In this document: positions 1 through 64,000 of the stretch, piece after piece | How the letters are laid out: each line of letters begins with the position of its first letter | How positions within the stretch are numbered: position 1 is the first letter of the stretch | Sequence record: OR352956.1 | DNA length: 64,000 bases | Origin: Escherichia phage AV126 | Strand: one strand, 5' to 3' | Notes under the pieces: generated by a model | What the model was told of the DNA's origin: nothing | The model's database searches: none | Seen by the model: only the letters and a program-made list of their open reading frames with translations | Program-made: the position numbers and the translations under genes

Positions 1-1
1 G

Positions 2-1750
2 GAACACCGTTTTGTATTCTATAAGAAAAAGAAATCAAAGAAACATTTCGAGATTCTTGTAGGAGATCTTATTGCATTACAGCAAATAGGAAAACCCCTT
101 CAAGGTTATGTAGAAAATCCATTCGGTAAACGTGTTCCTTTTAACATACCTGGTAAAAAGAGCACTTACTTAAAAATACACGAGGTTATTTCAACAGATG
201 ATAAGAAATATTGTTTTGAGACTCCAAGCAGCTATATTGTCTTTAGACGTGGCGATCACTGCTTCGTTACTGGGAATAGCGGCAAGTCTCGTCTGCTATT
301 GCTGAAAGCTTTAAAATACGCCTACAAAGACCCTTTGTTTGGTGGAATACTTTTCCGTAAGAACACCACTGCTCACCGTAAACCAGGTGGTCTGTTTACA
401 GAAGCAAAACGTTTGTATCTTCCTTTACAACCGCACGTAAAAGAAAGTACAATGGATATCATTTTTGAAGCCACTGGTGGTGGAACCCTCAAATTTGACC
501 ATTTGGAAAATGATAATGTAACAGCAGAAACAAACCATCAGGGTACACAGTATTCAATGGTAGGTTTTGACGAGTTAACCCACTTCACGCAATATGAAAT
601 GCTATATCTTCTGGGACGTATGCGTTCAGAATCGGAAACAAGTTTCATGTTGTGCACATGTAACCCTGACGCAGATAGCTGGGTTTTGAATTGGGTGTTA
701 CCTTATCTTGATGAGGGTGGTTATCCTAGAGAAGATATGTGTGGTAAACAAAAATATTTCATCATTGTTAACGATGAACCTGTTTTTGCTGACACACCTG
801 AAGAACTGAAAGAAAAATATCCAGAAAACTGTTTCATGGAAAACCCTAATACAGGGGAGACAGTTGTTATTGAACCACAAACTTTCGTATTTATTGGTGG
901 GACAATATTTGATAACCCAGAACTGATTAGGCTTAACCCTAATTACTTAGCACAGCTTAAATCACAAACAGCAATTAAAAGAGCACAGCTTCTGGATGGT
1001 TGTTGGTTTGCACGTATCCAGAAAGAATCTTTCTTTCAACGTGAATGGTTACATAAAATATCTTATAAAGATGTTCCTAACAATCTTAAACTAATGCGAG
1101 CCTGGGATAAAGCTGTTTCAGTTCCTACAGAAACTTACCGTTATCCAGACTATACAACATCTGTCAAAATGGGTAAAGATCAAGACGGTAATATCTACAT
1201 CTTTGGTGACTATGACTATGACGCTGTGGATGAGAAAAGTAAAATTTTCGGAAGGTTTAGAAGACTACCTGGGGAAAGGGATAATCTGATTCTTAATCAA
1301 TGTAAGATTGACGGACCAGAAGTTACAGTAGTGCTTCCTAAAGACCCGTCTGGTGCTGGGACAATAGAATATACAGAGTCTGCAAAGAAACTTATTCTAG
1401 AAGGTTTTGTTGTTAAACCAGATGCTATGCCAGGTAACAAGAAAAAGCTTCAGCGTTTTATGCCTTTTAGTAGTGCGTGTCAAAATGGTTTTGTTTATAT
1501 TGTTGAAGATTCTTTCCCTAATGTGGAAACTCTAACCCACTTTTATAAAGAATTGGAATCTTTCAATGGTGAAAGATCTACAGCCACTATTAAAGATGAC
1601 ATTCCCGATGCTGCTGCTTCTTGTTTCAATACTCTGTCAAAAGAGAATACTTTCAAGGCAGTAGCTATCCCTGCAACAACAAATGCTCCTACAGGATACA
1701 GTAGAATGAACAGCGGATTTCACCAACCGTATAGTGTCCGTAAAAGATAA
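2..1750 (+). CDS. terminase large subunit (5'-truncated by window edge)
   Basis: Frame open from position 2 to TAA at 1748-1750; P-loop-like GNSGKS and Walker-B-like VGFDELTHF, Asp-rich C-terminal half; immediately upstream of portal gene. Confidence 0.65.
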   Translation, partial: EHRFVFYKKKKSKKHFEILVGDLIALQQIGKPLQGYVENPFGKRVPFNIPGKKSTYLKIHEVISTDDKKYCFETPSSYIVFRRGDHCFVTGNSGKSRLLLLKALKYAYKDPLFGGILFRKNTTAHRKPGGLFTEAKRLYLPLQPHVKESTMDIIFEATGGGTLKFDHLENDNVTAETNHQGTQYSMVGFDELTHFTQYEMLYLLGRMRSESETSFMLCTCNPDADSWVLNWVLPYLDEGGYPREDMCGKQKYFIIVNDEPVFADTPEELKEKYPENCFMENPNTGETVVIEPQTFVFIGGTIFDNPELIRLNPNYLAQLKSQTAIKRAQLLDGCWFARIQKESFFQREWLHKISYKDVPNNLKLMRAWDKAVSVPTETYRYPDYTTSVKMGKDQDGNIYIFGDYDYDAVDEKSKIFGRFRRLPGERDNLILNQCKIDGPEVTVVLPKDPSGAGTIEYTESAKKLILEGFVVKPDAMPGNKKKLQRFMPFSSACQNGFVYIVEDSFPNVETLTHFYKELESFNGERSTATIKDDIPDAAASCFNTLSKENTFKAVAIPATTNAPTGYSRMNSGFHQPYSVRKR

Positions 1751-1753
1751 TTG

Positions 1754-1782
1754 TTGACAAAAGTCACTTTAAAGTGTATTAT
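1754..1782 (+). promoter_or_regulatory. sigma70-like promoter, TTGACA-N17-TATTAT, upstream of portal gene
   Basis: Consensus -35 at 1754-1759, 17 nt spacer, -10 at 1777-1782; second TATAAT at 1804-1809; in terminase-portal intergenic gap. Confidence 0.5.
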
Positions 1783-1851
1783 AACTAGATAGGTGAGGTT
1801 GTATATAATACAGCCTTGCCTTAACGATTTTATACCTGACTGGAGGAACAA

Positions 1852-3417
1852 GTGTCAACAGGAAAAAGAACGTACACTAAAAAGTCAGAATACTGGGACA
1901 AAGGTGCTGCAAATAAAGCTGCTCTCTCTCCAACAAAAGAAGCAGAGAAAGAGAAAACGTTACTCCTGTCACCTGAAATAGGAACGATCGGATTAAACTC
2001 AATCAAAGCATTTACGAATTTCATGCAACCTTATGAGACTCGTTTCCCAGAATGTATTCGCACTTTTAAAGAGATGGGTGAAGACCCTGATGTAGCTACT
2101 GCTCTTGACGCTACATATATCTTTGTAGATAGAGCATTCTTTGATTTCAAGATAAAATACAATGTAAACTCGGCAAAGTCAAGAAAAGCTGCTAAGTTTA
2201 TTGATTACATGTTACGCAATATGCAAGCCCCTCTACGTCAATATGTTAGATCACTTTTGACATATAAGCAATATGGTTTTGCATTCGCAGAGAAAGTTTA
2301 TGAGTTGGATGAAGATCCTAAAAGTCCTTACTTTGGGTATTGGCGATTGACCAAACTGGCTTTTAGACCACAAGACACTCTTCACATGGCTCAACCTTTT
2401 ACATATTCGGCAGACGGACGTTCTATTCTATCTGTTAACCAGAATATCACCAATACGATGTTAGCTCCAGGTAATACAACTTTAGAAACTGGTATTAAAG
2501 AAATTCCTTTCAGTAAAGTTTTATTTGTTGGTAGCAACATTACAGAGAATAACCCACTAGGAGTTAGTCCGCTTTTAGCTGTATATCGTAGCTGGCGTGA
2601 AAAATCTCTTATTCAGGAATTTGAGGTTATTGGGGTATCTAAAGATTTAGGTGGTATGCCAGTTCTTAAGGTTCCAAGTGACATTCTAAACAGGGCATCT
2701 TTAGATCCTGCTGGGGATGAAGCACAATCTCTTCGAGTTCTCCAAGCCAACATCGCTAACCTGCACTCTGGTGAGCAAGCCTACATGGTATTGCCTTCAG
2801 ACGTTTATGAAGGCACAGTGATGCGTCAATACGATCTCGTATTCCAAGGTGTTGATGGCACGGGTAAACAGTTTGACACTCAAGCACTAATCAAACAACG
2901 CAAGCTAGATATTTATAACCGCTTTGGTGCGGGTGTGTTGATTATGGGTGATGGTGATGCAGGAAGTTTTGCGCTTTCTGACAACAAACAAACACTATTG
3001 TCTCATTTTATTGAGCGAGATGTAGATATTGTTGTAGAAGCTATAAACTCTCAACTGATCCCTCAAACACTACGACTAAACAATATCTTCCTTTCTGATG
3101 AAGATATGCCTAAGTTTGTCAGTGGTGAAATGGGTGATCCTGATATTGAAGTAAATGCTAAAGCTATTCAGCAGTTGGTAGCCTCTGGTGCAATACCTTT
3201 AACCCCAGAAGTTATTAACGAGTTCCTTGAAAAAATTGGTTTTGAATATCGTATCCCTGACGATATTGTTGCCAATAAAGAGAAATTCTTTGAATTCATG
3301 GATAACTATATGCCTGACAAAACTTCACGATCAGGAGATGGTTTAGCTACAGCGGGAACTGGAACGTCTGATACTGTTTCTGCTTTAGATCCTTCAGCAC
3401 AAAACCTGTCGAATTAA
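1852..3417 (+). CDS. portal protein
   Basis: GTG start with GGAGG SD 5 nt upstream; 521 aa; position after terminase and before protease/scaffold/capsid. Synteny and size only. Confidence 0.6.
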   Translation: MSTGKRTYTKKSEYWDKGAANKAALSPTKEAEKEKTLLLSPEIGTIGLNSIKAFTNFMQPYETRFPECIRTFKEMGEDPDVATALDATYIFVDRAFFDFKIKYNVNSAKSRKAAKFIDYMLRNMQAPLRQYVRSLLTYKQYGFAFAEKVYELDEDPKSPYFGYWRLTKLAFRPQDTLHMAQPFTYSADGRSILSVNQNITNTMLAPGNTTLETGIKEIPFSKVLFVGSNITENNPLGVSPLLAVYRSWREKSLIQEFEVIGVSKDLGGMPVLKVPSDILNRASLDPAGDEAQSLRVLQANIANLHSGEQAYMVLPSDVYEGTVMRQYDLVFQGVDGTGKQFDTQALIKQRKLDIYNRFGAGVLIMGDGDAGSFALSDNKQTLLSHFIERDVDIVVEAINSQLIPQTLRLNNIFLSDEDMPKFVSGEMGDPDIEVNAKAIQQLVASGAIPLTPEVINEFLEKIGFEYRIPDDIVANKEKFFEFMDNYMPDKTSRSGDGLATAGTGTSDTVSALDPSAQNLSN

Positions 3418-3444
3418 AAATATTTAATATTTTTTAATTTTCTA

Positions 3445-3473
3445 TTGACAAAACAACAAATATCCTGTAGACT
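3445..3473 (+). promoter_or_regulatory. sigma70-like promoter, TTGACA-N17-TAGACT, with upstream A/T tract
   Basis: -35 at 3445-3450, -10 at 3468-3473; AT-rich UP-like tract 3415-3443; between portal and protease genes. Confidence 0.4.
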
Positions 3474-3509
3474 AAGATTTATGGGATATCTGTTTTTAAG
3501 AGGTTTCAA

Positions 3510-3989
3510 ATGGAACTCAATAAAGATACACTGTGGGAACTCTTCAAAACCTTCGCTGGTTTTAAAGAGAATTCTGAATCCCAACAAGATTCTATACCAT
3601 CTCAAAAACCTGAAACTCTAGTCAAACAAAATAAATTTGATGAAGAAAAGATGCAGGTTATTGAGGTCTTGTATTGTCCACCTGAAGAAGACGATCTCCA
3701 CGGAGAGCGCATGTCTGATTTGGAAATCAGGAAGATGGTTGACAACTTCAATGAGAATATTACCAACATTAGTGGTAATCTTGGTCACATGAAGAACACC
3801 GATAAGTTTTCTCCAATTAAAGCTTGGGTAAATGAAGTCGATTGTTACATTGGTGACGAACTCGTTGTGGAAGGAACTCCCCTCGTTAAAATCCAATTCA
3901 ACGACCCTGAATTATATCAAGCTCGTAAAGACGGCGTTCTTAAAGGTTTGAGTATAGGCGCAATGGGCGTTAAAGTCAAGAAGGACTAA
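3510..3989 (+). CDS. putative prohead protease
   Basis: 159 aa between portal and scaffold; His in DLHGERM and Ser in GLSIGAMG resemble the HK97-type prohead protease His/Ser pair; synteny plus weak motif. Confidence 0.4.
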   Translation: MELNKDTLWELFKTFAGFKENSESQQDSIPSQKPETLVKQNKFDEEKMQVIEVLYCPPEEDDLHGERMSDLEIRKMVDNFNENITNISGNLGHMKNTDKFSPIKAWVNEVDCYIGDELVVEGTPLVKIQFNDPELYQARKDGVLKGLSIGAMGVKVKKD

Positions 3990-3991
3990 TC

Positions 3992-5107
3992 GTGGCAAAT
4001 ACATATTTAACTAACGTAGACTTTTCAGGAAAAGCTACGGAAGAGTCACTAGGTGCTCATATTGCTTACACTTTTGATTTTCAAGGTGGAGCGGCATCTG
4101 GTTATAATACCCCCCTTTTATTTAAGTCAGACGGATCTCCAGACATAACTTTTGAAAAGTTAGAAGCTCTCACTAAAATGGGAGAAGATGTTACAGAGTT
4201 ACGTAAAAGCTATATTCAACAAGTGATGGATCGCATCTCTGAAAAAGTGCGTGAAAAATTTGAAGCTGGTTGGGATTGGGTTTACGTTATTGATGCTGAC
4301 TTCGATGCGAACGTTGCAATTTTCTGTTCAGATAACGGTATGTTCTCTGTTGGCTTTAAAGTTGACGGACTGAATGTTGAAGTTGAAGAGGTTGCTAAAC
4401 CTGTTGTTCGTGTTACTGATTATCAAGTTGTTGATGGTGATGTAATGATCTCCATTGATTTCTTTGAGGACGTTTTAGACGATGCTTTGAGTAATCTCGT
4501 TAAGAGTTCCTTGAAACAAAGTCAAGTTAAAGATTATTTAGTGAAAGCTCACGCTAAAGCTAATACAAACTCTGTGGATGCAGAGGCTAACCCCGCAGGT
4601 GATAAATCTGCAAACACAACTGGAATCAATAAAGGAGAAACCCCTTTGGAAAATATCAACAAAGAAGAATTCCTGAAATCTGCTGAATTCCAAGAACTGA
4701 TGAAAGCACAGATCGCTGAAGCTGTAGAAAAAGCAGCCGCAGATGCACGTGCAGCCGCAGAACTTGAAGCACAGGAAAAAATTGCTAAGGCAGAACAGGA
4801 AGCAGAAGAACTTCGTAAAGCTGAACAAGCTCGTATCGAAGAAGAATATACAACTGTTGTTAAATCCTATTCTTTCGTAGAAGAAGACAAAGTTGAAGCT
4901 CTCGTTAAATATCTGGTAGACAATAAAGATATCGCTGAAACTATCGTCAAAGCATTCGAAAAAGCACGTGCAGAAGTGGACGCAGTTAAGAAAGAATTTG
5001 GAACAGAACGTGGTGTTGATGTGATCAATACTCAACCTGTAGCTAAATCTTCTTCTGAACTGATTAGTCAGAAAGCTGCTGAACTTAAAAAAGCCCAGAA
5101 ACAATAA
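3992..5107 (+). CDS. capsid scaffold protein
   Basis: GTG start; 371 aa, acidic, long Ala/Glu/Lys coiled-coil stretch (AEAVEKAAADARAAAELEAQEKIAKAEQEAEELRKAEQARIEEE); between protease and capsid genes. Confidence 0.55.
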   Translation: MANTYLTNVDFSGKATEESLGAHIAYTFDFQGGAASGYNTPLLFKSDGSPDITFEKLEALTKMGEDVTELRKSYIQQVMDRISEKVREKFEAGWDWVYVIDADFDANVAIFCSDNGMFSVGFKVDGLNVEVEEVAKPVVRVTDYQVVDGDVMISIDFFEDVLDDALSNLVKSSLKQSQVKDYLVKAHAKANTNSVDAEANPAGDKSANTTGINKGETPLENINKEEFLKSAEFQELMKAQIAEAVEKAAADARAAAELEAQEKIAKAEQEAEELRKAEQARIEEEYTTVVKSYSFVEEDKVEALVKYLVDNKDIAETIVKAFEKARAEVDAVKKEFGTERGVDVINTQPVAKSSSELISQKAAELKKAQKQ

Positions 5108-5126
5108 TCTTAGGAGATTAAATTAA

Positions 5127-5525
5127 ATGGCTAAAGGAATTACTTTATCTAACTCTCGCCAGGAATTCGGACACCTGGTTCTGGGTGGAGTGTTTAGCTC
5201 TGACCTTGGACACTGTGTACGTGAAGTTAACCTGGTTAAAACAGCAACCATGAAAATTGGTTCTATCCTGAAAGCTGACAACACTGAAGCTGCTAAAGCT
5301 GAAGCTGCCGATGCTGCTAAAGTTCTGATTTGGACTGATGCTCTGTTCGGTATTGACGATGTAGCAGTAGGTGACACTTTCACCGCAGTTGTTGGCGTAC
5401 GTGATCTTACTCTGAACCGCTTTGCAGTATACTACAAAGATGGCTCCCTGGTAGATGACGCTGGCGTAGCAGCACTGGAAACACATGATCTGAAACTGAC
5501 CGAAAAAGTCGTTTTCACTTCTTAA
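5127..5525 (+). CDS. putative head decoration protein
   Basis: 132 aa, AGGAG SD, codon-optimised, directly upstream of major capsid gene (lambda D-E-like arrangement). Confidence 0.4.
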   Translation: MAKGITLSNSRQEFGHLVLGGVFSSDLGHCVREVNLVKTATMKIGSILKADNTEAAKAEAADAAKVLIWTDALFGIDDVAVGDTFTAVVGVRDLTLNRFAVYYKDGSLVDDAGVAALETHDLKLTEKVVFTS

Positions 5526-5546
5526 TTTTAATAGGAGATTAATATA

Positions 5547-6548
5547 ATGCCAGCAGTAATTTTAGATCAGGTTGTAGATTTCAGCCCTATGATCGAACTT
5601 CAGGATTCCCCTGATACACTGATTGCCAGCCTGAATCTGTTCAGTGTTGACTATCATTCAACTACCGCTATTGAAATCGGTAAAGAAAAAGCTGAAGATG
5701 CTCTGATCTCCGCTCGTGAGCGTGGTGGTGAGCGTAACTTCCTGACCATGAAAAATCCAGAACTGAAAGCGTTCCGCATTCCGTTCTTCCCTCTGGATAA
5801 AAACATCAAAGCTCAAGATATTCAATCTTTCCGTAGCTTTGCAATGGCAGGAATCAATGACTCTCTGCGCACAGACGCTGAAGTTGTTAACCGCTATATG
5901 TCCCAGATTCTGCGTGACGTAGCAAAAACCAAAGAGAAAATCTTTGCAGAAGCAGTTATGGGTCGTGCCTATAACGGCGTAGGTGGTGCAGCTAACTCTG
6001 CATACAACTGGTATACTGAATGGGGTGCTACCCAGAAATCTGTTGCTGTAGACTTTGCTTCTACCACTGTTTCTCCAGCAGCCACTATCGAACAAGAAGC
6101 TCGTGCTTACATCATCGATACTAAACAAGATGGCTCTACCGCTACCCGTATCGTAGCTCTGTGTTCTCGTGAATTTTTCGCATCTCTGGTTAACTCCCCA
6201 TTTGTTCGCCAAGCTTATCAGTATTTCCAGGGAACTCCTAACCTTCTGCGTGACCGCCTTAGCGGTAACATGGATGTTCAGGTGTTCGAATGGAACGGTG
6301 TAACTTACATTGAAGATATCCACGGTAACATCCCTGCTGGTGAAGCATATGTTCTGCCTATGGGTATCGAAGGTATGTTCCAGGCGCACTACGCTCCTGC
6401 GGATACTCCAGAACTGGCTAACACCCAGGCTCGTGAACTGTATACCTTCATGATCAGCCAGCACCGCACTATTCAGCTTCAGTCTGAATTCTCGCTGCTC
6501 GCAGTTAACACCCGTCCAGAACTGGTAGTTAAACTGACTACGGCTTAA
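5547..6548 (+). CDS. major capsid protein
   Basis: 333 aa; AGGAG SD; strongest codon optimisation in window; followed by strong intrinsic terminator; lambda-E-like size and position. Confidence 0.7.
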   Translation: MPAVILDQVVDFSPMIELQDSPDTLIASLNLFSVDYHSTTAIEIGKEKAEDALISARERGGERNFLTMKNPELKAFRIPFFPLDKNIKAQDIQSFRSFAMAGINDSLRTDAEVVNRYMSQILRDVAKTKEKIFAEAVMGRAYNGVGGAANSAYNWYTEWGATQKSVAVDFASTTVSPAATIEQEARAYIIDTKQDGSTATRIVALCSREFFASLVNSPFVRQAYQYFQGTPNLLRDRLSGNMDVQVFEWNGVTYIEDIHGNIPAGEAYVLPMGIEGMFQAHYAPADTPELANTQARELYTFMISQHRTIQLQSEFSLLAVNTRPELVVKLTTA

Positions 6549-6568
6549 TAGAACTCTGTTAAGATTAG

Positions 6569-6602
6569 AGGCTCGTCCGTGATGGGCGAGCCTTTTCTGT
6601 TT
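6569..6602 (+). terminator. intrinsic terminator after capsid gene
   Basis: AGGCTCGTCC-gtgat-GGGCGAGCCT hairpin followed by TTTTCTGTTT. Confidence 0.7.
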
Positions 6603-6632
6603 ACAATAAGAGTTTACAACGAGGAGATTGAT

Positions 6633-6977
6633 ATGTCAAACCCAGAATTGAAACGTTACTTTAGTTATCACGAAATGATTCGTGATTTCGAATCGCTTTC
6701 ACCACTGATCGATGCTGATAAAACATTAGTATCTGCGCCACCAATGTCTTTCTATCTGAAAGATGGTCGTATTGCATTAGGTGGAAACTTCATTCACTTC
6801 CTCACGCGTTTGAGAGAAGAAACAGGTATTCTTGTGCATCCTTTTGCAAGTGAAGAACACATGGGTTACTATCTTGTAAGTTACGAAGACTATGCACCTG
6901 TAAAAATCAAAGAAGAAGTTTTAAAAGTAGAAGCGGTAGACACTCCAGCTAAAAAACGTTCCCTTCGTAAAAAATAA
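6633..6977 (+). CDS. hypothetical head-tail connector region protein
   Basis: ATG at 6633 with GAGGAG SD; ORF-track start 6579 lies inside the terminator hairpin and is rejected; 114 aa. Confidence 0.5.
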   Translation: MSNPELKRYFSYHEMIRDFESLSPLIDADKTLVSAPPMSFYLKDGRIALGGNFIHFLTRLREETGILVHPFASEEHMGYYLVSYEDYAPVKIKEEVLKVEAVDTPAKKRSLRKK

Positions 6978-6986
6978 GGTGGGCTT

Positions 6987-7535
6987 ATGCTGAATGCGGT
7001 AGAGTTGGCACCACTGATCCGAATTCTTGTTTATAACCCTTCTCAAGAAGTATTGCCAGATGCAATGCTGATTCAGATCATCCAGACTTGGATTGATATT
7101 ATAGGGAATGAAGATAAGGATAAGTGTGCAGTATTGTGGAACAGCTTGATTTCTGTTTTAGAGTATTTATGGAACAACGATGTTCTTAATAACAATACTC
7201 AAACAGGAGGAGCTATGTCCCGCAGAGAAAAGATGGGTGAAGTCGAAGTTGAAGTTAAATTTAACAACGGTCAAGTAACTTATAAGTCTCCGTGGGAAGA
7301 TATTTATCATAACTATTTAAATGGTCTTATGGTTATTCCTGGGTGCACGGCAGGACGAGGAGCAACCAGTAAAGTTCTTATTGGTGGTGTTGATGCTCGT
7401 GAGATTGATCGAGTAAACAGCGATCCTAACTCTGTAAATGGTCTTGGTAATGTTGCAAGTGTTGATCGTAATACACGCAACGTTAATTATTTGCGGAATT
7501 ATGGACCTGTTTCTTTTTATCGTAGGGACAAATAA
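6987..7535 (+). CDS. hypothetical head completion/connector protein
   Basis: 182 aa; AAGGTGGG SD; tandem with neighbours in head-tail joining region. Confidence 0.5.
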   Translation: MLNAVELAPLIRILVYNPSQEVLPDAMLIQIIQTWIDIIGNEDKDKCAVLWNSLISVLEYLWNNDVLNNNTQTGGAMSRREKMGEVEVEVKFNNGQVTYKSPWEDIYHNYLNGLMVIPGCTAGRGATSKVLIGGVDAREIDRVNSDPNSVNGLGNVASVDRNTRNVNYLRNYGPVSFYRRDK

Positions 7536-8023
7536 TGGAAAGTGAGATCTTACCAGGTGATGATACGGATTGGGAAACCATTATCAAAAAGATGATGGAC
7601 CTTGAACAAGTTCAAATCGAAGCTGGTTTTTTAACAAACAAAAGGCATCCTGAATCAGATCTCACTATTCCTGCAATAGCAGCTATTCAACAATATGGTA
7701 ATGAAACAAATAACATACCTGCTCGCCCTTTTATAACAGATGGTGCTGTTATCTCACAGAACAATATCGCTAAAAAGATGAAGCAGGTGTTTGCAAATTA
7801 CTTAATGAATAATGTCGGGTTAGCTGTTTTTGAGCCTATAGCGAGAGCCTCTAGAGAAGGAATAGCTCAAGCGATTGCAATGCAACGTTATCGTCCTTTA
7901 TCTCCTGTGACAATTAAGATACGACAAGATAAAGGCAACTATTCTAATCATATCTTAATAGATACGGCATACATGATAAATGCAATCGAAACAAAAATCA
8001 CAAAAAGCAAGTCTAAAAAATAA
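7535..8023 (+). CDS. hypothetical head-tail joining protein
   Basis: 162 aa; start overlaps upstream stop (TAATG coupling). Confidence 0.5.
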   Translation: MESEILPGDDTDWETIIKKMMDLEQVQIEAGFLTNKRHPESDLTIPAIAAIQQYGNETNNIPARPFITDGAVISQNNIAKKMKQVFANYLMNNVGLAVFEPIARASREGIAQAIAMQRYRPLSPVTIKIRQDKGNYSNHILIDTAYMINAIETKITKSKSKK

Positions 8024-8024
8024 C

Positions 8025-8053
8025 TTGCATAAACTTTGTTTTTGATGTATACT
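8025..8053 (+). promoter_or_regulatory. candidate sigma70-like promoter, TTGCAT-N17-TATACT
   Basis: -35 at 8025-8030, -10 at 8048-8053; -10 is close to the downstream SD, so the leader would be very short. Confidence 0.3.
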
Positions 8054-8068
8054 AAAAAGGAGATACAA

Positions 8069-8485
8069 GTGTTACTAGATCAATTTACTCTCCTTGATCT
8101 AACTGAATACCAAGGTCGTAGACGAGTCTACAAAGAGGCGGTTGGTTCAGTTATTGCTAACTTAGAAAGTAGTGTAGAATATGAACCATTTACTATTGAA
8201 GCGGCAAGCTTACAACCGATATCTGGTAAAACACTGAATGCACTACCTGAAGGTTACAGATCTAAGGCTCAATATAGTTTCTGGACTAAAACAGAAATGA
8301 AGGGGTTACAACAAGAAACAGAACAGTTATCAGATCAAATATTGATAGATGGTAAATGGTATTCTGTTTATTCCCTTAAAGATTGGACCAGAACATCTTT
8401 CTTAGGCCATCATCACTGTGTTGCAATATTAGACGATCAAAACAACTCCTGGTCTTATGGAACAGAAGGAGGAAACTTTGGCTAA
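8069..8485 (+). CDS. hypothetical structural protein
   Basis: GTG start 6 nt after AAGGAG SD (ORF-track TTG at 8036 has no SD); 138 aa. Confidence 0.5.
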   Translation: MLLDQFTLLDLTEYQGRRRVYKEAVGSVIANLESSVEYEPFTIEAASLQPISGKTLNALPEGYRSKAQYSFWTKTEMKGLQQETEQLSDQILIDGKWYSVYSLKDWTRTSFLGHHHCVAILDDQNNSWSYGTEGGNFG

Positions 8486-9116
8486 TATTTACCAACAAAT
8501 AGAAGCATACGAAAATGCCATCTACTTAAATATAGGTGGCTTCCTTCAAGAATTAGTGGGGTTGCCAGTCTATGTTATGGATAAGCCATTCATTAAACCG
8601 GATACTCCTTACCTAGCACTACGTATTATCACTTCCAGCGATTCTGGAGGTTGGTCTTACCGAAGCTCTATTCAAAATGATATGTATTCCTACGAGATGG
8701 ATAATACCTACGAGATTGAACTTGTAGCCTATCGTGGAAGACCTACCACTTTGATGAGCTATGTTCTGGCTGCTCTCCGTGGTGCAGAGGAATTAAAATA
8801 CAAACATCTCTATTCTAAAGGTCTTGGTTTTTTAGGAGCCTCTAATATAGCTCAAGCCAATACGATTGTAGACGGAGATAAGACTGAATTAAGAGCGCGT
8901 ATGGTTATGACGTTCAACACTCGTATGAGTATTGAAGATATTGCTACTACACCAATAGAAGCAATCAACATGCACATCCGTTCATTCAGAGATAGTTACA
9001 ATGATCCTATCCCTTTAGATTTAATTCTAAACAGGGTTTATGCAATTACTTTGGTTCCAGGCGAATACTCGTCAGTTAATCAAAATGGATCATTATTTAA
9101 CAACCCTACCGAATAA
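8478..9116 (+). CDS. hypothetical tail completion-type protein
   Basis: In-frame TTG at 8478 sits 6 nt after AAGGAGG SD (ATG at 8457 has no SD); overlaps upstream gene end; 212 aa; precedes sheath gene. Confidence 0.45.
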   Translation: MANIYQQIEAYENAIYLNIGGFLQELVGLPVYVMDKPFIKPDTPYLALRIITSSDSGGWSYRSSIQNDMYSYEMDNTYEIELVAYRGRPTTLMSYVLAALRGAEELKYKHLYSKGLGFLGASNIAQANTIVDGDKTELRARMVMTFNTRMSIEDIATTPIEAINMHIRSFRDSYNDPIPLDLILNRVYAITLVPGEYSSVNQNGSLFNNPTE

Positions 9117-9150
9117 ACTCATTGGAATTAAGTTTCTAACAGGAGCATAA

Positions 9151-10524
9151 ATGGCAACTTTTCGTGAAAAGGTAGCAACCGTAACTTTACTGTATGGTGC
9201 TACATCAATTCGTGAAACCCAGTTCGATATTCCTCTGATCCTTACAGGTCAGAACGTAACTGGCGAAGCGATTCAATATTACTCTTCTTCCGATGCACTT
9301 TTGGAAGCAGGTTATGGATTAAATGATCCAGCGTATATTATGGCAGTCAAACTGTTTAACGGTTTGTTCCCACCAGATCAAGTCATGGTTGGTAAGCGTG
9401 AAGTTACAAACTTTACTCTAACTCCAATCGTAGAAGATAGTGCAACTTACACAATTACCATCAAAAATGGTACCAAGAAAAAAGAATTTAAATTCATTGC
9501 TGATGACACTGCAACTGCACAAGAGATTGTAGTTGGTCTTACTGAAATGATCAATGCAGATCTTGTTTATGGCTCACTGTTTACAGTAGCTAACAACGGC
9601 GCTGCAATGACTTTCACTCCAGTAGAAGGTAAGTTTGGTTCTATTGACAGCACAGGTTTCACTCAAGAAACTGTCTATGCTAATGCTATTACGGAAGATA
9701 TTGCTGCTCTGCATGATATTGATAGTAGCTGGTTCTGGACCCTTTCAGATTCCCATGAAACAGAAGATGTTCTAGCTTTGGCTGCATGGGTAGAAGAGAA
9801 TGATAAAGTTTACTTCTTCTCTAGCTCTGAACCTGGAATTAAAACGAAAGCAGAAGACAACGTTCTGGAACGACTGAATGACCTCGGTTATAATAACACT
9901 TGCTTTGCATTGTGGATGACCGATGCAGATTCTGTATTCCCAGAAGCAGCAGTTGTTGGTGCTATCTGTTCTCGTCAACCTGGTTTAACTACCCTTCACG
10001 GTAAAACACTGGTAGGTGTAGAGATCGAGAAACTAGATCAGACTTCGGAAAACAATATTGTTCAACAGAACGGTAACATCTATCGTAAAGAGCATGGAAC
10101 TCTGTTCTATCGTGATGGATTGATGGTTAGCGGTTTCTTTGTTGACTATGTTGTTCATGCTTTGTGGTTTAAAGCTCGCACAGAAGAATCACTGTTTACA
10201 CTGTTTAAACAACAGTCTATGCTGGGTGGTGGTGTTCGTGCTACTTCAAACGGTCTAGCTTTGATTCGACAAGCTGTTCTGGCTAACCCGATCCAAGTAG
10301 GTATCCTCAACGGTTCCATCGCTAATGAAGTTGTTACTTCTGAAGAGACTGGTTTGCGTGTCGATCTGAAACCTATTGTTTATATTCCTTCTCGTGCCGA
10401 TATGACCGATGCGCAAATCAATGCTCGTCTGGTTGATGGGATGAAGATTGAATATGTTTACGCTGGCTTCTTCCATTACGTTAAAGTTCAGGTCAACGTC
10501 CTGACTAACCGTACTGCAAACTAA
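9151..10524 (+). CDS. tail sheath protein
   Basis: 457 aa immediately upstream of 159 aa tube-like gene and chaperone/tape-measure block; synteny and size. Confidence 0.55.
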   Translation: MATFREKVATVTLLYGATSIRETQFDIPLILTGQNVTGEAIQYYSSSDALLEAGYGLNDPAYIMAVKLFNGLFPPDQVMVGKREVTNFTLTPIVEDSATYTITIKNGTKKKEFKFIADDTATAQEIVVGLTEMINADLVYGSLFTVANNGAAMTFTPVEGKFGSIDSTGFTQETVYANAITEDIAALHDIDSSWFWTLSDSHETEDVLALAAWVEENDKVYFFSSSEPGIKTKAEDNVLERLNDLGYNNTCFALWMTDADSVFPEAAVVGAICSRQPGLTTLHGKTLVGVEIEKLDQTSENNIVQQNGNIYRKEHGTLFYRDGLMVSGFFVDYVVHALWFKARTEESLFTLFKQQSMLGGGVRATSNGLALIRQAVLANPIQVGILNGSIANEVVTSEETGLRVDLKPIVYIPSRADMTDAQINARLVDGMKIEYVYAGFFHYVKVQVNVLTNRTAN

Positions 10525-10527
10525 TAC

Positions 10528-10550
10528 GGCGGGGGTTAAGCCCCCGTTAT
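10528..10550 (+). terminator. hairpin after sheath gene (weak terminator/attenuator)
   Basis: CGGGGG-ttaag-CCCCCG stem-loop, poor U-tract (TTATCAAAATAAAG). Confidence 0.35.
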
Positions 10551-10570
10551 CAAAATAAAGAGGATCTATA

Positions 10571-11050
10571 ATGGATAAAATGCTTACTGGCGTAATGGCC
10601 TACGACCCATCTCAAGTTATCCTTTCATTAGGTGGTTGGGAACCGTGGGGTTTTGCGGCTGATACTAAAATCGTTATTGCTAAATCTAACGATATTATCA
10701 ACCCTTATTCAGGGACTGATGGGGACGTTTCATTAGCTTTGAGTCGTAACCGTTTGGGAACACTCACAATGTCTTTGCAACGCACATCTCCAGCTAACGA
10801 AGTACTTGCAACATATGCACAAACAATGTATTCTACTCGTCAAGTAGCATTCAGTGTTTACTTGGAAGACCCACGTGGCTATTACATTAGCACGATTGGA
10901 TGGATTCAAAGTCAGCCTGAAGATACTATTGGCGAAATGATTACAGAGAACCAATGGGTTATTGGTCTTAAAGATGCAAGCCTTCTGCGTAATGAAGTTG
11001 GTGTAGGTTTGAGCACCCTTAACTCAATCTCTGCTCTGACAATTCAATAA
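10571..11050 (+). CDS. tail tube protein
   Basis: 159 aa between sheath and chaperone/tape measure; GAGG SD; followed by strong terminator. Confidence 0.5.
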   Translation: MDKMLTGVMAYDPSQVILSLGGWEPWGFAADTKIVIAKSNDIINPYSGTDGDVSLALSRNRLGTLTMSLQRTSPANEVLATYAQTMYSTRQVAFSVYLEDPRGYYISTIGWIQSQPEDTIGEMITENQWVIGLKDASLLRNEVGVGLSTLNSISALTIQ

Positions 11051-11056
11051 TAAATA

Positions 11057-11078
11057 AAGGGCAGAAATGCCCTTTTTA
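11057..11078 (+). terminator. intrinsic terminator after tube gene
   Basis: AGGGCA-gaaa-TGCCCT hairpin followed by TTTTT. Confidence 0.7.
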
Positions 11079-11095
11079 TCATTAGAGAGGAAAAT

Positions 11096-11578
11096 ATGTC
11101 ACAAGAACAAGATAACACAATTCAAAAATATGCTCGACCAGAAGAAGTAGTTGAGATTCCGTTAGATGGAAACAGATCTGTTACTTTCCGTATTATGAAG
11201 TGGAGTCCATCTAAAGTGTTTGACAGGATTCCAGAATTGGGTAGTGTTCTGGTTGTTCCTATGACTATGTATAGCACAGCAACAATGTCCGCAGACGAAG
11301 ACCTTGAGTCACGTATTGCTATGGCACTGATCCAACTTTTTGCAGGTTTGGAAGAAAAGAATTTAACTGTCTTTTTGCGTAAAATTTTAGATGAGGTTTA
11401 TACTCAAGACGGTTATAACGTTGCAGAAAATTTTGATGAATTATTTATGGCTCACCCAGAACTAGTGTTAGATCTTACTGCTAAAGTTCTGGAGGTAAAC
11501 TACGGCCCTTTTTTCAAACGAGGTTTCGGAAAACTGTTCACACAGCTTCAGGCGATGACGAGTTTAGCAGCAAATTAA
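11096..11578 (+). CDS. tail assembly chaperone (short, zero-frame product)
   Basis: 160 aa between tube and tape measure; contains slippery heptamer T_TTT_TTC near its 3' end; -1 frame open across the overlap. Confidence 0.6.
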   Translation: MSQEQDNTIQKYARPEEVVEIPLDGNRSVTFRIMKWSPSKVFDRIPELGSVLVVPMTMYSTATMSADEDLESRIAMALIQLFAGLEEKNLTVFLRKILDEVYTQDGYNVAENFDELFMAHPELVLDLTAKVLEVNYGPFFKRGFGKLFTQLQAMTSLAAN

Positions 11579-11844
11579 CACCTGCGATTGAACATGCTAT
11601 CGACACAGCAACGAAAACCCTTACTTTGAAGTGGTATGAGGTTATTCTTTGCAAAGTCGTTAAAGATACCTCGGAAACACTGAAAACATTGGATAACTAC
11701 GGTGTAGATTATCTTTTAAAACTATATGAGTATTTAACATACGAAGAGTATGTTGAAGCCATGTATGTTAAAGACACTTCAATAAAGAGAAAACATCAAA
11801 ACCAGACAAATAAAATGTCAGATTTGTTTAAGAAACTTGTTTAA
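11096..11844 (+). CDS. tail assembly chaperone, predicted -1 frameshift fusion isoform
   Basis: Joining frame 2 (11096 to slip site) to frame 1 (to TAA at 11842-11844) gives about 249 aa; lambda G/GT-like arrangement upstream of tape measure. Confidence 0.5.
11509..11515 (+). other. -1 programmed ribosomal frameshift slippery site (T TTT TTC)
   Basis: XXXYYYZ heptamer in zero frame (codons TTT TTC); -1 frame is open and start-codon-free from 11485 through 11844. Confidence 0.55.
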
Positions 11845-11864
11845 TCCAACACGAGGAACATACT

Positions 11865-13853
11865 TTGTTAGAAATTAACGCCTCCAAAATTAGTAACGTG
11901 GTTACGTTTAAGGTGGACAAGAACAGTCTCAAGGAAGCAAAAGATGCCGTGTTGAGTGTTCAGAAGTTTGCAAATAAAATGCAACCCACTATGAACATGA
12001 CCAAGTTTAGACAACAAATGAAAGAGATTGAGCGTGAACTTAAGAAAGCTCAAACTCAAAGTCAAAAACCTATGCGAGCACCTACTCCCGCTGGAGCGGG
12101 TGCTCCTGTAGGCGGATCTGGCAGACCTAGAACTCCTAAAACCCCGCAAGGAAGAGAAGAAGAAAAAGCTCGTAAAGCTGCTGAACGCGAAGCTAAAGCA
12201 GCAGCACGTAGGGAAGACTTAGGTAATCTTCGTTTGCAGAACTTTAACTACAGAGCAAGAGCATTTAGTAAAGCCAGTCCTGGCGCTATGCAAGAAGCTA
12301 GAGACGTTATGGGTAAAGCTGTAGAGCAATACAAAAAGGGTGAAATAACTCTTCAACGTATGAACCAAGCTCTTGCTCACCAGTTGGATGCTTTACGCAG
12401 ATCTCATCGTGAAAAGAATGCTGAAATAGAAGACGAGGTTCGCGGTCGTCGCCGTATTCGTAGAGAGTTAGAAGCAGAAGCTAAAATGCGTATACGTATG
12501 CGAAATCGTGAACTTAGGGATATAGAACGAAATCGTAAGCGTGAATTAGCACAACAAAAACGTGATCGTGACCGTAGATATGGACAATTAAAAGAAGGTG
12601 CAGCAGGTCTTAATCCACGTATGATTGCATCCTCTTTGATAGGTGCTGGGCTGTTTGCAGGTGGTTCTGTAGTTGGTAACACGTTGATGAATACTAACGA
12701 AAGAATTAAACTTGTAAGCCGTGGTGCTGAAAACGTTCAGACAAACGCCAACGCTATTTTGGCAATGACAGCTTGGGGTGAACAGAACGGTGTAGACTCT
12801 GCAAATATTATTAAATCAATAGATAATATTAAAGACGTTCGTGAACGTCTTGGTAATACAGTTTTAGCTGCAAAGTGGAATGAGAAAGAAGGGAAGTGGA
12901 AAGGCGGTGATAATGGCATAACTGACATTATGAACTTGTTTGGATGGAATCCAGAACAGCTTAAACCTTTACAGAACGATCCTTTAGCTTTTATTCAGGC
13001 TACTGTTAATGAAGGTGAGCGTCGAGGTATGAACTCTGCTCAAATCGGGCGACTTCTTGAAAACCTTGGTGATGACCTTATGCACTACCAACGTATGTTT
13101 AGTAAAAACGGCGAAGGATATAATGAAGTATTGAAAATGCTTCAAAGAACAGGTGCAACATTAACTCAAGAACAAATAGATGCTTCTAAAGAGTTTACTC
13201 GTTTTGCTGCAACAGTTCAGCTTGTAGGTCAAGGTATGCAGAATCATTTCTTAGAGGGTTTTGTAAAAGCTTTACCTAAAGATGATTCTTGGTTGGATAA
13301 CGTTAAAGTGCTAGATCAGTTCGCCAAAGATTTAGGTGAAGAACTTGGTAAAACAACAGTTCAACTTGGTGGTTTTGCTAAAGAATTAGGAGATGGTTTC
13401 GGATCTTTTACCAATTGGCTTAAAGAAACATTCCCAGATACCTTCGGAGACAACACAGATCCTAATAAATCTTTGGCACAAAAAGCATACGAGGCAACGC
13501 AAAGTGGAGACAGCAATCCTGTAGCAGATTGGTTGTACAATTTAACAGGTATTGATACACAAGATATTGGTCGTATGTGGAGAGGAGAACAAACAAGGAC
13601 ACGTGCTTTTGGATTTGGTAATCCTCTTGAAGATTTACGTGAATCAGCCTATACACCTAACGTAAGTTTGGCTCGTAATCAACCTGTTGTTGAGAATACG
13701 GTAGCAATACCAAGTGATCTTATCAAAGTTACGATCAGCCCTTCTTCCGAGTTTGGAAATATTCTTGATGCAAGAATTCAAAATAGCGGAAATAGTATTT
13801 TCCAACGTTTGTCTCTTTCAACTCTAAGTGGACAATCTAACACTGGTGGTTAA
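11865..13853 (+). CDS. tail tape measure protein
   Basis: 662 aa; TTG start with GAGG SD; Arg/Lys/Glu coiled-coil N-half, Gly-rich hydrophobic segment (IASSLIGAGLFAGGSVVG); position after chaperone. Confidence 0.65.
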   Translation: MLEINASKISNVVTFKVDKNSLKEAKDAVLSVQKFANKMQPTMNMTKFRQQMKEIERELKKAQTQSQKPMRAPTPAGAGAPVGGSGRPRTPKTPQGREEEKARKAAEREAKAAARREDLGNLRLQNFNYRARAFSKASPGAMQEARDVMGKAVEQYKKGEITLQRMNQALAHQLDALRRSHREKNAEIEDEVRGRRRIRRELEAEAKMRIRMRNRELRDIERNRKRELAQQKRDRDRRYGQLKEGAAGLNPRMIASSLIGAGLFAGGSVVGNTLMNTNERIKLVSRGAENVQTNANAILAMTAWGEQNGVDSANIIKSIDNIKDVRERLGNTVLAAKWNEKEGKWKGGDNGITDIMNLFGWNPEQLKPLQNDPLAFIQATVNEGERRGMNSAQIGRLLENLGDDLMHYQRMFSKNGEGYNEVLKMLQRTGATLTQEQIDASKEFTRFAATVQLVGQGMQNHFLEGFVKALPKDDSWLDNVKVLDQFAKDLGEELGKTTVQLGGFAKELGDGFGSFTNWLKETFPDTFGDNTDPNKSLAQKAYEATQSGDSNPVADWLYNLTGIDTQDIGRMWRGEQTRTRAFGFGNPLEDLRESAYTPNVSLARNQPVVENTVAIPSDLIKVTISPSSEFGNILDARIQNSGNSIFQRLSLSTLSGQSNTGG

Positions 13854-13860
13854 TAAAATA

Positions 13861-13882
13861 CCTCGCTTCGGCGGGGTTTTTT
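13861..13882 (+). terminator. intrinsic terminator after tape measure gene (UUCG tetraloop)
   Basis: CCTCGC-TTCG-GCGGGG hairpin followed by TTTTTT. Confidence 0.75.
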
Positions 13883-13890
13883 CGTTTCCC

Positions 13891-13920
13891 TTGACACGAA
13901 GTTTCTATATGTGTTACAAT
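13891..13920 (+). promoter_or_regulatory. sigma70-like promoter, TTGACA-N18-TACAAT
   Basis: -35 at 13891-13896, -10 at 13915-13920, just after the terminator; followed by 5'-UTR hairpin GGAAGAT-cttgc-ATCTTCC (13931-13949). Confidence 0.5.
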
Positions 13921-13979
13921 AATCAATATGGGAAGATCTTGCATCTTCCTTTTGGCATTATCATTACTACGAGGTTATC

Positions 13980-14681
13980 ATGGCAGCAATGACTCCACAA
14001 CAGTCGGTGAGAGCCGTCTATAAGGCAGAACAGGAAATCAACTCTACCGAGAATAAAAATACCTCGGCATCTACTGTAAAGGGTGATAATGGTTTCTGCA
14101 TTTTAGCAAGTGTTTATAACAGTTCAAGTGATCAATACATTCAAAACTTTAAAGCAATTACTTTCGATTCAGTCCCTGAAATAGGTGTAACTCGTGAGGC
14201 AGATGTTACAAGTTTTCCAGTAGAATCAGGATCGGATGTAAGTGACCACGTTCAAATAAAAAACAACAGATTTAAACTTTCAGGTATAATTACCGAAACA
14301 CCAATTCGGCTTATGCGAGATCAATTATACAGTGCAGGTGTAAATGGAGCAAGGATTTCTCAAGCAATAGAATATCTAGACCAAATATTTGAGGCAAGAC
14401 AACCAATAGTTCTTTTGACAGAACACAGAACTTTTGAAAATGTTATCCTCAAAGGTTATTCGTATGATTATAAATCTGAATTTGCTATGCAATTTGATTT
14501 AGAGTTTGAACAAATCCGTCTCGTTTCTAAGGCCACTACTAACGCTATTGCTGTAAAAACAGCACCAAATAAGTCAACTGGTGGTGATGTGAAAGGTCAA
14601 GTTGCTTCGAATGGTCCTAAGTCAGATATTACAGTAAGAACTGCTGAAGCTACTAATACCCCAACAAACAACGGAGGTTAA
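13980..14681 (+). CDS. hypothetical tail/baseplate protein
   Basis: 233 aa, first gene after tape measure; GAGG SD. Confidence 0.5.
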   Translation: MAAMTPQQSVRAVYKAEQEINSTENKNTSASTVKGDNGFCILASVYNSSSDQYIQNFKAITFDSVPEIGVTREADVTSFPVESGSDVSDHVQIKNNRFKLSGIITETPIRLMRDQLYSAGVNGARISQAIEYLDQIFEARQPIVLLTEHRTFENVILKGYSYDYKSEFAMQFDLEFEQIRLVSKATTNAIAVKTAPNKSTGGDVKGQVASNGPKSDITVRTAEATNTPTNNGG

Positions 14682-14683
14682 TA

Positions 14684-15097
14684 GTGACAACTTATTCTAA
14701 AACAACAAGGTCTACAAGTAATGCAGGCTACAGTGCAGTTTATCTGGAGGACCATTCTACTTATTTTGCATGGTATCTGAAAACTGAAGAGTACCCTGAT
14801 CAAACATATACAGTTACATTGGATGGAGTTGATTATGACATTCGTTTAAGGTGGAACACTAGGGACGAGTCTTGGCAATGTCAGATAGGATTATCTGGAG
14901 ATGATCCAAGTATAAGTTTCAAAGTTACAAATGGTTTAGATCTTCTTAAACCTTATAAATATCTTGAAAGTGTGCCAGATGGTCAATTGTATATAGTAGA
15001 TACAGTTAAGATTAATGGTCGTCCTGGGTATACAACTACAGGTCGAGATAAACGTTTTGTATTGGTTTATATTGATAACAAACCTAATCAGGCGTAA
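14684..15097 (+). CDS. hypothetical baseplate protein
   Basis: GTG start after GGAGG SD; 137 aa. Confidence 0.45.
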   Translation: MTTYSKTTRSTSNAGYSAVYLEDHSTYFAWYLKTEEYPDQTYTVTLDGVDYDIRLRWNTRDESWQCQIGLSGDDPSISFKVTNGLDLLKPYKYLESVPDGQLYIVDTVKINGRPGYTTTGRDKRFVLVYIDNKPNQA

Positions 15098-15106
15098 GGA
15101 GATAAT

Positions 15107-16117
15107 ATGGCAGAAAGAGAGTATACAAAAGCTCCTGCCCCTAATTTAAACAGGGCATACAAATTATTAATTGGTTCTGCCACAAACACAATACAGAAGA
15201 GAACTAAGAACTCGGCATTTAAATCTACGGTAGATTTGGATACCAAGTTAGGGACAACAGAAAAATCCTCTTCTAATTTGTATTTGTTGCAAGACCATCA
15301 AATAACCTTCAGCATTAAGAAAGATAATAACAAAGATCCTAACCAAGCAGAGATTGTAGTTTATAACCTTTCGGATGATACTGTTAACTATATAAACCGT
15401 GGTATCCGAAATAACTTGGCTGTTGCTTTAGCGGTAGGATACGAAGGTGAAGAGTTGGTTATGGTCTTCAAAGGAACTATCCAGTGGGTTAGTGATACTT
15501 TTGACTCGGTAGACAGGAAAACCACTTTACACTGTTTGGATGGCGGTATTAACATTGCAGAAGCAAGAACAAGCCGCAGTTATCCAAAAGGAACTAAAAT
15601 CAAACGTGTTGTTACAGATTTGGTAAAGGATTTAGGAACTACAGAAGGTAATATACACGTAGATAATGATCAAACCTTATCTTCAGCAACAGCTATGTGT
15701 GGAAACACTTCACATTACCTAGAACATATTTGTAAAAGTATTGATCACAATGTGTCAATACAAGATGGATCTGTTTATGTCACTCCTCGTTCACAAATGT
15801 CTAGTGCACGTAGCGCCTATATTAGCCCTGAAACTGGTCTGATAGGAAGTCCAGAACCATTCCACAACGATATAAAACCTACTAAAAAAGTTACCAAGTC
15901 CTCTAAGAAGGCAAAGAAACCTACAGACGGTGTTAAATTCAAATGCCAAATGAATGGTGCAATATTACCAGAAAAAACAATCTGGTTAAAAAGCCGAGAT
16001 TATGATGGTCCATTTAAAGTTGTTTCTGTTTCTCACAATGGTGATAAAGAGGGTAAAGAGTGGGTTACTGAAGTGGAGTGTGTATCCGTGTCTGAAATAA
16101 TGACTAAGGAGAAATAA
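15107..16117 (+). CDS. putative baseplate hub protein
   Basis: 336 aa directly upstream of V-like spike and W-like genes (Mu gp44 / P2 gpD position). Confidence 0.35.
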   Translation: MAEREYTKAPAPNLNRAYKLLIGSATNTIQKRTKNSAFKSTVDLDTKLGTTEKSSSNLYLLQDHQITFSIKKDNNKDPNQAEIVVYNLSDDTVNYINRGIRNNLAVALAVGYEGEELVMVFKGTIQWVSDTFDSVDRKTTLHCLDGGINIAEARTSRSYPKGTKIKRVVTDLVKDLGTTEGNIHVDNDQTLSSATAMCGNTSHYLEHICKSIDHNVSIQDGSVYVTPRSQMSSARSAYISPETGLIGSPEPFHNDIKPTKKVTKSSKKAKKPTDGVKFKCQMNGAILPEKTIWLKSRDYDGPFKVVSVSHNGDKEGKEWVTEVECVSVSEIMTKEK

Positions 16118-16851
16118 TGGATGCATTGAATTTTGTCACAGCAATGCGTGGCTTAATGACAGAACAATTAGCAGAAGTCCATACAGCCTTGCCAGTCCGT
16201 GTGACTGGCGTTAATTATGGTGCTAAAACTGTCACTTTAGAATCTATTGTTAAAAACACACGATCTAGTGAAGATGAAATAGATTACCCTACTTTTGAAG
16301 ATGTTCCTTTTATGGTTAATGGCGGGGGGACAGGAAGAATCTCATTCCCTATTAAAGCTGGTGATTTAGGAACTGTTATATTTTCTGAAAGAGATCCTTC
16401 TAATGCACTGCAAACTAGTGGGGAAACCTCTTCATCATCCACTTTTATGCAGCCTTGTGGATTATACCCTATTTGTTTTATTCCCAAAATAGCTACAGGA
16501 ACAGATTCAACAGAAGCTGTAGATTCTGAAAAGGTAGTTATTTCTAATAACAAAAACACGTACGCTTCTTTCGACCCTACAGGTAATATTTCAATATGGA
16601 ATAGTCAAGGGATGAAAATAGATATTACTACCTCTGGTATTACTATTACAGATGGCACAGGGACTTTGGATCTAAAAGGTGGTAATTTAACTTTCAAAGG
16701 CGGCGTAGCAGATATTAATGGTCTTAAAATAGATCAGAACGGTTTGATGACAGATGGTAATGGCATCGGATTCCATACTCACACGCACACGGTTCGTAAC
16801 ATTCAGAGCGGTAGCTCAAGTGCCGAGTCCTTAAAACCAACAGGAGCCTAA
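16117..16851 (+). CDS. baseplate central spike protein (P2 gpV-like)
   Basis: PVRVTGVN and AGDLGTVIFSERD resemble the gpV OB-fold motif; C-terminal HTHTHT His cluster like metal-binding spike tips. Confidence 0.55.
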   Translation: MDALNFVTAMRGLMTEQLAEVHTALPVRVTGVNYGAKTVTLESIVKNTRSSEDEIDYPTFEDVPFMVNGGGTGRISFPIKAGDLGTVIFSERDPSNALQTSGETSSSSTFMQPCGLYPICFIPKIATGTDSTEAVDSEKVVISNNKNTYASFDPTGNISIWNSQGMKIDITTSGITITDGTGTLDLKGGNLTFKGGVADINGLKIDQNGLMTDGNGIGFHTHTHTVRNIQSGSSSAESLKPTGA

Positions 16852-16852
16852 C

Positions 16853-17479
16853 ATGGGAATCCCTTTTGACTTAAAGCTTGGACCAAACAACGACCTCATC
16901 ATGGACGATGGGGATTTGGTCCTCACCACAACCAGAACAGAAATTGCAGCACAAACTCTTGGGATAACTCTGAACACGTATCGTGGAGAGTGGTTTTTAA
17001 ATACTAACTTCGGTGTTCCTTACTTACAAGAGATTATTGGTGTTGCTAGAAAGAAAGATATTGTAGACAGAATATTTTTAGCGGAGATTGCCAAAAACGT
17101 TTACATAGATACAATAAACAGTTATAAATCTGCTTATGACATGGACCAACGTTATTACTCAATGACAGTTATGGTGACAGTTGGAGCAGATACAGTAACA
17201 TCCATATTCAATACTCAACCTTCTGAAGAGTTTATTTACCCTGAAGCTGGTGAAGATAATGCAGCGATCATTTGTGAAGCTTACAGTATTGTTGAGAATT
17301 CGAATAGACTTTATCGCTTTATCAACTTTGTTGGTTTGCCACGTGATACCTACTCTACTTGGTGGAATGAATGGTCTACAGAGTCAGCAGGGGAAAGAAT
17401 CATGGTTAACGAAAAAGGTGATGCATTAGCTACAAACAATAATTTCGGTATAACAGCTATGACAGGAGTAGAAGAATAA
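16853..17479 (+). CDS. baseplate wedge protein (gp25/gpW-like)
   Basis: N-terminal DLVLTTTRTEIAAQTLGITLNTYRGEWFLNTNFGVPY matches the characteristic gp25/gpW motif. Confidence 0.55.
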   Translation: MGIPFDLKLGPNNDLIMDDGDLVLTTTRTEIAAQTLGITLNTYRGEWFLNTNFGVPYLQEIIGVARKKDIVDRIFLAEIAKNVYIDTINSYKSAYDMDQRYYSMTVMVTVGADTVTSIFNTQPSEEFIYPEAGEDNAAIICEAYSIVENSNRLYRFINFVGLPRDTYSTWWNEWSTESAGERIMVNEKGDALATNNNFGITAMTGVEE

Positions 17480-17952
17480 TGGCAGATTTAACTACGATCA
17501 AAGTTTCTGATCTTACACAAACAACCTCTGTATCTGATACAGATTTCTTTGTAACAGATCAGGCTGGAATAACAAAGAAGACTTCTTTGAAAGTGCTGTT
17601 GAGTGGTGCAGGGGTAACTAGAAACCGTTTAAATGCACGGGGAACAGTAACTAGCACTTTGGCATTAGATATTAGTTCAGCAGAATATTTTTCGGCAACC
17701 TTATCTTCTGCAACGTGCACAATTAGTTTTACTAATATTCCAGTAGCAACGAATGCAGTTTTAAACTTTACTTTATCTTTGCGTCAAGGAAGTGGCGCAA
17801 ATAAAGTCGTATGGCCTTCTTCTGTAAAATGGAGTTTTGGTCGTTCCCCAGTTTTGAGTTATCGTCAAGGTGCAACAGACACTTTTGAGTTTATCAGTTA
17901 TGATAATGGTGCAACTTGGACAGGTAGCTTAGTTTTAGCAGGAGTTATTTAA
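17479..17952 (+). CDS. hypothetical baseplate/tail protein
   Basis: 157 aa, Ser/Thr-rich, start overlaps upstream stop. Confidence 0.45.
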   Translation: MADLTTIKVSDLTQTTSVSDTDFFVTDQAGITKKTSLKVLLSGAGVTRNRLNARGTVTSTLALDISSAEYFSATLSSATCTISFTNIPVATNAVLNFTLSLRQGSGANKVVWPSSVKWSFGRSPVLSYRQGATDTFEFISYDNGATWTGSLVLAGVI

Positions 17953-20828
17953 TGTCAAGAGTTAAGCACAATATTGACAACACGTTTCAGTTGATTGAAG
18001 GGTTGGTTCAGTTTCTGGAAAGAAATACTGGGCTTACTATAGATCCTACGGTTCAGCACTACATTATCAACCCACAAAACGTATTGGCGAACAACAGACA
18101 CTTTATTAACTGGACAGCGCAGGAAGGGCAACCAAACGGTGACGCTACTACCGAAGGTCAATCTGTGCTTATCACTGGTTTTGCTTATGCATATTTGGCT
18201 ACAGGGGATAAAAAATATCTTGAATCTGCCGAAAAGTATTGGCAAGCTTATATAGATGGCTTCTTCGGGGGCCAACCTATTCCTGATCCTCCGGCTAAAT
18301 ATCGTCCCAACTGGATCATCAATGGTAAAGAACCACGTTTAGCACATTACCCTCTCACAGACGATGGGTATCCTACGCACGGTGGGTTCAAAGGTAGCAT
18401 GATGACTTGGATTAACGGAAGAACTGTTATTCCTAAAGGTGCGCCACATTGGGGAGAATATTTAGATAAAGCTTGGTTTGCTTTCAATGGCAATCTTGGT
18501 TGGAACTCCGTTAACGCAACAGTTTATGCAATTAACCCAGACGGTTCAACCAACTGGAAAGAATATGGAGATCAGTGGGACGTTGAATGGATTATAGATC
18601 GTCTAGGACGTAAAGTTGATTGGGATGGTAACATTTTATCTACAGGTCACAGCTTTGCAGAATATGGAACAGTGCAACTTAAAAATGCTTCTGTGAACGG
18701 GGATTATAAATTCAACTATGCTACATGCAACCCTGTAGAACACGGTGGATATCTGCTTAAGCGTAATGAGATGTGGCATAACCGTCCTGTAAACGTTCCG
18801 GTAGAGTTAGGTTATCAAGATAATGCTTCCGATGCTGAAACGTGGTGGTGCGATGCAAACTACTTGATGTATCAGATCACAGGGGAGAGAAAATATTGGC
18901 TTTGCTGGCAATCTTCTTTATTGTTGTGTCAAGACTACTCAAACATTGATATGTTTGATAAATTCTTCCGTAGATCTACGACAGCGATAATTCCTTTTAC
19001 AGATGGTATATCTTATGATTACTCATATCCATCTACAGCAATACCTAAATACTCTCGTGACGAATTAGGCTACACAGTAATTCGCCAAGATGTTGCAGCC
19101 CAAACAACTCTAGAACAACAGGCAGTTTGGTTCAGAGTGGATCAGAATTCAAAACTGCGTATTGAGTTTCAAGGTGTAGATGATGCAGGGGAAGGTATTC
19201 TTTTCCGTCCAGAATTAGAATTAAGCAAGACTAAGAGTGAAACAGACACAGTGACATATCGTTGTGGCTTACCTCTTGGTGCAGCTAATATGACTAAGAT
19301 GGATATACCTTTATCTAGTTTTATGCGCACCGAACCTCCTGGAGGTGGTGTATATATTATTGCTGAACCTAGAATCATTGTTGACTGGGGAAGCAATACT
19401 GTGATACAATATAAATATGCAACTGGTATTGCTGGGACAAATAGTGATCAGATAGTTTCTGCTAATATGGATTCAGATGGTGGTTTTACTGTTGGGTTTT
19501 GGTTAACACCAACTAAAACAGCCAATTTAAAATCTATTACGTATCGTTCATACGCAGATGATTTTAACATCACTATTACGGATTCCGCAGGTTGGAGATG
19601 GTGGGCCATGTTAGAAAAAACAAATTCTACATGGGTTACTAAAGCTTTAAGTCCTGCTGATTTCAAATTAAGTACTTGGCAACCTAATCACGATGACACA
19701 GAGACAAAACCTTCGTCAATAAACCTGACTGCTATTGATCAGATCAATATTGCATTGGATTCTGAACCTGCAAATGGCTTGACGGGGGCAATCGATTTTT
19801 ATTGCGTTAACGATATCCCATCTTTGTATTCTTCAGCCACTGGTGATGATTACACAATGTATTTCAGGGTTACAGTTTCATCTGAAAATCCTTATACAGC
19901 AAAACTTGGAGATTGTACAATACTGGACTACAAACTTGACAGTTTGAATTATACTCCAGGAATCATTCCATTTTCTAATATTAGTGATCCTAACACAGCA
20001 TTATATGACGGTTGGCGCGGTATTCCTTACCCAGGTTATCAATACCCATCCTTATATTGTTTTAAAGGGAGAGATATTGATTGGGTTCGTATGAACAACA
20101 GTATAGACTTTTTATATGATTCACAAATGTGGTTTTATAATAAGTTTGCCCCTGTGATGCCTGGGCCAATGGCACAAGCTTATGTTTGGGATCGTTGGGA
20201 TGCTCATAAATACGGAAACAAGAATGAGTTCACAATGTATCATTGGAACGATAAAGCTTGGGATGGTTATGAAGCACGAGCATTCTTCTGTGCGTGTCAT
20301 ACAGTATACGAACTGAAACAACGAGGAGCAGAAGTTCCTGAAAAACTTTTAACAGTTTGTAAAAACTGGATCAACTATCTGAAGTGGTTCCAAGACAACA
20401 ACGAAGGAAGAACACCAACAATATTTTATCCCAATGGAGAAGTGGCAGCGCCTGTAGATGACTTTACAAGTCACATGTCTGCGCTCTTTATGGCAGGATG
20501 TGCTATAATGGGGATGGCTGGATATGATTCAGAAATTCCTAACATTAAAATAGTAGCAGACCGCTGTTTTGAACTTATTCAGGAAAATTATATTGTTCTT
20601 GGTCCTAATCATGTTATGAATGGCTGTTGGAGTTCCGCTCCTAGACCAGATAGTGATAACGGAGTCTTCTTTGGCTTCCACGCTGGAGAGTTGTTACGTG
20701 GTTTTGGGTTGTATGCTTTATACAAAAAACTTAATCCCCAAAATGCATTACCTGTTTTGGATTCGAGCAATATTCCTGCACTTACTGTTTTGACAATGGC
20801 AAACATTAGTGTGGACGTTACCGAGTAA
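17952..20828 (+). CDS. large tail-associated protein, possible glycan-hydrolase-like tailspike
   Basis: 958 aa, Trp/Tyr/Asn-rich; inserted between baseplate W-like and J-like genes; function inferred from position only. Confidence 0.3.
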   Translation: MSRVKHNIDNTFQLIEGLVQFLERNTGLTIDPTVQHYIINPQNVLANNRHFINWTAQEGQPNGDATTEGQSVLITGFAYAYLATGDKKYLESAEKYWQAYIDGFFGGQPIPDPPAKYRPNWIINGKEPRLAHYPLTDDGYPTHGGFKGSMMTWINGRTVIPKGAPHWGEYLDKAWFAFNGNLGWNSVNATVYAINPDGSTNWKEYGDQWDVEWIIDRLGRKVDWDGNILSTGHSFAEYGTVQLKNASVNGDYKFNYATCNPVEHGGYLLKRNEMWHNRPVNVPVELGYQDNASDAETWWCDANYLMYQITGERKYWLCWQSSLLLCQDYSNIDMFDKFFRRSTTAIIPFTDGISYDYSYPSTAIPKYSRDELGYTVIRQDVAAQTTLEQQAVWFRVDQNSKLRIEFQGVDDAGEGILFRPELELSKTKSETDTVTYRCGLPLGAANMTKMDIPLSSFMRTEPPGGGVYIIAEPRIIVDWGSNTVIQYKYATGIAGTNSDQIVSANMDSDGGFTVGFWLTPTKTANLKSITYRSYADDFNITITDSAGWRWWAMLEKTNSTWVTKALSPADFKLSTWQPNHDDTETKPSSINLTAIDQINIALDSEPANGLTGAIDFYCVNDIPSLYSSATGDDYTMYFRVTVSSENPYTAKLGDCTILDYKLDSLNYTPGIIPFSNISDPNTALYDGWRGIPYPGYQYPSLYCFKGRDIDWVRMNNSIDFLYDSQMWFYNKFAPVMPGPMAQAYVWDRWDAHKYGNKNEFTMYHWNDKAWDGYEARAFFCACHTVYELKQRGAEVPEKLLTVCKNWINYLKWFQDNNEGRTPTIFYPNGEVAAPVDDFTSHMSALFMAGCAIMGMAGYDSEIPNIKIVADRCFELIQENYIVLGPNHVMNGCWSSAPRPDSDNGVFFGFHAGELLRGFGLYALYKKLNPQNALPVLDSSNIPALTVLTMANISVDVTE

Positions 20829-20836
20829 GGGGTAAA

Positions 20837-22990
20837 ATGAAACAAGCTATATTTACTGTCACGCGAGACAAGAGAGTAAATGCGAGTTCATTTAACTACA
20901 CGACTGTTGATGGAACAGCAGTCGCTGGTAGAGATTATATTGCAAAATCGGGAACACTTGTGTTCCCTGATGATGCTGATTCTGCTACCATTGTGGTTGA
21001 AGTATTTGAACGACCAAAGAACTCAATAGATCTTAACTTCTCCCTCCAAGTTTCAGGGATTAGTCAAAATAACATGATGGTTGAAACGACCATCAATTGT
21101 ATTATAACTACGATCCAAGAAAATACTACTCCAATAACTTGGACTACAAAAGACGTTAAAATGTTCTCTCCTATGTATTGGACAATAGATTCTCAAGCAA
21201 CGGAAAGTTGTTCTATTGTATCTCATGGAGACTCTTTTACTGCAAGATTTGTAAACAGAACAACAGCAGGTTTGGCAGGGGTTATCTGGAGCACAGTTGA
21301 CAAATATGACCATAAAGGTGTTGGGTATTTACCCCACACAGATTTAAGTTCAGAGAAACTTTGGTTTAAAATGGAAATTAGTCAAAACATGCCAGGTTTT
21401 AAAGAAGAACCTTTGGTGCCAACTTTGACTGTAACTCTCTTGGATAAAAGTGTCCACTATGTTAGTTTAGGATTTTATGCTTCAGATATTTCAGAAGATG
21501 GTAAAACAGCTACAATCAAATTAGATTTTGGTAATATCTTTTCTGGTCCTAATAACGATATTCCTTTGGACATGAGTGCTGTAGATAATATTTTCTTCTC
21601 TTTGATTACAGCAAGGTATGAAGAAATAGAAGAGATTGTGCCTATTGATAGTCAAGAGGCTTGGTTTACTTTCACTCTCCTTGAACCTACTTCTGGTTAT
21701 AGCATCATGAAAGTCAGCAACCTTGTCCAGCCTGAACATGATATTCGTATGTGCACATCTTATGATGATATGTATAACCTGACTCCAGAGAGAGTTATTT
21801 ATAATACATATGCGCTAGGTTATCGTGGGATGATTAACCATTATAACGGAATGTCCCATTATTATGAGTTCTCATGGAATGGAACATCTTGGGCTTTAAA
21901 TAGATCTGTCTTCCTGAATCCTGCCACAGAAGCTTGGCTAAATAGTTTCCATTCTATAGCAAACGAGAAGGGCTACACAATAATGAACTCTTTAAGTTTT
22001 GAATTGATGAGCACAGTTTGTCCTGTAGAATGGGTCCAGCATGATTGGAACGATGCTCTTGCAGCAACAGGGTATGAACCTCCTAGTTATGTGTTGTCTC
22101 CAACTATTGACGAAGGTATGGAATATTTGCAAAATGTTATTAATAAAATAGCATCTATTTCGCAAGCTAATAATATTCCAGTTGTCATTCAAATTGGTGA
22201 GCCTTGGTGGTGGTATAATACAGCAAGTAAAATGCCTTGCATATATGATTACACTACCAAACTGGCATTCAACACAGAAACAGGTTTATTTGCACAAGAT
22301 GCAGGAACAATAGATAATTATAAAACAGGAACGCCGTTTGACGAATACTATGCATTTTTGTCTCGTAAACTAGGATTAAGAGTTACAAAGTTTGCAACAG
22401 ATACTAGAGCAACTTACCCAGGAGCCAAGGTAACATTGCTTCCGTTCTTGCCATCAATTATCGGCAACGGTTTGATGGAGTTTGTTAACTTCCCTAAAGA
22501 TTATTATATCCCAGAAAACTTCGACTTTTATTGTTCAGAATGTTATGACTGGTTGTTGGAAGGTAAGATGGAAAAATCTTTTGACGCTATCACAATACCT
22601 AATGAACAATTAGGTTTTAGTTATGATAAGATACATTATCTTGCAGGTTTTGTTCCAGATGCTACTCTTGCACCTTTGTATGGCTTTGATCCTAAATCAA
22701 ACTACCGCACATATCTTTGGAAGATGATTATAGGTAACATAGTGTTGAACGCCAATAAGTTTGACGGACTTACACAATATATATGGGCCTATCCTCAAAT
22801 AATGCATGATTCTATCACGGTAGTTAATTCTCAATCCCAAGTTTTCTATATGGGTAACGTGCCTTTGAACGTTTATTTACAGGATATCACTCTTAAACAG
22901 GTAAATGTTGAGATTGCCACCATAAGTGGAATTACATTAGCCACTAAATCTGGAGAAGATTTAGTAACAACACAAAAATTTTATATATAG
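20837..22990 (+). CDS. tail-associated protein with N-terminal Calx-beta-like domain
   Basis: N-terminus TVDGTAVAGRDYIAKSGTLVFPDDAD matches Calx-beta signature (DGTA..G.DY....GTL.F); 717 aa. Confidence 0.4.
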   Translation: MKQAIFTVTRDKRVNASSFNYTTVDGTAVAGRDYIAKSGTLVFPDDADSATIVVEVFERPKNSIDLNFSLQVSGISQNNMMVETTINCIITTIQENTTPITWTTKDVKMFSPMYWTIDSQATESCSIVSHGDSFTARFVNRTTAGLAGVIWSTVDKYDHKGVGYLPHTDLSSEKLWFKMEISQNMPGFKEEPLVPTLTVTLLDKSVHYVSLGFYASDISEDGKTATIKLDFGNIFSGPNNDIPLDMSAVDNIFFSLITARYEEIEEIVPIDSQEAWFTFTLLEPTSGYSIMKVSNLVQPEHDIRMCTSYDDMYNLTPERVIYNTYALGYRGMINHYNGMSHYYEFSWNGTSWALNRSVFLNPATEAWLNSFHSIANEKGYTIMNSLSFELMSTVCPVEWVQHDWNDALAATGYEPPSYVLSPTIDEGMEYLQNVINKIASISQANNIPVVIQIGEPWWWYNTASKMPCIYDYTTKLAFNTETGLFAQDAGTIDNYKTGTPFDEYYAFLSRKLGLRVTKFATDTRATYPGAKVTLLPFLPSIIGNGLMEFVNFPKDYYIPENFDFYCSECYDWLLEGKMEKSFDAITIPNEQLGFSYDKIHYLAGFVPDATLAPLYGFDPKSNYRTYLWKMIIGNIVLNANKFDGLTQYIWAYPQIMHDSITVVNSQSQVFYMGNVPLNVYLQDITLKQVNVEIATISGITLATKSGEDLVTTQKFYI

Positions 22991-22998
22991 GAGTAAAA

Positions 22999-25005
22999 AT
23001 GTCAACTACAATTACTAATTTACCCGAAACATCAAAAGTTAATGGTTCTGATTACCTGGTTTTAGACCAACCTGATAAGACTGTTAAAAGCACAGTTTCC
23101 AACTTTCTTAAAGTTGCTGGAATATACAAGCATTTCTCCTCTTTTTACGAGATGATTGCATCCACGGAGGAAGAGTTACCTGTAGATTCAGTATGCTCAA
23201 CCGGCGGCACAATGTGGGTTAGGTCTGCTACTCAGCCGGCATTAACATCCTTTACCCCTATAAGTGCGATTTGCGGAGATGATTTCGGCATAACCGCTGG
23301 AGGGTCTGTCCCTGGCCAGACCATATCTGATTTCCTAACTGTAGCTTACACATCTGGGTGCCGTGGGTACTTCAAGTCAGTCGGTGAAGTTACTGTAACC
23401 AGCAGTATAGAACTATTGTCGATTGATAAAAACTTAGTTGTTGATTGGTCTGGCATAAAGCTGTTCGGGGCCTCTGATGGGGTGGAAATGCACCTGTCAT
23501 CAACCGAGATTCAGTCTTCACTTCTTGCTGATATGGATCGTGGCTCTACAGTTGTGCGGGTGGCCGGGGCTGTAGAGGGTGATTTGATTTACATAGAGGA
23601 TAACGAGAAGTACGAGACTCAGTGGGGATTTAACTCCAGGGAGTTGTTTATTGCAGAGCGTGAGTCTGGTTCTGATATGAAAATTGATCGACCTTCCCTT
23701 TTCAGGCACTTGATCGCAAACAACGTTAAGGTGAACAGGTACAAACCAGTAAGGTTGATTTTCAACAACTTCAAGATGGAGCATTTCAATAACCGTGATA
23801 ACTCATCTTTTGTGAATGTAGGCTCCGTGTCATTCGGGACTTCATCTTCGTGGTTTCGCGGTTTTTATATGCCTGTTTTTTCTGGTGACGTGGAGACTAG
23901 CGGCGGTTCTTCATACTCATTGATAGCTTGCTACATGCCGAGGGTTGGTAATGTAGTTGCTAATAGGTGTCAATACCCTATTAGCCCAGCAGCAGGCACT
24001 TATGACACAGTTATTGAGAGCATCACAGCAACATTCTGCCGACATGCTGCCGCTCCAACAACTTGGTTCAATAAGTTTGAGGTTAAAAAGTGCTTCGGCT
24101 ACAACAACTTCGCCACGATGGACTCCCACGCGGGTTTTGATGCTAAATGGCGTAATGTGTTCGCAACGGAAGAACAAGACATGCCGAATATAAGATGCAT
24201 TGGTGGTGAGATTACCGATATCAATATAGTTGCCAGCTTAGGTACAACCCCTGCGGAAGACCCCCAGATAGGTCTCGTTACATTCACTGGTGATGCTTCT
24301 ATGTACAGAGATTGGATTGCCACTAATGTTACGCTCAATTATAAGAACCGAACCGATGATATTTTCGCATTACCATGGCAGGCTGATAATGTCTATTACG
24401 AAAATATTAACTGCATGGGGGGCTTTATTAGATGCGCAAACACAGCATCAAAAATAAAAACAGTAACATTAACAAACATCAATGCCAGCGTGAGACTGGT
24501 AGGTAACTGCGGAAATCTGAAAACATTAATAAACAACAGGGTAATTCCAGATGGTAGTTTCTACATGTATGAGAATGCACCGAACGCGAAGAGAACTACA
24601 TTATGGGAAGTTAACTGTGGGCATACTTCGGGGGCGTCTGCTAACAAAGTTTTAAAGATTTTTGATAACTATGGAACATCAGAATCACAAAACCTACTAG
24701 TAAAAGTTAAGTCGTGCTCTTCATATAATAACGGAGGATCCGTTGCTTATATTGAGAAGACGTACCTAGTAAATCATAAGCTCAGCGCGAACTCTTCCGC
24801 GTCGATATCAGGACCTGTGAATGAAACTCGCATAAACGGCGTGACAGATTCGGACATATCACTCAATGTAACATTAACTAATTCTGCGGGATACACACAG
24901 TCACCAGATATAAACGCGCATTTCTTTGAGCTAACTATAGCTACAGCCACAAGTAGACCGAATAACGTATTCGGTATAACTGTAGAGATATCAAAACTCA
25001 ATTGA
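22999..25005 (+). CDS. tailspike / receptor-binding protein (chimeric)
   Basis: 668 aa; AT-rich conserved-looking N-terminal anchor (MSTTITNLPETSKVNGSDYLVLDQ), then body with higher GC and different codon usage. Confidence 0.5.
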   Translation: MSTTITNLPETSKVNGSDYLVLDQPDKTVKSTVSNFLKVAGIYKHFSSFYEMIASTEEELPVDSVCSTGGTMWVRSATQPALTSFTPISAICGDDFGITAGGSVPGQTISDFLTVAYTSGCRGYFKSVGEVTVTSSIELLSIDKNLVVDWSGIKLFGASDGVEMHLSSTEIQSSLLADMDRGSTVVRVAGAVEGDLIYIEDNEKYETQWGFNSRELFIAERESGSDMKIDRPSLFRHLIANNVKVNRYKPVRLIFNNFKMEHFNNRDNSSFVNVGSVSFGTSSSWFRGFYMPVFSGDVETSGGSSYSLIACYMPRVGNVVANRCQYPISPAAGTYDTVIESITATFCRHAAAPTTWFNKFEVKKCFGYNNFATMDSHAGFDAKWRNVFATEEQDMPNIRCIGGEITDINIVASLGTTPAEDPQIGLVTFTGDASMYRDWIATNVTLNYKNRTDDIFALPWQADNVYYENINCMGGFIRCANTASKIKTVTLTNINASVRLVGNCGNLKTLINNRVIPDGSFYMYENAPNAKRTTLWEVNCGHTSGASANKVLKIFDNYGTSESQNLLVKVKSCSSYNNGGSVAYIEKTYLVNHKLSANSSASISGPVNETRINGVTDSDISLNVTLTNSAGYTQSPDINAHFFELTIATATSRPNNVFGITVEISKLN

Positions 25006-25026
25006 CACACCACAAATAAAAACTAG

Positions 25027-25042
25027 TCCTGCTTCGGCGGGG
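25027..25042 (+). terminator. UUCG-tetraloop hairpin after tailspike gene (no U-tract)
   Basis: CCTGC-TTCG-GCGGG, same motif family as terminator at 13861; followed by GTAATCATT. Confidence 0.3.
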
Positions 25043-25072
25043 TAATCATTGAGAATAACAATAGGAGTACAT

Positions 25073-25171
25073 ATGGAATCTCAACTCAGTCAACCTAAGC
25101 AGGTTATCAACGTCAAAGTGAACAAGCAGAGTATCGCTCATGATTTAAAAAGTAATGAGAACGCACTATGA
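25073..25171 (+). CDS. small hypothetical protein (32 aa)
   Basis: ATG 7 nt after AGGAG SD; stop overlaps next start (ATGA). Confidence 0.3.
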   Translation: MESQLSQPKQVINVKVNKQSIAHDLKSNENAL

Positions 25172-25410
25172 GAAAATTTTTAATAGGTATGTTCTGTACA
25201 TATCCTGATAATAAAGTCAGTTCTACTAAAGTCTGGAACGCTGTAGGCATGTCGGTTATGACAGGCATGTTTATCTTTTTAGGAATAGAAAAAGAAATTC
25301 CTGAATGGATGGGTTGGGCTTTTGTTTTCATGATAACCCCTTCTCGCCTCATGAAAAATCTTATTGATTTACGTTGGGGCAGATCACAATCTACCAAAGA
25401 GGATGACTAA
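25168..25410 (+). CDS. small membrane protein, holin-like topology
   Basis: 80 aa; two hydrophobic segments (VWNAVGMSVMTGMFIFLGI; WMGWAFVFMITP) and charged C-terminus (RWGRSQSTKEDD). Confidence 0.3.
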   Translation: MRKFLIGMFCTYPDNKVSSTKVWNAVGMSVMTGMFIFLGIEKEIPEWMGWAFVFMITPSRLMKNLIDLRWGRSQSTKEDD

Positions 25411-26897
25411 TGGACGAATATGGTTTGACAGATGCGGGATTTGTAATCCCGACTTTTGACGATGTTTTAAACAACTACATGACAGCAGTAAAAAACACAT
25501 TTGGTGCAGATGCAGCCACTTCGGAAGATACTGTGATCGGACAACTGTTTAGAATAATTGCATACACAGATTACACATTGTGGGAAGGTATGCAAGGGGT
25601 TTATAATACTCAAACACTGGATGGTGCAGAAGGTATTTATCTTGACGAAATCTTTTCTAAACGTGGTTTCTATCGAGCAGGGGCAGCAGCAAGTACAGGT
25701 TATGCATATGTTAAGAGTAATAACAAAGCAGCTTGGACTTATGAGCTAGGCACGGATATTTACTTCAACTCTGATAGTGATATGAACTACTATGTTAGCA
25801 CACCAACTATGTTGAATGCTAAGATTGCAGCTTATCAAATCTCTCGTGCTAATGCAACTGCTACAGGTGTTCCAAATATTACTTTTTATGCACAAAGTGC
25901 GGTAGACGGAGGACTAAACAGTAAAACACTTGCACCTGGTTCTTCTACATTTATAACAGATCTTGAAACTTTTATCAAGGCGAACTTAACAGAGGCTGAT
26001 CGTAGTCTTGTATTTTCTGATTCTGGTAACTTGTCAATTGGTTTTACTTCTTTAACCAGTGATACTCCAGTGGGATTAGTAACTCCTATCAAATTTTATG
26101 CTAGTGTTCCAGTTGGAACCAAATGGAGTGAAATTCCGGTAGTTGCAGCAGAGAAAGGATACAATCCGGTGGGTGTGGAGTCTATTACAGGGATATCTTC
26201 TACCTTTACAGGTTATCTTGATAGTGGTAACTTCTATTCGTTTTCTCCTGGTCGAGATGTTGAGACAGATGCAGAATTCCGCTCTCGTTTCAATGACAAC
26301 GTTGACGAAGCTAACGCAGGGACACGAGCAGCTATTGTGAAAGCTCTGTTACTTACAGATGGTGTTACTAAGGTGAAGATTTATGATAACCCTACGTTAC
26401 ATGATCAAGAACATGCTCCAGCTATGACTTTCCAGACTATAGTCTATGGAGGGAGTGCTGAAGAAGTTGCTGAAGTTATTTACAAAACTAAACCAATCAA
26501 CAGTTTGACACATGGAACAACTAATATAACTGTTACAACGGAAGACGGAGGACAAGAAATTATTCGTTTTTCTCCTGGTGCTTCTGCTACGTATTCCGTA
26601 AAACTTGTTTATCAAACTGTCAACGGAACAACTTTAAGTGGAACAGAAAAACAAAACATTGTAGAAGCTTTACAAAACCTGCAAGCTTACTTTGAATTAG
26701 GTTCTTCAGTAACGAACGATCAAATCAAAGGTGTTATTTATGCAGCACTTGCTTTTGGACGCTTGACTTCTCTTCGTGTTTATGTTAAACTTAATACTGA
26801 GGATGACAGTAAATATACAGAGAATAATATAGTTCCTGCTTATAATGTTGTCCCTTCTTTTGACCTTGATAACATTTCTTACGAGTATGGAGTGTAA
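25410..26897 (+). CDS. baseplate J-like protein
   Basis: 495 aa; LDGAEGIYLDEIFSKRGFYRAGAAASTGYAYV resembles the baseplate-J motif; followed by I-like gene and tail fibre. Confidence 0.45.
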   Translation: MDEYGLTDAGFVIPTFDDVLNNYMTAVKNTFGADAATSEDTVIGQLFRIIAYTDYTLWEGMQGVYNTQTLDGAEGIYLDEIFSKRGFYRAGAAASTGYAYVKSNNKAAWTYELGTDIYFNSDSDMNYYVSTPTMLNAKIAAYQISRANATATGVPNITFYAQSAVDGGLNSKTLAPGSSTFITDLETFIKANLTEADRSLVFSDSGNLSIGFTSLTSDTPVGLVTPIKFYASVPVGTKWSEIPVVAAEKGYNPVGVESITGISSTFTGYLDSGNFYSFSPGRDVETDAEFRSRFNDNVDEANAGTRAAIVKALLLTDGVTKVKIYDNPTLHDQEHAPAMTFQTIVYGGSAEEVAEVIYKTKPINSLTHGTTNITVTTEDGGQEIIRFSPGASATYSVKLVYQTVNGTTLSGTEKQNIVEALQNLQAYFELGSSVTNDQIKGVIYAALAFGRLTSLRVYVKLNTEDDSKYTENNIVPAYNVVPSFDLDNISYEYGV

Positions 26898-26899
26898 AA

Positions 26900-27529
26900 A
26901 TGGCAGTGAGTGTTGACCATGTAACAACTTGGGCCAGTATCAATGAAGACGTTAAAAACCTTCTGATTGAAGATTTTAAATCTTCTCCTAACATTGTCAA
27001 GCTCCTCTACATCGTATCCAGTGAAAAGCAAAAGATAGATCAGGCAATGATCTATCTTGCTAAACACCGCTTGATCTCCACAGCCACAGGCAAATACCTA
27101 GATATCTTAGGAGAAGAAATGGGGATCGAACGTAATGGCTCTGATGATGAAGAGTATAGAACAATATTAAAAATCAGGGCTTACCGCGTAGCCTCATCGG
27201 GGACTCGTGGTGACATAATTGATATCTTCGCCCGTTTCACAGGAACCGAGCGTGAAACGCTTAATACTTACGTAGGTTTGAATAAAACCTTTGATGTGTT
27301 TTTCTACAACCTGTGTCTTCAATCTGATCAAGCTTTAGAGCAGTTGCTAAGTGTTTTTCCTATTATTAGCAGCTACCGTCTTGGAGCAAAAGCAGGATCA
27401 GCTTTTGGTTTTAGTTCTTATTATGCTACCAAACCGCCTCATGGTATTGGTGGTTTAGGTTCCCTGTACATGGAATCTACTGGGGATGAAACAGGACGCA
27501 TGTGTACGCTTCTCAAGCAAATAGATTAA
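26900..27529 (+). CDS. putative baseplate/tail protein (P2 gpI-like position)
   Basis: 209 aa between J-like gene and tail fibre. Confidence 0.35.
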   Translation: MAVSVDHVTTWASINEDVKNLLIEDFKSSPNIVKLLYIVSSEKQKIDQAMIYLAKHRLISTATGKYLDILGEEMGIERNGSDDEEYRTILKIRAYRVASSGTRGDIIDIFARFTGTERETLNTYVGLNKTFDVFFYNLCLQSDQALEQLLSVFPIISSYRLGAKAGSAFGFSSYYATKPPHGIGGLGSLYMESTGDETGRMCTLLKQID

Positions 27530-27538
27530 GGAGTTTAA

Positions 27539-28600
27539 ATGGCGAAGCCAATATATTATCCTGACTGGGCTACACAAACTGTAACGCTCCCAGGAACTTT
27601 AAACACAAACAAAATTAGACCTAAAGAAACCATCCGCACAGTTGGTATGGATTATGGTCAAATCATGACTTGCGAAGAAATGAACTGGATTCTTAATAAT
27701 ATCGGTTTATGGATTCGTTATTTGGTGGATGACTTTATTCCAACTTTACCTAATACTTACTTGCCTTTAGTTGGAACTAAGATTACAATGGCAGGTGATG
27801 CTACTGGTGAGGCTACTTGGAACGGTGATAAAGAAGTTATTTTATCTATCCAAGTTCAAGATAACAGTCATAATCACTTATCGGCAAACATTACAGATGC
27901 TACTAGTTCAATAGTAACACCAAATGTGTTGGTAAAACGTGATGCAGGTGGTGCTATTTATGGTGGTGATGTTTATGTTAATGGTACTTCCACAACAGAT
28001 CCTGCAACCCTGTTTTTCAAGAACTTTGCAGGACAGACTAATGGTGAGATTTCTGCCGAATACCAAAGTGGAGGTCAGCTTTATATTTATCGTAGAAATC
28101 CTAGCACAGGTAGTGTAGCCGCAGGTGTTCGTTTATATGATGCAGGTTATGTTCTAATAGACAATCCAAGATCAAACAATGGACAAGACACTTCAAACGG
28201 AAATGCTTTAGTTCGCTTAGATTATCTGAATTCTCGTTTGACCTCTCTTCAGAACACATTGCAGACGAATATTAACACTGTTCAAAACAACTTGAATAAT
28301 GTTAACAACAACCTCTCTTCTCGTATAAACAATGTAGAAAGTAATCATCAAAGTCAGATTACAAATAACTACAACTATGCTAACGGAACCTTTGTAAGAG
28401 ATATTCGTTATACTAGCCAGGGTGTGTATTATCCGCCAGGGAACGAAGTTTCTTGGACTTATATCTGTTCTTCTGGTTATGTTCTTTCTGGTATTATTGT
28501 TCAGGAAACAGGTCGTAGTTCTGCGGATAACATTGGTGGGGTTTACTTCAAACGCCTCCAGCGCAACGTTAACGGAAACTGGTACGATATTGGAGGCTAA
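27539..28600 (+). CDS. tail fibre protein
   Basis: 353 aa; Asn/Gln/Thr-rich with coiled-coil (LDYLNSRLTSLQNTLQTNINTVQNNLNNVNNNLSSRINNVESN); directly upstream of tail fibre assembly gene. Confidence 0.55.
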   Translation: MAKPIYYPDWATQTVTLPGTLNTNKIRPKETIRTVGMDYGQIMTCEEMNWILNNIGLWIRYLVDDFIPTLPNTYLPLVGTKITMAGDATGEATWNGDKEVILSIQVQDNSHNHLSANITDATSSIVTPNVLVKRDAGGAIYGGDVYVNGTSTTDPATLFFKNFAGQTNGEISAEYQSGGQLYIYRRNPSTGSVAAGVRLYDAGYVLIDNPRSNNGQDTSNGNALVRLDYLNSRLTSLQNTLQTNINTVQNNLNNVNNNLSSRINNVESNHQSQITNNYNYANGTFVRDIRYTSQGVYYPPGNEVSWTYICSSGYVLSGIIVQETGRSSADNIGGVYFKRLQRNVNGNWYDIGG

Positions 28601-29146
28601 ATGATATTTACAAATTTTAAAAAGTATATTCCTGAAGATCCTGAACTAAAAGAATTGGTAGAAGCAGAGAACATTCTTTTCCTTCGTTGTGATCAAGGTT
28701 ACGATTGGTATGATTTACGTAGCACAGAATTCAATAACGATAAAATGAAAGTCGTTTTTGATGATCAAAATCGTATTGTGTTTTGGAATACTGATCCTAC
28801 ACTACTTTGCCCTGAAGATCTTTCTATAGCACAAGTAGACTTTAATATAGATACTTTTGAGGATATTAGGAACAAGGTTTTAGATTTAGAAACCTTAACT
28901 CTTAAGGATAAAGAGTATTCCCGTGAAGAGTTGATGACACAAACTAGTGCAAAGATTCGCTCTTTACAAGAAACAGCGGTAGCACTTATAACACCTTTAC
29001 AATATGCTAAAGATTTAGAAATGGCTACTGAAGATGAATTAGCTTATCTTAAAAATCTTCAAGTTTATGTGGTTAAACTAAACCGTGTTCCGCTTCAAAA
29101 AAACTATCCTTACGCTATAGATTGGCCTACATTACCGACGGAATAA
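28601..29146 (+). CDS. tail fibre assembly protein (Tfa-like chaperone)
   Basis: 181 aa; C-terminus (LQYAKDLEMATEDELAYLKNLQVYVVKLNRV...IDWPTLP) matches the conserved Tfa motif. Confidence 0.7.
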   Translation: MIFTNFKKYIPEDPELKELVEAENILFLRCDQGYDWYDLRSTEFNNDKMKVVFDDQNRIVFWNTDPTLLCPEDLSIAQVDFNIDTFEDIRNKVLDLETLTLKDKEYSREELMTQTSAKIRSLQETAVALITPLQYAKDLEMATEDELAYLKNLQVYVVKLNRVPLQKNYPYAIDWPTLPTE

Positions 29147-29155
29147 GGGATCACT

Positions 29156-29491
29156 ATGGAATTTCAAGAAGCATGGGGACTTGCAAAGGATGCAATCATC
29201 CCTTTAATCGGAGTCATCTGGTTCTTTTTCAAACAAAAAATGGATAAATTCGGCTCTGATCTTGAGGAAATGGAGGAGAAAAGTCGAGAGCTAGAGAAGA
29301 AGTTGGTCTTTGTTGAATCAACTTATGCAACTAAAGCCGAACTTACCCAGATGCTAAATCAAATTAACTCTACATTAATGGCAAATAATAACACTCTTGA
29401 GCAAAAGATTGAAAAGATTATGGACCTCAAGAATGCTACTATTCAAATGATGCTAGATGACATAGTTAAACGTACACAGAATAAGGGGTAA
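29156..29491 (+). CDS. membrane-anchored coiled-coil protein (holin- or spanin-like topology)
   Basis: 111 aa; single N-terminal TM (AIIPLIGVIWFFF) then coiled coil; GGGATCAC SD. Confidence 0.3.
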   Translation: MEFQEAWGLAKDAIIPLIGVIWFFFKQKMDKFGSDLEEMEEKSRELEKKLVFVESTYATKAELTQMLNQINSTLMANNNTLEQKIEKIMDLKNATIQMMLDDIVKRTQNKG

Positions 29492-29494
29492 TTA

Positions 29495-32400
29495 ATGGCA
29501 ACATTCCCAACATATCCAGCAACGTCTCTTGAACAGGGCGTAGATCTGGTTATTTTCTCGTCTAACCAACTCCATGATGTTATTAATGGAAGTGCTACAG
29601 AGAGTATTGAAACAGAATCAGGGTTGATACCAACCCTGAGAAAAGCCCTTGTTGACAACTTTTTCTTTAAAAGTCCATTAGATTGGGCGCAAGGCACAAA
29701 CGAAACAGTTTTTAACCAACTTCGTTATTTCCAGAACGGAGTGTTGAGTGGTTATTACTATGCGCCTAATGCTACGCTGGTAAACCCAATTCCTATGCAA
29801 GGGACTCCAGTAGGAGATAACAACTGGGTATTGTGGGGACTGAAGACAGAACAACTAGCAACAGAAGTCACCCCTTGGGTATATTCTGGTGCAACTGGTT
29901 ATGAAACAGTAATCAGTCCTCCCTACATCTTTGATAGTGCTATTGTTACAATCAATGGTGTTATTCAGGTTCTGGGAGAAGCTTTCCGCATAGAAGATAG
30001 TAAAATCATTTTATCTGAACCTTTGGGACATGATCCTGCAACAGGACTGCCAAACAAGCTTTTTGCCTATATTGGTAAAATCGTAGCTTCCGCAGATACA
30101 GATCCTAACTTAGAAAACCGTCTTGTCAGTTTAGAAACAAAAACTGAAGAACTGACAGAAAGCATGGATAAAGTACCTTTACAAACTATTGCTCGTAAAT
30201 ACGGTTTGTTGGATGACGAAGTAGCTTACGCAACAGCGGGTCAATCATTAACAGGGATTAAAGCTCTGTATGATCCGGTAGCACAATCTTCCTACACATT
30301 GCCTCCTAACATCACAGGGACTTTAACATCTTTGTCTGTTTCTGGAGTAATGACTTATTCTGGCGGATCTGTAGATCTTTCTGCATTAGCTGTTGAACGT
30401 GGACAGTTTGTTCATTTGCCTACAAGCTTTGGTAATAATGTAACTCTGACAGCTAAAAATCAGACGATTGGGCGTGGCGCTGGTCGCTATCGTTGGGCGG
30501 GAAGTTTACCAAAAAGTATTTTAGCTTCTGATACATTGGAAACAAGTGGTGGATTAGGTCCAAATGCATGGGTTCTAACTAATACAGAAGGACTGTTAAC
30601 CCCTCGTGGTGGAACATACAACGATTTATTCGATGTTGTCCACTTGTCAGAATTTGCTAACAATACAACTACATATACCACACCAGAAGCAGCTTTCCAG
30701 GCGGCACTGTTAGCAGCAAAAGCTTCGAAAAGTAAGATTCTCGACGCTTACGGTTGCGATATGACTTTCACGACAAGCTCTTTTGATATTCAAGATATCA
30801 CTTTGCGTGGGGGTGTGTTCCGTGGTCAACGCGACTATCGTGTGCAAAATGCTACAGTAGAAGGCACAACTTTCCGTAACTCTCGTGTTATGTATTGGGG
30901 TGGTGCTGTGCGCATGTTCGATTGTTTGTGGGACGGTGCTCCTCGCGCAGGTCAAGTTGGTAGCTTGGTATTCCAAGGCAACCCAATATCAGGTACTTTT
31001 GAAATTGATAATTGTACTTTTAAAAATGGGTTATATGGCATCCTTCAACAAGGAACAGGGGAACCAGTAACACGCGGTGTCTTCCGTAACCTTACCTTCA
31101 TGGACATGCAAGGTGATGCAATAGAACTGAACGTCATCAATAAACATTATGATGATGGTTGTGTGATTGAGAATATTTACCTGTCTAATATCGATGGGAC
31201 TAACGCTCCTATTCCTCTGTCCAACTGGGGTATCGGTATTGGTGTAGCTGGTAAAGGACCATATGGTTACGGAATCCCTGATGATCAATATTGCAAGAAT
31301 ATTACAATTCGTAACGTTTTTGCAAAACGTTGTCGTCAGATTGTCCACGTAGAAGTTGGCCGTAATATTTCTATCGAAAACATTCATGGCGATCCAGATC
31401 AAACTGTATCTGTTGGGACAGGTTTGGCAACTGGCGCAGTTGTAATGTATGGAAGTAAAGATTTTACGATTGATGGTGTTTACGGAGAGCCTAAAACAGA
31501 CGGTAGCACACTTGCAAGTAATATCCGTATGATTTATTTGGAGTGGGGAACTAACGCAGTTCTGGACGAAGAGGGCAATCCGGTAGTTCCGGCACAGGGC
31601 AGACCTTCAAACCCATGCTTTAACTATTCTGTTCGTAACATTCACACCAAAACTGGGCGTGTTTTTGCAGGAGTTTCCGCTGGGCCAGGTTATGAAAACA
31701 GAGTCAGCTTTGAGAATATCCGTTGTGCTGCGTTGCAGTTGTTCGGTGTAGCTTCTTGGCTTTCAATGTCTAACATCACCTGTAATATCTTTGATTGTGT
31801 TGGTCAACCTGAATCTGGTCCAGGGACATTTTATGATGGATTCTTCCGTAGAGAAAAATCTGTTCTTGAGATGGTTAACGTAAACTGTTACCCAGATGGC
31901 AAGACTATGGTTACTGGTCGTCCACAGTGGAGCCGTTGCCGTTACTCTGATATTCATCGTGTCAACTGTAATGTTGAAGCTAATATGTATACCAATATCG
32001 CAGGTGGTATTGGAGCTATTGTAGGGACAACTGGCAAAGTTTATTACTTAGAGCCTAACCCTAGCCGAAACATTGATGGGATGCATTTCCCAACAGGGAA
32101 GGAGTTTGACAAAGGGGATATGATAGTCAAAGCGGATAATACGTTCTTCCTTGTAACAACAAGTGGGGCATACATTCCAGATATCCCAGCTTTCGGTATT
32201 CGAGCTACACAGGCAGGAGATACCTTCCTGACACAGAACTTGACTCCTAACGGGACAGCAACAAACGCTTCTTGGTTGTATCACTATCCTCTGTCAGCAG
32301 GAACACGTATCCGTATTCCTGGTGCTGGTGTAGGTGGAGCAGATTTGGACACAGTTATTACTCGTGCACCTTATCAAGATAATGATACGTGGACTAACCC

Positions 32401-32548
32401 AGTTAAAATAGACATTGCAGATCCAATTGTAACGCCTACGAGTGCTGGAGTTAGAATCAAAACCATACCTAACGATTCTAGTAATGTTTCTGTAGGTAAT
32501 ACTGCGGTTATTCGCCCAACACCAGTGGTAGATGTGCCAACAACCTAA
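29495..32548 (+). CDS. tailspike protein with right-handed beta-helix (pectate-lyase-like) domain
   Basis: 1017 aa; central region with periodic Asn/Ile/Val/Gly repeats typical of parallel beta-helix (NITIRNVF, ISIENIHGD, VFRNLTFMDMQGDAIELNV). Confidence 0.5.
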   Translation: MATFPTYPATSLEQGVDLVIFSSNQLHDVINGSATESIETESGLIPTLRKALVDNFFFKSPLDWAQGTNETVFNQLRYFQNGVLSGYYYAPNATLVNPIPMQGTPVGDNNWVLWGLKTEQLATEVTPWVYSGATGYETVISPPYIFDSAIVTINGVIQVLGEAFRIEDSKIILSEPLGHDPATGLPNKLFAYIGKIVASADTDPNLENRLVSLETKTEELTESMDKVPLQTIARKYGLLDDEVAYATAGQSLTGIKALYDPVAQSSYTLPPNITGTLTSLSVSGVMTYSGGSVDLSALAVERGQFVHLPTSFGNNVTLTAKNQTIGRGAGRYRWAGSLPKSILASDTLETSGGLGPNAWVLTNTEGLLTPRGGTYNDLFDVVHLSEFANNTTTYTTPEAAFQAALLAAKASKSKILDAYGCDMTFTTSSFDIQDITLRGGVFRGQRDYRVQNATVEGTTFRNSRVMYWGGAVRMFDCLWDGAPRAGQVGSLVFQGNPISGTFEIDNCTFKNGLYGILQQGTGEPVTRGVFRNLTFMDMQGDAIELNVINKHYDDGCVIENIYLSNIDGTNAPIPLSNWGIGIGVAGKGPYGYGIPDDQYCKNITIRNVFAKRCRQIVHVEVGRNISIENIHGDPDQTVSVGTGLATGAVVMYGSKDFTIDGVYGEPKTDGSTLASNIRMIYLEWGTNAVLDEEGNPVVPAQGRPSNPCFNYSVRNIHTKTGRVFAGVSAGPGYENRVSFENIRCAALQLFGVASWLSMSNITCNIFDCVGQPESGPGTFYDGFFRREKSVLEMVNVNCYPDGKTMVTGRPQWSRCRYSDIHRVNCNVEANMYTNIAGGIGAIVGTTGKVYYLEPNPSRNIDGMHFPTGKEFDKGDMIVKADNTFFLVTTSGAYIPDIPAFGIRATQAGDTFLTQNLTPNGTATNASWLYHYPLSAGTRIRIPGAGVGGADLDTVITRAPYQDNDTWTNPVKIDIADPIVTPTSAGVRIKTIPNDSSNVSVGNTAVIRPTPVVDVPTT

Positions 32549-32557
32549 TGGAAATAG

Positions 32558-32585
32558 AGAGGGGGGATTCCCCCCTCTTCTTCCA
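32558..32585 (+). terminator. hairpin terminator after tailspike gene
   Basis: AGAGGGGGG-att-CCCCCCTCT 9 bp stem followed by TCTTCC. Confidence 0.5.
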
Positions 32586-32614
32586 ATAGAATGGTCTAAT
32601 AATAGGAGAGATAA

Positions 32615-34639
32615 ATGAATTTAACAAGACCTAATAGTGCGATAGCCGATCTGGTAGAAGCTACTTATCGAAAACGTCGCAGTTTTGAGGCAGGTTTTAC
32701 ATTACGTAATTCCCGTGAAGTTTTGCTGTTAGCGGCAGAAGGGAATTATTACCAATGGAAAGGAACTTTTCCTAAAGTAGTTCCAGCAAACTCTACGCCA
32801 GCCACCACAGGCGGTATTTCTTCCCTTGCATGGCAAAGTGTTGGGACCGCTGATGATATAGCAATTATCAATGCCAAGTTTACGGCAATGCAGCAACAGA
32901 TTGATGATCTGTCGGAAACAATACCTGAAGCTGGTAAATCGGCTTATCAGATCGCACTTGATAATGGTTTTGTTGGAACAGAAGCACAATGGCTTGCTTC
33001 TTTGAAAGGGGATACTGGTGCTCAACTTAATATTAAAGGATCGTTAGCAAGCACTAGTGAACTACCATCTACAGGTAACGTTGCAGGGGATGGTTATATC
33101 GTAGGCGATGTGATTTACGCTTGGGACGGTTCTGTTTGGAAACTTATTTCTTCTCTTGGACCAGAAGGGAAATCAGCTTACGAGGTATGGTTGGCAGATG
33201 GTAATACAGGATCTGTTTATGACTTTCTTGCCTCTATAAAAGGTGATAAAGGAGACGTTGGTCCTACAGGTCCACAGGGTGCACCTGGTGTCAACGCTAA
33301 TGGTTTTGATTACCGTGGAGATTTGCCTTCTACAAGTAACTTACCACAACCTAACTCTGAAAACGTAAGCCAAGCTTATTCTATTAATGGTAATCTTTAT
33401 GTCTCTAATGGGACAGCTTGGGTCAACATGGGTAATATTGTTGGTCCTCAAGGTCCACAAGGTGAGGCAGGTAAAGACGGTCTAGATGGAACAGATGGAG
33501 ACGAAGGGAAATCTGCATATCAAAGTTGGCTGGACGCTGGTAATGAAGGGACAGAAGTAGATTTTATTGCCTCGCTTAAAGGTCCAAAAGGAGACAAGGG
33601 AGAGCAAGGAGAACGAGGACCACAAGGCGAATTAGGTCCACAAGGACCAGTGGGTGCAACAGGATCAGGTTTAGAGATTATCGGGGTTCTGAACAGCGAA
33701 GCTGAACTTCCTCCGACTGGAGAAGTAGGTGACGCATATAAAATTAATAATGATTTGTATGTTTGGGTTCAAGATGCTACGGAATGGATGAATGTTGGTA
33801 GTCTTGGAGGAACATCAATTACAGCTAAAGGTCATGTTCCGAACAGTGAAGCTCTACCTGTTTACAATAACTATGGTGATGCCTACTTAACTGAAGACAC
33901 TAGTAATCTTTACATCTATACCTACGATCAAGACACCAATTCCGCATCTTTTGTTGACATGGGAAGTATTAAAGGCGACAAAGGTGAAAAAGGGGATAAA
34001 GGAGATAAGGGTGATCCTGGAACAAACGGAACCAACGGTACTGATGGGACCAACGGTAAGGACGGCGCACAGTGGTTTGTAGCAACAACTAATCCAGTCG
34101 CAGGAGACGGTGTTATCAATGATTACGCCTTCAATACTACCACTGGAGCAGTGTTTAAGAAAACAGATTCTTCTACGTGGACACTTATAGGAACTCTTCC
34201 TAGTATACCAGAAGCCCCTCAAGACGGCTTGACGTATGGTCGTTCTGATGGAAACTGGATCGAAATATCAGGATCAGATCCTACGGAAGCTATAACACCA
34301 ACTAGAGTTACAGCAGGTTTCATGGAACTTGAAACAACTACTACCAACTCTGGAGCATCTTGGACTCCTTCTGGAACTTCCAATATGTATGTTGTTACAG
34401 TAACTGACGCTCTGACAGTTGGAGCATGGCCTGGTGTCACTGGCTCTACAAAACCTAAAGCGTTTTCAGCAATGATTTATTTGATTCAAGATACAACGGG
34501 ACACACGGTTACACTAGATGCGTCTTATGGAGCACTAAATGATACAGAAATAGCAACTACTGCTAACGCAGTAACAATTTTGCAATTAACGTATCCTGGT
34601 GTGGGTGATATCGTGGACATGGTTGTTGTAACACGATAA
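32615..34639 (+). CDS. collagen-like repeat tail fibre protein
   Basis: 674 aa; four Gly-X-Y blocks alternating with repeated GKSAYQ...SLKG modules; own terminators on both sides. Confidence 0.65.
   Translation: MNLTRPNSAIADLVEATYRKRRSFEAGFTLRNSREVLLLAAEGNYYQWKGTFPKVVPANSTPATTGGISSLAWQSVGTADDIAIINAKFTAMQQQIDDLSETIPEAGKSAYQIALDNGFVGTEAQWLASLKGDTGAQLNIKGSLASTSELPSTGNVAGDGYIVGDVIYAWDGSVWKLISSLGPEGKSAYEVWLADGNTGSVYDFLASIKGDKGDVGPTGPQGAPGVNANGFDYRGDLPSTSNLPQPNSENVSQAYSINGNLYVSNGTAWVNMGNIVGPQGPQGEAGKDGLDGTDGDEGKSAYQSWLDAGNEGTEVDFIASLKGPKGDKGEQGERGPQGELGPQGPVGATGSGLEIIGVLNSEAELPPTGEVGDAYKINNDLYVWVQDATEWMNVGSLGGTSITAKGHVPNSEALPVYNNYGDAYLTEDTSNLYIYTYDQDTNSASFVDMGSIKGDKGEKGDKGDKGDPGTNGTNGTDGTNGKDGAQWFVATTNPVAGDGVINDYAFNTTTGAVFKKTDSSTWTLIGTLPSIPEAPQDGLTYGRSDGNWIEISGSDPTEAITPTRVTAGFMELETTTTNSGASWTPSGTSNMYVVTVTDALTVGAWPGVTGSTKPKAFSAMIYLIQDTTGHTVTLDASYGALNDTEIATTANAVTILQLTYPGVGDIVDMVVVTR
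33242..34066 (+). repeat. interrupted collagen-like Gly-X-Y triplet repeats (coding)
   Basis: Blocks at about 33242-33292, 33443-33511, 33581-33670, 33974-34066. Confidence 0.8.
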
Positions 34640-34642
34640 CAG

Positions 34643-34669
34643 AAGCCCCGAAAGGGGCTTTCTTTTTAT
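34643..34669 (+). terminator. intrinsic terminator after collagen-like gene
   Basis: AAGCCCC-gaaa-GGGGCTT hairpin followed by TCTTTTTAT. Confidence 0.75.
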
Positions 34670-34680
34670 GGAGGGTTTAA

Positions 34681-37353
34681 ATGTTTCCAATTCCAATATT
34701 TACTATTATGACCAGCACTGGTGTCGTTCCTCTGCCAGCAGGTATTGTTAAAAAAGTAATCACTTTAGATTACCCAGATAATGCTGGTAATTCTAATAGC
34801 AGTTTAGCAATTTTGCTTAATGATGGCAGATTGTTTACTCAAGGCGCAAACCTTTTTGGTGAGATTGCAGATGGAACTCGTAGTGCACGATTCAATAATT
34901 TCCACTTAGCTTCTACTGTAGTAGCGGATGTGTTTACCGCAGATCGTTGTTTTGTTATTAAAACTAACAGTGGGGGATGGCAATATTCAGGATTGACAGC
35001 AGGGTTAGTAGGATCTATAGCAGCAGGTGGGACGGATGCATGTGTAACTACTTGGACCAGCTTTCCATCTGTAATAACAGGGACTATCTCTTTAGCCAAT
35101 CTTAAAGAGGTTAAGGGAGGATATAACAACACTCTCTGGTTAATGAATAGTGGTGTTCTTTATGGATCGGGTCAAAACACAGTAGGCAGTTTAGGTGCAA
35201 GTACTACTAACGAAGTTTCTACTCCTCGTCAGATAACAAGTGCAGCAGTTGCTTTTGATGCAGGTTACAACCAATGCTCTTATGTCAACAATGTGGGAAC
35301 CTTGCGTGTTTGTGGAGCCAGCAAAGGTTTAGCAGGTAACAATAACACAACAAAAGCTTTTGTAAATGCTACGATATCCACTACTGAAACAGTGTATGTC
35401 AAAGATTACATCAATACCGTTTCCCAGACAATAGTTGTAGGAGATACCTCCGGCGGCACGGGTACAGTAAACTACTTATATGTTAGGTCTAATACAGAAA
35501 CAACCTACACTAAACTGGATACCTTTGCAGCAGGTTTCTCAACATGGAAGTTTCCACCAAGCCGCCACTCTTTTTTCGTTGGGATCAATAATTCCTTGTG
35601 GGCTATTGGTAAGAACTACACTGCAAACTTAGGTTTGGGGTATGATTCTGCGAGCGGAGATCCACTTCAAGTGGGAAAACCAGTTAAACCTGAAGGAGTG
35701 GGTTCCTGGGATATAAACAAGCTCACAAGCGTTCATACGCTGAATATGGATGTTACTAACCAATTAGGTTATCAAGGAACCTTTTTCGTTTATAATGGAG
35801 ATATGTATTATTCCGGTATTTGGAAAGATGGGAAAGCCTCGTATCTGTTCAATAGTGGTCTAAACTATAATAAATTCACACCAATAGCAAGCTCCGTGAT
35901 TACGGGTGATATTCTGGCAACTGGCTTAACTACAGATTCTTTAGGAATTTGTATTGTAGGTGGAACTAAACAGTTGACACATTCTGTTAGCCCAGAAGGA
36001 GGTAAACTTTTCAATATTAAATACACTTCTTCTGCCCCTGCAAACATGACAATATCATCTACTGGTTTAATGACTTTCCATGCAGAAGGTGGTTTTGATG
36101 CAGGTATGACAGCCTTAAACGCTGAAGGAACAACTTTATCAGATACCTCTGGAGGATATGCTTCAACATTGAGTGTTTACACCCCTAGCTTATCTGCGAT
36201 GGATGTAGGAACAACACAAACAATGGTAGCAGAAATAACGCCAACAGGAGCAGCAAGCTTACCTGGTATGGTTGTTGAGTATACAACTACAGATCCTAAT
36301 GTTGCTACAGTAGATCCTACAACTGGTGTAATAACTGGTGTTGGTGATGGTGGTTGTAGAATTGGTTGCACAGCTACGTATCAAGGTGTTGTTACCGCTT
36401 CTGATAGTTCTTATTTAACGGTGAACGCTGTTGCGGGAAAGGAGTTAGCTCCATCTCCGAGTAGTAGTCTAACGGTTCTAAACGGATATTTCAACCACTC
36501 GGCAGATGGGGCAATTACGTTCCCAATTTTATCGGGTACTGTCACACCAGCTAACTTTGTAGTTAAGGTGGATGACGTTGTAATACCTTCAAATAAAGTA
36601 ATATTTAGAAATAAAGCTTTCTCTACAGTGGATAGTTATCCAGCAGGAGAATATAGACTGGCTATTGAATTTGCAAGTGCTTCAGTAGTGAATAGTGTTG
36701 ATGTGTCTATGGAAGCAAATCCAGATCTTTTAGAATTATGGGGCGGCAACAGAATTGGTTATTCTACAAGCCCAGCCTCACAATTCTTAAAAGGTTGTGC
36801 TAACTTAAGACGAATAACTTCTGATTGTTTTAGTAACACATCTTACACCGGAACATCTATAAGTGGTATCTTCTCTGGCTGTACAAGTTTGACAGCTATC
36901 CCTGAAGGATTATTCAGTGATGCTTTATTTCCTTCAATGACAACAATGTCAAGCACGTTTGAAGGTTGTACATCTTTAACATCTATTCCTTCAGATTTAT
37001 TTAAGAATCTATCAAAAGTTACAAGATATTCTTACACCTTTAAAGATTGCACCTCTCTTGCAGAAGTTCCAGCAGGAATGTTTGATAATATTCCAACGAA
37101 AGTGACCTCTTTAACAGCTACATTCCAAGGTTGTTTAGGACTTACAGATTTTAATAAGATCTTTAATGACAACCCAGGGTTAACTGTTTGTGGTAAACGT
37201 GGAGCATTATCTTCTTTCTTTAGTGGATGCACAAATCTTACAGGAACAGGAACAACATTAACAAATACATTAGGCGGAGTAGCTAATAGTTACCTATTCA
37301 GGTATTGCACAAAACTTTCGGATTATAACAACATTCCTTCCGGTTATAAATAA
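34681..37353 (+). CDS. adhesin-like tail fibre protein with RCC1-like, Ig-like and BspA-type LRR repeats
   Basis: 890 aa; GGAGGG SD; N-terminal beta-propeller-like repeats, Ig-like segment (VATVDPTTGVITGVGDGG), C-terminal F.GCTSLT..P repeats. Confidence 0.55.
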   Translation: MFPIPIFTIMTSTGVVPLPAGIVKKVITLDYPDNAGNSNSSLAILLNDGRLFTQGANLFGEIADGTRSARFNNFHLASTVVADVFTADRCFVIKTNSGGWQYSGLTAGLVGSIAAGGTDACVTTWTSFPSVITGTISLANLKEVKGGYNNTLWLMNSGVLYGSGQNTVGSLGASTTNEVSTPRQITSAAVAFDAGYNQCSYVNNVGTLRVCGASKGLAGNNNTTKAFVNATISTTETVYVKDYINTVSQTIVVGDTSGGTGTVNYLYVRSNTETTYTKLDTFAAGFSTWKFPPSRHSFFVGINNSLWAIGKNYTANLGLGYDSASGDPLQVGKPVKPEGVGSWDINKLTSVHTLNMDVTNQLGYQGTFFVYNGDMYYSGIWKDGKASYLFNSGLNYNKFTPIASSVITGDILATGLTTDSLGICIVGGTKQLTHSVSPEGGKLFNIKYTSSAPANMTISSTGLMTFHAEGGFDAGMTALNAEGTTLSDTSGGYASTLSVYTPSLSAMDVGTTQTMVAEITPTGAASLPGMVVEYTTTDPNVATVDPTTGVITGVGDGGCRIGCTATYQGVVTASDSSYLTVNAVAGKELAPSPSSSLTVLNGYFNHSADGAITFPILSGTVTPANFVVKVDDVVIPSNKVIFRNKAFSTVDSYPAGEYRLAIEFASASVVNSVDVSMEANPDLLELWGGNRIGYSTSPASQFLKGCANLRRITSDCFSNTSYTGTSISGIFSGCTSLTAIPEGLFSDALFPSMTTMSSTFEGCTSLTSIPSDLFKNLSKVTRYSYTFKDCTSLAEVPAGMFDNIPTKVTSLTATFQGCLGLTDFNKIFNDNPGLTVCGKRGALSSFFSGCTNLTGTGTTLTNTLGGVANSYLFRYCTKLSDYNNIPSGYK
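36781..37340 (+). repeat. BspA-type leucine-rich repeats (coding, about six copies)
   Basis: Repeated FSGCTSLTAIP / FEGCTSLTSIP / FKDCTSLAEVP / FQGCLGLTDF / FSGCTNLTG / FRYCTKLSD units. Confidence 0.6.
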
Positions 37354-37355
37354 GA

Positions 37356-37385
37356 AAAGGAGCCATTTGGCTCCTTTCTTTTATA
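37356..37385. terminator. bidirectional terminator between convergent modules
   Basis: AAAGGAGCC-attt-GGCTCCTTT hairpin with T-rich flanks on both strands; between + strand stop (37353) and - strand ssb stop (37410). Confidence 0.7.
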
Positions 37386-37409
37386 AAAACTCTTTATAAA
37401 TCAATAAGA

Positions 37410-38297
37410 TCAGAACGGAATATCATCATCGAAGTCCATCGGAGGTTCTTCTTGATTACTTGGAGTTGGTTCTGGTTGTGGTTCAGGCTTTTTAACTTCT
37501 TTCTTCTCTTCTTTCTTAGGTTGTTCTGCGGAACCACGAATGGCAGCAGCAACTTTATCAGACAGAGCTAGAACTTTACGAGCAGAATCAATCAGATCTT
37601 CTACAGATACAGTCTTAATGGTATGGTCTTTACAAGCATTGAGGATAGCGTGACCAACAGATGCCCCAAGATCATAATCATTAATATCAACGCCACGAGA
37701 TTCAGCAATTTCAGATTTCAGCGTGACAGTTGCAGATTGAACAACCCCAGCGATATCGAAAGCATCGCCTTTAACACCATTACGAATCAGTTCCAGTGCA
37801 CCATTTACTGCGTGACCAGTTTCCAGACCTACAGTATCACGTTTTTTATAGGACTGTTTAGGAGCAGCATCGTTGGAACCTTTATTGCCAGAAGATTTGT
37901 TAGACTTCTGAACACCATCGGTAGACAATACTGTAATACGAGATTTTTTAGTATTGTAGTAAGTTTTACCGCCTTTATTATCAACGCGATCAATATCAAT
38001 ACTTACTTCTACACCTTTTTCAATAGTGATCCAGTTATCACCTTCTTTAACTTGCAGGTTTTCATAACCTTCTTTCAGTTCAATGTCACCAAGAGAAATC
38101 CAAACACCTTTCTCATCTGGTTTAGCACCTTTCTCTTTCAGAACAAGAGAAGCTCGGTGAGTTGAAACAATCGTTTTTCCTTCCCAATGAAAAGTTTTAG
38201 GTTCAGCGAATTTATCCAGTTTAACGTAGTCTACGATACCAGTTGCATAAGTTACGGTTTTGCCTTTACGATCAGTTTCAGTATTAATTACGGACAT
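37410..38297 (-). CDS. ssb: single-stranded DNA-binding protein
   Basis: 295 aa; AGAGGAG SD; Gly/Asn-rich linker and acidic tail ending MDFDDDIPF, identical to the E. coli SSB C-terminal tip. Confidence 0.85.
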   Translation of the reverse strand: MSVINTETDRKGKTVTYATGIVDYVKLDKFAEPKTFHWEGKTIVSTHRASLVLKEKGAKPDEKGVWISLGDIELKEGYENLQVKEGDNWITIEKGVEVSIDIDRVDNKGGKTYYNTKKSRITVLSTDGVQKSNKSSGNKGSNDAAPKQSYKKRDTVGLETGHAVNGALELIRNGVKGDAFDIAGVVQSATVTLKSEIAESRGVDINDYDLGASVGHAILNACKDHTIKTVSVEDLIDSARKVLALSDKVAAAIRGSAEQPKKEEKKEVKKPEPQPEPTPSNQEEPPMDFDDDIPF

Positions 38298-38313
38298 TAT
38301 TATCTCCTCTACA

Positions 38314-38706
38314 TTACATTAATTTTGCACAGAAAGAGCGGAGTCTTTCCATATCATCTTGCTCTAACAGGTATTTACCTTTACCTATTCCAACTCCAAT
38401 TTCACCATTAGGAAAATGAACTATTTGCACTGGGAAACCTCCGAGTTTAATTGTGGCAGCTTTGCCTTCTTCGTCTATAACGTTTCGGATTGTATCTTGC
38501 AGTGAAATGAATTCTTTGTTTGTAACAGTGGTTTCAATTATTTCAGATGTTTCAACACGAGCAGTTAGCTTCTTGTTTCCACCTTGAATAACCAAAATTT
38601 GAAAATAAAAAGAGTTGTCAAGACCTACAACATTTTTCTCAACTAGTGTTAAACTGGTATAATTTCCATAAACAGTTTCAACAGCTATCTTAGAACGTTC
38701 AGTCAT
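38314..38706 (-). CDS. hypothetical protein
   Basis: 130 aa, tandem with ssb. Confidence 0.5.
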   Translation of the reverse strand: MTERSKIAVETVYGNYTSLTLVEKNVVGLDNSFYFQILVIQGGNKKLTARVETSEIIETTVTNKEFISLQDTIRNVIDEEGKAATIKLGGFPVQIVHFPNGEIGVGIGKGKYLLEQDDMERLRSFCAKLM

Positions 38707-38751
38707 TGAATGCTATCCTATCATAAAATGTTTAATATTGTCAAGCTTTAA

Positions 38752-39348
38752 TTACCAAGGAATATCATCTTCTTCTTCCGATTTGGTATCTACTTGAGGC
38801 GGACGTGGAACATTAACCTCTTTAACAAAGCGAAGATATGGGAAACGCGTAGCGATTTTAATAACATGTTTGGCATCTTCTCTAACATCTTTGTGCAAGA
38901 AGCAGATCCCTGTTTCCAAAGTTGTTTCAAAATCTTTAGAGTAATAACAATCCTTTCCATCAAATGCAGCCTGGCAGATGGACAGATCAAACTCATTCAG
39001 AAAGGTTGTCATTACATTTGGGTCCATAATCATAAGGTTGCAAAGCTGACCATCACGTTCAAATTCAAAAACGTGTTTAAGACCAGTAACACCCTCGTAG
39101 TTATCCGAAGCCTCTTTGTTTCCTAGTTTACGAATATTAGTTCCCATCAAAGCAGATGCAATCAAGTCTTGTATTTGCTCTTCTGATCGATGTGCAGGAA
39201 GAGACGTGTAAAAATCCAGATCACGTCCAGCAATATCAAGAATACGCCAATCACGAACAGCACCGCCAGCCAAGACAGAATTAGGATCAGCGATCTTTAA
39301 TACGGTAAGAATTTCTTTGGCAATATTGATTTGTTTTGATTTAGTCAT
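38752..39348 (-). CDS. nucleotidyltransferase, CCA-adding/poly(A) polymerase head-domain-like, with SSB-tip-like C-terminus
   Basis: LAGGAVRDWRILDIAGRDLDFY matches the GG.VRD....D.D signature; only 198 aa; ends SEEEDDIPW. Confidence 0.5.
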   Translation of the reverse strand: MTKSKQINIAKEILTVLKIADPNSVLAGGAVRDWRILDIAGRDLDFYTSLPAHRSEEQIQDLIASALMGTNIRKLGNKEASDNYEGVTGLKHVFEFERDGQLCNLMIMDPNVMTTFLNEFDLSICQAAFDGKDCYYSKDFETTLETGICFLHKDVREDAKHVIKIATRFPYLRFVKEVNVPRPPQVDTKSEEEDDIPW

Positions 39349-39559
39349 TGATACGCTCCACAGTTACTTTAACAATATCGTCCATATTAATCTCATCTCC
39401 CAAGACTTCAATAACACCTTCCTCATAAAGTCGAGCACATTCTTCCCATACTTCTGCTTCCGTCATTCCACCTTCAATCTTATTTGCAAGACCTTTAATA
39501 ACATCTTCATTTTGTTCATCAATAAGAATTGAAACATTAAAGCTCACTAGTTTACGCAT
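39341..39559 (-). CDS. hypothetical protein
   Basis: 72 aa acidic ORF, tandem with neighbours. Confidence 0.45.
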   Translation of the reverse strand: MRKLVSFNVSILIDEQNEDVIKGLANKIEGGMTEAEVWEECARLYEEGVIEVLGDEINMDDIVKVTVERIND

Positions 39560-39569
39560 TGTTTTCTCC

Positions 39570-39737
39570 TTATACCTCTAAATGGAAAGTTTCTTTAGAT
39601 ACAAAATCGTATCCACCTTTTTCAAGCCAGTCATTGTAAACCTCATCGGCTTGAGACTCTATCATAAAATACCGAGTGGTAACTTCGTCTCCGACAATAC
39701 GCACAATTTTATAGCAAATCATGATACCATTTCCCAT
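39570..39737 (-). CDS. small hypothetical protein (55 aa)
   Basis: Below ORF-track cut-off; fills gap; MGNGIMICYKIVRIVGDEV... Confidence 0.35.
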   Translation of the reverse strand: MGNGIMICYKIVRIVGDEVTTRYFMIESQADEVYNDWLEKGGYDFVSKETFHLEV

Positions 39738-39928
39738 TAATCTTCCTCCAGATCAATTTCATTATAGCAATGTATGCAGTAGCCATCGTTGTGCATATGC
39801 TGTTCATAAGACATATCTTTACCACAAGACCAACAACGAATATCACCATCGTCCCATTCACGTTCTTCTTCGCCTTCAAATGCATCTGGTAGGTAAGGCA
39901 TACCAAGACAATGTAAATCGTAATGCAT
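39737..39928 (-). CDS. small zinc-ribbon protein
   Basis: 63 aa from ATG at 39928 (AGGAGGAG SD); CWSCG...CIHCY cysteine pairs; longer ORF-track start 40033 overlaps polymerase gene and is rejected. Confidence 0.5.
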   Translation of the reverse strand: MHYDLHCLGMPYLPDAFEGEEEREWDDGDIRCWSCGKDMSYEQHMHNDGYCIHCYNEIDLEED

Positions 39929-39941
39929 ATCTCCTCCTATA

Positions 39942-39959
39942 AAGGGGCAGAAGCCCCTT
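39942..39959 (-). other. RNA hairpin between polymerase and downstream gene
   Basis: AAGGGGC-ttct-GCCCCTT on - strand; followed by SD rather than U-tract. Confidence 0.3.
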
Positions 39960-39977
39960 ATAAAACAATATGTTAGA

Positions 39978-42900
39978 TCAATGACAGGATGCCCAGGAAT
40001 TACCCACGTCATATCCGGCAGTAAGCTGAACATTAAGATTGTAAAATTCTCCAGCCTTAGTAACAGCTAAAGCAGCAAGTTCACCTGCCCGACTATAGGC
40101 TGTAAACCATCCACCTTTGGGAGATTCATGAATGTTAGCCCAAATTTGCCCTGTCTCTTTTTCCTTATTATGCTTCCATTCTTCAACTTTAGCAAGGCAT
40201 TCTTTATCAATTTTCTTTTGTTCTTCAGGATCGTCTACTTTCTTCCAACCTAATGATTCAGGTGAAAACCATTTAAATTCTACAAGGCTACGAGAAACTT
40301 CAAGCTGGGCTTCATCGTGATATGCAATCATTTGTTGCACGAAGTCTTTATTCTTCCAGTCATCTTTAAAGAAGTCAACACTTAGCCCTTCTTCTTCGAT
40401 CATGTCGTCATAAATAACCATTGCACGTTTAGCACAGATAACCCCACCACTTTGGAACAGAGAGTTAAGAATCGCGTGAGCAGAACGAGTAGGAACCTTA
40501 CGACCGTCAATACCCAAAACATACTGTTTACCAGTCTTAACCCAGAAATCGTTTAAACGTTCTTTAAGACGCGCCAGTGGGAATGCAGCTTCCCAGAAAG
40601 CATCGAACACCAGTTGCCCTGTGTATTTATCGCTACCAATTGTTTTAGCAACCTTGTCTGCTTGAGCGCCGTACGTGCAGTTACCTGTCAACGTGATAAA
40701 ACCATTCTGACGCATAACAAAAGATTCATTCTTGGTTGAGATACAGAATACATCTGTTACTCGTGAAAAAGCTTTTGTCAACCTCTGTCCTGAAATAGTT
40801 TGTCCGTTATTGATTGCCAACGTTAACATGCCATCTTTTTGAACAGAACCATACGCAATATTACCTGTCATATTGATAGCCAAAGAAACAGCGTCGCTAA
40901 TCTTACCTTTCTTTTGACGGATAACAAGACTGCCGTTTGGACGCTTATGACCATCTGCCATCCAGAATGCCTCTAAGAATGCTTCCAACACAGCTTGACC
41001 TTGATTAGCAATTAATGTAGACCAGTCCACTTCGTGCTTATTTTGACCCACTTCAACGCCACATTTAGTCAAAAATTCCCTAAACTGACTCTTATTAGGA
41101 CGTAATGAATGCATCGTTCCAGATACATACTCGTCAAATGTGAAGATATCTCCCACAGCCTCACGTGCTTCTTCTAAGAATTTTTTCTCATCTTGATCTA
41201 CCGTGACTGTAATACCCATTACTTTATTTCTGGCTTTGCTAGACCACTTATAGTAGCCATCCGAAAGAAGCCAGCCTAAGAAACGACCTTCTTCCACTGT
41301 TAGAGTAGACACCACACCAGATCGCCCTGCTGCAATTATGTTTGACTCCGAGTTTAAATCCTCTGTAGATCTACGCTCCACTTGCATATACTTAACATTG
41401 TTACCATCTGATCGCATAGTTTTTCTCTGTGCGTTAATCCACATATGATCGTTAGTAACTTCTACTTTGAACCACTTGTTACCGAGAGAGACAACTTCTG
41501 CATCGTTATAGTCCCACAGCTTAAGAATAGGGGTATATTCGTAAAGAGCGGTGTGAGTATTATAAGATAAAACTTCATCCCCTACAAAAAGATCTTTACG
41601 TTTCTTCCAACCCGTTCTTGTTAACACTTCCGTATTATCTACAGGTACACAACCGTATTTAACGCTCTTAGCAGGACCACGTTCAAACTTACGTCCAATA
41701 ATATCAGTAATATGTTTTGCCATCATAGTATGCACATCGTTTGGTTTTTCTAACAGAAGTGCATTACAGTAAGCATGATCAGGATTATCATATCTCCACG
41801 TATAATGCGACTCAATCTTCGCCTCTAATGAATCAAAGTCATAACCAATCTGGAAGTATTTAGGAACCTCTACACCAAACAGGTTACGCATCTGCCATCC
41901 AAACAAAGAGGTAACACGAGGAATATTGGCTACAGACCTATGCTTCATACGAGAGGTTGCTGCATCGCATGTAGCCGCTGGCGTAGGTATACGTCCATCT
42001 GCACGAACTGCTGCCAAGAAACCTTTGTTGTATTCTTGATCTTCTTCGTCTTCTTCCCAATCAGCACCGCCACCTAAAATAGAGTTCCTACGATGCTTAT
42101 ACGTTAAGTATTCTACAATCTGTGTAGCATAAGGAAACTTCTCACCCAAAGCTTGCAGGTTAGGACAAATTTCTTTTTCCTGACCTTTGGTAAAACATGG
42201 GTTAGTCAATACTTTAAGACCGCGACCTTTACCTTTTGCTATACGCTCTTGAATCTTCCTTTCCAAGGTTTCCGGTGTGCACTCCAGATGATCACAACGG
42301 TCCTGACAAAAATTAGAAGATAGAGTTTGCTCAACGTAAGCTCGAATACCTTTCTGAAGTTCTTCCTCACTCTTTTTAATCTTGGTGCCAGATTTAAGAG
42401 TCAAATCTTTATCTTTATATTCCGATGGTACCCAACCTAATCCTACAAGCCAGTTTTTAATATGGGTTGTATCGTTTAATGTTGCAGGGATGTGAGGATC
42501 ACATAAAGGCTCATCTGCTGCAACTGGCAGTTTCCACTCTTTCCCCAACATAACTAACCACCAATCTCCATCCCTCTCTTCCAAATGACCATCATGTTTC
42601 TTAGCAAAATTGATCATATGGTTAGTTGGCTCTAAGTTCTTTTTAATTTGCAACTTAGGTGGAATAAAAGCCTTAAGATAGCCTTTTGTTGCTGGTTTAG
42701 GTGGCAAAATAGGCTCAACGAGTAAACGAAGACGCTCCATTTCTGCATCCAAAAAAGCAAGGTTCTCTTCTGCTTGCTTCATGTTAAAAGCAAACCCACG
42801 GTGTTCCTGGCGCGTGATAATGTCTGCTACACGTTGTTCAAGTTCAAATGGACCTTCCCATTTATCATAATCCCCCCATTCTTCCATGAGGTAATTATAT

Positions 42901-43547
42901 ACACTTGTGTTGGCTTTGTTATCATAGATACAGTAATAAAGCATATCCGCAGCAAAAGTCTTAAATCGATCTTCTTCTGGAATCTCTTTACGGAAATCTA
43001 TTTTTACATCCCCACCTGCCTTTCGAGAAAGTGCTGCCAAACTATGTCCTGATTTGCCCTCAATCTTTCGATCTGGGTTTAACACTTTACTCAAAATCAA
43101 GGAGTCAATAAGTTTTACCTTATTTTTGCCCCACGTATTATATTTAACACTGTAATCTAATCCATAAAACAGTTTTGTAGCCAACCAGTCGTAGTTGATA
43201 CCGTTGTGAGCCACAGCCATTTCAACCAGATATTCAGGCTTGTCTTTAAAATAACCTTCATGATTAATAAAGTCTGGGAAATCTTTTAGTTGAAAATGCG
43301 TGTAATCTTGCGCCACATACTCTTTAAGAACATATGTGTATTTACCATCTGACTCTTCATAAGGACGCCCATCAAAGATGTATTTAGGGCCATCGTGGAA
43401 AGCTACTATTTCTCCTGTTTCATGGTTCTCTAAGACAATACAGTGCATTTGAAATGTGTCTTTGAGACGATAAGGACTAGCTAAATAATCAATAGTGTCA
43501 TTATTCAACAATCCGTTTGCTTCAATATCCCATGTAAACTTACTCAC
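39978..43547 (-). CDS. family A DNA polymerase with 3'-5' exonuclease domain, interrupted by an intein
   Basis: 1189 aa; exo motif WDIEANGL; motif A-like DFDSLEAK; motif B split (RGPAKSVKYG / CTYGAQADKVA) by 324 aa insert. Confidence 0.85.
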   Translation of the reverse strand: MSKFTWDIEANGLLNNDTIDYLASPYRLKDTFQMHCIVLENHETGEIVAFHDGPKYIFDGRPYEESDGKYTYVLKEYVAQDYTHFQLKDFPDFINHEGYFKDKPEYLVEMAVAHNGINYDWLATKLFYGLDYSVKYNTWGKNKVKLIDSLILSKVLNPDRKIEGKSGHSLAALSRKAGGDVKIDFRKEIPEEDRFKTFAADMLYYCIYDNKANTSVYNYLMEEWGDYDKWEGPFELEQRVADIITRQEHRGFAFNMKQAEENLAFLDAEMERLRLLVEPILPPKPATKGYLKAFIPPKLQIKKNLEPTNHMINFAKKHDGHLEERDGDWWLVMLGKEWKLPVAADEPLCDPHIPATLNDTTHIKNWLVGLGWVPSEYKDKDLTLKSGTKIKKSEEELQKGIRAYVEQTLSSNFCQDRCDHLECTPETLERKIQERIAKGKGRGLKVLTNPCFTKGQEKEICPNLQALGEKFPYATQIVEYLTYKHRRNSILGGGADWEEDEEDQEYNKGFLAAVRADGRIPTPAATCDAATSRMKHRSVANIPRVTSLFGWQMRNLFGVEVPKYFQIGYDFDSLEAKIESHYTWRYDNPDHAYCNALLLEKPNDVHTMMAKHITDIIGRKFERGPAKSVKYGCVPVDNTEVLTRTGWKKRKDLFVGDEVLSYNTHTALYEYTPILKLWDYNDAEVVSLGNKWFKVEVTNDHMWINAQRKTMRSDGNNVKYMQVERRSTEDLNSESNIIAAGRSGVVSTLTVEEGRFLGWLLSDGYYKWSSKARNKVMGITVTVDQDEKKFLEEAREAVGDIFTFDEYVSGTMHSLRPNKSQFREFLTKCGVEVGQNKHEVDWSTLIANQGQAVLEAFLEAFWMADGHKRPNGSLVIRQKKGKISDAVSLAINMTGNIAYGSVQKDGMLTLAINNGQTISGQRLTKAFSRVTDVFCISTKNESFVMRQNGFITLTGNCTYGAQADKVAKTIGSDKYTGQLVFDAFWEAAFPLARLKERLNDFWVKTGKQYVLGIDGRKVPTRSAHAILNSLFQSGGVICAKRAMVIYDDMIEEEGLSVDFFKDDWKNKDFVQQMIAYHDEAQLEVSRSLVEFKWFSPESLGWKKVDDPEEQKKIDKECLAKVEEWKHNKEKETGQIWANIHESPKGGWFTAYSRAGELAALAVTKAGEFYNLNVQLTAGYDVGNSWASCH
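40680..41651 (-). mobile_element. intein with double-LAGLIDADG-type homing endonuclease in polymerase motif B
   Basis: Insert begins CVPVDNTEVLTRTGW, has TNDHMWI block B-like motif and FLGWLLSDGYY / FLEAFWMADGHK, ends FITLTGN before Cys +1; in frame, 972 nt. Confidence 0.7.
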
Positions 43548-44341
43548 TATTCCTCCTTTCTAATGTTCTCCAGAACCCACTGAAGTTCTTTTAAACTTAA
43601 ACTTCTTACTCCCGCAGTTTTACTAGCTTCAGTTTTAAGTAACGGGTAAGCCTCAATGATACGTGTTTTAAGATCAGAAGTCAAGGCTTTTAAAAAATAG
43701 GTAGATGCTTCAGATAAAGAATCTTCTTCTGTTAGCACTTTACCTGCGCTTGCTCCGGCTCTCCTAACGGCTATGTCGTAGTCTTTGCTGTTACCTAATA
43801 CGAACAGTCGATTCTCTCCTAAAACAACGGGAGAACGCTTCTGGCTGCGTTTAATCCATATCTGGAATACACAAGGAACATCCCAAGGTTCTCCATGAAG
43901 AATAAAAGATCCTTTGGGACACTCTTCTTCGTGAAGAAGATGCATATAAGGATTTAGTTTGTGTGCAAAAAAGATTTTTTGAAATGTGCGAGGCAAGATA
44001 AAACAAATACCACCTTCGTTATCCAACATTTCAGCACAATGGTTAAAGAACTTAATGGCAAGACTAGCATTTTTTCCAAATGGAGGATTACCGACAAAAG
44101 CAGTTACACTACCAACAGACTCAACAGATTGAGCTAAAAAATCTGCCTCAATACAATCTTCAAACTTAGGGTCAATATCAAAAGAAGTTATGTTTTTAAA
44201 ACAAGAAGAGAAAGCTCCTTCTCCCGCAGATGGTTCTACGTAGTTAGCTTCCTCTCCAAAAATTTCTTTGATCTTATCACATAAGAACCCCGCATAAGCG
44301 GGGTTAGTGTAATATTGATCAAGTGTGTTCAACTTGCTCAA
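43547..44341 (-). CDS. N6-adenine DNA methyltransferase (gamma-class motif order)
   Basis: 264 aa; SAM motif VEPSAGEGAF then catalytic NPPF (FVGNPPFGK); no adjacent restriction endonuclease. Confidence 0.75.
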   Translation of the reverse strand: MSKLNTLDQYYTNPAYAGFLCDKIKEIFGEEANYVEPSAGEGAFSSCFKNITSFDIDPKFEDCIEADFLAQSVESVGSVTAFVGNPPFGKNASLAIKFFNHCAEMLDNEGGICFILPRTFQKIFFAHKLNPYMHLLHEEECPKGSFILHGEPWDVPCVFQIWIKRSQKRSPVVLGENRLFVLGNSKDYDIAVRRAGASAGKVLTEEDSLSEASTYFLKALTSDLKTRIIEAYPLLKTEASKTAGVRSLSLKELQWVLENIRKEE

Positions 44342-44350
44342 TAGTCCTCC

Positions 44351-44782
44351 TTAGTTGTTAGCGAACTCAATAGTGAGGTCAACTTTACCATCATCAGAAA
44401 TAACCATGTTTTTGGTATTTTTAAAGATGATATCTACTTTACCTTCGCTTACACGACAGAATGCAACACCATCTGCAACTTTATCAATATAATATTTGTA
44501 AGAAAGAATACCCACTTTACTACGACCAGCACCTTTTGTGAAAGAAGGGCTTACATCGAAACGGAAACCTTTAGAAGAAACAACACGGTAAGAACGTCCA
44601 GTTGGGATATGTTCAATAACAGAGACATTGTTCTCAACAACTTTTACAGCAAACTCTTCAGGATGATCCTCAACAATCATGTGTGGGATGGCAAATGCCA
44701 ACGCTTGTTTGTGTTTAATAACACCAGCACCCAGAGCACCAGCAGCTTTAACTTTTGCATTCAGATCGATTGTCATACGCAT
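44351..44782 (-). CDS. hypothetical protein
   Basis: 143 aa; AGAGGAG SD; own promoter. Confidence 0.5.
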   Translation of the reverse strand: MRMTIDLNAKVKAAGALGAGVIKHKQALAFAIPHMIVEDHPEEFAVKVVENNVSVIEHIPTGRSYRVVSSKGFRFDVSPSFTKGAGRSKVGILSYKYYIDKVADGVAFCRVSEGKVDIIFKNTKNMVISDDGKVDLTIEFANN

Positions 44783-44815
44783 TTTTACTTCTCCTCTTGT
44801 TTGGTTGATGAGACA

Positions 44816-44844
44816 AGTATAAGTCCCTTCCGTAAAGTTGTCAA
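44816..44844 (-). promoter_or_regulatory. sigma70-like promoter (- strand), TTGACA-N17-TATACT
   Basis: -35 at 44844-44839, -10 at 44821-44816 (- strand); downstream of terminator. Confidence 0.5.
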
Positions 44845-44847
44845 CAG

Positions 44848-44876
44848 GTATTTTTAATAAAAGGGCCGAAGCCCTT
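44848..44876 (-). terminator. intrinsic terminator after primase-helicase gene
   Basis: On - strand AAGGGC-UUCG-GCCCUU followed by UUAUUAAAAAU; overlaps stop codon. Confidence 0.6.
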
Positions 44877-46653
44877 AATAGTTGCTATCCGTAGGCAAAT
44901 TAGCAGGATTGTTGAAATACTGCTCTTTGTCATGCAGAGTTGCAGTTCTAATGTCATAGTAAAACTGCCCTGCCGGACCAGTTTCCGAGAACTCACGGTT
45001 TTTTAGGATAAAGCAATGAGTCGTATTGCGTTCTACAGGGTCTTCAGCGGCTTTATCTCGTTCCAAAGCCAAGGTAATACCAGCACCTTTAGCCAAGAAA
45101 CTACTACCCATTGCATCGTCCTCTGTTAAGTGTTCATTGCCACCATTAGCCGACTTCTTAACGTGTGAGATGACGATAATGGTTATAGCATACTCTTTCA
45201 TGATGCGCTTCAACCATGTTGCTAACTCTTCCTGGGCTTGAACATCCATACCAGAAAGCAAATCAGAATAAGGGTCGATAACAAGAATTGTTACTCCAAA
45301 ATAGATGATCATCTCCAAAACTTTTTCTTTGATAGACTCCACATCTGCTCCACGATCATCACACACATAAAAACGTGGTGATCCATCTTCTCTTTCGTAA
45401 AAATCTAGGATTTTTTCTTTATTCTCTTCCAAGATTTGAAATTTCTCTTCCGGTGTTTTCCTGTGTAGAGGAATATGCAGGAACGAGGACAACAGGTTAC
45501 GAGAATATTTCTTATAAGTTGCTTCCAAGGACAGAATACCTAGGGTATGTTCTGGGTGCGCAACAATAATATGTTTGGTGATCTCGTTCACCATCAAAGT
45601 TTTACCGATACTGGTCTTTGCCAGGATAACTGTAATCTCTTCCTCTACTAAACCACCACCCAGCATATTTGCAGCAACACGCATAAAAGGAGGCAAGGTA
45701 ATCATCTTGGATTCCAAGCATTCTAATGCAGCTTCATACAAGACATTAGAAGCATAAACACCTGCTGGGGTGTATAGACGAGCACTCCAAAAAGCTTTTA
45801 CGAAATCTTTTGCACGACCTTCTTCCAGATACTGATTGGCATCCTTAAGATCCATCTGCATACGGTAGACTTTGTTACGAGGCAGCACCTTAACAATATT
45901 TTCAAATGCCTCGTTACCTGCTTTGTCGTTATCCATGCAAACAATAATCTTCTTAAATTTTTCAAAGAAAGGATATTGTGCCTGAACTTGTTTATACATA
46001 CTGGTTTCACCAGTTGTGCCACTTACTACGGCTGGAAGCTCATATTTACTGTCCAAGTTTTCAGATAGCATTTGATAAGCTGCCAGAGCATCGTGTTCAC
46101 CACCTGTAATTACAACAGTATGAGAACGATCTGCAAAACGAATTTGTCCAAAAAGATCTACATCTTTACCTACTTGACCAATAGGTTTACTGAAATCTTT
46201 AGGATGAATACGACGCTTAAAACCAACCAATTCTTTACCGATGGTAGTTGGATATAAACAACTTTCTACTACCATCTGATCTCCTTCCTGACGGTATTCA
46301 TAACGAACACCATAGAAAGATGAAACTTTTTCTTTAATGCCTCGATAACCACGTGGGTTGGTTGATGTTTCTTGAACAATTTTACGATGAATCTGTTTAT
46401 TAAATTCCGAACCCACAATCTCCTCCTCTTCTTCTAAAACTTCACCATTTTCTCGTAACCATTCTACGCTAGGAATAGTGTATTCACACGCAAAGCACTT
46501 AGCACCTTTATGCTCTCCATTAGAATCTAATCCATAAACCATCAGGTTATTACGAGAGCGATCCTTGCCATTTTTCATGCAGCGCGGACAACCTGTATGT
46601 CCTTCCTTGCTAAGATCAACATCAAATCCATATTTAGTTATAATGTGCGACAC
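44875..46653 (-). CDS. bifunctional DNA primase-helicase (T7 gp4-like)
   Basis: 592 aa; N-terminal Zn-binding (CPRC...CFAC), TOPRIM acidic cluster (CMDNDKAG), C-terminal P-loop (AKTSIGKT) and Walker-B-like (ILVIDPYSD). Confidence 0.8.
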   Translation of the reverse strand: MSHIITKYGFDVDLSKEGHTGCPRCMKNGKDRSRNNLMVYGLDSNGEHKGAKCFACEYTIPSVEWLRENGEVLEEEEEIVGSEFNKQIHRKIVQETSTNPRGYRGIKEKVSSFYGVRYEYRQEGDQMVVESCLYPTTIGKELVGFKRRIHPKDFSKPIGQVGKDVDLFGQIRFADRSHTVVITGGEHDALAAYQMLSENLDSKYELPAVVSGTTGETSMYKQVQAQYPFFEKFKKIIVCMDNDKAGNEAFENIVKVLPRNKVYRMQMDLKDANQYLEEGRAKDFVKAFWSARLYTPAGVYASNVLYEAALECLESKMITLPPFMRVAANMLGGGLVEEEITVILAKTSIGKTLMVNEITKHIIVAHPEHTLGILSLEATYKKYSRNLLSSFLHIPLHRKTPEEKFQILEENKEKILDFYEREDGSPRFYVCDDRGADVESIKEKVLEMIIYFGVTILVIDPYSDLLSGMDVQAQEELATWLKRIMKEYAITIIVISHVKKSANGGNEHLTEDDAMGSSFLAKGAGITLALERDKAAEDPVERNTTHCFILKNREFSETGPAGQFYYDIRTATLHDKEQYFNNPANLPTDSNY

Positions 46654-46665
46654 TTTGTTCTCCTG

Positions 46666-46944
46666 TTAAAATGGTTCGTTAGTCTCCATCATATATTCTG
46701 CTTCTAGTTCTTCCATGTGCTTTCTAAATTGGAAAGCAATTTCTGCTACAGTTACATTTAAATCTTTTTCAAAAACTTCTGTAGATCCTTCATAAAAACG
46801 AATACCGTCAATTAAAAGCCCTCCGTGGTAATCCCAATCGCTTTCACGAGAAAGTGGATTAGGTTCTTCATAATAGTAATCCACCTCCACGACCAAGGCT
46901 TTCCCGTTACGAGCGGTGTATTCAAAATCAAAAGTGTTAATCAT
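46666..46944 (-). CDS. hypothetical acidic protein
   Basis: 92 aa, Glu/Asp/Tyr-rich. Confidence 0.45.
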   Translation of the reverse strand: MINTFDFEYTARNGKALVVEVDYYYEEPNPLSRESDWDYHGGLLIDGIRFYEGSTEVFEKDLNVTVAEIAFQFRKHMEELEAEYMMETNEPF

Positions 46945-47888
46945 TATAACTCCTCAAATAAAAGCCTACGACGCTCATTCAACACATCAATGTGATAATG
47001 AGTCCTGACATACTTAGCTAATGCTAATCCTTTCTCCATGCAAACATCGGGAGCACTTAATAAGTATTCCGTAATATCTTTCCACTCGGAAGGTGTTTCA
47101 GCAAAGAATAACAAATCTTTAAACTCTTGTGTATGATAATTCTCACGAGGAGAGCAGATTAAAGGTAAACCCTTAGCACCTGCCTCAAGAATTTTAAGAT
47201 TGCTTTTTGCATTATTAAACACGTTATCGATCAATGGTGCAAGACTGATTTGATGACCATCGTAAGATTCCATGTAGTTGGCATATGGTCTTACACCTTC
47301 ATAAACACAAGTTGGTGCTACATTTTCCCTGATTAAAGACCATTCACGACTACTTAAAACTTCAGAATCCCTACGAAAACCACATATTGTAAGATCTTTA
47401 CCAAAATCGGGCAAGATAGCCAAATCTTGTTTATGTGTTTCACTTCCAGCCCAGACTAATGGAGTTTTGGAGTAGCGATCACGGGTCAACACAAATTGAC
47501 CTTCATCGTAAGGAAGTCCATTAGGGATTATGTGCACATTATCATTGTATTGTGAAAGTTCAACTTGCAAGGCAGGTGTCGTAGTTGTAACAAGATCACT
47601 GTGCTCTAAAAACCATTTTAAATGTTCACGAATACCTGATTCAAAAATACCTTCTAACATGTGTCCTTTTGGAATAACTAAAGAGTCATCCAAATCCATA
47701 ACCATTTTAAAGCCTAGGTTTTTAAGGGCTAAAAAGCCCTCTTTACCTTTTGTTGGCACTCCGTTAAAAACGAAAACGTTGTGTTTAGGTTGTGAAGAGA
47801 ACTGCCTTGAGTAAGGCAGCACTACCCTATGGAAATCGCAGACACTATAATTGATTCCGTTACGATTGTCAAGAATTATTTGTCCCAT
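46944..47888 (-). CDS. glycosyltransferase, GT-B fold (paralog 1)
   Basis: 314 aa; C-terminal SNLKILEAGAKGLPLICS resembles GT1/GT4 motif; paralog of 47896-48843. Confidence 0.55.
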   Translation of the reverse strand: MGQIILDNRNGINYSVCDFHRVVLPYSRQFSSQPKHNVFVFNGVPTKGKEGFLALKNLGFKMVMDLDDSLVIPKGHMLEGIFESGIREHLKWFLEHSDLVTTTTPALQVELSQYNDNVHIIPNGLPYDEGQFVLTRDRYSKTPLVWAGSETHKQDLAILPDFGKDLTICGFRRDSEVLSSREWSLIRENVAPTCVYEGVRPYANYMESYDGHQISLAPLIDNVFNNAKSNLKILEAGAKGLPLICSPRENYHTQEFKDLLFFAETPSEWKDITEYLLSAPDVCMEKGLALAKYVRTHYHIDVLNERRRLLFEEL

Positions 47889-47895
47889 ACTTCAC

Positions 47896-48843
47896 CTACA
47901 AACTTTCAATAACCTGGCGTCGCAACTCGTTTGCATCTGCCAGATTATAATGTGTTCGAACATGTTCAGCCAAGAACAAGCCACGATCTTCCCGATAATT
48001 TGGATTGCGAAGAAGCTTAACAATTTCGTAATGCCATTCTGCTTTATTCTCTGCGTAAGCAACAGCGCGAGCATCTACAGGGTTAAAATAAGGTAATACC
48101 TTAGAACAAACAATTGGAATACCTTTTGCTCCAGCTTCCAGGATTTTGAGATTGCTTTTACAATTATTAAAATCATTATCTACCAAAGGAGCTATAGCAA
48201 TAGCATGACTTTCGTAAACACTCATGTAATTATCTAAATCTTTTACAGCGGCTTTATATTTGGCATTTGGTAAATTTCTGCGAATCTTAATCCACTCTTG
48301 TCCCGTGATGCTTTGTGATGCTTCATATCCCGCAATAGTAAGAAGTTCATCATCGAAAGTATTAGAGACTAGTCGTAAGTCTGGTTCGTGACTAGCACCG
48401 CCAGCCCATACAACAGGGGTACCGGATGAACGATCATTTGACAAAGTGAATTGTCCGCTATCAAAAGGAAGTGCATTTCGGATCACAACAACATTCCTAT
48501 TTAAGTGACGGATCTTATATGCCAAATATTCCGTAGTCACAATAACCACATCAGCAAGCTTAACCATAGCTACAATAGCATGAGTGTTTGACTCGTATAG
48601 ACTTGCTAAATAATGTTCTGGATTAAGTTGGTAAAAATCATCTAAGTCTACAACAACCTTAACACCTTGACGTTTCAAAGATAAAACGTATTCTGCACCT
48701 TTAGAGTGGATACGGTTAAACACAACAACATCTTTCTTAGGTTGAATATTATTGTTGTTAAATGGTATAACAATACGATGATAGTCACAACCGCTGTGAG
48801 GTTTTGCATCAATTTTTAGTTTAGACCATTTTTTATTTGACAT
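47896..48843 (-). CDS. glycosyltransferase, GT-B fold (paralog 2)
   Basis: 315 aa; same N-terminal (CDYHRIVIPF) and C-terminal (SNLKILEAGAKGIPIVCS) motifs as neighbour. Confidence 0.55.
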   Translation of the reverse strand: MSNKKWSKLKIDAKPHSGCDYHRIVIPFNNNNIQPKKDVVVFNRIHSKGAEYVLSLKRQGVKVVVDLDDFYQLNPEHYLASLYESNTHAIVAMVKLADVVIVTTEYLAYKIRHLNRNVVVIRNALPFDSGQFTLSNDRSSGTPVVWAGGASHEPDLRLVSNTFDDELLTIAGYEASQSITGQEWIKIRRNLPNAKYKAAVKDLDNYMSVYESHAIAIAPLVDNDFNNCKSNLKILEAGAKGIPIVCSKVLPYFNPVDARAVAYAENKAEWHYEIVKLLRNPNYREDRGLFLAEHVRTHYNLADANELRRQVIESL

Positions 48844-49516
48844 GTGCTAGTGCCTCCTCATAGGAAATTCGGATTTTCCCATTTTTAATATCCTCTAAAG
48901 ATGCTTTATATTCTTCCCAGTTAATCCCAATAGCAGCCTCTTTCTCTTCTTTTGTCAGGTTAGCAAAAGGCATAGGATTGTTTCCAAAAACATCGTCTGG
49001 GTGGATATAAGCCATGATACGAAGTGGACAAGGTGTTGCCTGAATACCATGATTCAAACCAGCAGCTTGCAAACGGTGTCCCCATTCAGCATCTTCAAAA
49101 CCATAACCGTGAGTGTAAGGACGGAAATAACCCATCTTCTCAACAACGGAACGAGAATACATTGCAAATTGACACATTGCAAGTTCCCAGAGAATAACTT
49201 CTCCTTTGCTTCCAACAACTTTATCTTTGAAATACTCCGGCATACCAAAGAAATCCCATCCTCCAGAGACAGCTTGATCTACAAAGTATGTTTCCCATCC
49301 CTCCATGACTGGGTAGCAATCATCGTCAAAAATAAACCAATAATCATAACCTTCTTCATAAAACTGGTGCATAAGTTCATTCCTGGCATAAGCTACACCT
49401 TTACGATCTGGATCGTTGAATACTCGAAAATCTGCACGTGGATCTGTTACAAGGTAGTCTTTAAGTGGACGGACACCTACAGTGATAACACCCACTCCGA
49501 TTTTAATATTTTCCAT
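48833..49516 (-). CDS. glycosyltransferase, GT-A-like (DxD)
   Basis: 227 aa; YARNELM and WFIFDDDCYP acidic DxD-type motif. Confidence 0.5.
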   Translation of the reverse strand: MENIKIGVGVITVGVRPLKDYLVTDPRADFRVFNDPDRKGVAYARNELMHQFYEEGYDYWFIFDDDCYPVMEGWETYFVDQAVSGGWDFFGMPEYFKDKVVGSKGEVILWELAMCQFAMYSRSVVEKMGYFRPYTHGYGFEDAEWGHRLQAAGLNHGIQATPCPLRIMAYIHPDDVFGNNPMPFANLTKEEKEAAIGINWEEYKASLEDIKNGKIRISYEEALAHVK

Positions 49517-49524
49517 TTTCTCTC

Positions 49525-50088
49525 CTAAATAGTTTTACTGTGATCGTGACAGTGTAATAAATGATGTATAGACCGTTGAGGATTTGTTTGACCTAATCTG
49601 TAAATGTGAAACAGATACATTCCCCGCATCAATCCTAACCTCTTTCCTTTTTCATGTAAAGTGCGAGAGAAAATTAAGTCGAATTGGATAGATTTTTCTT
49701 CGAAAGGAATTTCGTTCCACAACGATTTTCTAAAAAGCAAAAAGAAACCTGCCAGAGGTGTTCCGAAAGGAACTTCTTCAACACTCACTTTATGATATTC
49801 TCTTGCAATCTTAGCATATTCTATATGGTTTAGAATATCTGGATCATCGTTAATTTGGTTAGAGAAAAGCTGATAACCACTACCTAACCTGTTACAAGTT
49901 GCACCTATTACATCAAAAGGTGGGTTTGAAATAACAAGCTCTTCAAGCATAGATGGTTGATCAGGCAGGAGGAACATTGTATCGGTATCTCTTAAGCACA
50001 CCCAACTATCATCTGGAAGAACGGCAATAGCTTCATTGATAGCCTTGCCGATATTTCCTGTCAGATAGGGAGTAATATAATAAATCAT
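49525..50088 (-). CDS. putative GT-A-like glycosyltransferase
   Basis: 187 aa; CLRDTDTMF DxD-like motif; tandem with other glycosyltransferases. Confidence 0.35.
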   Translation of the reverse strand: MIYYITPYLTGNIGKAINEAIAVLPDDSWVCLRDTDTMFLLPDQPSMLEELVISNPPFDVIGATCNRLGSGYQLFSNQINDDPDILNHIEYAKIAREYHKVSVEEVPFGTPLAGFFLLFRKSLWNEIPFEEKSIQFDLIFSRTLHEKGKRLGLMRGMYLFHIYRLGQTNPQRSIHHLLHCHDHSKTI

Positions 50089-50104
50089 TCTCCCCTCCGT
50101 TATA

Positions 50105-50296
50105 TTAACTGTCAGCTACAATCCCACGTTTAATCATTTCTTGTTGGATTTGGATGACACGATCTCGTGCTTCCATATATTCTTTAAAAGATTCTTGGAG
50201 ATGGTCACGAGCTACATCCCGTAGTTTAATCAGTTTGTCGTTTGTCACTTCTTGAAGAGAGATTTCGCCAGTTTCATTGGTCCCAAGCGTTTTCAT
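50105..50296 (-). CDS. hypothetical protein
   Basis: 63 aa. Confidence 0.4.
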   Translation of the reverse strand: MKTLGTNETGEISLQEVTNDKLIKLRDVARDHLQESFKEYMEARDRVIQIQQEMIKRGIVADS

Positions 50297-50552
50297 TTAC
50301 AACCTCCTTAATAGCTACTGCACAGTTCTTACAAATACATTGACCTTTGTTCTTAGAAATTTCAATGTAAGGTTCATTTTCGTTTTCTCTGCGTCGTGAA
50401 TCGTATATTACAGTATTGAAGCAGACAACGCAAATGTTTTTAATAACGACATATTTTTGCACTTTTTGCTTAGTGCGAAAATTGACTTCAATGACTTCTC
50501 CCATCAGTGAATCTCCCCTAAAATGTTGTTTTGAGACATTACTGCGGAGCAT
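50274..50552 (-). CDS. small Cys-rich (zinc-ribbon-like) protein
   Basis: 92 aa; CVVC...CICKNC. Confidence 0.4.
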   Translation of the reverse strand: MLRSNVSKQHFRGDSLMGEVIEVNFRTKQKVQKYVVIKNICVVCFNTVIYDSRRRENENEPYIEISKNKGQCICKNCAVAIKEVVNENAWDQ

Positions 50553-50788
50553 TCTACAGCATCATGAGTCCTTGCAAAACGCTCCCACAGCACAGCATCT
50601 ACTTTAAGAACCATACAAGGATAAATACTGTCGTTGATCATATCAATGCTATATTTATCTACATCCTTTTCATCTTCCATAAACAAAGTAGCGTATGCTT
50701 CCAAATGTTTACGGGTGTAGTATACGTCCTCTTCGGTAAGACCGACAACCAGGTAACTTGCTACAACAACAGTATTATCTTCTTGCAT
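50504..50788 (-). CDS. hypothetical protein
   Basis: 94 aa from ATG at 50788 (GGGGAG SD); ORF-track start 50851 overlaps upstream gene. Confidence 0.4.
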   Translation of the reverse strand: MQEDNTVVVASYLVVGLTEEDVYYTRKHLEAYATLFMEDEKDVDKYSIDMINDSIYPCMVLKVDAVLWERFARTHDAVECSAVMSQNNILGEIH

Positions 50789-50789
50789 T

Positions 50790-51311
50790 TTAACTCCCCT
50801 TTGGTAGATAGAAACCATGCACTTTATCTCGATAAACAAGACGCATATCACGCTCCCAGTGTGTCCTTATATTCCGTTTCTTGAAGTATAGAGCACCTTT
50901 AGTAACATCTAAAACAGACCGCAATTCAGGAAAATGTTTCTCTAAATAAAGTAAACGTTCCGCTATTGCTTTTGCTTCCTGCCACTTATCTTTTTCTGTT
51001 ACGTTAAAAGTTTTCGCATATGAGAATTGCCCTTTCTGGAACAAGACTCCTCTGACTGTGTTAGGGAAGTATGTATCATTTCTTCTGTTGATTACTACAT
51101 TCCCAACGGCATTCATTCCTTTTTTACCCAGACCTCGACCTTCTGCGTAAATTGCACAAGCTAATAGAATTTTATCATTATATTGCTTTGTACATTTGTG
51201 AACTACTTTAGCAGTTTTTACGTTTGCAGCTTCGGCTTTCGCCACAACAGGTGTAAATGTAAAAGCAGTTAAGGATAGTAACGCAACTGTTACAAAGTTT
51301 TTTATCAGCAA
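50790..51311 (-). CDS. secreted cell wall hydrolase, SleB/CwlJ family (putative signal-peptide endolysin)
   Basis: 173 aa; TTG start after AAAGGAGG SD; signal peptide (MLIKNFVTVALLSLTAFTFTPVVAKA); VGNVVINRRNDTYFPNTVRGVLFQKGQFS matches family core. Confidence 0.7.
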   Translation of the reverse strand: MLIKNFVTVALLSLTAFTFTPVVAKAEAANVKTAKVVHKCTKQYNDKILLACAIYAEGRGLGKKGMNAVGNVVINRRNDTYFPNTVRGVLFQKGQFSYAKTFNVTEKDKWQEAKAIAERLLYLEKHFPELRSVLDVTKGALYFKKRNIRTHWERDMRLVYRDKVHGFYLPKGS

Positions 51312-51343
51312 ATTTTGCCTCCTTTTTAAGTTAACGAACTTCT

Positions 51344-51372
51344 AGTATAACACGATAGAGGCTTTATTGCAA
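51344..51372 (-). promoter_or_regulatory. sigma70-like promoter (- strand), TTGCAA-N17-TATACT
   Basis: -35 at 51372-51367, -10 at 51349-51344; directly after G-rich hairpin 51373-51392. Confidence 0.45.
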
Positions 51373-51392
51373 GAGGGGGATTTCTCCCCCTC
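51373..51392 (-). other. G/C-rich hairpin between TerD-like gene and hydrolase promoter
   Basis: GAGGGGGA-tttc-TCCCCCTC 8 bp stem; no U-tract; similar to palindrome at 32558-32578. Confidence 0.4.
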
Positions 51393-51410
51393 AAAATCAT
51401 TTGTTAATTA

Positions 51411-52013
51411 TTATGGACATTCATACCATTCTTTTTTACCACCGAAGGCCATCACCACATCGCAAATATCCAGACCAGCTTTACCTACACCATATGCTTT
51501 CAGTTTCCATTCCCCATCTTCACGAACCAAGGAAGCCACGTGGCAGATTGTGTTGCCAGCTACTTCAGGAGCTAGGAAGTCAAAATCCAGAATTTCCACA
51601 TTGCGCTCGGAGTCGAAGATTTTAAGCATACCTTCAGAAGCATGACCAAAACGTTTCAGACCTGTATCATCATCAATGGTCAGAACAAAGGCAATCTCTT
51701 GTGCATCAGGAGAGATTTTAGCCAGAGTAATATCAATCTGCTCCATGCTGCCAGTCCCATCACGAACATCGTCACCAGCGAAGGTAGAACGTTCAGGATC
51801 AAACTTGTTAGCATAGCAAACCAGATGACGTGCAGACAGCATTTCAGGATTGCCAGCGGCATTGTGACGACAAACCAGTGCACTTACATCCAGATCCAGT
51901 TTAGAATCAGATTTCCAAGAGAATTCCAGGCGCAGTTCTTTCAGAGCCGGAGCAACTTTCTTCAGGGAAATTTTTTCGCTAGAGCCTTTTTTCAGGGAAA
52001 TTTTATCATTCAT
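51411..52013 (-). CDS. terD: TerD-domain protein
   Basis: 200 aa; N-terminal duplicated motif MNDKISLKKGSSEKISLKK parallels the start of bacterial TerD; GDDVRDGTGS resembles TerD Ca-binding motif. Confidence 0.75.
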   Translation of the reverse strand: MNDKISLKKGSSEKISLKKVAPALKELRLEFSWKSDSKLDLDVSALVCRHNAAGNPEMLSARHLVCYANKFDPERSTFAGDDVRDGTGSMEQIDITLAKISPDAQEIAFVLTIDDDTGLKRFGHASEGMLKIFDSERNVEILDFDFLAPEVAGNTICHVASLVREDGEWKLKAYGVGKAGLDICDVVMAFGGKKEWYECP

Positions 52014-52028
52014 CTTTTGTCTCCTCTA

Positions 52029-52298
52029 TTATTTAAGTGTAATACCAGTTACAGTCAATTCTACTTCCAAAAGCTTAGATGTGTTTTGGATTGCTACTAA
52101 TTGTGCATGATGGTTTAGTTCTACAGCAGAATAATCATTTTCCCCATCATCTACTTTTAAATAAACAATAACTTCACTAAGGTCTAAACCATTTTCGTCA
52201 AATGCATTTTCATAGACGAAAGTATCTCCTACATCCAAATCTTTAATGGTAAGGCATCGTTTATTTACTTTTTGCTCATCAATTTCGAAGTTTAACAC
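52029..52298 (-). CDS. small hypothetical protein (paralog B of 53320-53598)
   Basis: 89 aa; shares DL.VGDTF.Y..A.DE.GLD and C-terminal VELTVTGITLK with paralog A. Confidence 0.5.
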   Translation of the reverse strand: MLNFEIDEQKVNKRCLTIKDLDVGDTFVYENAFDENGLDLSEVIVYLKVDDGENDYSAVELNHHAQLVAIQNTSKLLEVELTVTGITLK

Positions 52299-52527
52299 TT
52301 CTTCCTCCTAATGTTATCTCCGGTTTGTATATACGAAGAATTATAGCATTTTCATTTTCTTTGTCAACCCATTCTTCATAATCGGGCCATACATGAATCT
52401 CTACTCTACTTACAATATTTTCCATCCGCACAGTCCCAATGAAATATTCTTTGAGACTGCGCATAATGAAAGCTTCTCTCTCGCGCCAATAATTTTCTAC
52501 GACTTGAGAGGCAAGCTCGTCGATCAT
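52279..52527 (-). CDS. hypothetical protein
   Basis: 82 aa; start overlaps vWA gene stop. Confidence 0.4.
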   Translation of the reverse strand: MIDELASQVVENYWREREAFIMRSLKEYFIGTVRMENIVSRVEIHVWPDYEEWVDKENENAIILRIYKPEITLGGRSVKLRN

Positions 52528-53318
52528 TTTTTAGCACCTACCTTAACAACCCACTCTCCGAACTCTTCAGATAAGAGTTTGTCATAAAGCTCTGAATCTG
52601 TCAAGTCTAAATCTTTAATGCCAATAAAACCAACATTGTCATAAGCATTTGCCAGTTCTTTCAGGAAGCTGAACTTCTCATTACCAACGCCAACCATGAA
52701 CCAATAGATAGGCTTATTCTTATTCTCTTCAATAAGACGACGAACAGCACTAGGATCACCATTCTCACCATCTGTCTGGAAGAATACAACACCAGGAGTA
52801 ACGTCAGCACCTGGTTCAGATACAGCTACAACTTTTTCACGCTCTACAGATACTGTTTCAGTTTTACCCAGCAGACGATTAAAGAAGCCTTTCTTTGGAG
52901 CCTCCTCTTGTACCACTTGTTTAGTGGTAACATATTTGGTAACAGTGCCAAAATACTCATCGTAGATATCTGCCATTACAGGGGCGTAATTTGTTCCACC
53001 TCCGATACGAACATTACGCATACATTTACCAACATAGTCATCGTAAACGTCTGCTGTTGCTGGAGTAAGCTCTTGAGAACTCGTATTGAAGGCCCACATG
53101 TCAATTTGTTCATTATCGTCGAACAGCATACCAAAAGGAAGCAGTTTGCCTACAAAATCACTCACTACCCCACGAGTATATAGACCATGCATACTACCAG
53201 AAATATCTAGAGCACATGCTACACGAAGAACAATCTTACCTTCATTCAGGTTCTTATTCTTTTTCAGAGAGAAAGCAAGGTTTTCTTGACGTTTTTTCAG
53301 GCTGATTTTCTCGGACAT
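52524..53318 (-). CDS. von Willebrand factor A domain protein (TerY-like)
   Basis: 264 aa; MIDAS motif DISGSM; N-terminus MSEKISLKK shares the EKISLKK motif with the TerD-like protein. Confidence 0.7.
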   Translation of the reverse strand: MSEKISLKKRQENLAFSLKKNKNLNEGKIVLRVACALDISGSMHGLYTRGVVSDFVGKLLPFGMLFDDNEQIDMWAFNTSSQELTPATADVYDDYVGKCMRNVRIGGGTNYAPVMADIYDEYFGTVTKYVTTKQVVQEEAPKKGFFNRLLGKTETVSVEREKVVAVSEPGADVTPGVVFFQTDGENGDPSAVRRLIEENKNKPIYWFMVGVGNEKFSFLKELANAYDNVGFIGIKDLDLTDSELYDKLLSEEFGEWVVKVGAKK

Positions 53319-53319
53319 A

Positions 53320-53598
53320 TTATTTCTCCTTCTTAAGTGTAATATTGGTAACTTCTAAATCTACTTCCACCATATTTGTATCTGGTGGGATGCAATGAGT
53401 ATAGCCTCGTTGTGCTAGTGATCCATTAATACAGATCGCACTGTTTGTGGAATTTTTAATGAACACCAAGTTACGGTAGGTATCCAACCCTGCGTCTTCA
53501 TAGGCATCATAATACATGAATGTGTCCCCTATGCCAAGGTCTTCGAAAGCAATAGGTAAATCCTGACACTTTTCTTCTTGAATATTGAATCTAAACAC
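53320..53598 (-). CDS. small hypothetical protein (paralog A of 52029-52298)
   Basis: GTG at 53598 after GAGGAGG SD gives 92 aa aligning end-to-end with paralog B; ORF-track start 53664 overlaps upstream gene. Confidence 0.45.
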   Translation of the reverse strand: MFRFNIQEEKCQDLPIAFEDLGIGDTFMYYDAYEDAGLDTYRNLVFIKNSTNSAICINGSLAQRGYTHCIPPDTNMVEVDLEVTNITLKKEK

Positions 53599-54154
53599 GC
53601 ATACCTCCTCTACCAATTTTGAAGCCCAAATCGTAAGCTTCCTTAGTGATCTTTTGTAACTCACTTATAGGAAGTGTTACAAGAGGATCATCTTCTTCAA
53701 TTTCCATCTTGTCATCTTCTGTTTCAATGAGAGTATTATGCACTTTGTGATAAGGGTTGTCAACACGTTTAAACTTATTCTTTTCTGTGCTGAAAAAACA
53801 ATCTGGATCTTCTTCACCATCACCCCAACCTTGGTTAGGATCTCCGTCAGATTGTTCTGTAGGGATTTCACCTGTAAAATACTCTTCCAGCACCATAGCG
53901 ATACCGTCCCTTGGATTCGAGGAATGCATTAAATCACAAACCTTACCCCAATCCATAGCCCATTCGAACCGTTCACGAACGCCATTTTCATTCTCCTTTC
54001 CAGAGAAAACACAACCATAACTATCATAGTTGCCATACATCTCTTCAATAACAACACCATCCTTCAAAAGAAAGAGATAGCAAGGTGATCCGTCGAAAGA
54101 AGTAGAAAGGGCAGCTTTGCCCGATTCCTTACACAAAAAGCTAAAACAACCCAT
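53591..54154 (-). CDS. hypothetical protein
   Basis: 187 aa, Cys-containing N-terminus, acidic C-terminal half. Confidence 0.45.
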   Translation of the reverse strand: MGCFSFLCKESGKAALSTSFDGSPCYLFLLKDGVVIEEMYGNYDSYGCVFSGKENENGVRERFEWAMDWGKVCDLMHSSNPRDGIAMVLEEYFTGEIPTEQSDGDPNQGWGDGEEDPDCFFSTEKNKFKRVDNPYHKVHNTLIETEDDKMEIEEDDPLVTLPISELQKITKEAYDLGFKIGRGGMRV

Positions 54155-54351
54155 TACAAACCCTCCTTCAGATTATCAAGAGCTACAGTGGTTTCACAAA
54201 ATTCTCCATATGCTTTATGATGTTCTAGAAAAGCTTCAGGTCCACCCCAATCATTATCGTGTGTATTCCAACCATCAATAAAAGCATCTTCAATGATTGT
54301 GATCAGTTCCTGTCGAGTCAACGTAATGGTATCAGGTTTTGGATTATGCAT
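54154..54351 (-). CDS. hypothetical protein
   Basis: 65 aa; start overlaps upstream stop. Confidence 0.4.
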   Translation of the reverse strand: MHNPKPDTITLTRQELITIIEDAFIDGWNTHDNDWGGPEAFLEHHKAYGEFCETTVALDNLKEGL

Positions 54352-54517
54352 CTTCTTTCTCCTCTAAAATATGAAACCCATAGCTACAATAGTCCTGAAA
54401 GGTTTCGTGTGCAAGATCTTCTATATCCTCTTGAGACATATCATCTTCAATTTCGATATCCACAACCTCATTGCATCCACACCAAGCAGTTTCAATATTC
54501 ACTCGTAAAGTTTTCAT
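54344..54517 (-). CDS. small hypothetical acidic protein (57 aa)
   Basis: Below ORF-track cut-off; ATGA overlap with upstream gene; MKTLRVNIETAWCGCNEVVD... Confidence 0.3.
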   Translation of the reverse strand: MKTLRVNIETAWCGCNEVVDIEIEDDMSQEDIEDLAHETFQDYCSYGFHILEEKEDA

Positions 54518-54720
54518 TCTTCTTCCTCATTAAATTCCACATCAGAAATAACTTTAAATCTACCAAAGTTACGACAACCTTCATAGATATATCCATCACG
54601 ACAAGCTGCAAAAATATCTGGAGTTTGTAGCTGGGTCATTGGGGCAAAGCGTTTCTCTTCGTCATAACGAACACCTATTTCTCCAGCTTGTTCGTCAAGC
54701 ATGTATACACGGATTCTCAT
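54514..54720 (-). CDS. hypothetical protein
   Basis: 68 aa; ends EEEE; coupled to neighbours. Confidence 0.4.
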   Translation of the reverse strand: MRIRVYMLDEQAGEIGVRYDEEKRFAPMTQLQTPDIFAACRDGYIYEGCRNFGRFKVISDVEFNEEEE

Positions 54721-55829
54721 TTACCCAACCCCTTCTTAACAGCGTCAACCATCCCATCTTCGAGAGATTGAACTTCATTGATGTAATCAACACGGGCAGC
54801 ACGGGCTTCCGTATTGATGCGGTTAGTTTCTTCCAACATTTTAACCAAGTTTTCCTGATCGTGACGCAGAGTTTCAATATCCAACACTTGACGGTTAGCC
54901 AGTGCTGCTGCTTCGATCTGATTCTGTGTGGCAAGATCGCTACCCAGTTTAATTGCCAGGTTAAATTCATCAAGAACGTTATTCTGTGTCTCTGCGGCTT
55001 TCATTTGACGTAAGCTTTCAATATACATTGAGAAGTTAGCAGAGTAAGCAGGAATAACATTATTTACTATGTTACGCGCAGATCGCATTAAGCTTGCAGA
55101 AACTTTTTGCATACCTTGCACACGTGGTCCCATTTGGACACACAGTAGGCGCAATGCTTTTAAATCCGCAATACGAATCTCCAGAAGATCCAAGGTATCT
55201 CGGATCGCTTGTCGCTGTTCTACCGCATCTTCTGGAAGAGCAGCCAAAGCTTGTTCTTCTTTTTCATAGGTCGCTGTTAGAAGCTGCATATCTCGGTTCA
55301 AACTTGCAGCATATTGTCCAATAGCTTGATGTAGCTTTTCAAGGTATACCAAAGAATCTTCTTCTTTGCGAATATCCATTTGAAGGTTCTTTACCAACTC
55401 TTCAATACGGTTATTAACATTATCAAACTCCCCAAACAGGTCTTCTTTCATACCCATAACTTTTTTAATGAGTTTAGTAATACCCTTGCTTTGTTTAATA
55501 GAGTTTGGATCAAGTTGTTTTGCCTGTTTAATCAAAGCTGTGAGTCGTTCACTCATCTGATCGCCTTGATTACTACGTTGATGTTTTAATACCTCAGCAT
55601 TCAAGGAACGCAAGGTTGTTCCTGCCTCTGCCCCAATCTCTTCGATCTCTTGTCGGGTCATAGAAGGCAAAACTGGAACTTCTTGCGGTGCCGCTGGTGC
55701 ATAAACAGGACTGGCATCTAACACGCTTGGAGCGAATACAGATTTACTTGCATCTGTTGTTGCAGCGAATACACTCATTTCAGACTTCTTCTGACCACCA
55801 GTAGCTGCTTTTAAAAATGGACTTGTCAT
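54717..55829 (-). CDS. TelA-like helical protein
   Basis: 370 aa, Ala/Pro-rich N-terminus then long helical/coiled-coil body; assignment by size, composition and Ter context only. Confidence 0.35.
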   Translation of the reverse strand: MTSPFLKAATGGQKKSEMSVFAATTDASKSVFAPSVLDASPVYAPAAPQEVPVLPSMTRQEIEEIGAEAGTTLRSLNAEVLKHQRSNQGDQMSERLTALIKQAKQLDPNSIKQSKGITKLIKKVMGMKEDLFGEFDNVNNRIEELVKNLQMDIRKEEDSLVYLEKLHQAIGQYAASLNRDMQLLTATYEKEEQALAALPEDAVEQRQAIRDTLDLLEIRIADLKALRLLCVQMGPRVQGMQKVSASLMRSARNIVNNVIPAYSANFSMYIESLRQMKAAETQNNVLDEFNLAIKLGSDLATQNQIEAAALANRQVLDIETLRHDQENLVKMLEETNRINTEARAARVDYINEVQSLEDGMVDAVKKGLGK

Positions 55830-56416
55830 TCTTCATTCTCCTCTTCTGCATCTCTTATATATGGTGAAACACCGTACTCTTTAGCTACTTTAACCCAATC
55901 ATCCCATTTATATAACCATAATTTTCCTTCAGTTCCTTCTTTATCTGATTTCAACCACATGTTAGGTTGCTTGCCTGGGTACATGCGATTAGGTTTACGA
56001 TTATAACCTCTAACACATCTTGTCGCAAACCTATCTACCAGAACAAGAACATATTTATATTCGTGGTTCAACGGCTCTTTGGAAGTGGCTTTAGGATTAG
56101 CCCCTAATTCTGCTGCCAGTTTTTGCCAATGAGCACCGTGCCTACTAAACTTACCCATACAACCATCAATAGCATGAGCAATTTCGTGCTTCATTGTATC
56201 CACGATCATATCTCTTGTGGAGTTCTTATGCAAGTGCCAATTTACAACAACAATTTTATCTCGGTAGTTGCACCAACCGAAAGAGTTATTCACTTTGTTT
56301 CTAACACAAGCTTTATATCCTGCTTCACGTAACATGTTGTAGTAAACAGGAAAATCTTCTTTTATTTCCTGCATCACTTCCCACCACAAGAGTTGCAAGT
56401 CTCTCTCGGTATGCAT
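55826..56416 (-). CDS. putative zinc metallopeptidase (SprT-like HExxH)
   Basis: 196 aa; MKHEIAHAIDGCMGKFSRHGAHW has HExxH plus downstream His. Confidence 0.4.
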   Translation of the reverse strand: MHTERDLQLLWWEVMQEIKEDFPVYYNMLREAGYKACVRNKVNNSFGWCNYRDKIVVVNWHLHKNSTRDMIVDTMKHEIAHAIDGCMGKFSRHGAHWQKLAAELGANPKATSKEPLNHEYKYVLVLVDRFATRCVRGYNRKPNRMYPGKQPNMWLKSDKEGTEGKLWLYKWDDWVKVAKEYGVSPYIRDAEEENEE

Positions 56417-56419
56417 AAC

Positions 56420-57013
56420 TTACACCTTAAAAGCGAAATGCGTGGTCGTGGCTTCAAAATCAGGGCCAGATAAACTTGCACTGAAATCTGAAATATTTGT
56501 AATTAAAAAGCTTTTATGCATACCTAACACAGCCACGCTTTCAATATCTTCTACTAACATTTCAATCATGTTAGAAACATGGCTGAACGTATAGTTTTGT
56601 TTTTTGATGGTGTAGAAAGAAAGACTCCCACCTGCTGTATAAGATACCTCTTCAAAATCTTTAATCGTATATTGTGTGCCATCAGTAAAGAAAATGGTAG
56701 CTTTATTAGTAGCACGTTTCTTGTTTTTTGGTCCTTTTTTACGTTTACTGCGAGTAGGCAAACCGTTTGGAAATACCGTAGCTACAAATTCTTCAGGAGA
56801 AACCTCCTTACCGAAATCATAACCGTAAGAAACAGCGTCTATAAACTCGTCGTCTTCATTTTTAAAATAATGAAAATAGGGCCAATTTGAGAGATTATCG
56901 AGCATCTTATGCTCATCCACAGCAGAGAACGTATCCCTCAAAGCACGTGTGATTTGCAAAGCATTAGGCAAACTTTTAACACCTGTAATGGAAGTACGAA
57001 TAGAAATTGTCAT
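56420..57013 (-). CDS. hypothetical protein with basic patch
   Basis: 197 aa; TRSKRKKGPKNKKRATNK. Confidence 0.45.
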   Translation of the reverse strand: MTISIRTSITGVKSLPNALQITRALRDTFSAVDEHKMLDNLSNWPYFHYFKNEDDEFIDAVSYGYDFGKEVSPEEFVATVFPNGLPTRSKRKKGPKNKKRATNKATIFFTDGTQYTIKDFEEVSYTAGGSLSFYTIKKQNYTFSHVSNMIEMLVEDIESVAVLGMHKSFLITNISDFSASLSGPDFEATTTHFAFKV

Positions 57014-57027
57014 TGTTTTTCTCCTTA

Positions 57028-57465
57028 TTAACGTCGCTTGCTACGAGATGAACTCTTTTTACTTAAAGGGCTATTGTAAGATTTACGAGTTGTATAGCTA
57101 CTATTTGTTTTAAAAGTTTGTCTCGGCTTTTCATAAGTTTTTATCTCTTGTTTAGGCTTACCATAAAAATTAGTTTTCGGCTTAGGTGTATTATAATGCT
57201 TATTAATAATCGTTCTGTTATCGTTATAATCTCCACTGCTACGATTACTACCGCCACTCATCATATGCCCTAACAACATACCTGTAGCAAACTCACCAAC
57301 ACCGCTACTACTAGAACCGCCACCATTGTTGATAATAGTTGTATCTCCGTCAGATCCTTGTTGAGCGTATTGTTGAGGAGGTTGTTGGTATTGTGCAGGA
57401 TTTGTTTCATCCTCGCAAGCTGTTAAAAAGATACAACCAATTAAAATCAGGGCTAGTTTTTTCAT
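57028..57465 (-). CDS. putative lipoprotein
   Basis: Start MKKLALILIGCIFLTAC: signal peptide with lipobox LTAC; Gln/Gly/Ser-rich then basic C-terminus; ORF-track N-terminal extension rejected. Confidence 0.55.
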   Translation of the reverse strand: MKKLALILIGCIFLTACEDETNPAQYQQPPQQYAQQGSDGDTTIINNGGGSSSSGVGEFATGMLLGHMMSGGSNRSSGDYNDNRTIINKHYNTPKPKTNFYGKPKQEIKTYEKPRQTFKTNSSYTTRKSYNSPLSKKSSSRSKRR

Positions 57466-57652
57466 ATTTGCTTTCCTCGTTTTGGCTATTAATACATCTG
57501 TGTTTGAAATCTCCAGAGAAGCAATAAAGTTGCTCTCCATCTCGGTATAAACTCACTTTACTGCCGTTGATTACGCTTGTCAATACAAAAATTACAACAA
57601 ACAACCCTATTGCAAAACAGATATTTTCAAACACAACCAACAAGTATTTCAT
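57407..57652 (-). CDS. small membrane protein
   Basis: 81 aa; N-terminal TM (ICFAIGLFVVIFVLTSVI); 3' end overlaps lipoprotein start in another frame, so one of the two starts may be wrong. Confidence 0.35.
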   Translation of the reverse strand: MKYLLVVFENICFAIGLFVVIFVLTSVINGSKVSLYRDGEQLYCFSGDFKHRCINSQNEESKYEKTSPDFNWLYLFNSLRG

Positions 57653-57999
57653 TTTAAAAATACCTCATCATCAGTTTCATTATCCCAGAAGAACAAATCC
57701 CAACCATTTGGATCGTTCCATTTGGCTGCTGGAGAAGTCCATATTTGTTCGATATCAATATTCAAAACTTCACCGTTTCGTTTTGAAACAGCTTTAGTTA
57801 ATTCCCAACGAGATACAGGCTCTACTTCTCCTGAACCACTTCCACAACAAGCTACAACATTAGGAGGCAAATTAATTGGATCTTTGGTCACAATCATAAC
57901 GCTTACCCCAGGGTAAACTTTTGAAAGATAGTCTGAAATGTAATCCACATCACCAGATAAATCCCAAACAAGTTCTTGAATTTCATCAAAATTATTCAT
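57649..57999 (-). CDS. hypothetical protein
   Basis: 116 aa acidic/Trp-rich; AGGAG SD. Confidence 0.45.
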   Translation of the reverse strand: MNNFDEIQELVWDLSGDVDYISDYLSKVYPGVSVMIVTKDPINLPPNVVACCGSGSGEVEPVSRWELTKAVSKRNGEVLNIDIEQIWTSPAAKWNDPNGWDLFFWDNETDDEVFLK

Positions 58000-58041
58000 A
58001 AGTCTCTCCTATAAAATAGCCTCCCGAAGGAGGCTCATCTA

Positions 58042-59016
58042 TTAAACAGCAGCTTCTTCTTTTTCAGGGAAGATAAAGCTTGCAATAACACCAAGAGCTA
58101 ATGTGCCTAGAACAATCATCAGACTTACGTTAGGGGAAATATCATGCGGGAGGAATGACCATTTGGCATGAAGTGTTTCACCGAACGGGTGATACATAAG
58201 TTTAGCACCAACAAACACCAGAACCACAGCAACAGCTTTCTCTAAGTGAACCAGATATTTCACAGCTACACTTAACACAAAGAAAAGTGCACGTAAACCA
58301 AGAACAGCCATCAGCATTGCAGAATAAACTAGCAGAGGTTCTTGTGTCACCCCGATCACAGCCGGAACTGAATCAAAAGAGAAGACAATATCTGTAAGCT
58401 CAATAACAAACACACAAAGAAGAGCAGGAGTTGCATATTTAATACCATTCTTAATGGTAATGAACTTTTCACCATCCAGTGCATTGTGCACAGGCAGAAC
58501 TTTACCTACTAAACGAACAGCCCAATGCTTAGAGTAATCAATATCCTCTTCTTCGTCACCACCTTTGATGATAGCCACGGCAGACCAGGCTACAATCAAA
58601 CCGAACAACACTTGGACCGACCAATGAAGGTTAAACAAAGCGGTGCCTGCTGCAACAAAAATACCTCGGAAGACAATGGCTCCTGCAATCCCCCAAAGTA
58701 AAATCTTATGTTGGAGATGTGTGCTCTTAATTCCAAAGCTTGCAAAAATTGCCATGAACACCATCAGGTTATCTACAGAAAGACTCTTTTCCAACACATA
58801 ACCACTTAGGAAAAGCGCGGCAAACTCTTTACCATGTTCTACCCAAATGAATGCGTAATATCCTAAAGCTAAAGCAATCCAAAAAACAGACCAAAGCAAA
58901 GCAGATTTAATTCCAATTTCTTTATTCTCTTTATGACCAAAGAAATCGATACCAATAGACAATGCCAAAATACCAACTAAAACAACTACATCAATAATTG
59001 GGAAACCGAGTTGCAT
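58042..59016 (-). CDS. terC: TerC-family integral membrane protein
   Basis: 324 aa, multiple TM segments; EKSLSVDNLMVF and FSFDSVPAVIGVT match the two TerC signature repeats. Confidence 0.75.
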   Translation of the reverse strand: MQLGFPIIDVVVLVGILALSIGIDFFGHKENKEIGIKSALLWSVFWIALALGYYAFIWVEHGKEFAALFLSGYVLEKSLSVDNLMVFMAIFASFGIKSTHLQHKILLWGIAGAIVFRGIFVAAGTALFNLHWSVQVLFGLIVAWSAVAIIKGGDEEEDIDYSKHWAVRLVGKVLPVHNALDGEKFITIKNGIKYATPALLCVFVIELTDIVFSFDSVPAVIGVTQEPLLVYSAMLMAVLGLRALFFVLSVAVKYLVHLEKAVAVVLVFVGAKLMYHPFGETLHAKWSFLPHDISPNVSLMIVLGTLALGVIASFIFPEKEEAAV

Positions 59017-59033
59017 TCTTTTCTCCTCTCTTT

Positions 59034-59052
59034 GCGGGGAACTATTCCCCGC
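59034..59052 (-). other. RNA hairpin in TerC 5' leader
   Basis: GCGGGGA-actat-TCCCCGC immediately upstream of the TerC SD. Confidence 0.35.
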
Positions 59053-59064
59053 TTCATGTGATAT

Positions 59065-59092
59065 ATCTTACTCTTTTTAAGAACTATGTCAA
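59065..59092 (-). promoter_or_regulatory. candidate sigma70-like promoter (- strand), TTGACA-N16-TAAGAT
   Basis: -35 at 59092-59087, -10 at 59070-59065; upstream of TerC. Confidence 0.35.
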
Positions 59093-59095
59093 CAC

Positions 59096-59317
59096 TTATT
59101 TTGTTGAATGAGAGGAAAAGATTCCTCGTAATACAGCCAGAATAAACGAAACACAAACCACGGTCCAGAAGGTTACTGGGACAGTGATATCTGCATGACC
59201 CATAACTTCAGCAACATAGTTGTAAGCCAGCAACAGTAACCAAGCTGGAATCAAACTAAGCATAAAAGCAATAACAAAAAAGCTTACCACTGCAACAATA
59301 CCTGCAAAAACACCCAT
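59096..59317 (-). CDS. small membrane protein
   Basis: 73 aa, two hydrophobic helices. Confidence 0.45.
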   Translation of the reverse strand: MGVFAGIVAVVSFFVIAFMLSLIPAWLLLLAYNYVAEVMGHADITVPVTFWTVVCVSFILAVLRGIFSSHSTK

Positions 59318-59329
59318 ACTAATCTCCTC

Positions 59330-59815
59330 TTAAAGTTTATAAATAGTCACATCGTGACCAGCTTTTACTAAAGTTTCTTTGATCATGACTTCAATGATAG
59401 CCCAATTACCTCCAGCATGACCTGCACCTATCATAGGTAGACCAATCTTATGTGCTGGCTGATCTCCTTTATCGTAATTGTGTAAGTCCATTGCCATAGC
59501 TGCAAGAGCATCATACAGCGCATCATAATCTAGTTGACGACCTTTACTATTGTATCCATAACGATACTGTCCATAAAGGTTGTATACCATAGGGTTAGGA
59601 TAATCTTCTGGTTCCCCTAAACTAAAAGAACCAAGCTTTTTCTGGTTTCCTGCTCCTGTAGCTAAATCTGCTTCGTATGCATATGGAAACGCATATTTTA
59701 TTTGTGGGGCAATGCCTGCCCCCATATTACACATACAGTTGCAACAATGAGCAATAACAGTTACTTCACCTGCTTTAGCGGCATCAATAAGATTACCTGT
59801 TTTCATTTTAAGCAT
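59330..59815 (-). CDS. macro-like domain protein (ADP-ribose binding/processing fold)
   Basis: ATG at 59815 after AGGAG SD; VTVIAHCCNCMCNMGAGIAPQI and KIGLPMIGAGHAGGNW align with macro motifs but with substitutions; 161 aa. Confidence 0.45.
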   Translation of the reverse strand: MLKMKTGNLIDAAKAGEVTVIAHCCNCMCNMGAGIAPQIKYAFPYAYEADLATGAGNQKKLGSFSLGEPEDYPNPMVYNLYGQYRYGYNSKGRQLDYDALYDALAAMAMDLHNYDKGDQPAHKIGLPMIGAGHAGGNWAIIEVMIKETLVKAGHDVTIYKL

Positions 59816-59828
59816 TTTTAGCTCCTTA

Positions 59829-60656
59829 TTACAGAATGTGTTGTTTTGTGTAACGATCCAAGAATTCAAAGTTTTCAGCATACTTTGCAATCCGATTGTA
59901 GCCTTCAGCTAAACAGCCGAAGAAAAGTTGTTCCACATAGTAGTGTGGCAATTGGCTAAGAATGATTTTGAAGTCTTCATGATTTTGGCCCATAAGATAC
60001 TTAATAGGACGAACAAGGCACTGTGCATCACGTTCTTCATTAATCATTTTAACAAACGCTTCTGGTGTATTAATGTAGTTAAAATTCAGTTTAGCTTCAG
60101 TATCTGCTTGATTACCTTCGTATTTTGCAAAATACAAGAAGTAAACATCATTTTTAACTTGATTTTCATCAAGAATCTCAATCAGTTTGTCTTCATGCGT
60201 TCCGGTGATATTTACATCATCAATGAACACCAACTTCTTATCACCCCAGAATTCTTTGTTGCAGTAGAATGTATCCCCATCAATAAGTTTCTTACGACTA
60301 GCTTTATCCAAGAAGCCATAATCGTTAATATAACTAACTTTACGATGAATAATATCCAGTTCTGCTGAACGACCTTGATCATATTGTGCTTGCAACATAT
60401 TAAAGTAATTAATAAAATGATCTGTCATCATTGTTGCAGCATTATGCACATGGTTATAAGGAGAAGGAATGATAACAAATTGTTCCCCAATATGTTTCAT
60501 TGCCACTTGAGCAAAAAACTGAAGTGCCAATTCTTTACCCATACGACGCGCAGCTTGGTTACTGCCAAATTTCAATTTTGAATAATCTTTGATATCAAAA
60601 GTAGCAGTTTCCAGGTCATCAAATTTATTTGCAAAAATTTGAGTTTGATTACGCAT
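59829..60656 (-). CDS. phosphoribosyltransferase-like protein (type I PRTase fold)
   Basis: 275 aa; KLVFIDDVNITGTH resembles PRPP-binding motif; does not resemble Prs. Confidence 0.45.
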   Translation of the reverse strand: MRNQTQIFANKFDDLETATFDIKDYSKLKFGSNQAARRMGKELALQFFAQVAMKHIGEQFVIIPSPYNHVHNAATMMTDHFINYFNMLQAQYDQGRSAELDIIHRKVSYINDYGFLDKASRKKLIDGDTFYCNKEFWGDKKLVFIDDVNITGTHEDKLIEILDENQVKNDVYFLYFAKYEGNQADTEAKLNFNYINTPEAFVKMINEERDAQCLVRPIKYLMGQNHEDFKIILSQLPHYYVEQLFFGCLAEGYNRIAKYAENFEFLDRYTKQHIL

Positions 60657-61326
60657 TTACAATTTCTCCTCTTTTAAGTTTCTCTAGTAAGTCGTTAGGG
60701 TTCTTAATATGACAGAAGTTAATCCCTATGTCAACACATTTTCCATCAAATTCTTCGCTGTCCCCAACATGTAAAATCTCTTCAGCCTTCAAAGGAATGC
60801 TTGAATATGTGGCGGTCCTAACAAAGAATCTAGGATCTGGTTTACACAACAGATGTTCGTCTGAAAAATGCATAAATTCAAAACAATTCCAACTGTCAAA
60901 CATACAAGCACGACGCAAAATATCCCCAGATATAAAATTAGTATTGCTTTTAATACTAAGATCATATTTACCAGACAAGTATAGCAAACAAACTGGCAAA
61001 TCTAAAGCAATATGTGGAGGAAATTTAAGAAACCATTGCTCACACTCAAAACGCATTTGTGCAGATTCTACAGGGGTTAAACCTATCTTTCTTCCCAACA
61101 TATTCCATGCATATGCTACACCTTCTGCACACCCATTTAGTGCAGCATTATCCATAATTTCTTTGGCATCTTTATAGGCTTCTTTTGCGGCACGTTCAGA
61201 CATTCTACCATATGTGGCAATAGTGTGCGTACGTGCATCTGCATAGTTTTGATTGGCAGAAATAAGAGTATTCCATACATCAAAAGAGATATGTTTTATT
61301 GTCATATTAGGCCCACCATGCATCAA
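60649..61326 (-). CDS. HAD-superfamily hydrolase-like protein (atypical motif I)
   Basis: 225 aa; motif I FDVWNTL (DxW, not DxD), motif III-like LLCKPDPRFF, motif IV-like HVGDSEEFD. Confidence 0.45.
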   Translation of the reverse strand: MMHGGPNMTIKHISFDVWNTLISANQNYADARTHTIATYGRMSERAAKEAYKDAKEIMDNAALNGCAEGVAYAWNMLGRKIGLTPVESAQMRFECEQWFLKFPPHIALDLPVCLLYLSGKYDLSIKSNTNFISGDILRRACMFDSWNCFEFMHFSDEHLLCKPDPRFFVRTATYSSIPLKAEEILHVGDSEEFDGKCVDIGINFCHIKNPNDLLEKLKRGEIVNA

Positions 61327-61912
61327 GATTTAAGTTACTATCTACCACAACTTGTTCTATGTGGTAGCCTTTTATCTGTATCCCACTGTTTAAGAGCATA
61401 TCATATGCTTCATTGAAACGCAACTTATCTTCTGCGGAATATAAGCGAGCATTATAAAATCGGTAATCAATTTCTTCAACATTAGAAGAAATACGGAAGA
61501 AGTTTGTTTCTACTTCAGGATCACTTGCTGAAGTCTTAATGTGAACTTCTCCATAATTTTCTTTACTTAGATCCATGAAAAGAACACAGGCAACATGTTT
61601 AAACATTCGTTCCAGTTTGTAACGAACAACATTGAAACCTGCATTCTCAAGTTTCTCTACACATTGCAACATTAACGTAGTGTCGAGATCGCTTTGATAC
61701 TTTGTTAACATACGATCACGTTGAGACTTTGTATCCCGATGTAAATCAATTGTTGTGCATTTGGCACCAATGATCTTAGCTGCTTTCATCAACTCTTCAG
61801 AACTAACGTTAGATAAAGTAAGATGAAAATGGGCTTTCCACACTTTTTTAGCAGGAATGCCAAAAGATTTATCCCCGCTATTTGGCATGTTAACTACTAC
61901 ACTATGTTGCAT
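61307..61912 (-). CDS. hypothetical protein
   Basis: 201 aa; single HLTL motif only. Confidence 0.45.
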   Translation of the reverse strand: MQHSVVVNMPNSGDKSFGIPAKKVWKAHFHLTLSNVSSEELMKAAKIIGAKCTTIDLHRDTKSQRDRMLTKYQSDLDTTLMLQCVEKLENAGFNVVRYKLERMFKHVACVLFMDLSKENYGEVHIKTSASDPEVETNFFRISSNVEEIDYRFYNARLYSAEDKLRFNEAYDMLLNSGIQIKGYHIEQVVVDSNLNLDAWWA

Positions 61913-61927
61913 TACTTATCTCCTCAC

Positions 61928-62152
61928 TTAAAATGGAAGTCTTTGAAGTTCATCTCCTCCGATATCAAGTAATTTAGCAACATCTCGATCAGAAAGCAAC
62001 TCTTTTCTTTGTAAAATATCTACAAGGGTTGCAAGAATATCCTTAACGTCCCGATCACTGTTCTTCAAAAGTTCTCCTGCCGTCCCTACCCTATCTCCTA
62101 CAGCAAAATATGTAACCATAAAACCTCCTAAGTTAATCTGATTGCCAACCAC
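61928..62152 (-). CDS. hypothetical protein
   Basis: 74 aa; overlaps nrdG 3' end. Confidence 0.35.
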   Translation of the reverse strand: MVGNQINLGGFMVTYFAVGDRVGTAGELLKNSDRDVKDILATLVDILQRKELLSDRDVAKLLDIGGDELQRLPF

Positions 62153-62603
62153 TTGCCGTTTTGGTCCATAATCTTTGATTATCTGACCCTCTGAAAGGTT
62201 TTGTAGTTGGATTGTTTATTTCATACTTTCCGTCTACAATAATGTCAACAAGATTTTTAATATACAAAGGCACTTCCTCAAAAGTATATCCTGTATACAC
62301 CATTATATCTTTGCTTGACCCATAAACGTCTCTAACCTTTTCTATAAGGTTTTTAACATTGTAAATATTCTGCGGATCTAATGGCTCTCCTCCTAAAATT
62401 GTTAAACCTTTTACAAACGGTCTTGACAAATCTTTTAAAACTTGCTCTACATTTTCGTGAGTGAACGGTTTCCCATAAGAATAAGACCAGGCTTTTTGGT
62501 TAAAACAGCCACGACAACCGTGGCTACAACCACTAACCCAGAGGGAGCACCTAACTCCCTCACCATTAATAAGATCTACAGGTTCATATCCTGCAAAATT
62601 CAA
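62133..62603 (-). CDS. nrdG: anaerobic ribonucleotide reductase activating protein (radical SAM)
   Basis: 156 aa; CxxxCxxC cluster (GCSHGCRGC); immediately downstream of nrdD, start overlaps its stop. Confidence 0.85.
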   Translation of the reverse strand: MNFAGYEPVDLINGEGVRCSLWVSGCSHGCRGCFNQKAWSYSYGKPFTHENVEQVLKDLSRPFVKGLTILGGEPLDPQNIYNVKNLIEKVRDVYGSSKDIMVYTGYTFEEVPLYIKNLVDIIVDGKYEINNPTTKPFRGSDNQRLWTKTASGWQSD

Positions 62604-64000
62604 AGATGTTTCTCCCTTTGCAAAACTTCCTGCATTTTACCTTTGTTGTAAGGCCGTGAATTAGGGGCAGAAAGATACCCTGATACACGTCTAACTACAG
62701 AAATAGTTTCTTCTTCATGGTTGCCACAATCAGGACACTCAAACCCTTTAGCCGTTGCCTTAAATTCTCCATGAAAACCACACTTAAAGCATTGATCCAC
62801 GGGCTGATTAATACCAAAATAGTGAATATGTTCATAAGCGTAGTCTACTAAAGTCTCCAAAGCTTCTAAGTTATTCTTTAAGTTTGGTGTTTCGACATAA
62901 CTTATGTTACCACCATTGCTAATCTGTGCAAAACCTGCTTCATAATCCCATTTTTCAAAAGGATTTGTTACCAACCAAACAGGTTGATGAAAAGAGTTAG
63001 TAAGATAGTCTCTTTCTACCAAACCTGGGTATTTTTCATTTAAAGCTGTTGCAAACTTATAGCACAAAGATTCTGCTGGAGTTCCATAGAGACTAAACGC
63101 CAGGTTAGATCGTTCTTTAAACACAGCACACACATCTTTCATATGTTGCAGAATGTTTTTACCAAGTTCCTTTTTATCTTTTTCTTCTGGATAAAGGATT
63201 TCCAAAGCTTCGGCAAGACCTACATAACCAATACTAATAGAAGCATAACCACCTTCAAACAAAACACCAATTTCATCATTGGCATTTAAACGCGCTAAAG
63301 CCCCTTCCATGAAAAGAATAGGGTTTTCAGATGCTTTGGTATGTCTGATACGGTTTACACGTAGCATGTGAGCATCGTAGGCTATCTCCATATGTTTATT
63401 AAGAAGATCGGTGAAAGATTCTCCTTTACTTCTCGCTTCCGCAGCAATCAGTGGCAAATTGATAGAAACTACTCCAAGGTTGAATCGTCCATCATATTTT
63501 TCTCCTTGTTCGGTGGCATAGTACGACAAAAAGGAACGACAACCCATACTCGTAACAGTACCATCTGCTGATCCCGTAACTTCTTTGTTCAAAGGAACAG
63601 AAATAAAGTCTGGATAAATACGATCAGCACAACATGCCAAAGCTTGTTGCTTAAGGTCATAGTTAGGATCACTAGGTTTCATGTTAACACCTTCTTGTAA
63701 AAAGAAAATAACTTTAGGGAATACAGGCGTTACATGATCTTTGCCTAGACCATTACTATGCACTTTAAGATAGTTAGCTGTGATCATTCTGCCAAAAACA
63801 GAGGTATCCAGACCCATACTGATTGTAATAAAAGGAGATTGTCCATTTACACTCATTAAAGTATTAACCTGATACAAGAGAGTTTGCATAGCATCATATA
63901 CATCTTGTTCGGTCATTTCCAGGGCTTCTTTCCTTGCATAACAGCCGTAGCGACGTTTGGTTATCTCCATGTTTTTAAGGAAACTAGCTTCAACATAAGG
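62600..64000 (-). CDS. nrdD: anaerobic ribonucleoside-triphosphate reductase (class III), N-terminus beyond window
   Basis: Frame open to window edge; C-terminal Zn-ribbon cysteines (CFKCGFHGEF...CPDCGN) and glycyl-radical motif RVSGYL. Confidence 0.85.
   Translation of the reverse strand, partial: PYVEASFLKNMEITKRRYGCYARKEALEMTEQDVYDAMQTLLYQVNTLMSVNGQSPFITISMGLDTSVFGRMITANYLKVHSNGLGKDHVTPVFPKVIFFLQEGVNMKPSDPNYDLKQQALACCADRIYPDFISVPLNKEVTGSADGTVTSMGCRSFLSYYATEQGEKYDGRFNLGVVSINLPLIAAEARSKGESFTDLLNKHMEIAYDAHMLRVNRIRHTKASENPILFMEGALARLNANDEIGVLFEGGYASISIGYVGLAEALEILYPEEKDKKELGKNILQHMKDVCAVFKERSNLAFSLYGTPAESLCYKFATALNEKYPGLVERDYLTNSFHQPVWLVTNPFEKWDYEAGFAQISNGGNISYVETPNLKNNLEALETLVDYAYEHIHYFGINQPVDQCFKCGFHGEFKATAKGFECPDCGNHEEETISVVRRVSGYLSAPNSRPYNKGKMQEVLQREKHL

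Follow-up and report, generated by a model that had tools for sequence, protein, structure and literature searches.

Two small genes in the wedge and tail-fibre block of an Escherichia coli myophage, encoding proteins of 80 amino acids (positions 25168-25410) and 111 amino acids (29156-29491), form a linked pair throughout the rV5/phi92-like myophages. Judged from sequence comparison, the 80-aa protein appears to be the only small membrane protein common to the phi92-like and rV5-like subfamilies. The best single explanation for this protein, a tentative one built on circumstantial evidence, is that it may act as the holin-type protein that times lysis in these phages.

Genomic setting of the two genes

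The whole stretch of DNA that was analysed (the window; 64,000 nt, to which positions refer unless another record is named) belongs to a Phapecoctavirus, a phAPEC8-like myophage of E. coli. Megablast alignments over positions 24000-30000 showed 96-98% identity to many Phapecoctavirus genomes (Stephanstirmvirinae, ~150 kb) and ~76% identity to the phi92-like Justusliebigvirus. Similarity to relatives restarts only at ~25138, because the upstream tailspike gene has been exchanged. For the Stephanstirmvirinae phages PhiWec188-190, the host inner-membrane protein YhaH was reported to be necessary for infection (PMC12695924).

The block is encoded on the + strand. The 80-aa ORF (25168-25410; PHROG 1322, the family of phi92 gp144, rV5 gp029 and PVP-SE1 gp42) is predicted to encode a small inner-membrane protein. 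It has an ATGA overlap with a 32-aa stub ORF (25073-25171), and its stop overlaps the start (TAATG) of the gene directly downstream, which encodes a Baseplate_J baseplate wedge protein homologous to phi92 gp145 (25410-26897). There follow a second wedge protein (26900-27529; phi92 gp146 homologue), a gpH-like tail fibre (27539-28600; homologue of phi92 gp147, fibre III) and a tail-fibre assembly protein (28601-29146; Caudo_TAP). The 111-aa ORF (29156-29491; PHROG 15210; phi92 gp149), which encodes an N-terminal anchor and one long helix, begins 9 nt past the assembly gene, and 3 nt separate its end from the gene of a colanic-acid-degrading tailspike (colanidase; 29495-32548). Both ORFs are tightly packed in this structural operon, and consensus scans around them revealed no convincing promoter or terminator.

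At the place of the 32-aa stub, relatives carry a 101-102 aa ORF labelled 'tail (spike) protein', of which the stub retains the final 9 codons and a part that resembles the N-terminus. The junction at ~25138 looks like an internal deletion or recombination tied to the exchanged tailspike gene (22999-25005).

The first-pass annotation had singled out the 80-aa and 111-aa ORFs as holin-like small membrane proteins inside the structural module. Both ORFs lie where it placed them and, based upon their PHROG matches and homologues, both are genuine genes and not chance ORFs. They encode conserved small membrane-anchored proteins in a predicted late structural operon, and are ordinary, already catalogued phage genes, known from databases and from one paper.

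Conservation of the pair in related phages

A scan of IMG/VR found 38 loci, of which 20 were examined and 17 had enough flanking sequence for both genes to be scored. The 80-aa and 111-aa families occurred together in all 17, always inside the wedge/tail-fibre block. Two arrangements were seen. In arrangement A the 80-aa gene is followed by two wedge genes, a fibre gene, the assembly gene and the coiled-coil gene; in arrangement B two wedge genes, a fibre gene, the assembly gene and the coiled-coil gene come first, followed by an optional gene for a protein with four transmembrane (TM) segments, the 80-aa gene and a fibre gene. No lysin or spanin gene was found beside the 80-aa family gene in the examined IMG/VR loci, and there was no lysis-cassette context.

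In the Vequintavirinae (rV5 gp031/gp029; PVP-SE1 gp44-gp43-gp42; Certrevirus; phage A73) and in the Aeromonas Plateaulakevirus, a coiled-coil protein of 104-112 aa is encoded after the fibre-assembly gene, and one or two genes later comes a PHROG 1322 gene, which immediately precedes a tail-fibre gene. Between the coiled-coil and PHROG 1322 genes, Seunavirus and Certrevirus carry a gene for a 4-TM protein of ~155 aa (PHROG 7451; gp43 of PVP-SE1, at 5452-5925 in locus L011). One type-A locus, on a phi92-like metagenomic contig, has the coiled-coil gene followed by one for a multi-TM protein of 157 aa (12223-12696 in locus L032). The PHROG 7451 protein is absent from the window; the label 'serine protease' that it bears in one record is without support. 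Two weak loci from the search (L057 and L058) were set aside as pattern artefacts with only 'IPEWMxWAFVF' in common.

Sequence and predicted topology of the 80-aa protein

The 80-aa protein matched the PHROG 1322 profile over its full length (residues 1-80, E 1.8e-27), and rV5 gp029 matched it too (E 2.7e-32). With tblastn, 371 phage records gave matches of 31-100% identity, and columns conserved across subfamilies were seen in the alignment. Word-indexed protein searches returned close relatives only, and an exhaustive profile search of 1.84 billion representatives gave only 23 clusters, all of one architecture. Direct homologues within PHROG 1322 include phi92 gp144 and a BME3 protein annotated 'membrane protein-holin' (WWY66332.1), both ~80-85% identical and encoded at the same place upstream of a wedge gene; the difference is a variable N-terminal extension, with lengths of 80 to 88 aa.

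A two-TM protein with a charged C-terminus had been proposed. The charged C-terminus is present, with five basic and four acidic residues in positions 59-80 (net charge ~+1), and by hydropathy the first TM segment is solid (TM1, residues 22-40, rich in small residues, including A25, G27, S29 and G33), but the second is short and weakly hydrophobic, a stretch of 11-12 residues from W47 to T57 that ends before P58. A crude insertion score was 2.4 for TM1 and 8.5 for segment 2; on the same scale TM1 resembles the helices of lambda S, and segment 2 resembles the S21 SAR helix and T7 gp17.5. Across the family the median score of segment 2 was 7.7, similar to that of a signal-arrest-release (SAR)-type helix, and in some relatives the segment is a continuous, more hydrophobic helix of 22 residues. 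One TMD was predicted in the homologue gp42 by the annotators of PVP-SE1. Structural prediction with AlphaFold2 (AF2), using a 19-sequence alignment, placed helices at residues 2-9, 19-41, 46-56 and 59-70 with low confidence (pLDDT 62).

Among 21 diverse relatives the N-terminal flank is net basic and the loop is net acidic; basic residues are found at the end of segment 2. These charges predict an N-in topology with the loop outside. An N-in/C-in hairpin is plausible for the family, because of this charge pattern and the longer segment 2 of some relatives, but is not secure for the protein of this phage, given its short second stretch and the low confidence of the AF2 model.

Residues S18, K21, W23, E46 and W47 are nearly invariant in the 21 relatives. 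The strongest conservation in the family is that of an amphipathic motif, LIxLRWG, in which R69 and G71 of 'LRWG' are invariant in an 11-sequence alignment; residues 57-68 are predicted to be an amphipathic helix (hydrophobic moment 0.66). Conservation of this motif suggests a specific protein partner. The C-terminal tail of the relatives is highly charged and ranges from 3 to 75 residues, long tails being net acidic. No dual-start motif is conserved in the family: M1 and M8 are found in the Stephanstirmvirinae, and the aligned Vequintavirinae homologues have no internal Met.

Sequence and predicted topology of the 111-aa protein

The 111-aa protein matched PHROG 15210 (E 4e-70), and homologues were found in 135 phage records. 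Its family is predicted to be homologous to rV5 gp031 and PVP-SE1 gp44 (PHROG 5345). Profile comparison of the 111-aa and rV5 gp031 families with hhalign gave a probability of 95.5% (E 1.6e-8) with collinear alignment over 82 columns, reciprocal weak matches were seen between the two PHROGs, and the genes share the same position after the fibre-assembly gene. Weak matches to PHROG 739 (E about 1e-3), a point of likeness to Rz-type i-spanins, were also seen.

The earlier description of an N-terminal TM segment followed by a coiled coil was borne out in outline: AF2 predicted one helix spanning residues 2-110 (pLDDT 86). The anchor is weakly hydrophobic in this phage and its genus and strongly hydrophobic in the Vequintavirinae homologues. 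The flank that precedes the anchor contains no K or R in 21 of 22 family sequences, and two to four K/R residues lie within 15 residues past it. This distribution of charge predicts an N-out/C-in topology in which the coiled coil would be cytoplasmic.

In many records the 111-aa protein is labelled 'lipoprotein'. The sequence contains no cysteine and hence no lipobox, so the label is wrong and was rejected. Spanin function, which had also been entertained for this protein, did not survive either. Rz-type i-spanins share with it an N-terminal anchor and a coiled coil, but their topology, an N-in TM segment with a periplasmic coiled coil, is the opposite of that predicted here, and the i-spanin (Rz-like) reading was rejected. 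No lipobox ORF was found in or adjoining 29156-29491 that could encode an o-spanin partner, and in relatives an Rz/Rz1 pair is encoded elsewhere. A likeness to the placement of the T4 holin gene t had been pointed out as well. The position right after a tail-fibre assembly gene agrees with it, but the topology is opposite: T4 T (218 aa) is N-in with a large periplasmic domain, whereas the 111-aa protein is predicted to be N-out with a cytoplasmic coiled coil. A role as an antiholin-like partner or regulator of the 80-aa protein is possible, at most as speculation.

Lysis genes and other candidate holins

A SleB-like cell-wall hydrolase is encoded on the - strand of the window (50790-51311; Hydrolase_2). 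It bears a Sec-type N-terminal signal (N-terminus MLIKNFVTVALLSLTAFTFTPVVAKA, ending …VVAKA, before EA), so export of the enzyme probably requires no holin. The 80-aa and 111-aa genes are far from it, as had been noted, the 80-aa ORF being ~25 kb away on the opposite strand. No TM segments were found in the products of the gene neighbours of 50790-51311; nothing membrane-like adjoins the gene, and a holin of the CB7 type, overlapping the SleB-like gene, was rejected for this phage. According to the CB7 paper, a homologue of the hydrolase is toxic when expressed. The enzyme is widespread (1094 records), so its co-occurrence with the 80-aa family is uninformative.

In the complete genome of the relative OR437326 there is also a gene for a cytoplasmic lysozyme, outside the region covered by the window. 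Directly upstream of TerL it carries an overlapping canonical Rz/Rz1 pair (OR437326.1, 38685-39312; PHROG 4297, E 5e-35), consisting of a protein with an N-in TM segment and a coiled coil, and a lipoprotein. Because the first position of the window falls within TerL, the Rz/Rz1 spanins lie just outside it. The annotated Rz1 start in OR437326.1 (MMTGC…) seems to truncate the signal peptide; an upstream ATG gives MQKLILAVCLALPLMMTGC. The same spanin/TerL layout was described in the paper on the Certrevirus CB7, in which the parallel with SP6-type phages was noted, spanin genes also lying next to TerL in T7 and SP6.

No membrane protein was found beside either lysin, the SleB-like hydrolase or the lysozyme. 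When 18 lysis-related, small membrane or secreted proteins of OR437326 were compared with the full rV5 genome by BLAST, only two had homologues, the 80-aa protein (E 2e-15) and the SleB-like hydrolase (E 1e-27). The published holin candidate of rV5, ORF129, has no homologue in Phapecoctavirus and was discarded as a candidate here.

The 80-aa and 111-aa proteins had been called the best lysis candidates, which overstates their standing, as another candidate is encoded in the same stretch. The ORF at 59096-59317 (- strand) encodes a 73-aa protein with two to three strongly hydrophobic helices that is 60% identical to a 68-aa BME3 protein annotated 'holin'. This product had no rV5 homologue and no match to a holin family. 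The gene adjoins one for a TerC-like membrane protein (58042-59016). A further candidate, a 60-aa two-TM protein encoded next to a ligase gene, lies outside the window. Elsewhere on the - strand, 57028-57540 contains a likely lipoprotein (…LILIGCIFLTAC) and 57407-57652 encodes an 81-aa envelope protein with a strong N-terminal TM segment.

Virion proteins of related phages

Presence of the two proteins in virions had been named in the first-pass annotation as an outcome that would speak against lysis functions. Particles of relatives lean against a virion location. Mass spectrometry (MS) of Certrevirus CB7 virions identified 26 proteins, some of only ~14-17 kDa; gene products 29-31 and 36 were detected and 32-35 were not. 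Based upon gene order in the near-identical PcCB7V, we infer that CB7 32-35 correspond to the assembly, coiled-coil, 4-TM and PHROG 1322 proteins. The virion MS lists of rV5 and Felix O1 are likewise without counterparts of the 80-aa and 111-aa proteins. In a 2026 cryo-EM study of phi92 the baseplate was modelled from gp134-139, gp143 and gp145-147, and gp144 and gp149 are never mentioned. Some records (ESCO5, ESCO9, ABPW7) label the 80-aa homologue 'structural protein', which appears to be an inherited annotation. As far as the particles of relatives can tell, neither protein appears to be a virion component.

Discussion

A holin function for the 80-aa protein is plausible and compatible with everything found; the case is made from topology and context. 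As in holins, the protein is small, has at least one TM helix and ends in a hydrophilic, charged C-terminus. The close packing of its gene within the structural operon suggests that it may be expressed late, together with virion parts; its absence from the virion data of relatives, its unique conservation and the long, highly charged tails of some relatives also fit. The short, polar second segment, the low-confidence model, the protein partner suggested by the LIxLRWG motif, the net acidic character of those long tails and the existence of other candidates count against it. Linkage to an endolysin or spanin gene, which is common but not obligatory for holins, was not seen for the 80-aa gene. 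The holin genes 17.5 of T7 and t of T4 are late genes located beside tail-fibre genes and distant from the lysin gene; T7 gp17.5 and T4 T are alike to the 80-aa and 111-aa proteins in gene placement and show no homology to them.

A closer parallel in architecture is offered by class II holins such as the pinholin S21 68 of phage 21. Like the 80-aa protein these are small and have a charged tail, and the 80-aa protein may also form, as S21 68 does, an N-in/C-in hairpin with one weakly hydrophobic, small-residue-rich helix. Phage 21 also has a signal-bearing lysin, as here, where its gene lies elsewhere in the genome and not adjacent to the 80-aa gene. Unlike S21 68, the 80-aa protein has no sequence-family match and no dual-start motif, and its second segment is shorter and more polar. 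Searches of curated holin families (Pfam and NCBIfam, at E<=1-10) gave no match for the protein or for 20 distant relatives, and nothing meaningful was found in Pfam, NCBIfam or PADLOC for the 80-aa, 111-aa or 4-TM protein; matches to DUF2644 in two relatives (E 0.036) were taken as noise.

If the 80-aa protein is a holin, it would insert N-in as a helical hairpin, with the small-residue-rich TM1, a SAR-like second helix and a charged tail, and would build up in the inner membrane alongside the virion parts. On reaching a critical level it would depolarise or permeabilise the membrane. This event could activate the SleB-like hydrolase that had already been exported, release the cytoplasmic lysozyme, or both. 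The outer membrane would then be disrupted by the Rz/Rz1 spanins, whose genes adjoin TerL.

The literature contains no experimental demonstration of a holin for the rV5/phi92/phAPEC8 group, and the proposals that have been made differ. For rV5 the candidate put forward by its authors was ORF129, and for CB7 it was CB7_82, whose gene overlaps that of the SleB-like enzyme; the Felix O1 authors named five, among them gp79, encoded two genes past the tail fibre. For the phi92-like BME3 two small proteins were named as holin candidates by its authors with DeepTMHMM; in the GenBank record the 80-aa homologue is labelled 'membrane protein-holin' and the 68-aa protein is labelled 'holin'. The holin idea for the 80-aa family is therefore already in print, the BME3 authors having published it for a homologue.

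The strict flanking of the 80-aa gene by wedge and fibre genes fits a role in assembly nearly as well, and conservation of the gene may be a mere consequence of its place in a conserved structural module. Under this alternative the pair, with the optional 4-TM protein, would be membrane-anchored accessory factors that are not part of the virion and help to assemble or attach fibres, tailspikes or the wedge, for example by tethering intermediates through the cytoplasmic coiled coil. Such a role is considered somewhat unlikely. In its favour, synteny with wedge, fibre and fibre-assembly genes is strict, with 17 of 17 loci falling into two fixed arrangements; the gene immediately downstream of the 80-aa gene always encodes a wedge or fibre protein (in the window it is a wedge gene, and the two are translationally coupled), and the coiled-coil gene directly follows the assembly gene. 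The conserved amphipathic motif of the 80-aa protein suggests a protein partner, the coiled coil of the 111-aa protein is predicted to be in the cytoplasm, where assembly takes place, and both proteins are missing from virion data, as chaperones are. Against this, homologous Baseplate_J wedges are found in Felix O1-like, Rheinheimera and Vibrio phages, in 861 records compared with 371 for the 80-aa family, so that the wedge itself appears not to need the 80-aa protein, and the exhaustive profile search found only 23 clusters of the family. Furthermore, we are aware of no other fibre or baseplate chaperone that is anchored in a membrane, which also counts against an assembly role.

It is doubtful that the true holin is encoded elsewhere, for example by 59096-59317 or by the gene for the 60-aa protein with two TM segments that neighbours the ligase gene, and that the flagged pair does something else. 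The helices of the 73-aa protein are strongly hydrophobic, its BME3 homologue is annotated 'holin', and several more small TM proteins are encoded in the genome. Yet no rV5 homologue could be detected for any such candidate. The 73-aa gene, moreover, lies among non-structural genes on the opposite strand, beside the TerC-like gene, and its product has a short, weakly charged tail and matches no holin family.

Protection at the level of the membrane, as superinfection exclusion or a block of DNA entry or of self-adsorption, is improbable. T4 Imm and Sp, HK97 gp15, and T5 Llp or Cor offer analogies: these envelope proteins are small, and their genes frequently lie close to tail genes; Imm has two TM segments and Sp has one, and their sizes and architectures are like those of the 80-aa and 111-aa proteins. 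The two genes also sit in the receptor-binding module, and PHROG files family 1322 under 'moron/host takeover'. However, they share the late structural operon without a promoter of their own, and expression at that stage would come late for exclusion; their conservation in virulent phages is strict and not patchy like that of morons; and neither PADLOC nor any other family resource gave a match. A place in the virion as low-copy components, such as parts of the tail tip or ejection apparatus that act on membranes, is very improbable despite the 'structural protein' label on some 80-aa homologues (ESCO5, ESCO9, ABPW7) and the ease with which small hydrophobic proteins escape mass spectrometry, because CB7 virions yielded 26 proteins, some as small as ~14-17 kDa, without CB7_33-35 (a gene-number mapping that is itself inferred), the rV5 and Felix O1 lists lack counterparts, and the phi92 baseplate model was built without gp144 or gp149.

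A pair of similar design is present in phages that have a homologous baseplate. Felix O1 gp78/gp79 and SUSP1 agp027/agp028 each combine a small TM protein with an anchor-plus-coiled-coil protein at the end of the tail-fibre operon, and were proposed as holin from topology alone. In SUSP1 (12239-12807 in locus L060) the pair is encoded after the tail-fibre gene; the TM protein has 65 aa, and the anchor-plus-coiled-coil protein, which is annotated 'putative holin', has 124 aa. Profile comparison detected no homology between this pair and the 80-aa/111-aa pair, and the gene order differs. The analogy hints at some recurring functional theme. One rather unlikely possibility that would encompass both leading functions is that the two or three genes, for a hairpin, an N-out coiled coil and an optional 4-TM protein, make up an inner-membrane module, built into the wedge/tail-fibre operon, that is an uncharacterised device: either a new holin/regulator system that ties the timing of lysis stoichiometrically to the output of baseplates and fibres, or a membrane-tethered assembly station for multi-fibre baseplates.

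The rV5/phi92/phAPEC8 group includes many coliphages that are candidates for therapy, and the holin guess in the literature differs from phage to phage. Pairing of the 80-aa and 111-aa families, together with removal of the spanin and lipoprotein labels, is a useful outcome of the analysis, which narrows the holin field to one small membrane protein apparently common to both subfamilies.

Follow-up and report, generated by a model that had tools for sequence, protein, structure and literature searches.

Domain architecture and repeat content of a putative collagen-like tail fibre in a phAPEC8-like Escherichia coli phage

Introduction

The tailspikes TSP1 and TSP3 of CBA120, and gp63.1 of G7C, are attached to another fibre protein and not to the baseplate. 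Collagen-like fibre proteins of E. coli prophages form collagen trimers, which are refolded by their C-terminal domain (PMC3368898). The trimeric spike gp52 of Pa223, a capsid decoration, combines an attachment peptide with a triple beta-helix and a C-terminal knob; collagen is not mentioned in the published description of the spike. The closest described counterpart of the gene presented here is gp151 of phage phi92, listed as a ‘potential tail fiber’. In a 2026 cryo-EM study of phi92, gp151 fitted no fibre density, was assigned neither a position nor a receptor, and its function was called uncharacterised (PMC13450770).

The fibre gene and its genomic setting

The 64-kb stretch of DNA that was analysed (the window) belongs to a Phapecoctavirus, a phAPEC8-like E. 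coli myophage, and no tRNA genes were found in it. The fibre gene (32615..34639, on the + strand, as are all features below) has an ATG start and encodes 674 aa; it is phAPEC8_00179, an orthologue of phi92 gp151. A ribosome-binding site, AGGAG, lies at 32604..32608, its last base 6 nt 5' of the ATG, and the same motif is annotated before gp151 in phi92. The whole 674-aa product matches PHROG 15437, ‘tail fiber protein’, from end to end (1336 bits). At the DNA level the gene is 97–99% identical to ~60 deposited Phapecoctavirus genomes, where GenBank names it tail fiber, tail spike or collagen triple helix repeat protein. It is already known, and because annotation exists in dozens of genomes it is an ordinary finding. 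The earlier note described a collagen-like tail fibre with modular internal repeats, in agreement with the GenBank annotation and with the listing of phi92 gp151.

The gene lies in a tail fibre cluster, behind a Baseplate_J gene, a Caudo_TAP gene and the colanidase tailspike, and a gene pair at this site is conserved in four distant relatives. Its downstream neighbour encodes an RCC1/Big_2 protein of 890 aa. Antisense open reading frames of 98, 111, 63 and 73 aa within the fibre gene are unsupported and were set aside as by-products of the codon periodicity of Gly-X-Y repeats.

Orthology with phAPEC8_00179 and phi92 gp151 is seen in full-length homology together with the position after the colanidase gene, which lies upstream in both the window and phi92. 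The nucleotide match to gp151 is 63% identical over 99% of the fibre gene, and the phi92-type proteins (cluster P0007) are about 60% identical over their full length. The phAPEC8 protein YP_007348547 falls in the same cluster, of at least 90% identity, as the window protein.

N-terminal region

The first 11 residues (aa 1–11, 32615..32647) are the most conserved segment, with 91% identity even in orthologues of ~60% identity, and form a putative docking peptide. They are followed by a Tail_spike_N domain (PF18668; aa 12–77, 32648..32845), recognised by Pfam with E 1.3e-19 and 70.5 bits (cut-off 25); the match passes the gathering threshold and covers profile positions 4–69 of 70. PDB sequence matches to this region are to the tailspikes TSP1/3/4 of CBA120 and gp63.1 of G7C, where the related region is the N-terminal particle-attachment region. 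Next comes a single long helix (aa 81–102, 32855..32920, assigned by DSSP on an AlphaFold2 model), predicted to act as a trimeric coiled-coil neck. In the record of phi92 gp151 the ‘central domain’ is predicted to be a coiled coil, which we infer to be this same short helix. The earlier note covered neither these three N-terminal elements (peptide, Tail_spike_N and coiled coil) nor the foldon-like motif and phiTE_241_C tip described below.

Shaft modules and collagen blocks

The shaft is built from two kinds of module, A and B, and from four Gly-X-Y blocks (c, with the number of triplets), in the order A-B-A-c6-B-c8-A-c10-B-B-c11-(B5). The first module, A1 (GKSAYQIALDNGFVGTEAQWLASLKG; aa 107–132, 32933..33010), is a helix-turn-helix in the model, and B1 (aa 136–184, 33020..33166) is a four-strand beta unit with pLDDT of about 83. 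A2 (aa 185–210, 33167..33244) leads into collagen block 1 (aa 210–227, 33242..33295), whose 6 triplets are constant in all orthologues. B2 (aa 228–278, 33296..33442) is followed by block 2 (aa 277–300, 33443..33514; 8 triplets, 5–11 in orthologues), A3 (aa 298–323, 33506..33583) and block 3 (aa 323–352, 33581..33670; 10 triplets, 8–10 in orthologues). B3 (aa 352–400, 33668..33814) and B4 (aa 401–453, 33815..33973) are adjacent, and are followed by block 4 (aa 454–486, 33974..34072; 11 triplets) and by a degenerate fifth beta module, B5 (aa 487–529, 34073..34201), modelled as four strands with pLDDT of about 80. The four blocks claimed earlier were thus recovered, with 6, 8, 10 and 11 triplets, along with three A and four or five B modules; given the order above, the statement that blocks and modules alternate is roughly right.

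Module similarity was scored by Smith-Waterman alignment of module pairs against shuffles. The three A modules share the pattern GKSAY...S(L/I)KG, with pairwise protein identities of 50–65% and z = 15–19, while the four B modules share LP..G..Y...Y.W, with pairwise z = 5.6–13. In sequence B5 resembles B1 only (z = 6.6), but in the model it shows the four strands of the other B modules. A BLASTP comparison of the protein with itself returned the diagonal only.

The collagen content exceeds that of shuffled controls: when the protein was shuffled 5000 times, the longest Gly-X-Y run averaged 2.8 triplets, with a maximum of at most 7. The Pfam Collagen family (PF01391) matches with 46.4 bits (cut-off 27.2). 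Pro, Asp, Lys, Gln and Glu are common at the X and Y positions, a composition shared with bacterial and phage collagens. Pfam and NCBIfam searches of the protein gave collagen-type and Tail_spike_N matches only; the A and B modules had no match in Pfam-A or NCBIfam, and a PDB sequence search found no solved structure for either. Searching with a profile of the B module gave 3605 matching cluster representatives, some proteins holding as many as 15 copies.

In the AlphaFold2 model the A modules are two short helices and the B modules four strands, with pLDDT 70–86. In the Gly-X-Y blocks pLDDT drops under 50, as it should when a trimeric helix is modelled as a monomer. As the model is a monomer with pTM 0.26, it is only by inference that a trimeric state, collagen folding and a docking partner are assigned below.

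Foldon-like motif and C-terminal domain

Just behind the shaft lies a foldon-like motif, SIPEAPQDGLTYGRSDGNWIEIS (aa 530–552, 34202..34270), in which 13 of 22 residues (59%) are identical to the T4 fibritin foldon (pairwise E 6e-10). Its PDB matches are to fibritin and foldon-tagged constructs (E 2e-5 to 6e-3), and it is a hairpin in the model, with strands at 540–544 and 547–551. Pfam gave no Fibritin_C (PF07921) match for the motif, and ‘faint’ Fibritin_C matches in relatives. Its resemblance to the foldon suggests an element for trimerisation and registration. However, the motif is internal here and relatives carry 3–5 tandem copies; given these copies, it may instead be a single repeat unit of a beta structure and no true foldon.

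The last domain is beta-rich (PF26209, Phage_phiTE_241_C; aa 562–674, 34298..34636; pLDDT 76–89). PF26209 is found in precomputed Pfam annotation of P0001, 99% identical, and of P0006, while our own Pfam search gave no match to it. The domain matches residues 682–790 of 9cuy_g, with E 8.6e-8 for the single sequence and 7.1e-16 with a profile, and is 45–50% identical to the C-termini of rV5-like tail fibres. It is a putative distal receptor-binding tip.

Repeats and length variation

The A and B repeats exist at the protein level only. In DNA the A modules are 56–65% identical, no exact direct repeat in the gene is longer than 12 nt, and tandem arrays are confined to 9-nt Gly-X-Y units in collagen blocks 3 and 4. 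Homologous recombination between modules is implausible, since the copies are too diverged and have at most 12 nt of exact identity.

Length is nearly constant among close relatives. At nucleotide identities of at least 88.9%, 28 of 30 sampled records span 2024–2025 nt, and all 13 listed full-length members of the protein cluster at 90% identity or above have 674 aa. Small changes occur in block 4, where ASO2A has lost one triplet through a 9-nt deletion (34025–34033) and two phi92-type variants have gained one. Two records show larger changes: EP57 has a 486-nt in-frame deletion, with other truncated genes nearby, and SKA64 a 77-nt tandem duplication of module A1. These were rejected as proof of repeat-mediated rearrangement, the EP57 junction having no homology and the SKA64 duplication breaking the frame; both could be assembly errors.

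A contingency-type fibre, in which recombination or slippage between internal DNA repeats often alters the number of modules and so shifts host range, is therefore very unlikely. The 9-nt arrays, the triplet changes in block 4, the EP57 and SKA64 records and the wide variation in module number across the family would all fit such a fibre, but they are set against the divergence of the modules in DNA, the near-constant length of close relatives and a module order that is invariant down to 58% protein identity. Long near-identical DNA repeats, with frequent copy-number change among close relatives, were not found. The recombinational length variation proposed in the earlier note is thus only weakly supported, given the divergence of the copies and the near-constant 674 aa; in-frame variation among orthologues consists mainly of Gly-X-Y triplets gained or lost. 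The comparison of copy number with related phages gives the same picture, close relatives differing by single block-4 triplets and modules changing only in distant ones.

Over greater distances, alignment of the orthologues shows a conserved N-terminus with diverging distal parts, identity dropping from 91% in the N-terminal peptide to 32–60% distally. Triplet counts differ between orthologue lineages, block 4 being the most length-variable (0–13 triplets), and B5 is missing from one orthologue, P0011. In relatives with other C-termini the homology ends at aa 466–525, and the mosaic break points fall in block 4. Gain, loss and reshuffling of whole modules are thus real, at large evolutionary distance only. 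Triplet number drifts by slippage in the 9-nt-periodic collagen DNA, and over long distances modules and tips are exchanged, with break points at block 4 or B5.

Transcription signals

A GC-rich hairpin with a poor U-tract (TCTTCTTCC, 32556..32578) lies between the colanidase and fibre genes, within a 70-nt segment of -27 kcal/mol. It is annotated as a terminator in Schickermooser and ASO2A, and a hairpin occupies this position in phi92 too. Beyond the gene is a terminator-like hairpin, GAAGCCCC-GAAA-GGGGCTTT followed by CTTTTTAT (34642..34661), 20 nt 5' of the ATG of the next gene; this too is annotated as a terminator in related records and has a phi92 counterpart. Hairpins of this kind on both sides, at matching positions in phi92, favour the earlier view of the gene as its own transcription unit, which would make it an independently transcribed late gene with promoter and terminator, and a phage-specific late promoter motif is possible. 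However, no sigma-70-like promoter was found in the 66-nt upstream gap (32549–32614), where the only -10-like string, TAATAAT (32599–32605), overlaps the ribosome-binding site, in contrast to the gaps at 1751–1851, 3418–3509 and 13854–13979 of the same module, which hold clear TTGACA/-10 pairs. The upstream hairpin also has no U-tract to speak of, and the next gene, so close behind the downstream hairpin, likewise has no promoter found ahead of its ATG. The claim of a separate unit was not upheld, and independent transcription is unlikely. The gene would be expressed as part of a late structural operon through read-through of the flanking hairpins, which may tune its dosage.

Assembly and place on the virion

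The protein is quite likely a homotrimeric side (tail) fibre of the phAPEC8-like myophage, its modules strung together like beads. It would be attached to the tail fibre apparatus by the N-terminal peptide and the Tail_spike_N domain. The docking partner is likely to be another fibre or spike protein and not the baseplate wedge, because the phiTE_241_N-type anchor is absent here and present in the adjacent colanidase. The shaft would begin with the short coiled coil and continue through helix-turn-helix A modules, beta B modules and four collagen segments. At 0.29 nm per residue, the 105 Gly-X-Y residues would extend over about 30 nm as a triple helix, making the shaft thin and flexible. The foldon-like hairpin behind it probably nucleates trimerisation and sets the collagen register from the C-terminal side, a role played by C-terminal domains in fibritin and in the collagen-like fibres of E. 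coli prophages. The phiTE_241_C beta domain would form the distal, host-binding tip. A literature search, which included Phapecoctavirus virion proteomics, found no virion proteomics or imaging of the fibre protein.

The best solved-structure match of the model is the Pa223 capsid spike gp52 (PDB 9NY6; Foldseek E 2.4e-4, probability 0.96), as was reported for phi92 gp151 (PMC13450770). This raises the alternative that the fibre sits on the head or neck, as a capsid spike or as a whisker like fibritin giving weak, reversible adhesion, and not on the baseplate. T4 fibritin, whose hallmark is a motif of the foldon type, is a neck whisker; in the phi92 record the N-terminal domain is labelled ‘potential capsid binding domain’; and gp151 fits none of the three baseplate fibre densities (PMC13450770). 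Against this, the N-terminal domain is of the Tail_spike_N type of tail-attached tailspikes (CBA120 TSP1/3/4, G7C gp63.1), and the C-terminal domain is common to the phiTE baseplate fibre and rV5-like tail fibres. The gene lies between tailspike and tail protein genes, far from the head genes, in an arrangement conserved in distant relatives, and cryo-EM would average out a thin, flexible collagen fibre at any site. A place on the head or neck is accordingly judged improbable, and the side fibre of the tail is preferred.

A more specific form of the tail fibre reading, possible but doubtful, is that fibre and neighbouring colanidase make up one branched organelle, with the fibre docked on the trimeric colanidase or on some other spike. 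The colanidase has both a phiTE-type baseplate anchor (aa 11–124, E 1.9e-18) and a full tandem tailspike N-domain (aa 226–367), while the fibre has only the peptide and half an N-domain and carries the phiTE-type tip at its other end, and it is this division that suggests such docking. If so, the phage would carry a flexible adhesin of roughly 60–80 nm, invisible to cryo-EM averaging, which would explain why phi92 gp151 fitted no density; in a related sense, the collagen blocks would be permissive joints for exchange of modules and tip.

Implications

Phapecoctavirus and phi92-like phages are therapy candidates against APEC, ESBL and encapsulated E. coli, and have several different fibres each. 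The domain map shows which pieces could be expressed, tagged or swapped: docking peptide, shaft modules, foldon-like element and exchangeable tip. The A and B shaft modules could be defined as families, leading to better annotation of phage fibres. The general understanding of such fibres is unchanged by the findings here.

Comparison with known fibres

The phi92-type fibres have the same order, A-B-A-c-B-c-A-c-B-B-c, the same N- and C-terminal domains and the same position after the colanidase. At 653–656 aa they are shorter than the 674 aa found here, a difference that lies mainly in triplet number (27 vs 35). The downstream gene also differs, phi92 (Justusliebigvirus) having the much shorter gp152 in place of the 890-aa RCC1/Big_2 protein.

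The long tail fibre of Pectobacterium phage phiTE (PDB 9CUY/9MJN, chain g) is homologous in its C-terminal ~110 residues. PDB sequence matches to it are found only at its two ends and not in the shaft, and its N-terminal baseplate anchor has its counterpart in the adjacent colanidase and not in the fibre protein. Stx-phage fibres match aa 275–351 at about 47% identity. The collagen-like proteins EPclA/B share the general plan of attachment domain, coiled coil, collagen triple helix and C-terminal trimerising globular domain (PMC3368898). They have one long collagen domain, whereas here four short blocks are interrupted by A and B modules, and their PfN and PfC ends are replaced by Tail_spike_N and phiTE_241_C (PMC3368898).

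The foldon-like motif resembles the T4 foldon in the pattern IPEAPxDGxxYxRxDGxW and in being a predicted beta hairpin C-terminal to a trimeric shaft but, unlike the T4 foldon, it lies inside the protein, ahead of another domain of ~120 residues. The likeness to Pa223 gp52 is confined to structure: identity is 14% over aligned columns, there is no PDB match at the sequence level, and the low TM-scores are due to the query being a monomer model. With CBA120 TSP1/TSP3 and G7C gp63.1 the fibre has the Tail_spike_N-type domain in common, though only the second half of their tandem N-domain (aa 12–77 corresponding roughly to residues 88–166), and the body that follows is collagen here and a beta-helix enzyme in those tailspikes.

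Fibre gene and repeat modules

The window belongs to Phapecoctavirus (phAPEC8-like, Stephanstirmvirinae). The fibre gene (32615–34639, + strand) starts with ATG, follows a ribosome-binding site on the same strand (AGGAG, ending 6 nt 5' of the ATG) and encodes 674 aa. It is an ordinary phage tail fibre gene, already annotated: its 3.2-kb region is 95–99% identical to 60 deposited records, mostly named E. coli phages, in which the gene is labeled tail fiber, tail spike or collagen triple helix repeat protein. The orthologue at the same position in phage phi92 is gp151 (63% nt identity across 99% of the gene), listed as a 'potential tail fiber' (PMC5380687; PMC10269720).

The four collagen blocks and repeated modules described in the earlier note are borne out. 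Uninterrupted Gly-X-Y runs of 6, 8, 10 and 11 triplets occur at aa 210–227, 277–300, 323–352 and 454–486, while the longest run in 5000 shuffles of the protein was 2.8 triplets on average and at most 7; the Pfam Collagen score is also above the cut-off. Three A modules (GKSAY...S(L/I)KG; 26 residues each, 50–65% pairwise identity) have z-scores of 15–19 against shuffles, and four B modules (LP..G..Y...Y.W; about 50 residues each) have z-scores of 5.6–13. A degenerate fifth B-like unit, B5 (aa 487–529), resembles only B1 in sequence, but shares the four-strand pattern of B modules in an AlphaFold2 model. With collagen blocks given as c plus triplet count, the module order is A-B-A-c6-B-c8-A-c10-B-B-c11-(B5).

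The label 'collagen-like tail fibre' fits the existing annotation, and several features can be added to it. No segment of the protein is more conserved than its 11-residue N-terminal peptide, which keeps 91% identity even in orthologues of ~60% identity. This peptide precedes a Tail_spike_N domain (aa 12–77; E 1.3e-19), related to N-terminal regions of the tailspikes CBA120 TSP1/3/4 and G7C gp63.1, and then a single modeled helix (aa 81–102). Behind the last collagen block, B5 is followed by a foldon-like motif, SIPEAPQDGLTYGRSDGNWIEIS (aa 530–552), modeled as a beta hairpin, which is identical to the T4 fibritin foldon at 13/22 positions and has PDB matches in fibritin and foldon-tagged constructs. 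At the C-terminal end, ~110 residues match the corresponding end of the phiTE baseplate fibre (9cuy_g; E 8.6e-8, profile 7.1e-16) and are 45–50% identical to the C-termini of rV5-like tail fibres; PF26209 is flagged at this end of near-identical proteins. Some protein relatives (P0015, P0016, P0020, P0024, P0027, P0028, P0037) have alternative C-termini, in which the foldon-like motif, (E/D)APxDGxxYxRxxGxW, recurs 3–5 times in tandem ahead of a conserved 'RYDL...LTNLPSGRAMPIV...' domain. The fibre protein of the window has one copy, which may represent a unit of that tandem repeat.

Predicted structure

The AlphaFold2 monomer model has a mean pLDDT of 64 and a pTM of 0.26, so that local folds alone are usable. 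In it, each A module appears as a pair of short helices, each B module, like B5, as four strands (pLDDT about 75–86), and the C-terminal domain is beta-rich (pLDDT 76–89). The Gly-X-Y blocks score under 50, as is to be expected if the chain folds only in trimeric form. Among solved structures, the trimeric capsid spike of Pa223, with a triple beta-helix as its body, matches best (E 2.4e-4); the same match was found for phi92 gp151 in a 2026 cryo-EM paper (PMC13450770). The same architecture is common among predicted viral structures, both in proteins with a tail fibre or virion protein annotation and in collagen-like proteins of giant viruses.

Length variation

The earlier note proposed that DNA repeats could mediate recombinational length variation. 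This was overstated. Exact direct repeats within the gene reach at most 12 nt, the DNA of the A modules is 56–65% identical, the best off-diagonal self-match is 94 nt at 70%, and the only tandem DNA arrays are of 9-nt Gly-X-Y units. The gene therefore offers no substrate for homologous recombination between modules. Its length is also nearly constant among close relatives, with 28 of 30 sampled records (at least 88.9% nt identity) spanning 2024–2025 nt, and 674 aa in 13/13 full-length members listed from the cluster of at least 90% identity.

There are exceptions. ASO2A lacks one 9-nt unit of block 4, AACGGAACC (window 34025–34033), out of a GGAACMAAC tandem, and two phi92-type variants have one triplet more in that block. 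SKA64 (OM362897.1, ~1430–1585) carries a perfect 77-nt tandem duplication of A1 (window 32933–33010) that, together with one missing G, breaks the frame, leaving an annotated protein of 549 aa with a downstream start; this may be a genuine mutation or a misassembly. In vB_EcoM_EP57 (OR544956.1, 3001–4539; genome 130.7 kb), a 486-nt in-frame deletion (window 33566–34053) takes out collagen block 3, B3 and B4 along with the end of A3 and most of block 4; its junction shows no homology. Neighboring genes are also truncated in EP57: the colanidase tailspike gene is broken into ORFs of 183, 238 and 482 aa, and the tail protein encoded downstream has 542 aa rather than 890.

Among orthologues down to 58% identity the module order is unchanged, and lengths differ mainly by triplet counts (always 6 in block 1, 5–11 in block 2, 8–10 in block 3, 0–13 in block 4); orthologue P0011 also lacks B5. 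The wider family is far more varied, with 0–19 A modules, 0–11 B modules and up to 13 Gly-X-Y blocks per protein. A profile of the four B modules matched 3605 of 1.84 billion cluster representatives (E ≤ 0.001), with as many as 15 copies in a single protein. Where relatives share the N-terminal two-thirds but have other C-termini, homology ends at aa 466–525, within collagen block 4 or B5. Overall, both triplet slippage and an ancient shuffling of modules are real, while repeat-driven copy-number change inside the gene is not.

Gene neighborhood and transcription

Directly upstream lies the colanidase tailspike gene (29495–32548), orthologue of phi92 gp150, and farther upstream are Baseplate_J, Caudo_TAP and N4-gp65-like fibre genes. 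The ORF at 20837–22990 (+) encodes a 717-aa fibre protein with Calx-beta and, resembling N4 gp65, the domains NCTSP_N and TIM-barrel_NCTSP (E 1e-78). In a 2026 preprint, a tail fibre protein homologous to N4 gp65, with phi92 gp142 as the example, is linked to NGR polysaccharide binding. Downstream, the gene at 34681–37353 (+) encodes an 890-aa tail protein with an RCC1-like beta-propeller (aa 40–331), Big_2 Ig-like domains and a repetitive, Cys/Thr/Ser-rich C-terminus. The gene at this position differs greatly between relatives, encoding proteins of 351–574 aa with Big_2, DUF285 or Laminin_G_3. The GC skew changes sign at ~37.4 kb, where + strand structural genes meet − strand replication genes (DNA polymerase, helicase/primase). 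At 37410–38297 (−), a 295-aa protein ends in PMDFDDDIPF, the acidic tip that also forms the C-terminus of E. coli SSB; it is likely a phage single-strand DNA-binding protein that imitates the way host SSB binds its partners. The 64-kb window contains no tRNA genes.

The view that the fibre gene is its own transcription unit is unsupported. No sigma-70-like promoter is present in the 66-nt gap upstream, while three other gaps of the structural module have clear TTGACA/−10 pairs, and the hairpin in this gap (32556–32578) lacks a U-tract. A second hairpin (34642–34661) follows the gene, and the next gene begins 20 nt beyond it. Related records annotate both as terminators. The simplest reading is that transcripts of the late operon would extend through the gene, the hairpins serving to attenuate transcription or to stabilize the RNA. 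A GC-rich hairpin follows each of the last three + strand structural genes, the third at 37356–37377. Hairpins of different sequence occupy the same positions in phi92 (~3963–3983 and ~5965–5983), and this pattern may reflect conserved attenuators between cistrons or structures that stabilize the RNA.

Proposed assembly and docking

The product is read as a homotrimeric, flexible side fibre. A location on the head or neck is the minority reading. In phi92, the predicted structure of gp151 failed to fit the low-resolution density of fibre II, and gp151 is not one of the candidates put forward for fibres I and III (PMC13450770). As a side fibre, it would attach by the conserved N-terminal peptide and Tail_spike_N domain, and its shaft would combine a coiled coil with A and B beads and with collagen helix totalling ~30 nm (0.29 nm for each of 105 residues, estimated as in PMC3368898). 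The foldon-like element would probably nucleate and register the trimer from the C-terminal side; in collagen-like fibres of E. coli prophages, a C-terminal domain refolds the collagen helix (PMC3368898). The phiTE_241_C domain would form the host-binding tip. Conservation falling from N- to C-terminus, and exchangeable C-termini, fit this polarity. In one relative (L007), phiTE_241_C is found in another gene (9387–10850).

The baseplate-anchor end of the long tail fibre of phiTE (9cuy_g residues 14–129) matches the colanidase (aa 11–124; E 1.9e-18), whereas its tip end (residues 682–790) matches the fibre C-terminus (window 34298–34636), so that the two ends of one phiTE fibre are here split over adjacent genes. 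The colanidase also has a full tandem tailspike N-domain (aa 226–367), while the fibre protein has neither this nor the phiTE-type anchor. The spike-then-fibre gene pair is kept in 4 distant relatives of ~150 kb. In CBA120- and G7C-type complexes, branch subunits dock on a spike or fibre. By analogy, the conserved gene pair, and the presence of anchor and full N-domain in the colanidase but not in the fibre, suggest that the fibre may dock on the colanidase or another spike.

Follow-up and report, generated by a model that had tools for sequence, protein, structure and literature searches.

Domain architecture and C-terminal cassette exchange in the last gene of the tail fibre locus of a Phapecoctavirus

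The last gene of the fibre locus and its relatives

The phage group studied here has been sequenced and annotated before, and the gene at the end of its fibre locus is known: it is annotated as 'tail protein' (PHROG 11922) and was called TfpM1 in a 2025 paper (PMC12695924). In the literature searched, we found no earlier account of the domain architecture of TfpM1, its leucine-rich repeat (LRR) tip or the exact breakpoints given below. The closest counterparts, phAPEC8 gp086, ESCO5 gp226 and TfpM1 of Phapecoctavirus and the proposed 'Wecvirus', have a length of 890 or 891 amino acids. ESCO5 gp226 is 98.7% identical over its full length to the protein analysed here and is the same gene. The phAPEC8 protein gp086 is likewise the same gene at the same position, but the identity of 98% is limited to aa 1-584 and no similarity is found beyond.

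More distant relatives share only parts of this protein. The gene for rV5 gp27 (Vequintavirus), termed the last large lateral tail fibre gene in the BASEL paper (PMC8594841), likewise closes its fibre locus, with a bidirectional terminator behind it. The two proteins have the N-terminal MxPIP peptide in common and the first ~195 residues are 39% identical, the tblastn alignment covering aa 1-195 only; however, rV5 gp27, an 'Ig-like domain-containing protein' of 1878 aa, is more than twice as long and its distal part differs. The phi92 protein gp152, which has 202 aa and is described as 'lambda protein V like fold', occupies the same position in the locus. Its N-terminal peptide is MYPIPLF and its two Big_2 domains match aa 411-584 with 64% identity, but both the propeller and the C-terminal cassette are absent, making it a minimal version. 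Homology to PVP-SE1 gp40 extends over aa 1-582, and GAP31 also encodes a homologue. TfpM1 was scored as absent from Justusliebigvirus in the Wecvirus paper (PMC12695924).

The stretch of DNA analysed (64,000 nucleotides, hereafter the window) comes from a Phapecoctavirus, a phAPEC8-like E. coli myovirus, and contains the gene at the following position:

34681..37353, + strand: whole gene, ATG start, 890 aa, orthologue of ESCO5 gp226 and phAPEC8 gp086

All large open reading frames from 299 to 37353 are located on the + strand and all from 37410 onward on the - strand, and the GC skew switches its sign at the end of the gene. An earlier reading of the DNA letters alone (the sequence-only reading) had called it the last + strand gene and placed it in the tail module. 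Both statements hold, since the large reading frames beyond 37410 are all on the - strand, the gene closes the structural + strand block and PHROG 11922 belongs to the category 'tail'. Upstream lie a 1017-aa reading frame, the ESCO5 counterpart of which is annotated as 'colanic acid degradation', and a collagen-like tail fibre gene; the gene is thus found in the tail/baseplate module and in late-gene orientation, as would be expected for a member of the tail fibre genes. The same terminal position is held in phAPEC8, ESCO5, rV5 and phi92, and this comparison of genome sequences establishes the synteny of the terminal gene. No tRNA genes were found in the 64,000-nt window.

Domain architecture and cassette exchange

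The protein is composed of the following parts:

34681..34728, + strand: conserved N-terminal peptide MFPIPIFTIMTSTGVV (MFPIPIF), aa 1-16, proposed virion-docking peptide
34729..35880, + strand: RCC1-like beta-propeller, aa ~17-400
35908..36432, + strand: two Big_2 Ig-like domains, aa ~410-501 and ~505-584 (Pfam Big_2 and AF2)
36432..37374, + strand: exchangeable C-terminal cassette, 943 bp, no similarity to phAPEC8, ~97% identity on either side
36472..36738, + strand: beta-sandwich domain of the cassette, aa ~598-686 (AF2 strands, cassette residues 14-102)
36739..37350, + strand: aa ~687-890, LRR solenoid (DUF285/BspA class) with seven FxxCxxL units, conserved cap at the C-terminus (CTKLSDYNNIPSGYK)

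The RCC1-like and Ig-like content that had been read from the letters was borne out. In the domain HMM search that had been proposed as a check, an RCC1 repeat and Big_2 scored above their cutoffs, but LRR_5, DUF285 and TIGR02167 below. The RCC1 repeat model PF00415 reached 24.1 bits (cutoff 21.7) with one repeat at aa 158-188, and PF25390 matched aa 40-331 (E 7e-11) with 42.5 bits, which is lower than its whole-domain cutoff of 150. The modelled propeller can be superimposed on solved RCC1-like domains; identity to these (UVR8, RPGR, HERC2, RCC1) and to the propeller lectins CV39L and PLL is 12-16%, and there is no reason to expect a nucleotide-exchange activity. Big_2 (PF02368) was detected in two stretches with 35.9 bits (cutoff 22.8), and the AF2 model has beta-sandwiches at aa ~412-500 and 512-582 with a pLDDT of 83-94. 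Codon 584 marks the end of the conserved scaffold. At the other end of the protein, the N-terminal peptide is modelled with a pLDDT below 50. Its motif is found once in the window and resembles MYPIPLF of phi92 gp152, where it is joined straight to the Ig domains, MLPIPLL of rV5 gp27 and the PVP-SE1-like consensus. A sequence search of the PDB yielded marginal matches only, to RCC1-like, LRR and Big_2 proteins.

With Pfam and PHROG, no coiled coil, collagen, beta-helix or trimerisation module was found in the 890-aa protein, which agrees with the earlier view that the domains are of the adhesin type and not classical fibre domains. Neither a trimeric fibrous architecture nor a chaperone was detected with the same two resources, and the modelled parts are all globular and of types usually seen as monomers.

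In the C-terminal part, the core motif [FLIMY]xxCxxL occurs seven times (aa 703, 731, 760, 787, 815, 847 and 873) with a period of 26-32 residues, compared to a mean of 0.28 and a maximum of 3 in 2000 protein shuffles, and these tandem repeats form an LRR solenoid. The sequence-only reading had described about six F.GCTSLT..P repeats of the BspA type; the array is present, but it has seven units, three of them with the full F.GCTSLT.IP form. The repeats are of the DUF285/BspA class, yet LRR_5 (PF13306, 17.5 versus 27.7 bits), DUF285 (PF03382, 14.7 versus 25) and TIGR02167 (20 versus 30) all stay below their cutoffs, and these sequence scores are suggestive. The period fits better to the 26-residue DUF285/PARCEL type than to BspA (LRR_5). 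Strict membership in BspA (LRR_5) was discarded since the HMM cutoffs are not reached, and the assignment is kept for the repeat class only.

Homology to the LRR class is seen with 204 homologues (E <= 1e-3); among the 120 matches listed, many have precomputed PF03382 and/or PF13306 matches, and P0006 (E 2e-40) is named 'BspA family leucine-rich repeat surface protein'. The best identity to non-phage LRR homologues among the matches listed is ~35-43% over ~60% of the cassette. BspA/DUF285 proteins with the 26-residue PARCEL repeat are displayed on the bacterial cell surface, whereas the LRR described here, below all three Pfam/NCBIfam cutoffs, is fused to a phage tail scaffold. The beta-sandwich of the cassette is kept in P0001-P0003 only, among the matches listed, and gave weak Foldseek matches to N-terminal domains of CBA120 TSP4.

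Comparison with phAPEC8 DNA by blastn demonstrates a cassette swap at the sequence level, with breakpoints at 36431/36432 and 37374/37375. Identity is ~97% up to codon 584 and resumes at the downstream terminator, the right-hand breakpoint (37375) being located inside the terminator hairpin at 37356-37377. In phAPEC8, ESCO13 and PhiWec179/181/186 this site is occupied by an unrelated cassette that contains a GTA-head-spike-fibre domain (for phAPEC8, NCBIfam NF048003, GTA_spike_fiber, 76.5 bits with a cutoff of 36), and records of Justusliebigvirus annotate this tip as lateral tail fibre protein. The LRR tip was found in 35 phage records, 33 of which are of the Phapecoctavirus type and match the whole gene; the phAPEC8 tip was found in 31 records with at least 95% identity. 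When the window is compared with PhiWec188, identity amounts to 90.8% in the tip and to no more than 81% in the scaffold, an indication of horizontal exchange. Other combinations exist as well: P0002, at the same syntenic site, consists of Ig domains and the LRR tip without the propeller, and the PVP-SE1-like proteins consist of propeller and Ig domains and are tipless. The protein thus has a conserved N-terminal and an exchangeable C-terminal part, as would be expected for a receptor-binding protein. Among five alleles of the LRR no hot-spot of variation was found, the variable sites being evenly spread over three segments (0.118 to 0.154 per residue). The phi92 protein gp153 was considered as a detached alternative cassette and was ruled out, because tblastn gave no cassette match in that locus.

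Flanking signals

The following signals are located next to the gene:

34642..34661, + strand: upstream terminator-like hairpin, GAAGCCCC-GAAA-GGGGCTTT followed by CTTTTT, RNA dG -14.5 kcal/mol, z -3.3
34670..34675, + strand: Shine-Dalgarno sequence GGAGGG, ATG 5 nt downstream
37356..37377, no single strand: bidirectional terminator hairpin, dG -16.8 / -16.4 kcal/mol, z -4.8 / -4.7

Strong terminators on both sides had been claimed, and hairpin/T-tract sites are indeed present at both places. The upstream one is placed between the stop codon of a 674-aa fibre gene and the 890-aa gene, in a gap of 41 nt that contains only this hairpin and the Shine-Dalgarno sequence; the downstream one is common to the 890-aa gene and the convergent SSB gene. 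A scan for sigma-70-type promoters revealed no + strand promoter-like site from 34207 to the ATG (34681). The nearest one on this strand (34178-34206, 9/12 matches) lies within the upstream gene, and promoter-like sites around the gene are not more frequent than in shuffles. The hairpin is so close to the start codon that there is no space for a promoter between them. Each of the last three fibre genes has a hairpin at its 3' side, thus the bracketing is not peculiar to this gene. The GC content of the gene is 0.394, compared to 0.392 for the window, and that of the cassette alone is 0.370.

These signals bear on whether the gene forms a moron with expression of its own, or encodes a non-virion accessory protein that is released at lysis or acts intracellularly. 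The two strong hairpin/T-tract sites that enclose the gene and the weak virion evidence (see below) speak for such a gene. A terminator is present, but the sigma-70-type scan found no promoter and the gap offers no space for one; the composition is that of the genome and not atypical, and the presence is not sporadic, the position being conserved across phAPEC8-like, rV5-like and phi92-like genomes. In addition, the gene closes a co-oriented late structural block in which the two preceding fibre genes are also followed by hairpins. We therefore abandoned the term moron-like unit used in the sequence-only reading, and consider an independent unit or a non-virion protein very improbable. If termination at the upstream hairpin were efficient, it would reduce expression of the 890-aa gene, which counts against the adhesin model described next.

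Possible function of the protein

It is the most likely reading, and in our view a moderately probable one, that this terminal gene of the lateral tail fibre locus encodes a virion-borne accessory receptor-binding adhesin, built like beads on a string and with an exchangeable tip, and not a classical trimeric fibre. We infer virion presence, N-terminal docking, the oligomeric state and binding of a bacterial surface component by the tip. The short conserved N-terminal peptide would dock the protein on the virion, the propeller and the two Ig-like domains would form the conserved scaffold, in which the propeller may itself bind sugars, and the C-terminal beta-sandwich together with the seven-unit LRR solenoid would be the ligand-binding exchangeable tip. 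By recombination in the interval from the end of the second Ig domain to the downstream terminator, the tip is replaced by an unrelated one, the GTA-head-spike-fibre tip in phAPEC8. The docking idea is weakened by P0002, which has no recognisable MxPIP peptide.

Among the relatives, rV5 gp27 is a weak identification in the supplementary mass spectrometry table of virion proteins, with 3 peptides, partly non-tryptic, and 3.1% coverage. RCC1-like proteins were detected by mass spectrometry in W70 virions, and similar proteins in other phage virions are cited there (PMC11370258). The phi92 cryo-EM study (2026) left the fibres unresolved and did not mention gp152, and our literature search for mass spectrometry of Phapecoctavirus virions gave nothing specific.

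Published mutant data suggest candidate host factors for the cassette. PhiWec188/190, which have the LRR tip, lose infectivity on a yhaH mutant, and PhiWec179/181/186, which have the phAPEC8-type tip, no longer infect an flhD mutant. The waaT gene is required by both groups, and sensitivity was regained upon complementation (PMC12548472). Tip exchange would alter the secondary host factor that is needed, with the dependence on the LPS core (waaT) remaining constant in both PhiWec groups. The comparison rests on two phage groups and is confounded, because they also differ in TfpL, a second fibre gene (PMC12695924). YhaH has been described as an inner-membrane protein (PMC12548472), and it is unlikely to be the direct ligand. 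A putative surface-binding role of the protein is plausible and is strengthened by the exchange of the cassette and the correlation of its type with host-factor dependence in the PhiWec phages; the tip is likewise a plausible, putative host-range determinant.

It might also be possible that the protein decorates the virion and sticks to animal mucus or an environmental matrix, as T4 Hoc in 'bacteriophage adherence to mucus', with the Ig-like and BspA-like LRR domains binding eukaryotic glycoproteins and not the bacterial host. Big_2 domains and LRRs of the BspA/DUF285 class typically occur in the surface adhesins of bacteria from the gut, a homologue named 'BspA family leucine-rich repeat surface protein' comes from Phocaeicola, P0007 is located in a bacterial chromosome, and these phages originate from gut and sewage samples. 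In addition, phi92 and the PVP-SE1-like phages are tipless at this locus, so a tip at this place is dispensable for infection as such. However, the gene is part of the baseplate/tail-fibre block and not of the head block, the other cassette consists of a fibre-tip domain of phages, annotated as lateral tail fibre protein in Justusliebigvirus records, and the cassette type follows bacterial host-factor dependence in the PhiWec phages. We consider mucus binding unlikely, and equally so that the protein serves as a structural spacer or strut in the fibre network and has no ligand specificity of its own, its cassettes being neutral hitch-hikers on recombination driven by a neighbour. Such a neighbour exists in several relatives, directly past the right-hand breakpoint: an optional endonuclease gene, for which PHROG 2340 was the sole match and no Pfam match was found, and which could drive co-conversion irrespective of selection. 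The even variation in the LRR cassette would also agree with a neutral spacer. Against it stand the two unrelated tips, each similar to known binding modules and both kept at high frequency, the better conservation of the tip than of the scaffold across genera, and the position of the breakpoint exactly at a domain boundary.

A more specific version of the adhesin model is tentative and, in our estimate, rather doubtful: the LRR cassette would be a tip that recognises a protein and not a glycan, on a monomeric adhesin docked by an N-terminal peptide of ~10 residues, and the swap would switch between YhaH-dependent and flagellum (flhD)-dependent secondary recognition.

Phapecoctaviruses and their relatives are candidates for therapy with a broad host range, and the assignment of genes to fibres is still unresolved in these phages (BASEL paper, PMC8594841; phi92 cryo-EM study). 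The natural cassette is sharply bounded, with 943 bp from the end of the Ig domain to the terminator and two tips of different fold, and if the proposed switch between YhaH-dependent and flagellum-dependent recognition is real it would provide a compact two-state module for host-range engineering. If the cassette turns out to have no such function, the gene would be an ordinary tail accessory protein that has been annotated before.

Under the same condition the LRR tip would also be, as far as our searches show, the first functionally defined LRR receptor-binding domain in a tailed phage. When the literature was searched for phage fibres with a characterised LRR or RCC1 domain, only the predicted LRR/beta-helix domains of the jumbo phage Goslar were found. 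The DUF7941 host-recognition proteins of Goslar have a scaffold unrelated to the one described here and belong to an unrelated phage family, but their LRR-type domains are likewise distal, both cases being predictions only (bioRxiv 10.64898/2026.04.21.720040).

Position and flanks of the tail gene

The sequence-only reading had placed the tail gene exactly: it runs from an ATG at 34681 to 37353 on the plus strand and encodes 890 amino acids. Many Phapecoctavirus genomes, among them EF1-1, ESCO5, tuntematon and 536P1, share 97-99% DNA identity with this region; these phages belong to the Stephanstirmvirinae and are E. coli myoviruses of the phAPEC8 type. Over its full length, the protein aligns with PHROG 11922 ('tail protein') at 1346 bits; it corresponds to gp226 in ESCO5 and gp086 in phAPEC8, each of which is annotated 'tail protein'. 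The gene is already known and annotated, and in the literature searched we found no description of the domain architecture of its product. Close matches to this E. coli Phapecoctavirus gene are present in records labelled Campylobacter phage B15 (MG065650.1), Pseudomonas phage PsgM04F (OR584014.1) and Acinetobacter phage ABPW7 (OP562383.1); the first two carry the C-terminal leucine-rich repeat (LRR) cassette (95.1% and 90.2% protein identity), the third the phAPEC8-type cassette (99.7%). These host labels may reflect mis-assignment or contamination.

Every large ORF between 299 and 37353 is on the plus strand and every one from 37410 onward on the minus strand, and the GC skew of the window flips sign at the boundary beside the gene, showing that it is the last of the plus strand block. 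The terminator-like hairpins described as bracketing it were found on both sides.

Last three large fibre genes and their hairpins
29495-32548 (+), large fibre gene
32561-32574, GC-rich hairpin
32615-34639 (+), large fibre gene
34642-34661, GC-rich hairpin with T-tract, 2 nt past the stop codon of the preceding gene (dG -14.5 kcal/mol, z -3.3)
34681-37353 (+), large fibre gene, the tail gene studied here
37356-37377, GC-rich bidirectional hairpin past the stop codon (dG -16.8 and -16.4 kcal/mol)

Since each of the two fibre genes before it is likewise followed by a hairpin, the bracketing looks like a regular operon feature and not like the insulation of a single gene; the three hairpins could be graded attenuators or mRNA stabilisers in a late operon. 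This bears on the earlier suggestion of a moron-like unit, and an autonomous moron would be a rival explanation for the gene. The 41-nt gap that separates the upstream stop codon from the ATG contains nothing but the hairpin with its T-tract and, 5 nt ahead of the start codon, the Shine-Dalgarno sequence GGAGGG. A scan for sigma-70-type promoters revealed no plus strand promoter-like site in this gap, and such sites were no more frequent in the region than in shuffles. The GC content is ordinary (0.394 vs 0.392 as window average), and the orthologue keeps its terminal position in phAPEC8, rV5 (gp27) and phi92 (gp152), rV5 gp27 likewise being followed by a bidirectional terminator. A phage-specific late promoter is conceivable, but the missing sigma-70-type site, the GC content and the synteny rule against a moron.

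The upstream 674-aa tail fibre (32615-34639 (+), PHROG 15437) contains several collagen-like G-X-Y runs, e.g. GPTGPQGAPG and GDKGEKGDKGDKGDPGTNGTNGTDGTNGKDG, and repeated 'GKSAYQ...W...G' modules.

Adhesin-type domains and an exchangeable tip

The domain composition had been described correctly, with an RCC1-like beta-propeller, Ig-like domains and LRRs. The LRRs are indeed of the DUF285/BspA class, but they number seven instead of about six, and LRR_5 membership is not demonstrable.

N-terminal and central elements of the protein
34681-34728 (+), aa 1-16, N-terminal peptide MFPIPIFTIMTSTGVV, low-confidence model (pLDDT below 50)
aa ~410-584, two Big_2 Ig-like domains, over the Pfam cutoff and well modelled

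Propeller, Ig domains and LRRs are all adhesin-type, and a trimeric fibre module was not detected. The protein belongs to a well-known kind, phage receptor-binding or tail-fibre-locus proteins whose N-terminal part is conserved while the C-terminal part can be swapped. Unusual are the wholly adhesin-type make-up, the LRR solenoid as tip and the very clean bounds of the two-allele cassette. Among phage host-recognition proteins, the literature searched offered a single precedent for LRR-type domains, the predicted LRR/beta-helix domains of phage Goslar.

Compared with phAPEC8 gp086 (891 aa), protein identity is 98% over aa 1-584 and similarity is zero beyond. The DNA is 96.9% identical up to 36431 and 96.6% from 37375, a position within the downstream terminator, and the 943 bp between these breakpoints are unrelated. 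In the phage collection, the LRR tip occurs in 35 records at 90% identity or more and the phAPEC8 tip in 31 at 95% or more, with further Justusliebigvirus records at 92% or 63%. The phAPEC8 tip matches the phage head-spike-fibre (GTA) domain NF048003 of NCBIfam well over cutoff and has weaker relatives in Kagunavirus, cyanophages and Rhodobacter phages; this cassette is also present at other places in Justusliebigvirus genomes, where the genes are annotated 'lateral tail fiber protein'. The window and PhiWec188 share 90.8% identity in the tip and only 81% in the scaffold of propeller and Ig domains, a pattern expected from horizontal exchange.

Several LRR-tip relatives (Mt1B1_P17, PhiWec188, PsgM04F and, by annotation, nepoznato) have a small, optional PHROG 2340 'endonuclease' gene between the tail gene and the SSB gene, ~28 nt past the tail-gene stop codon and right at the right-hand breakpoint. 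The gene is absent from the window (37354-37409). It may be a homing element promoting co-conversion of the adjacent cassette, which is only a lead.

PHROG 2340 gene at loci of relatives
L013:3682-4089 (-)
L007:3950-4333 (-)
L008:1150-1318 (-)

Putative docking peptide, host factors and proposed role

Relatives combine the modules differently. At the same syntenic site, a 127.8-kb phage contig encodes a 494-aa protein (58% identity to aa 400-890) with Ig domains and LRR tip and without the propeller, whereas PVP-SE1-like Salmonella phages have 564-609-aa proteins with propeller and Ig domains and without the tip. In rV5 gp27 (1878 aa), only the first ~195 residues are shared with the window protein. 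In phi92 gp152 (202 aa, L004:6956-7564) the propeller is absent and the peptide MYPIPLF... is joined straight to two Ig (Big_2) domains; gp152 is a shortened TfpM1 orthologue at the same position, whereas the Wecvirus paper scores TfpM1, the protein studied here, as absent from Justusliebigvirus (PMC12695924). The sole element common to the window protein, gp152, gp27 and the PVP-SE1-like proteins is M-[FYL]-P-I-P-[IL]-[FL], which has no other occurrence in the window. From its conservation, we regard this peptide as a putative virion-docking element; the 494-aa relative has a diverged N-terminus, which weakens this idea.

N-terminal peptide M-[FYL]-PIP-[IL]-[FL]
34681-34728 (+), window protein
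L004:6956-7003, phi92 gp152
L005:6001-6040, rV5 gp27

Direct evidence on function is thin. Mass spectrometry of rV5 virions gave a weak identification of gp27 (3 peptides, 9 spectra, 3.1% coverage; PMC3606486 Table S5), and W70 virions were found to contain RCC1-like proteins (PMC11370258). The BASEL paper regards rV5 gp27 as the last of the large lateral tail fibre genes and emphasises how unclear the assignment of fibre genes is (PMC8594841). In the 2026 cryo-EM study of phi92, fibres were neither resolved nor assigned and gp152 is unmentioned (PMC13450770).

The most informative data on function are genetic: on a yhaH mutant PhiWec188/190 are no longer infective, and on an flhD mutant PhiWec179/181/186 are not; both groups require waaT, and sensitivity was regained on complementation (PMC12548472). 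We confirmed the LRR tip in PhiWec188/190 (90.8% identity) and the phAPEC8-type tip in PhiWec179/181/186 (98.4%); thus, cassette type tracks the secondary host factor. This comparison is confounded, since the second fibre gene, TfpL, also differs between the groups (PMC12695924). YhaH is unlikely to be the direct ligand, as it is described as a protein of the inner membrane (PMC12548472).

We consider it reasonably probable that the protein is a virion-borne accessory adhesin. The N-terminal peptide would anchor it on the virion, propeller and Ig domains would form the conserved scaffold, and the tip would be the ligand-binding part, exchanged via recombination in the stretch from where the second Ig domain ends to the shared terminator; where present, the PHROG 2340 endonuclease may assist this exchange. 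Beside this stand two rival explanations, adhesion to mucus or some other environmental matrix and a role as a non-specific structural strut. The main value of the cassette is that it provides the basis for a decisive swap experiment.

The LRR class in other phages and bacteria

Matches to the LRR cassette were found at 7 places in the record of the P2-like Klebsiella phage ST16-OXA48phi5.4, which encodes gp35 'tail protein I' (1008 aa, L006:2547-5573), and at 8 in a group of 36.7-kb Klebsiella phages, showing that tail genes of further enterobacterial phages contain this repeat class as well. The homologue P0008 lies on a phage-like metagenomic contig (L011:6590-9419), where it adjoins another gene of DUF285 type and a protein with a faint BACON match is nearby. 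P0007, in contrast, has a bacterial chromosomal context. The LRR class is thus common to gut bacteria and gut phages.
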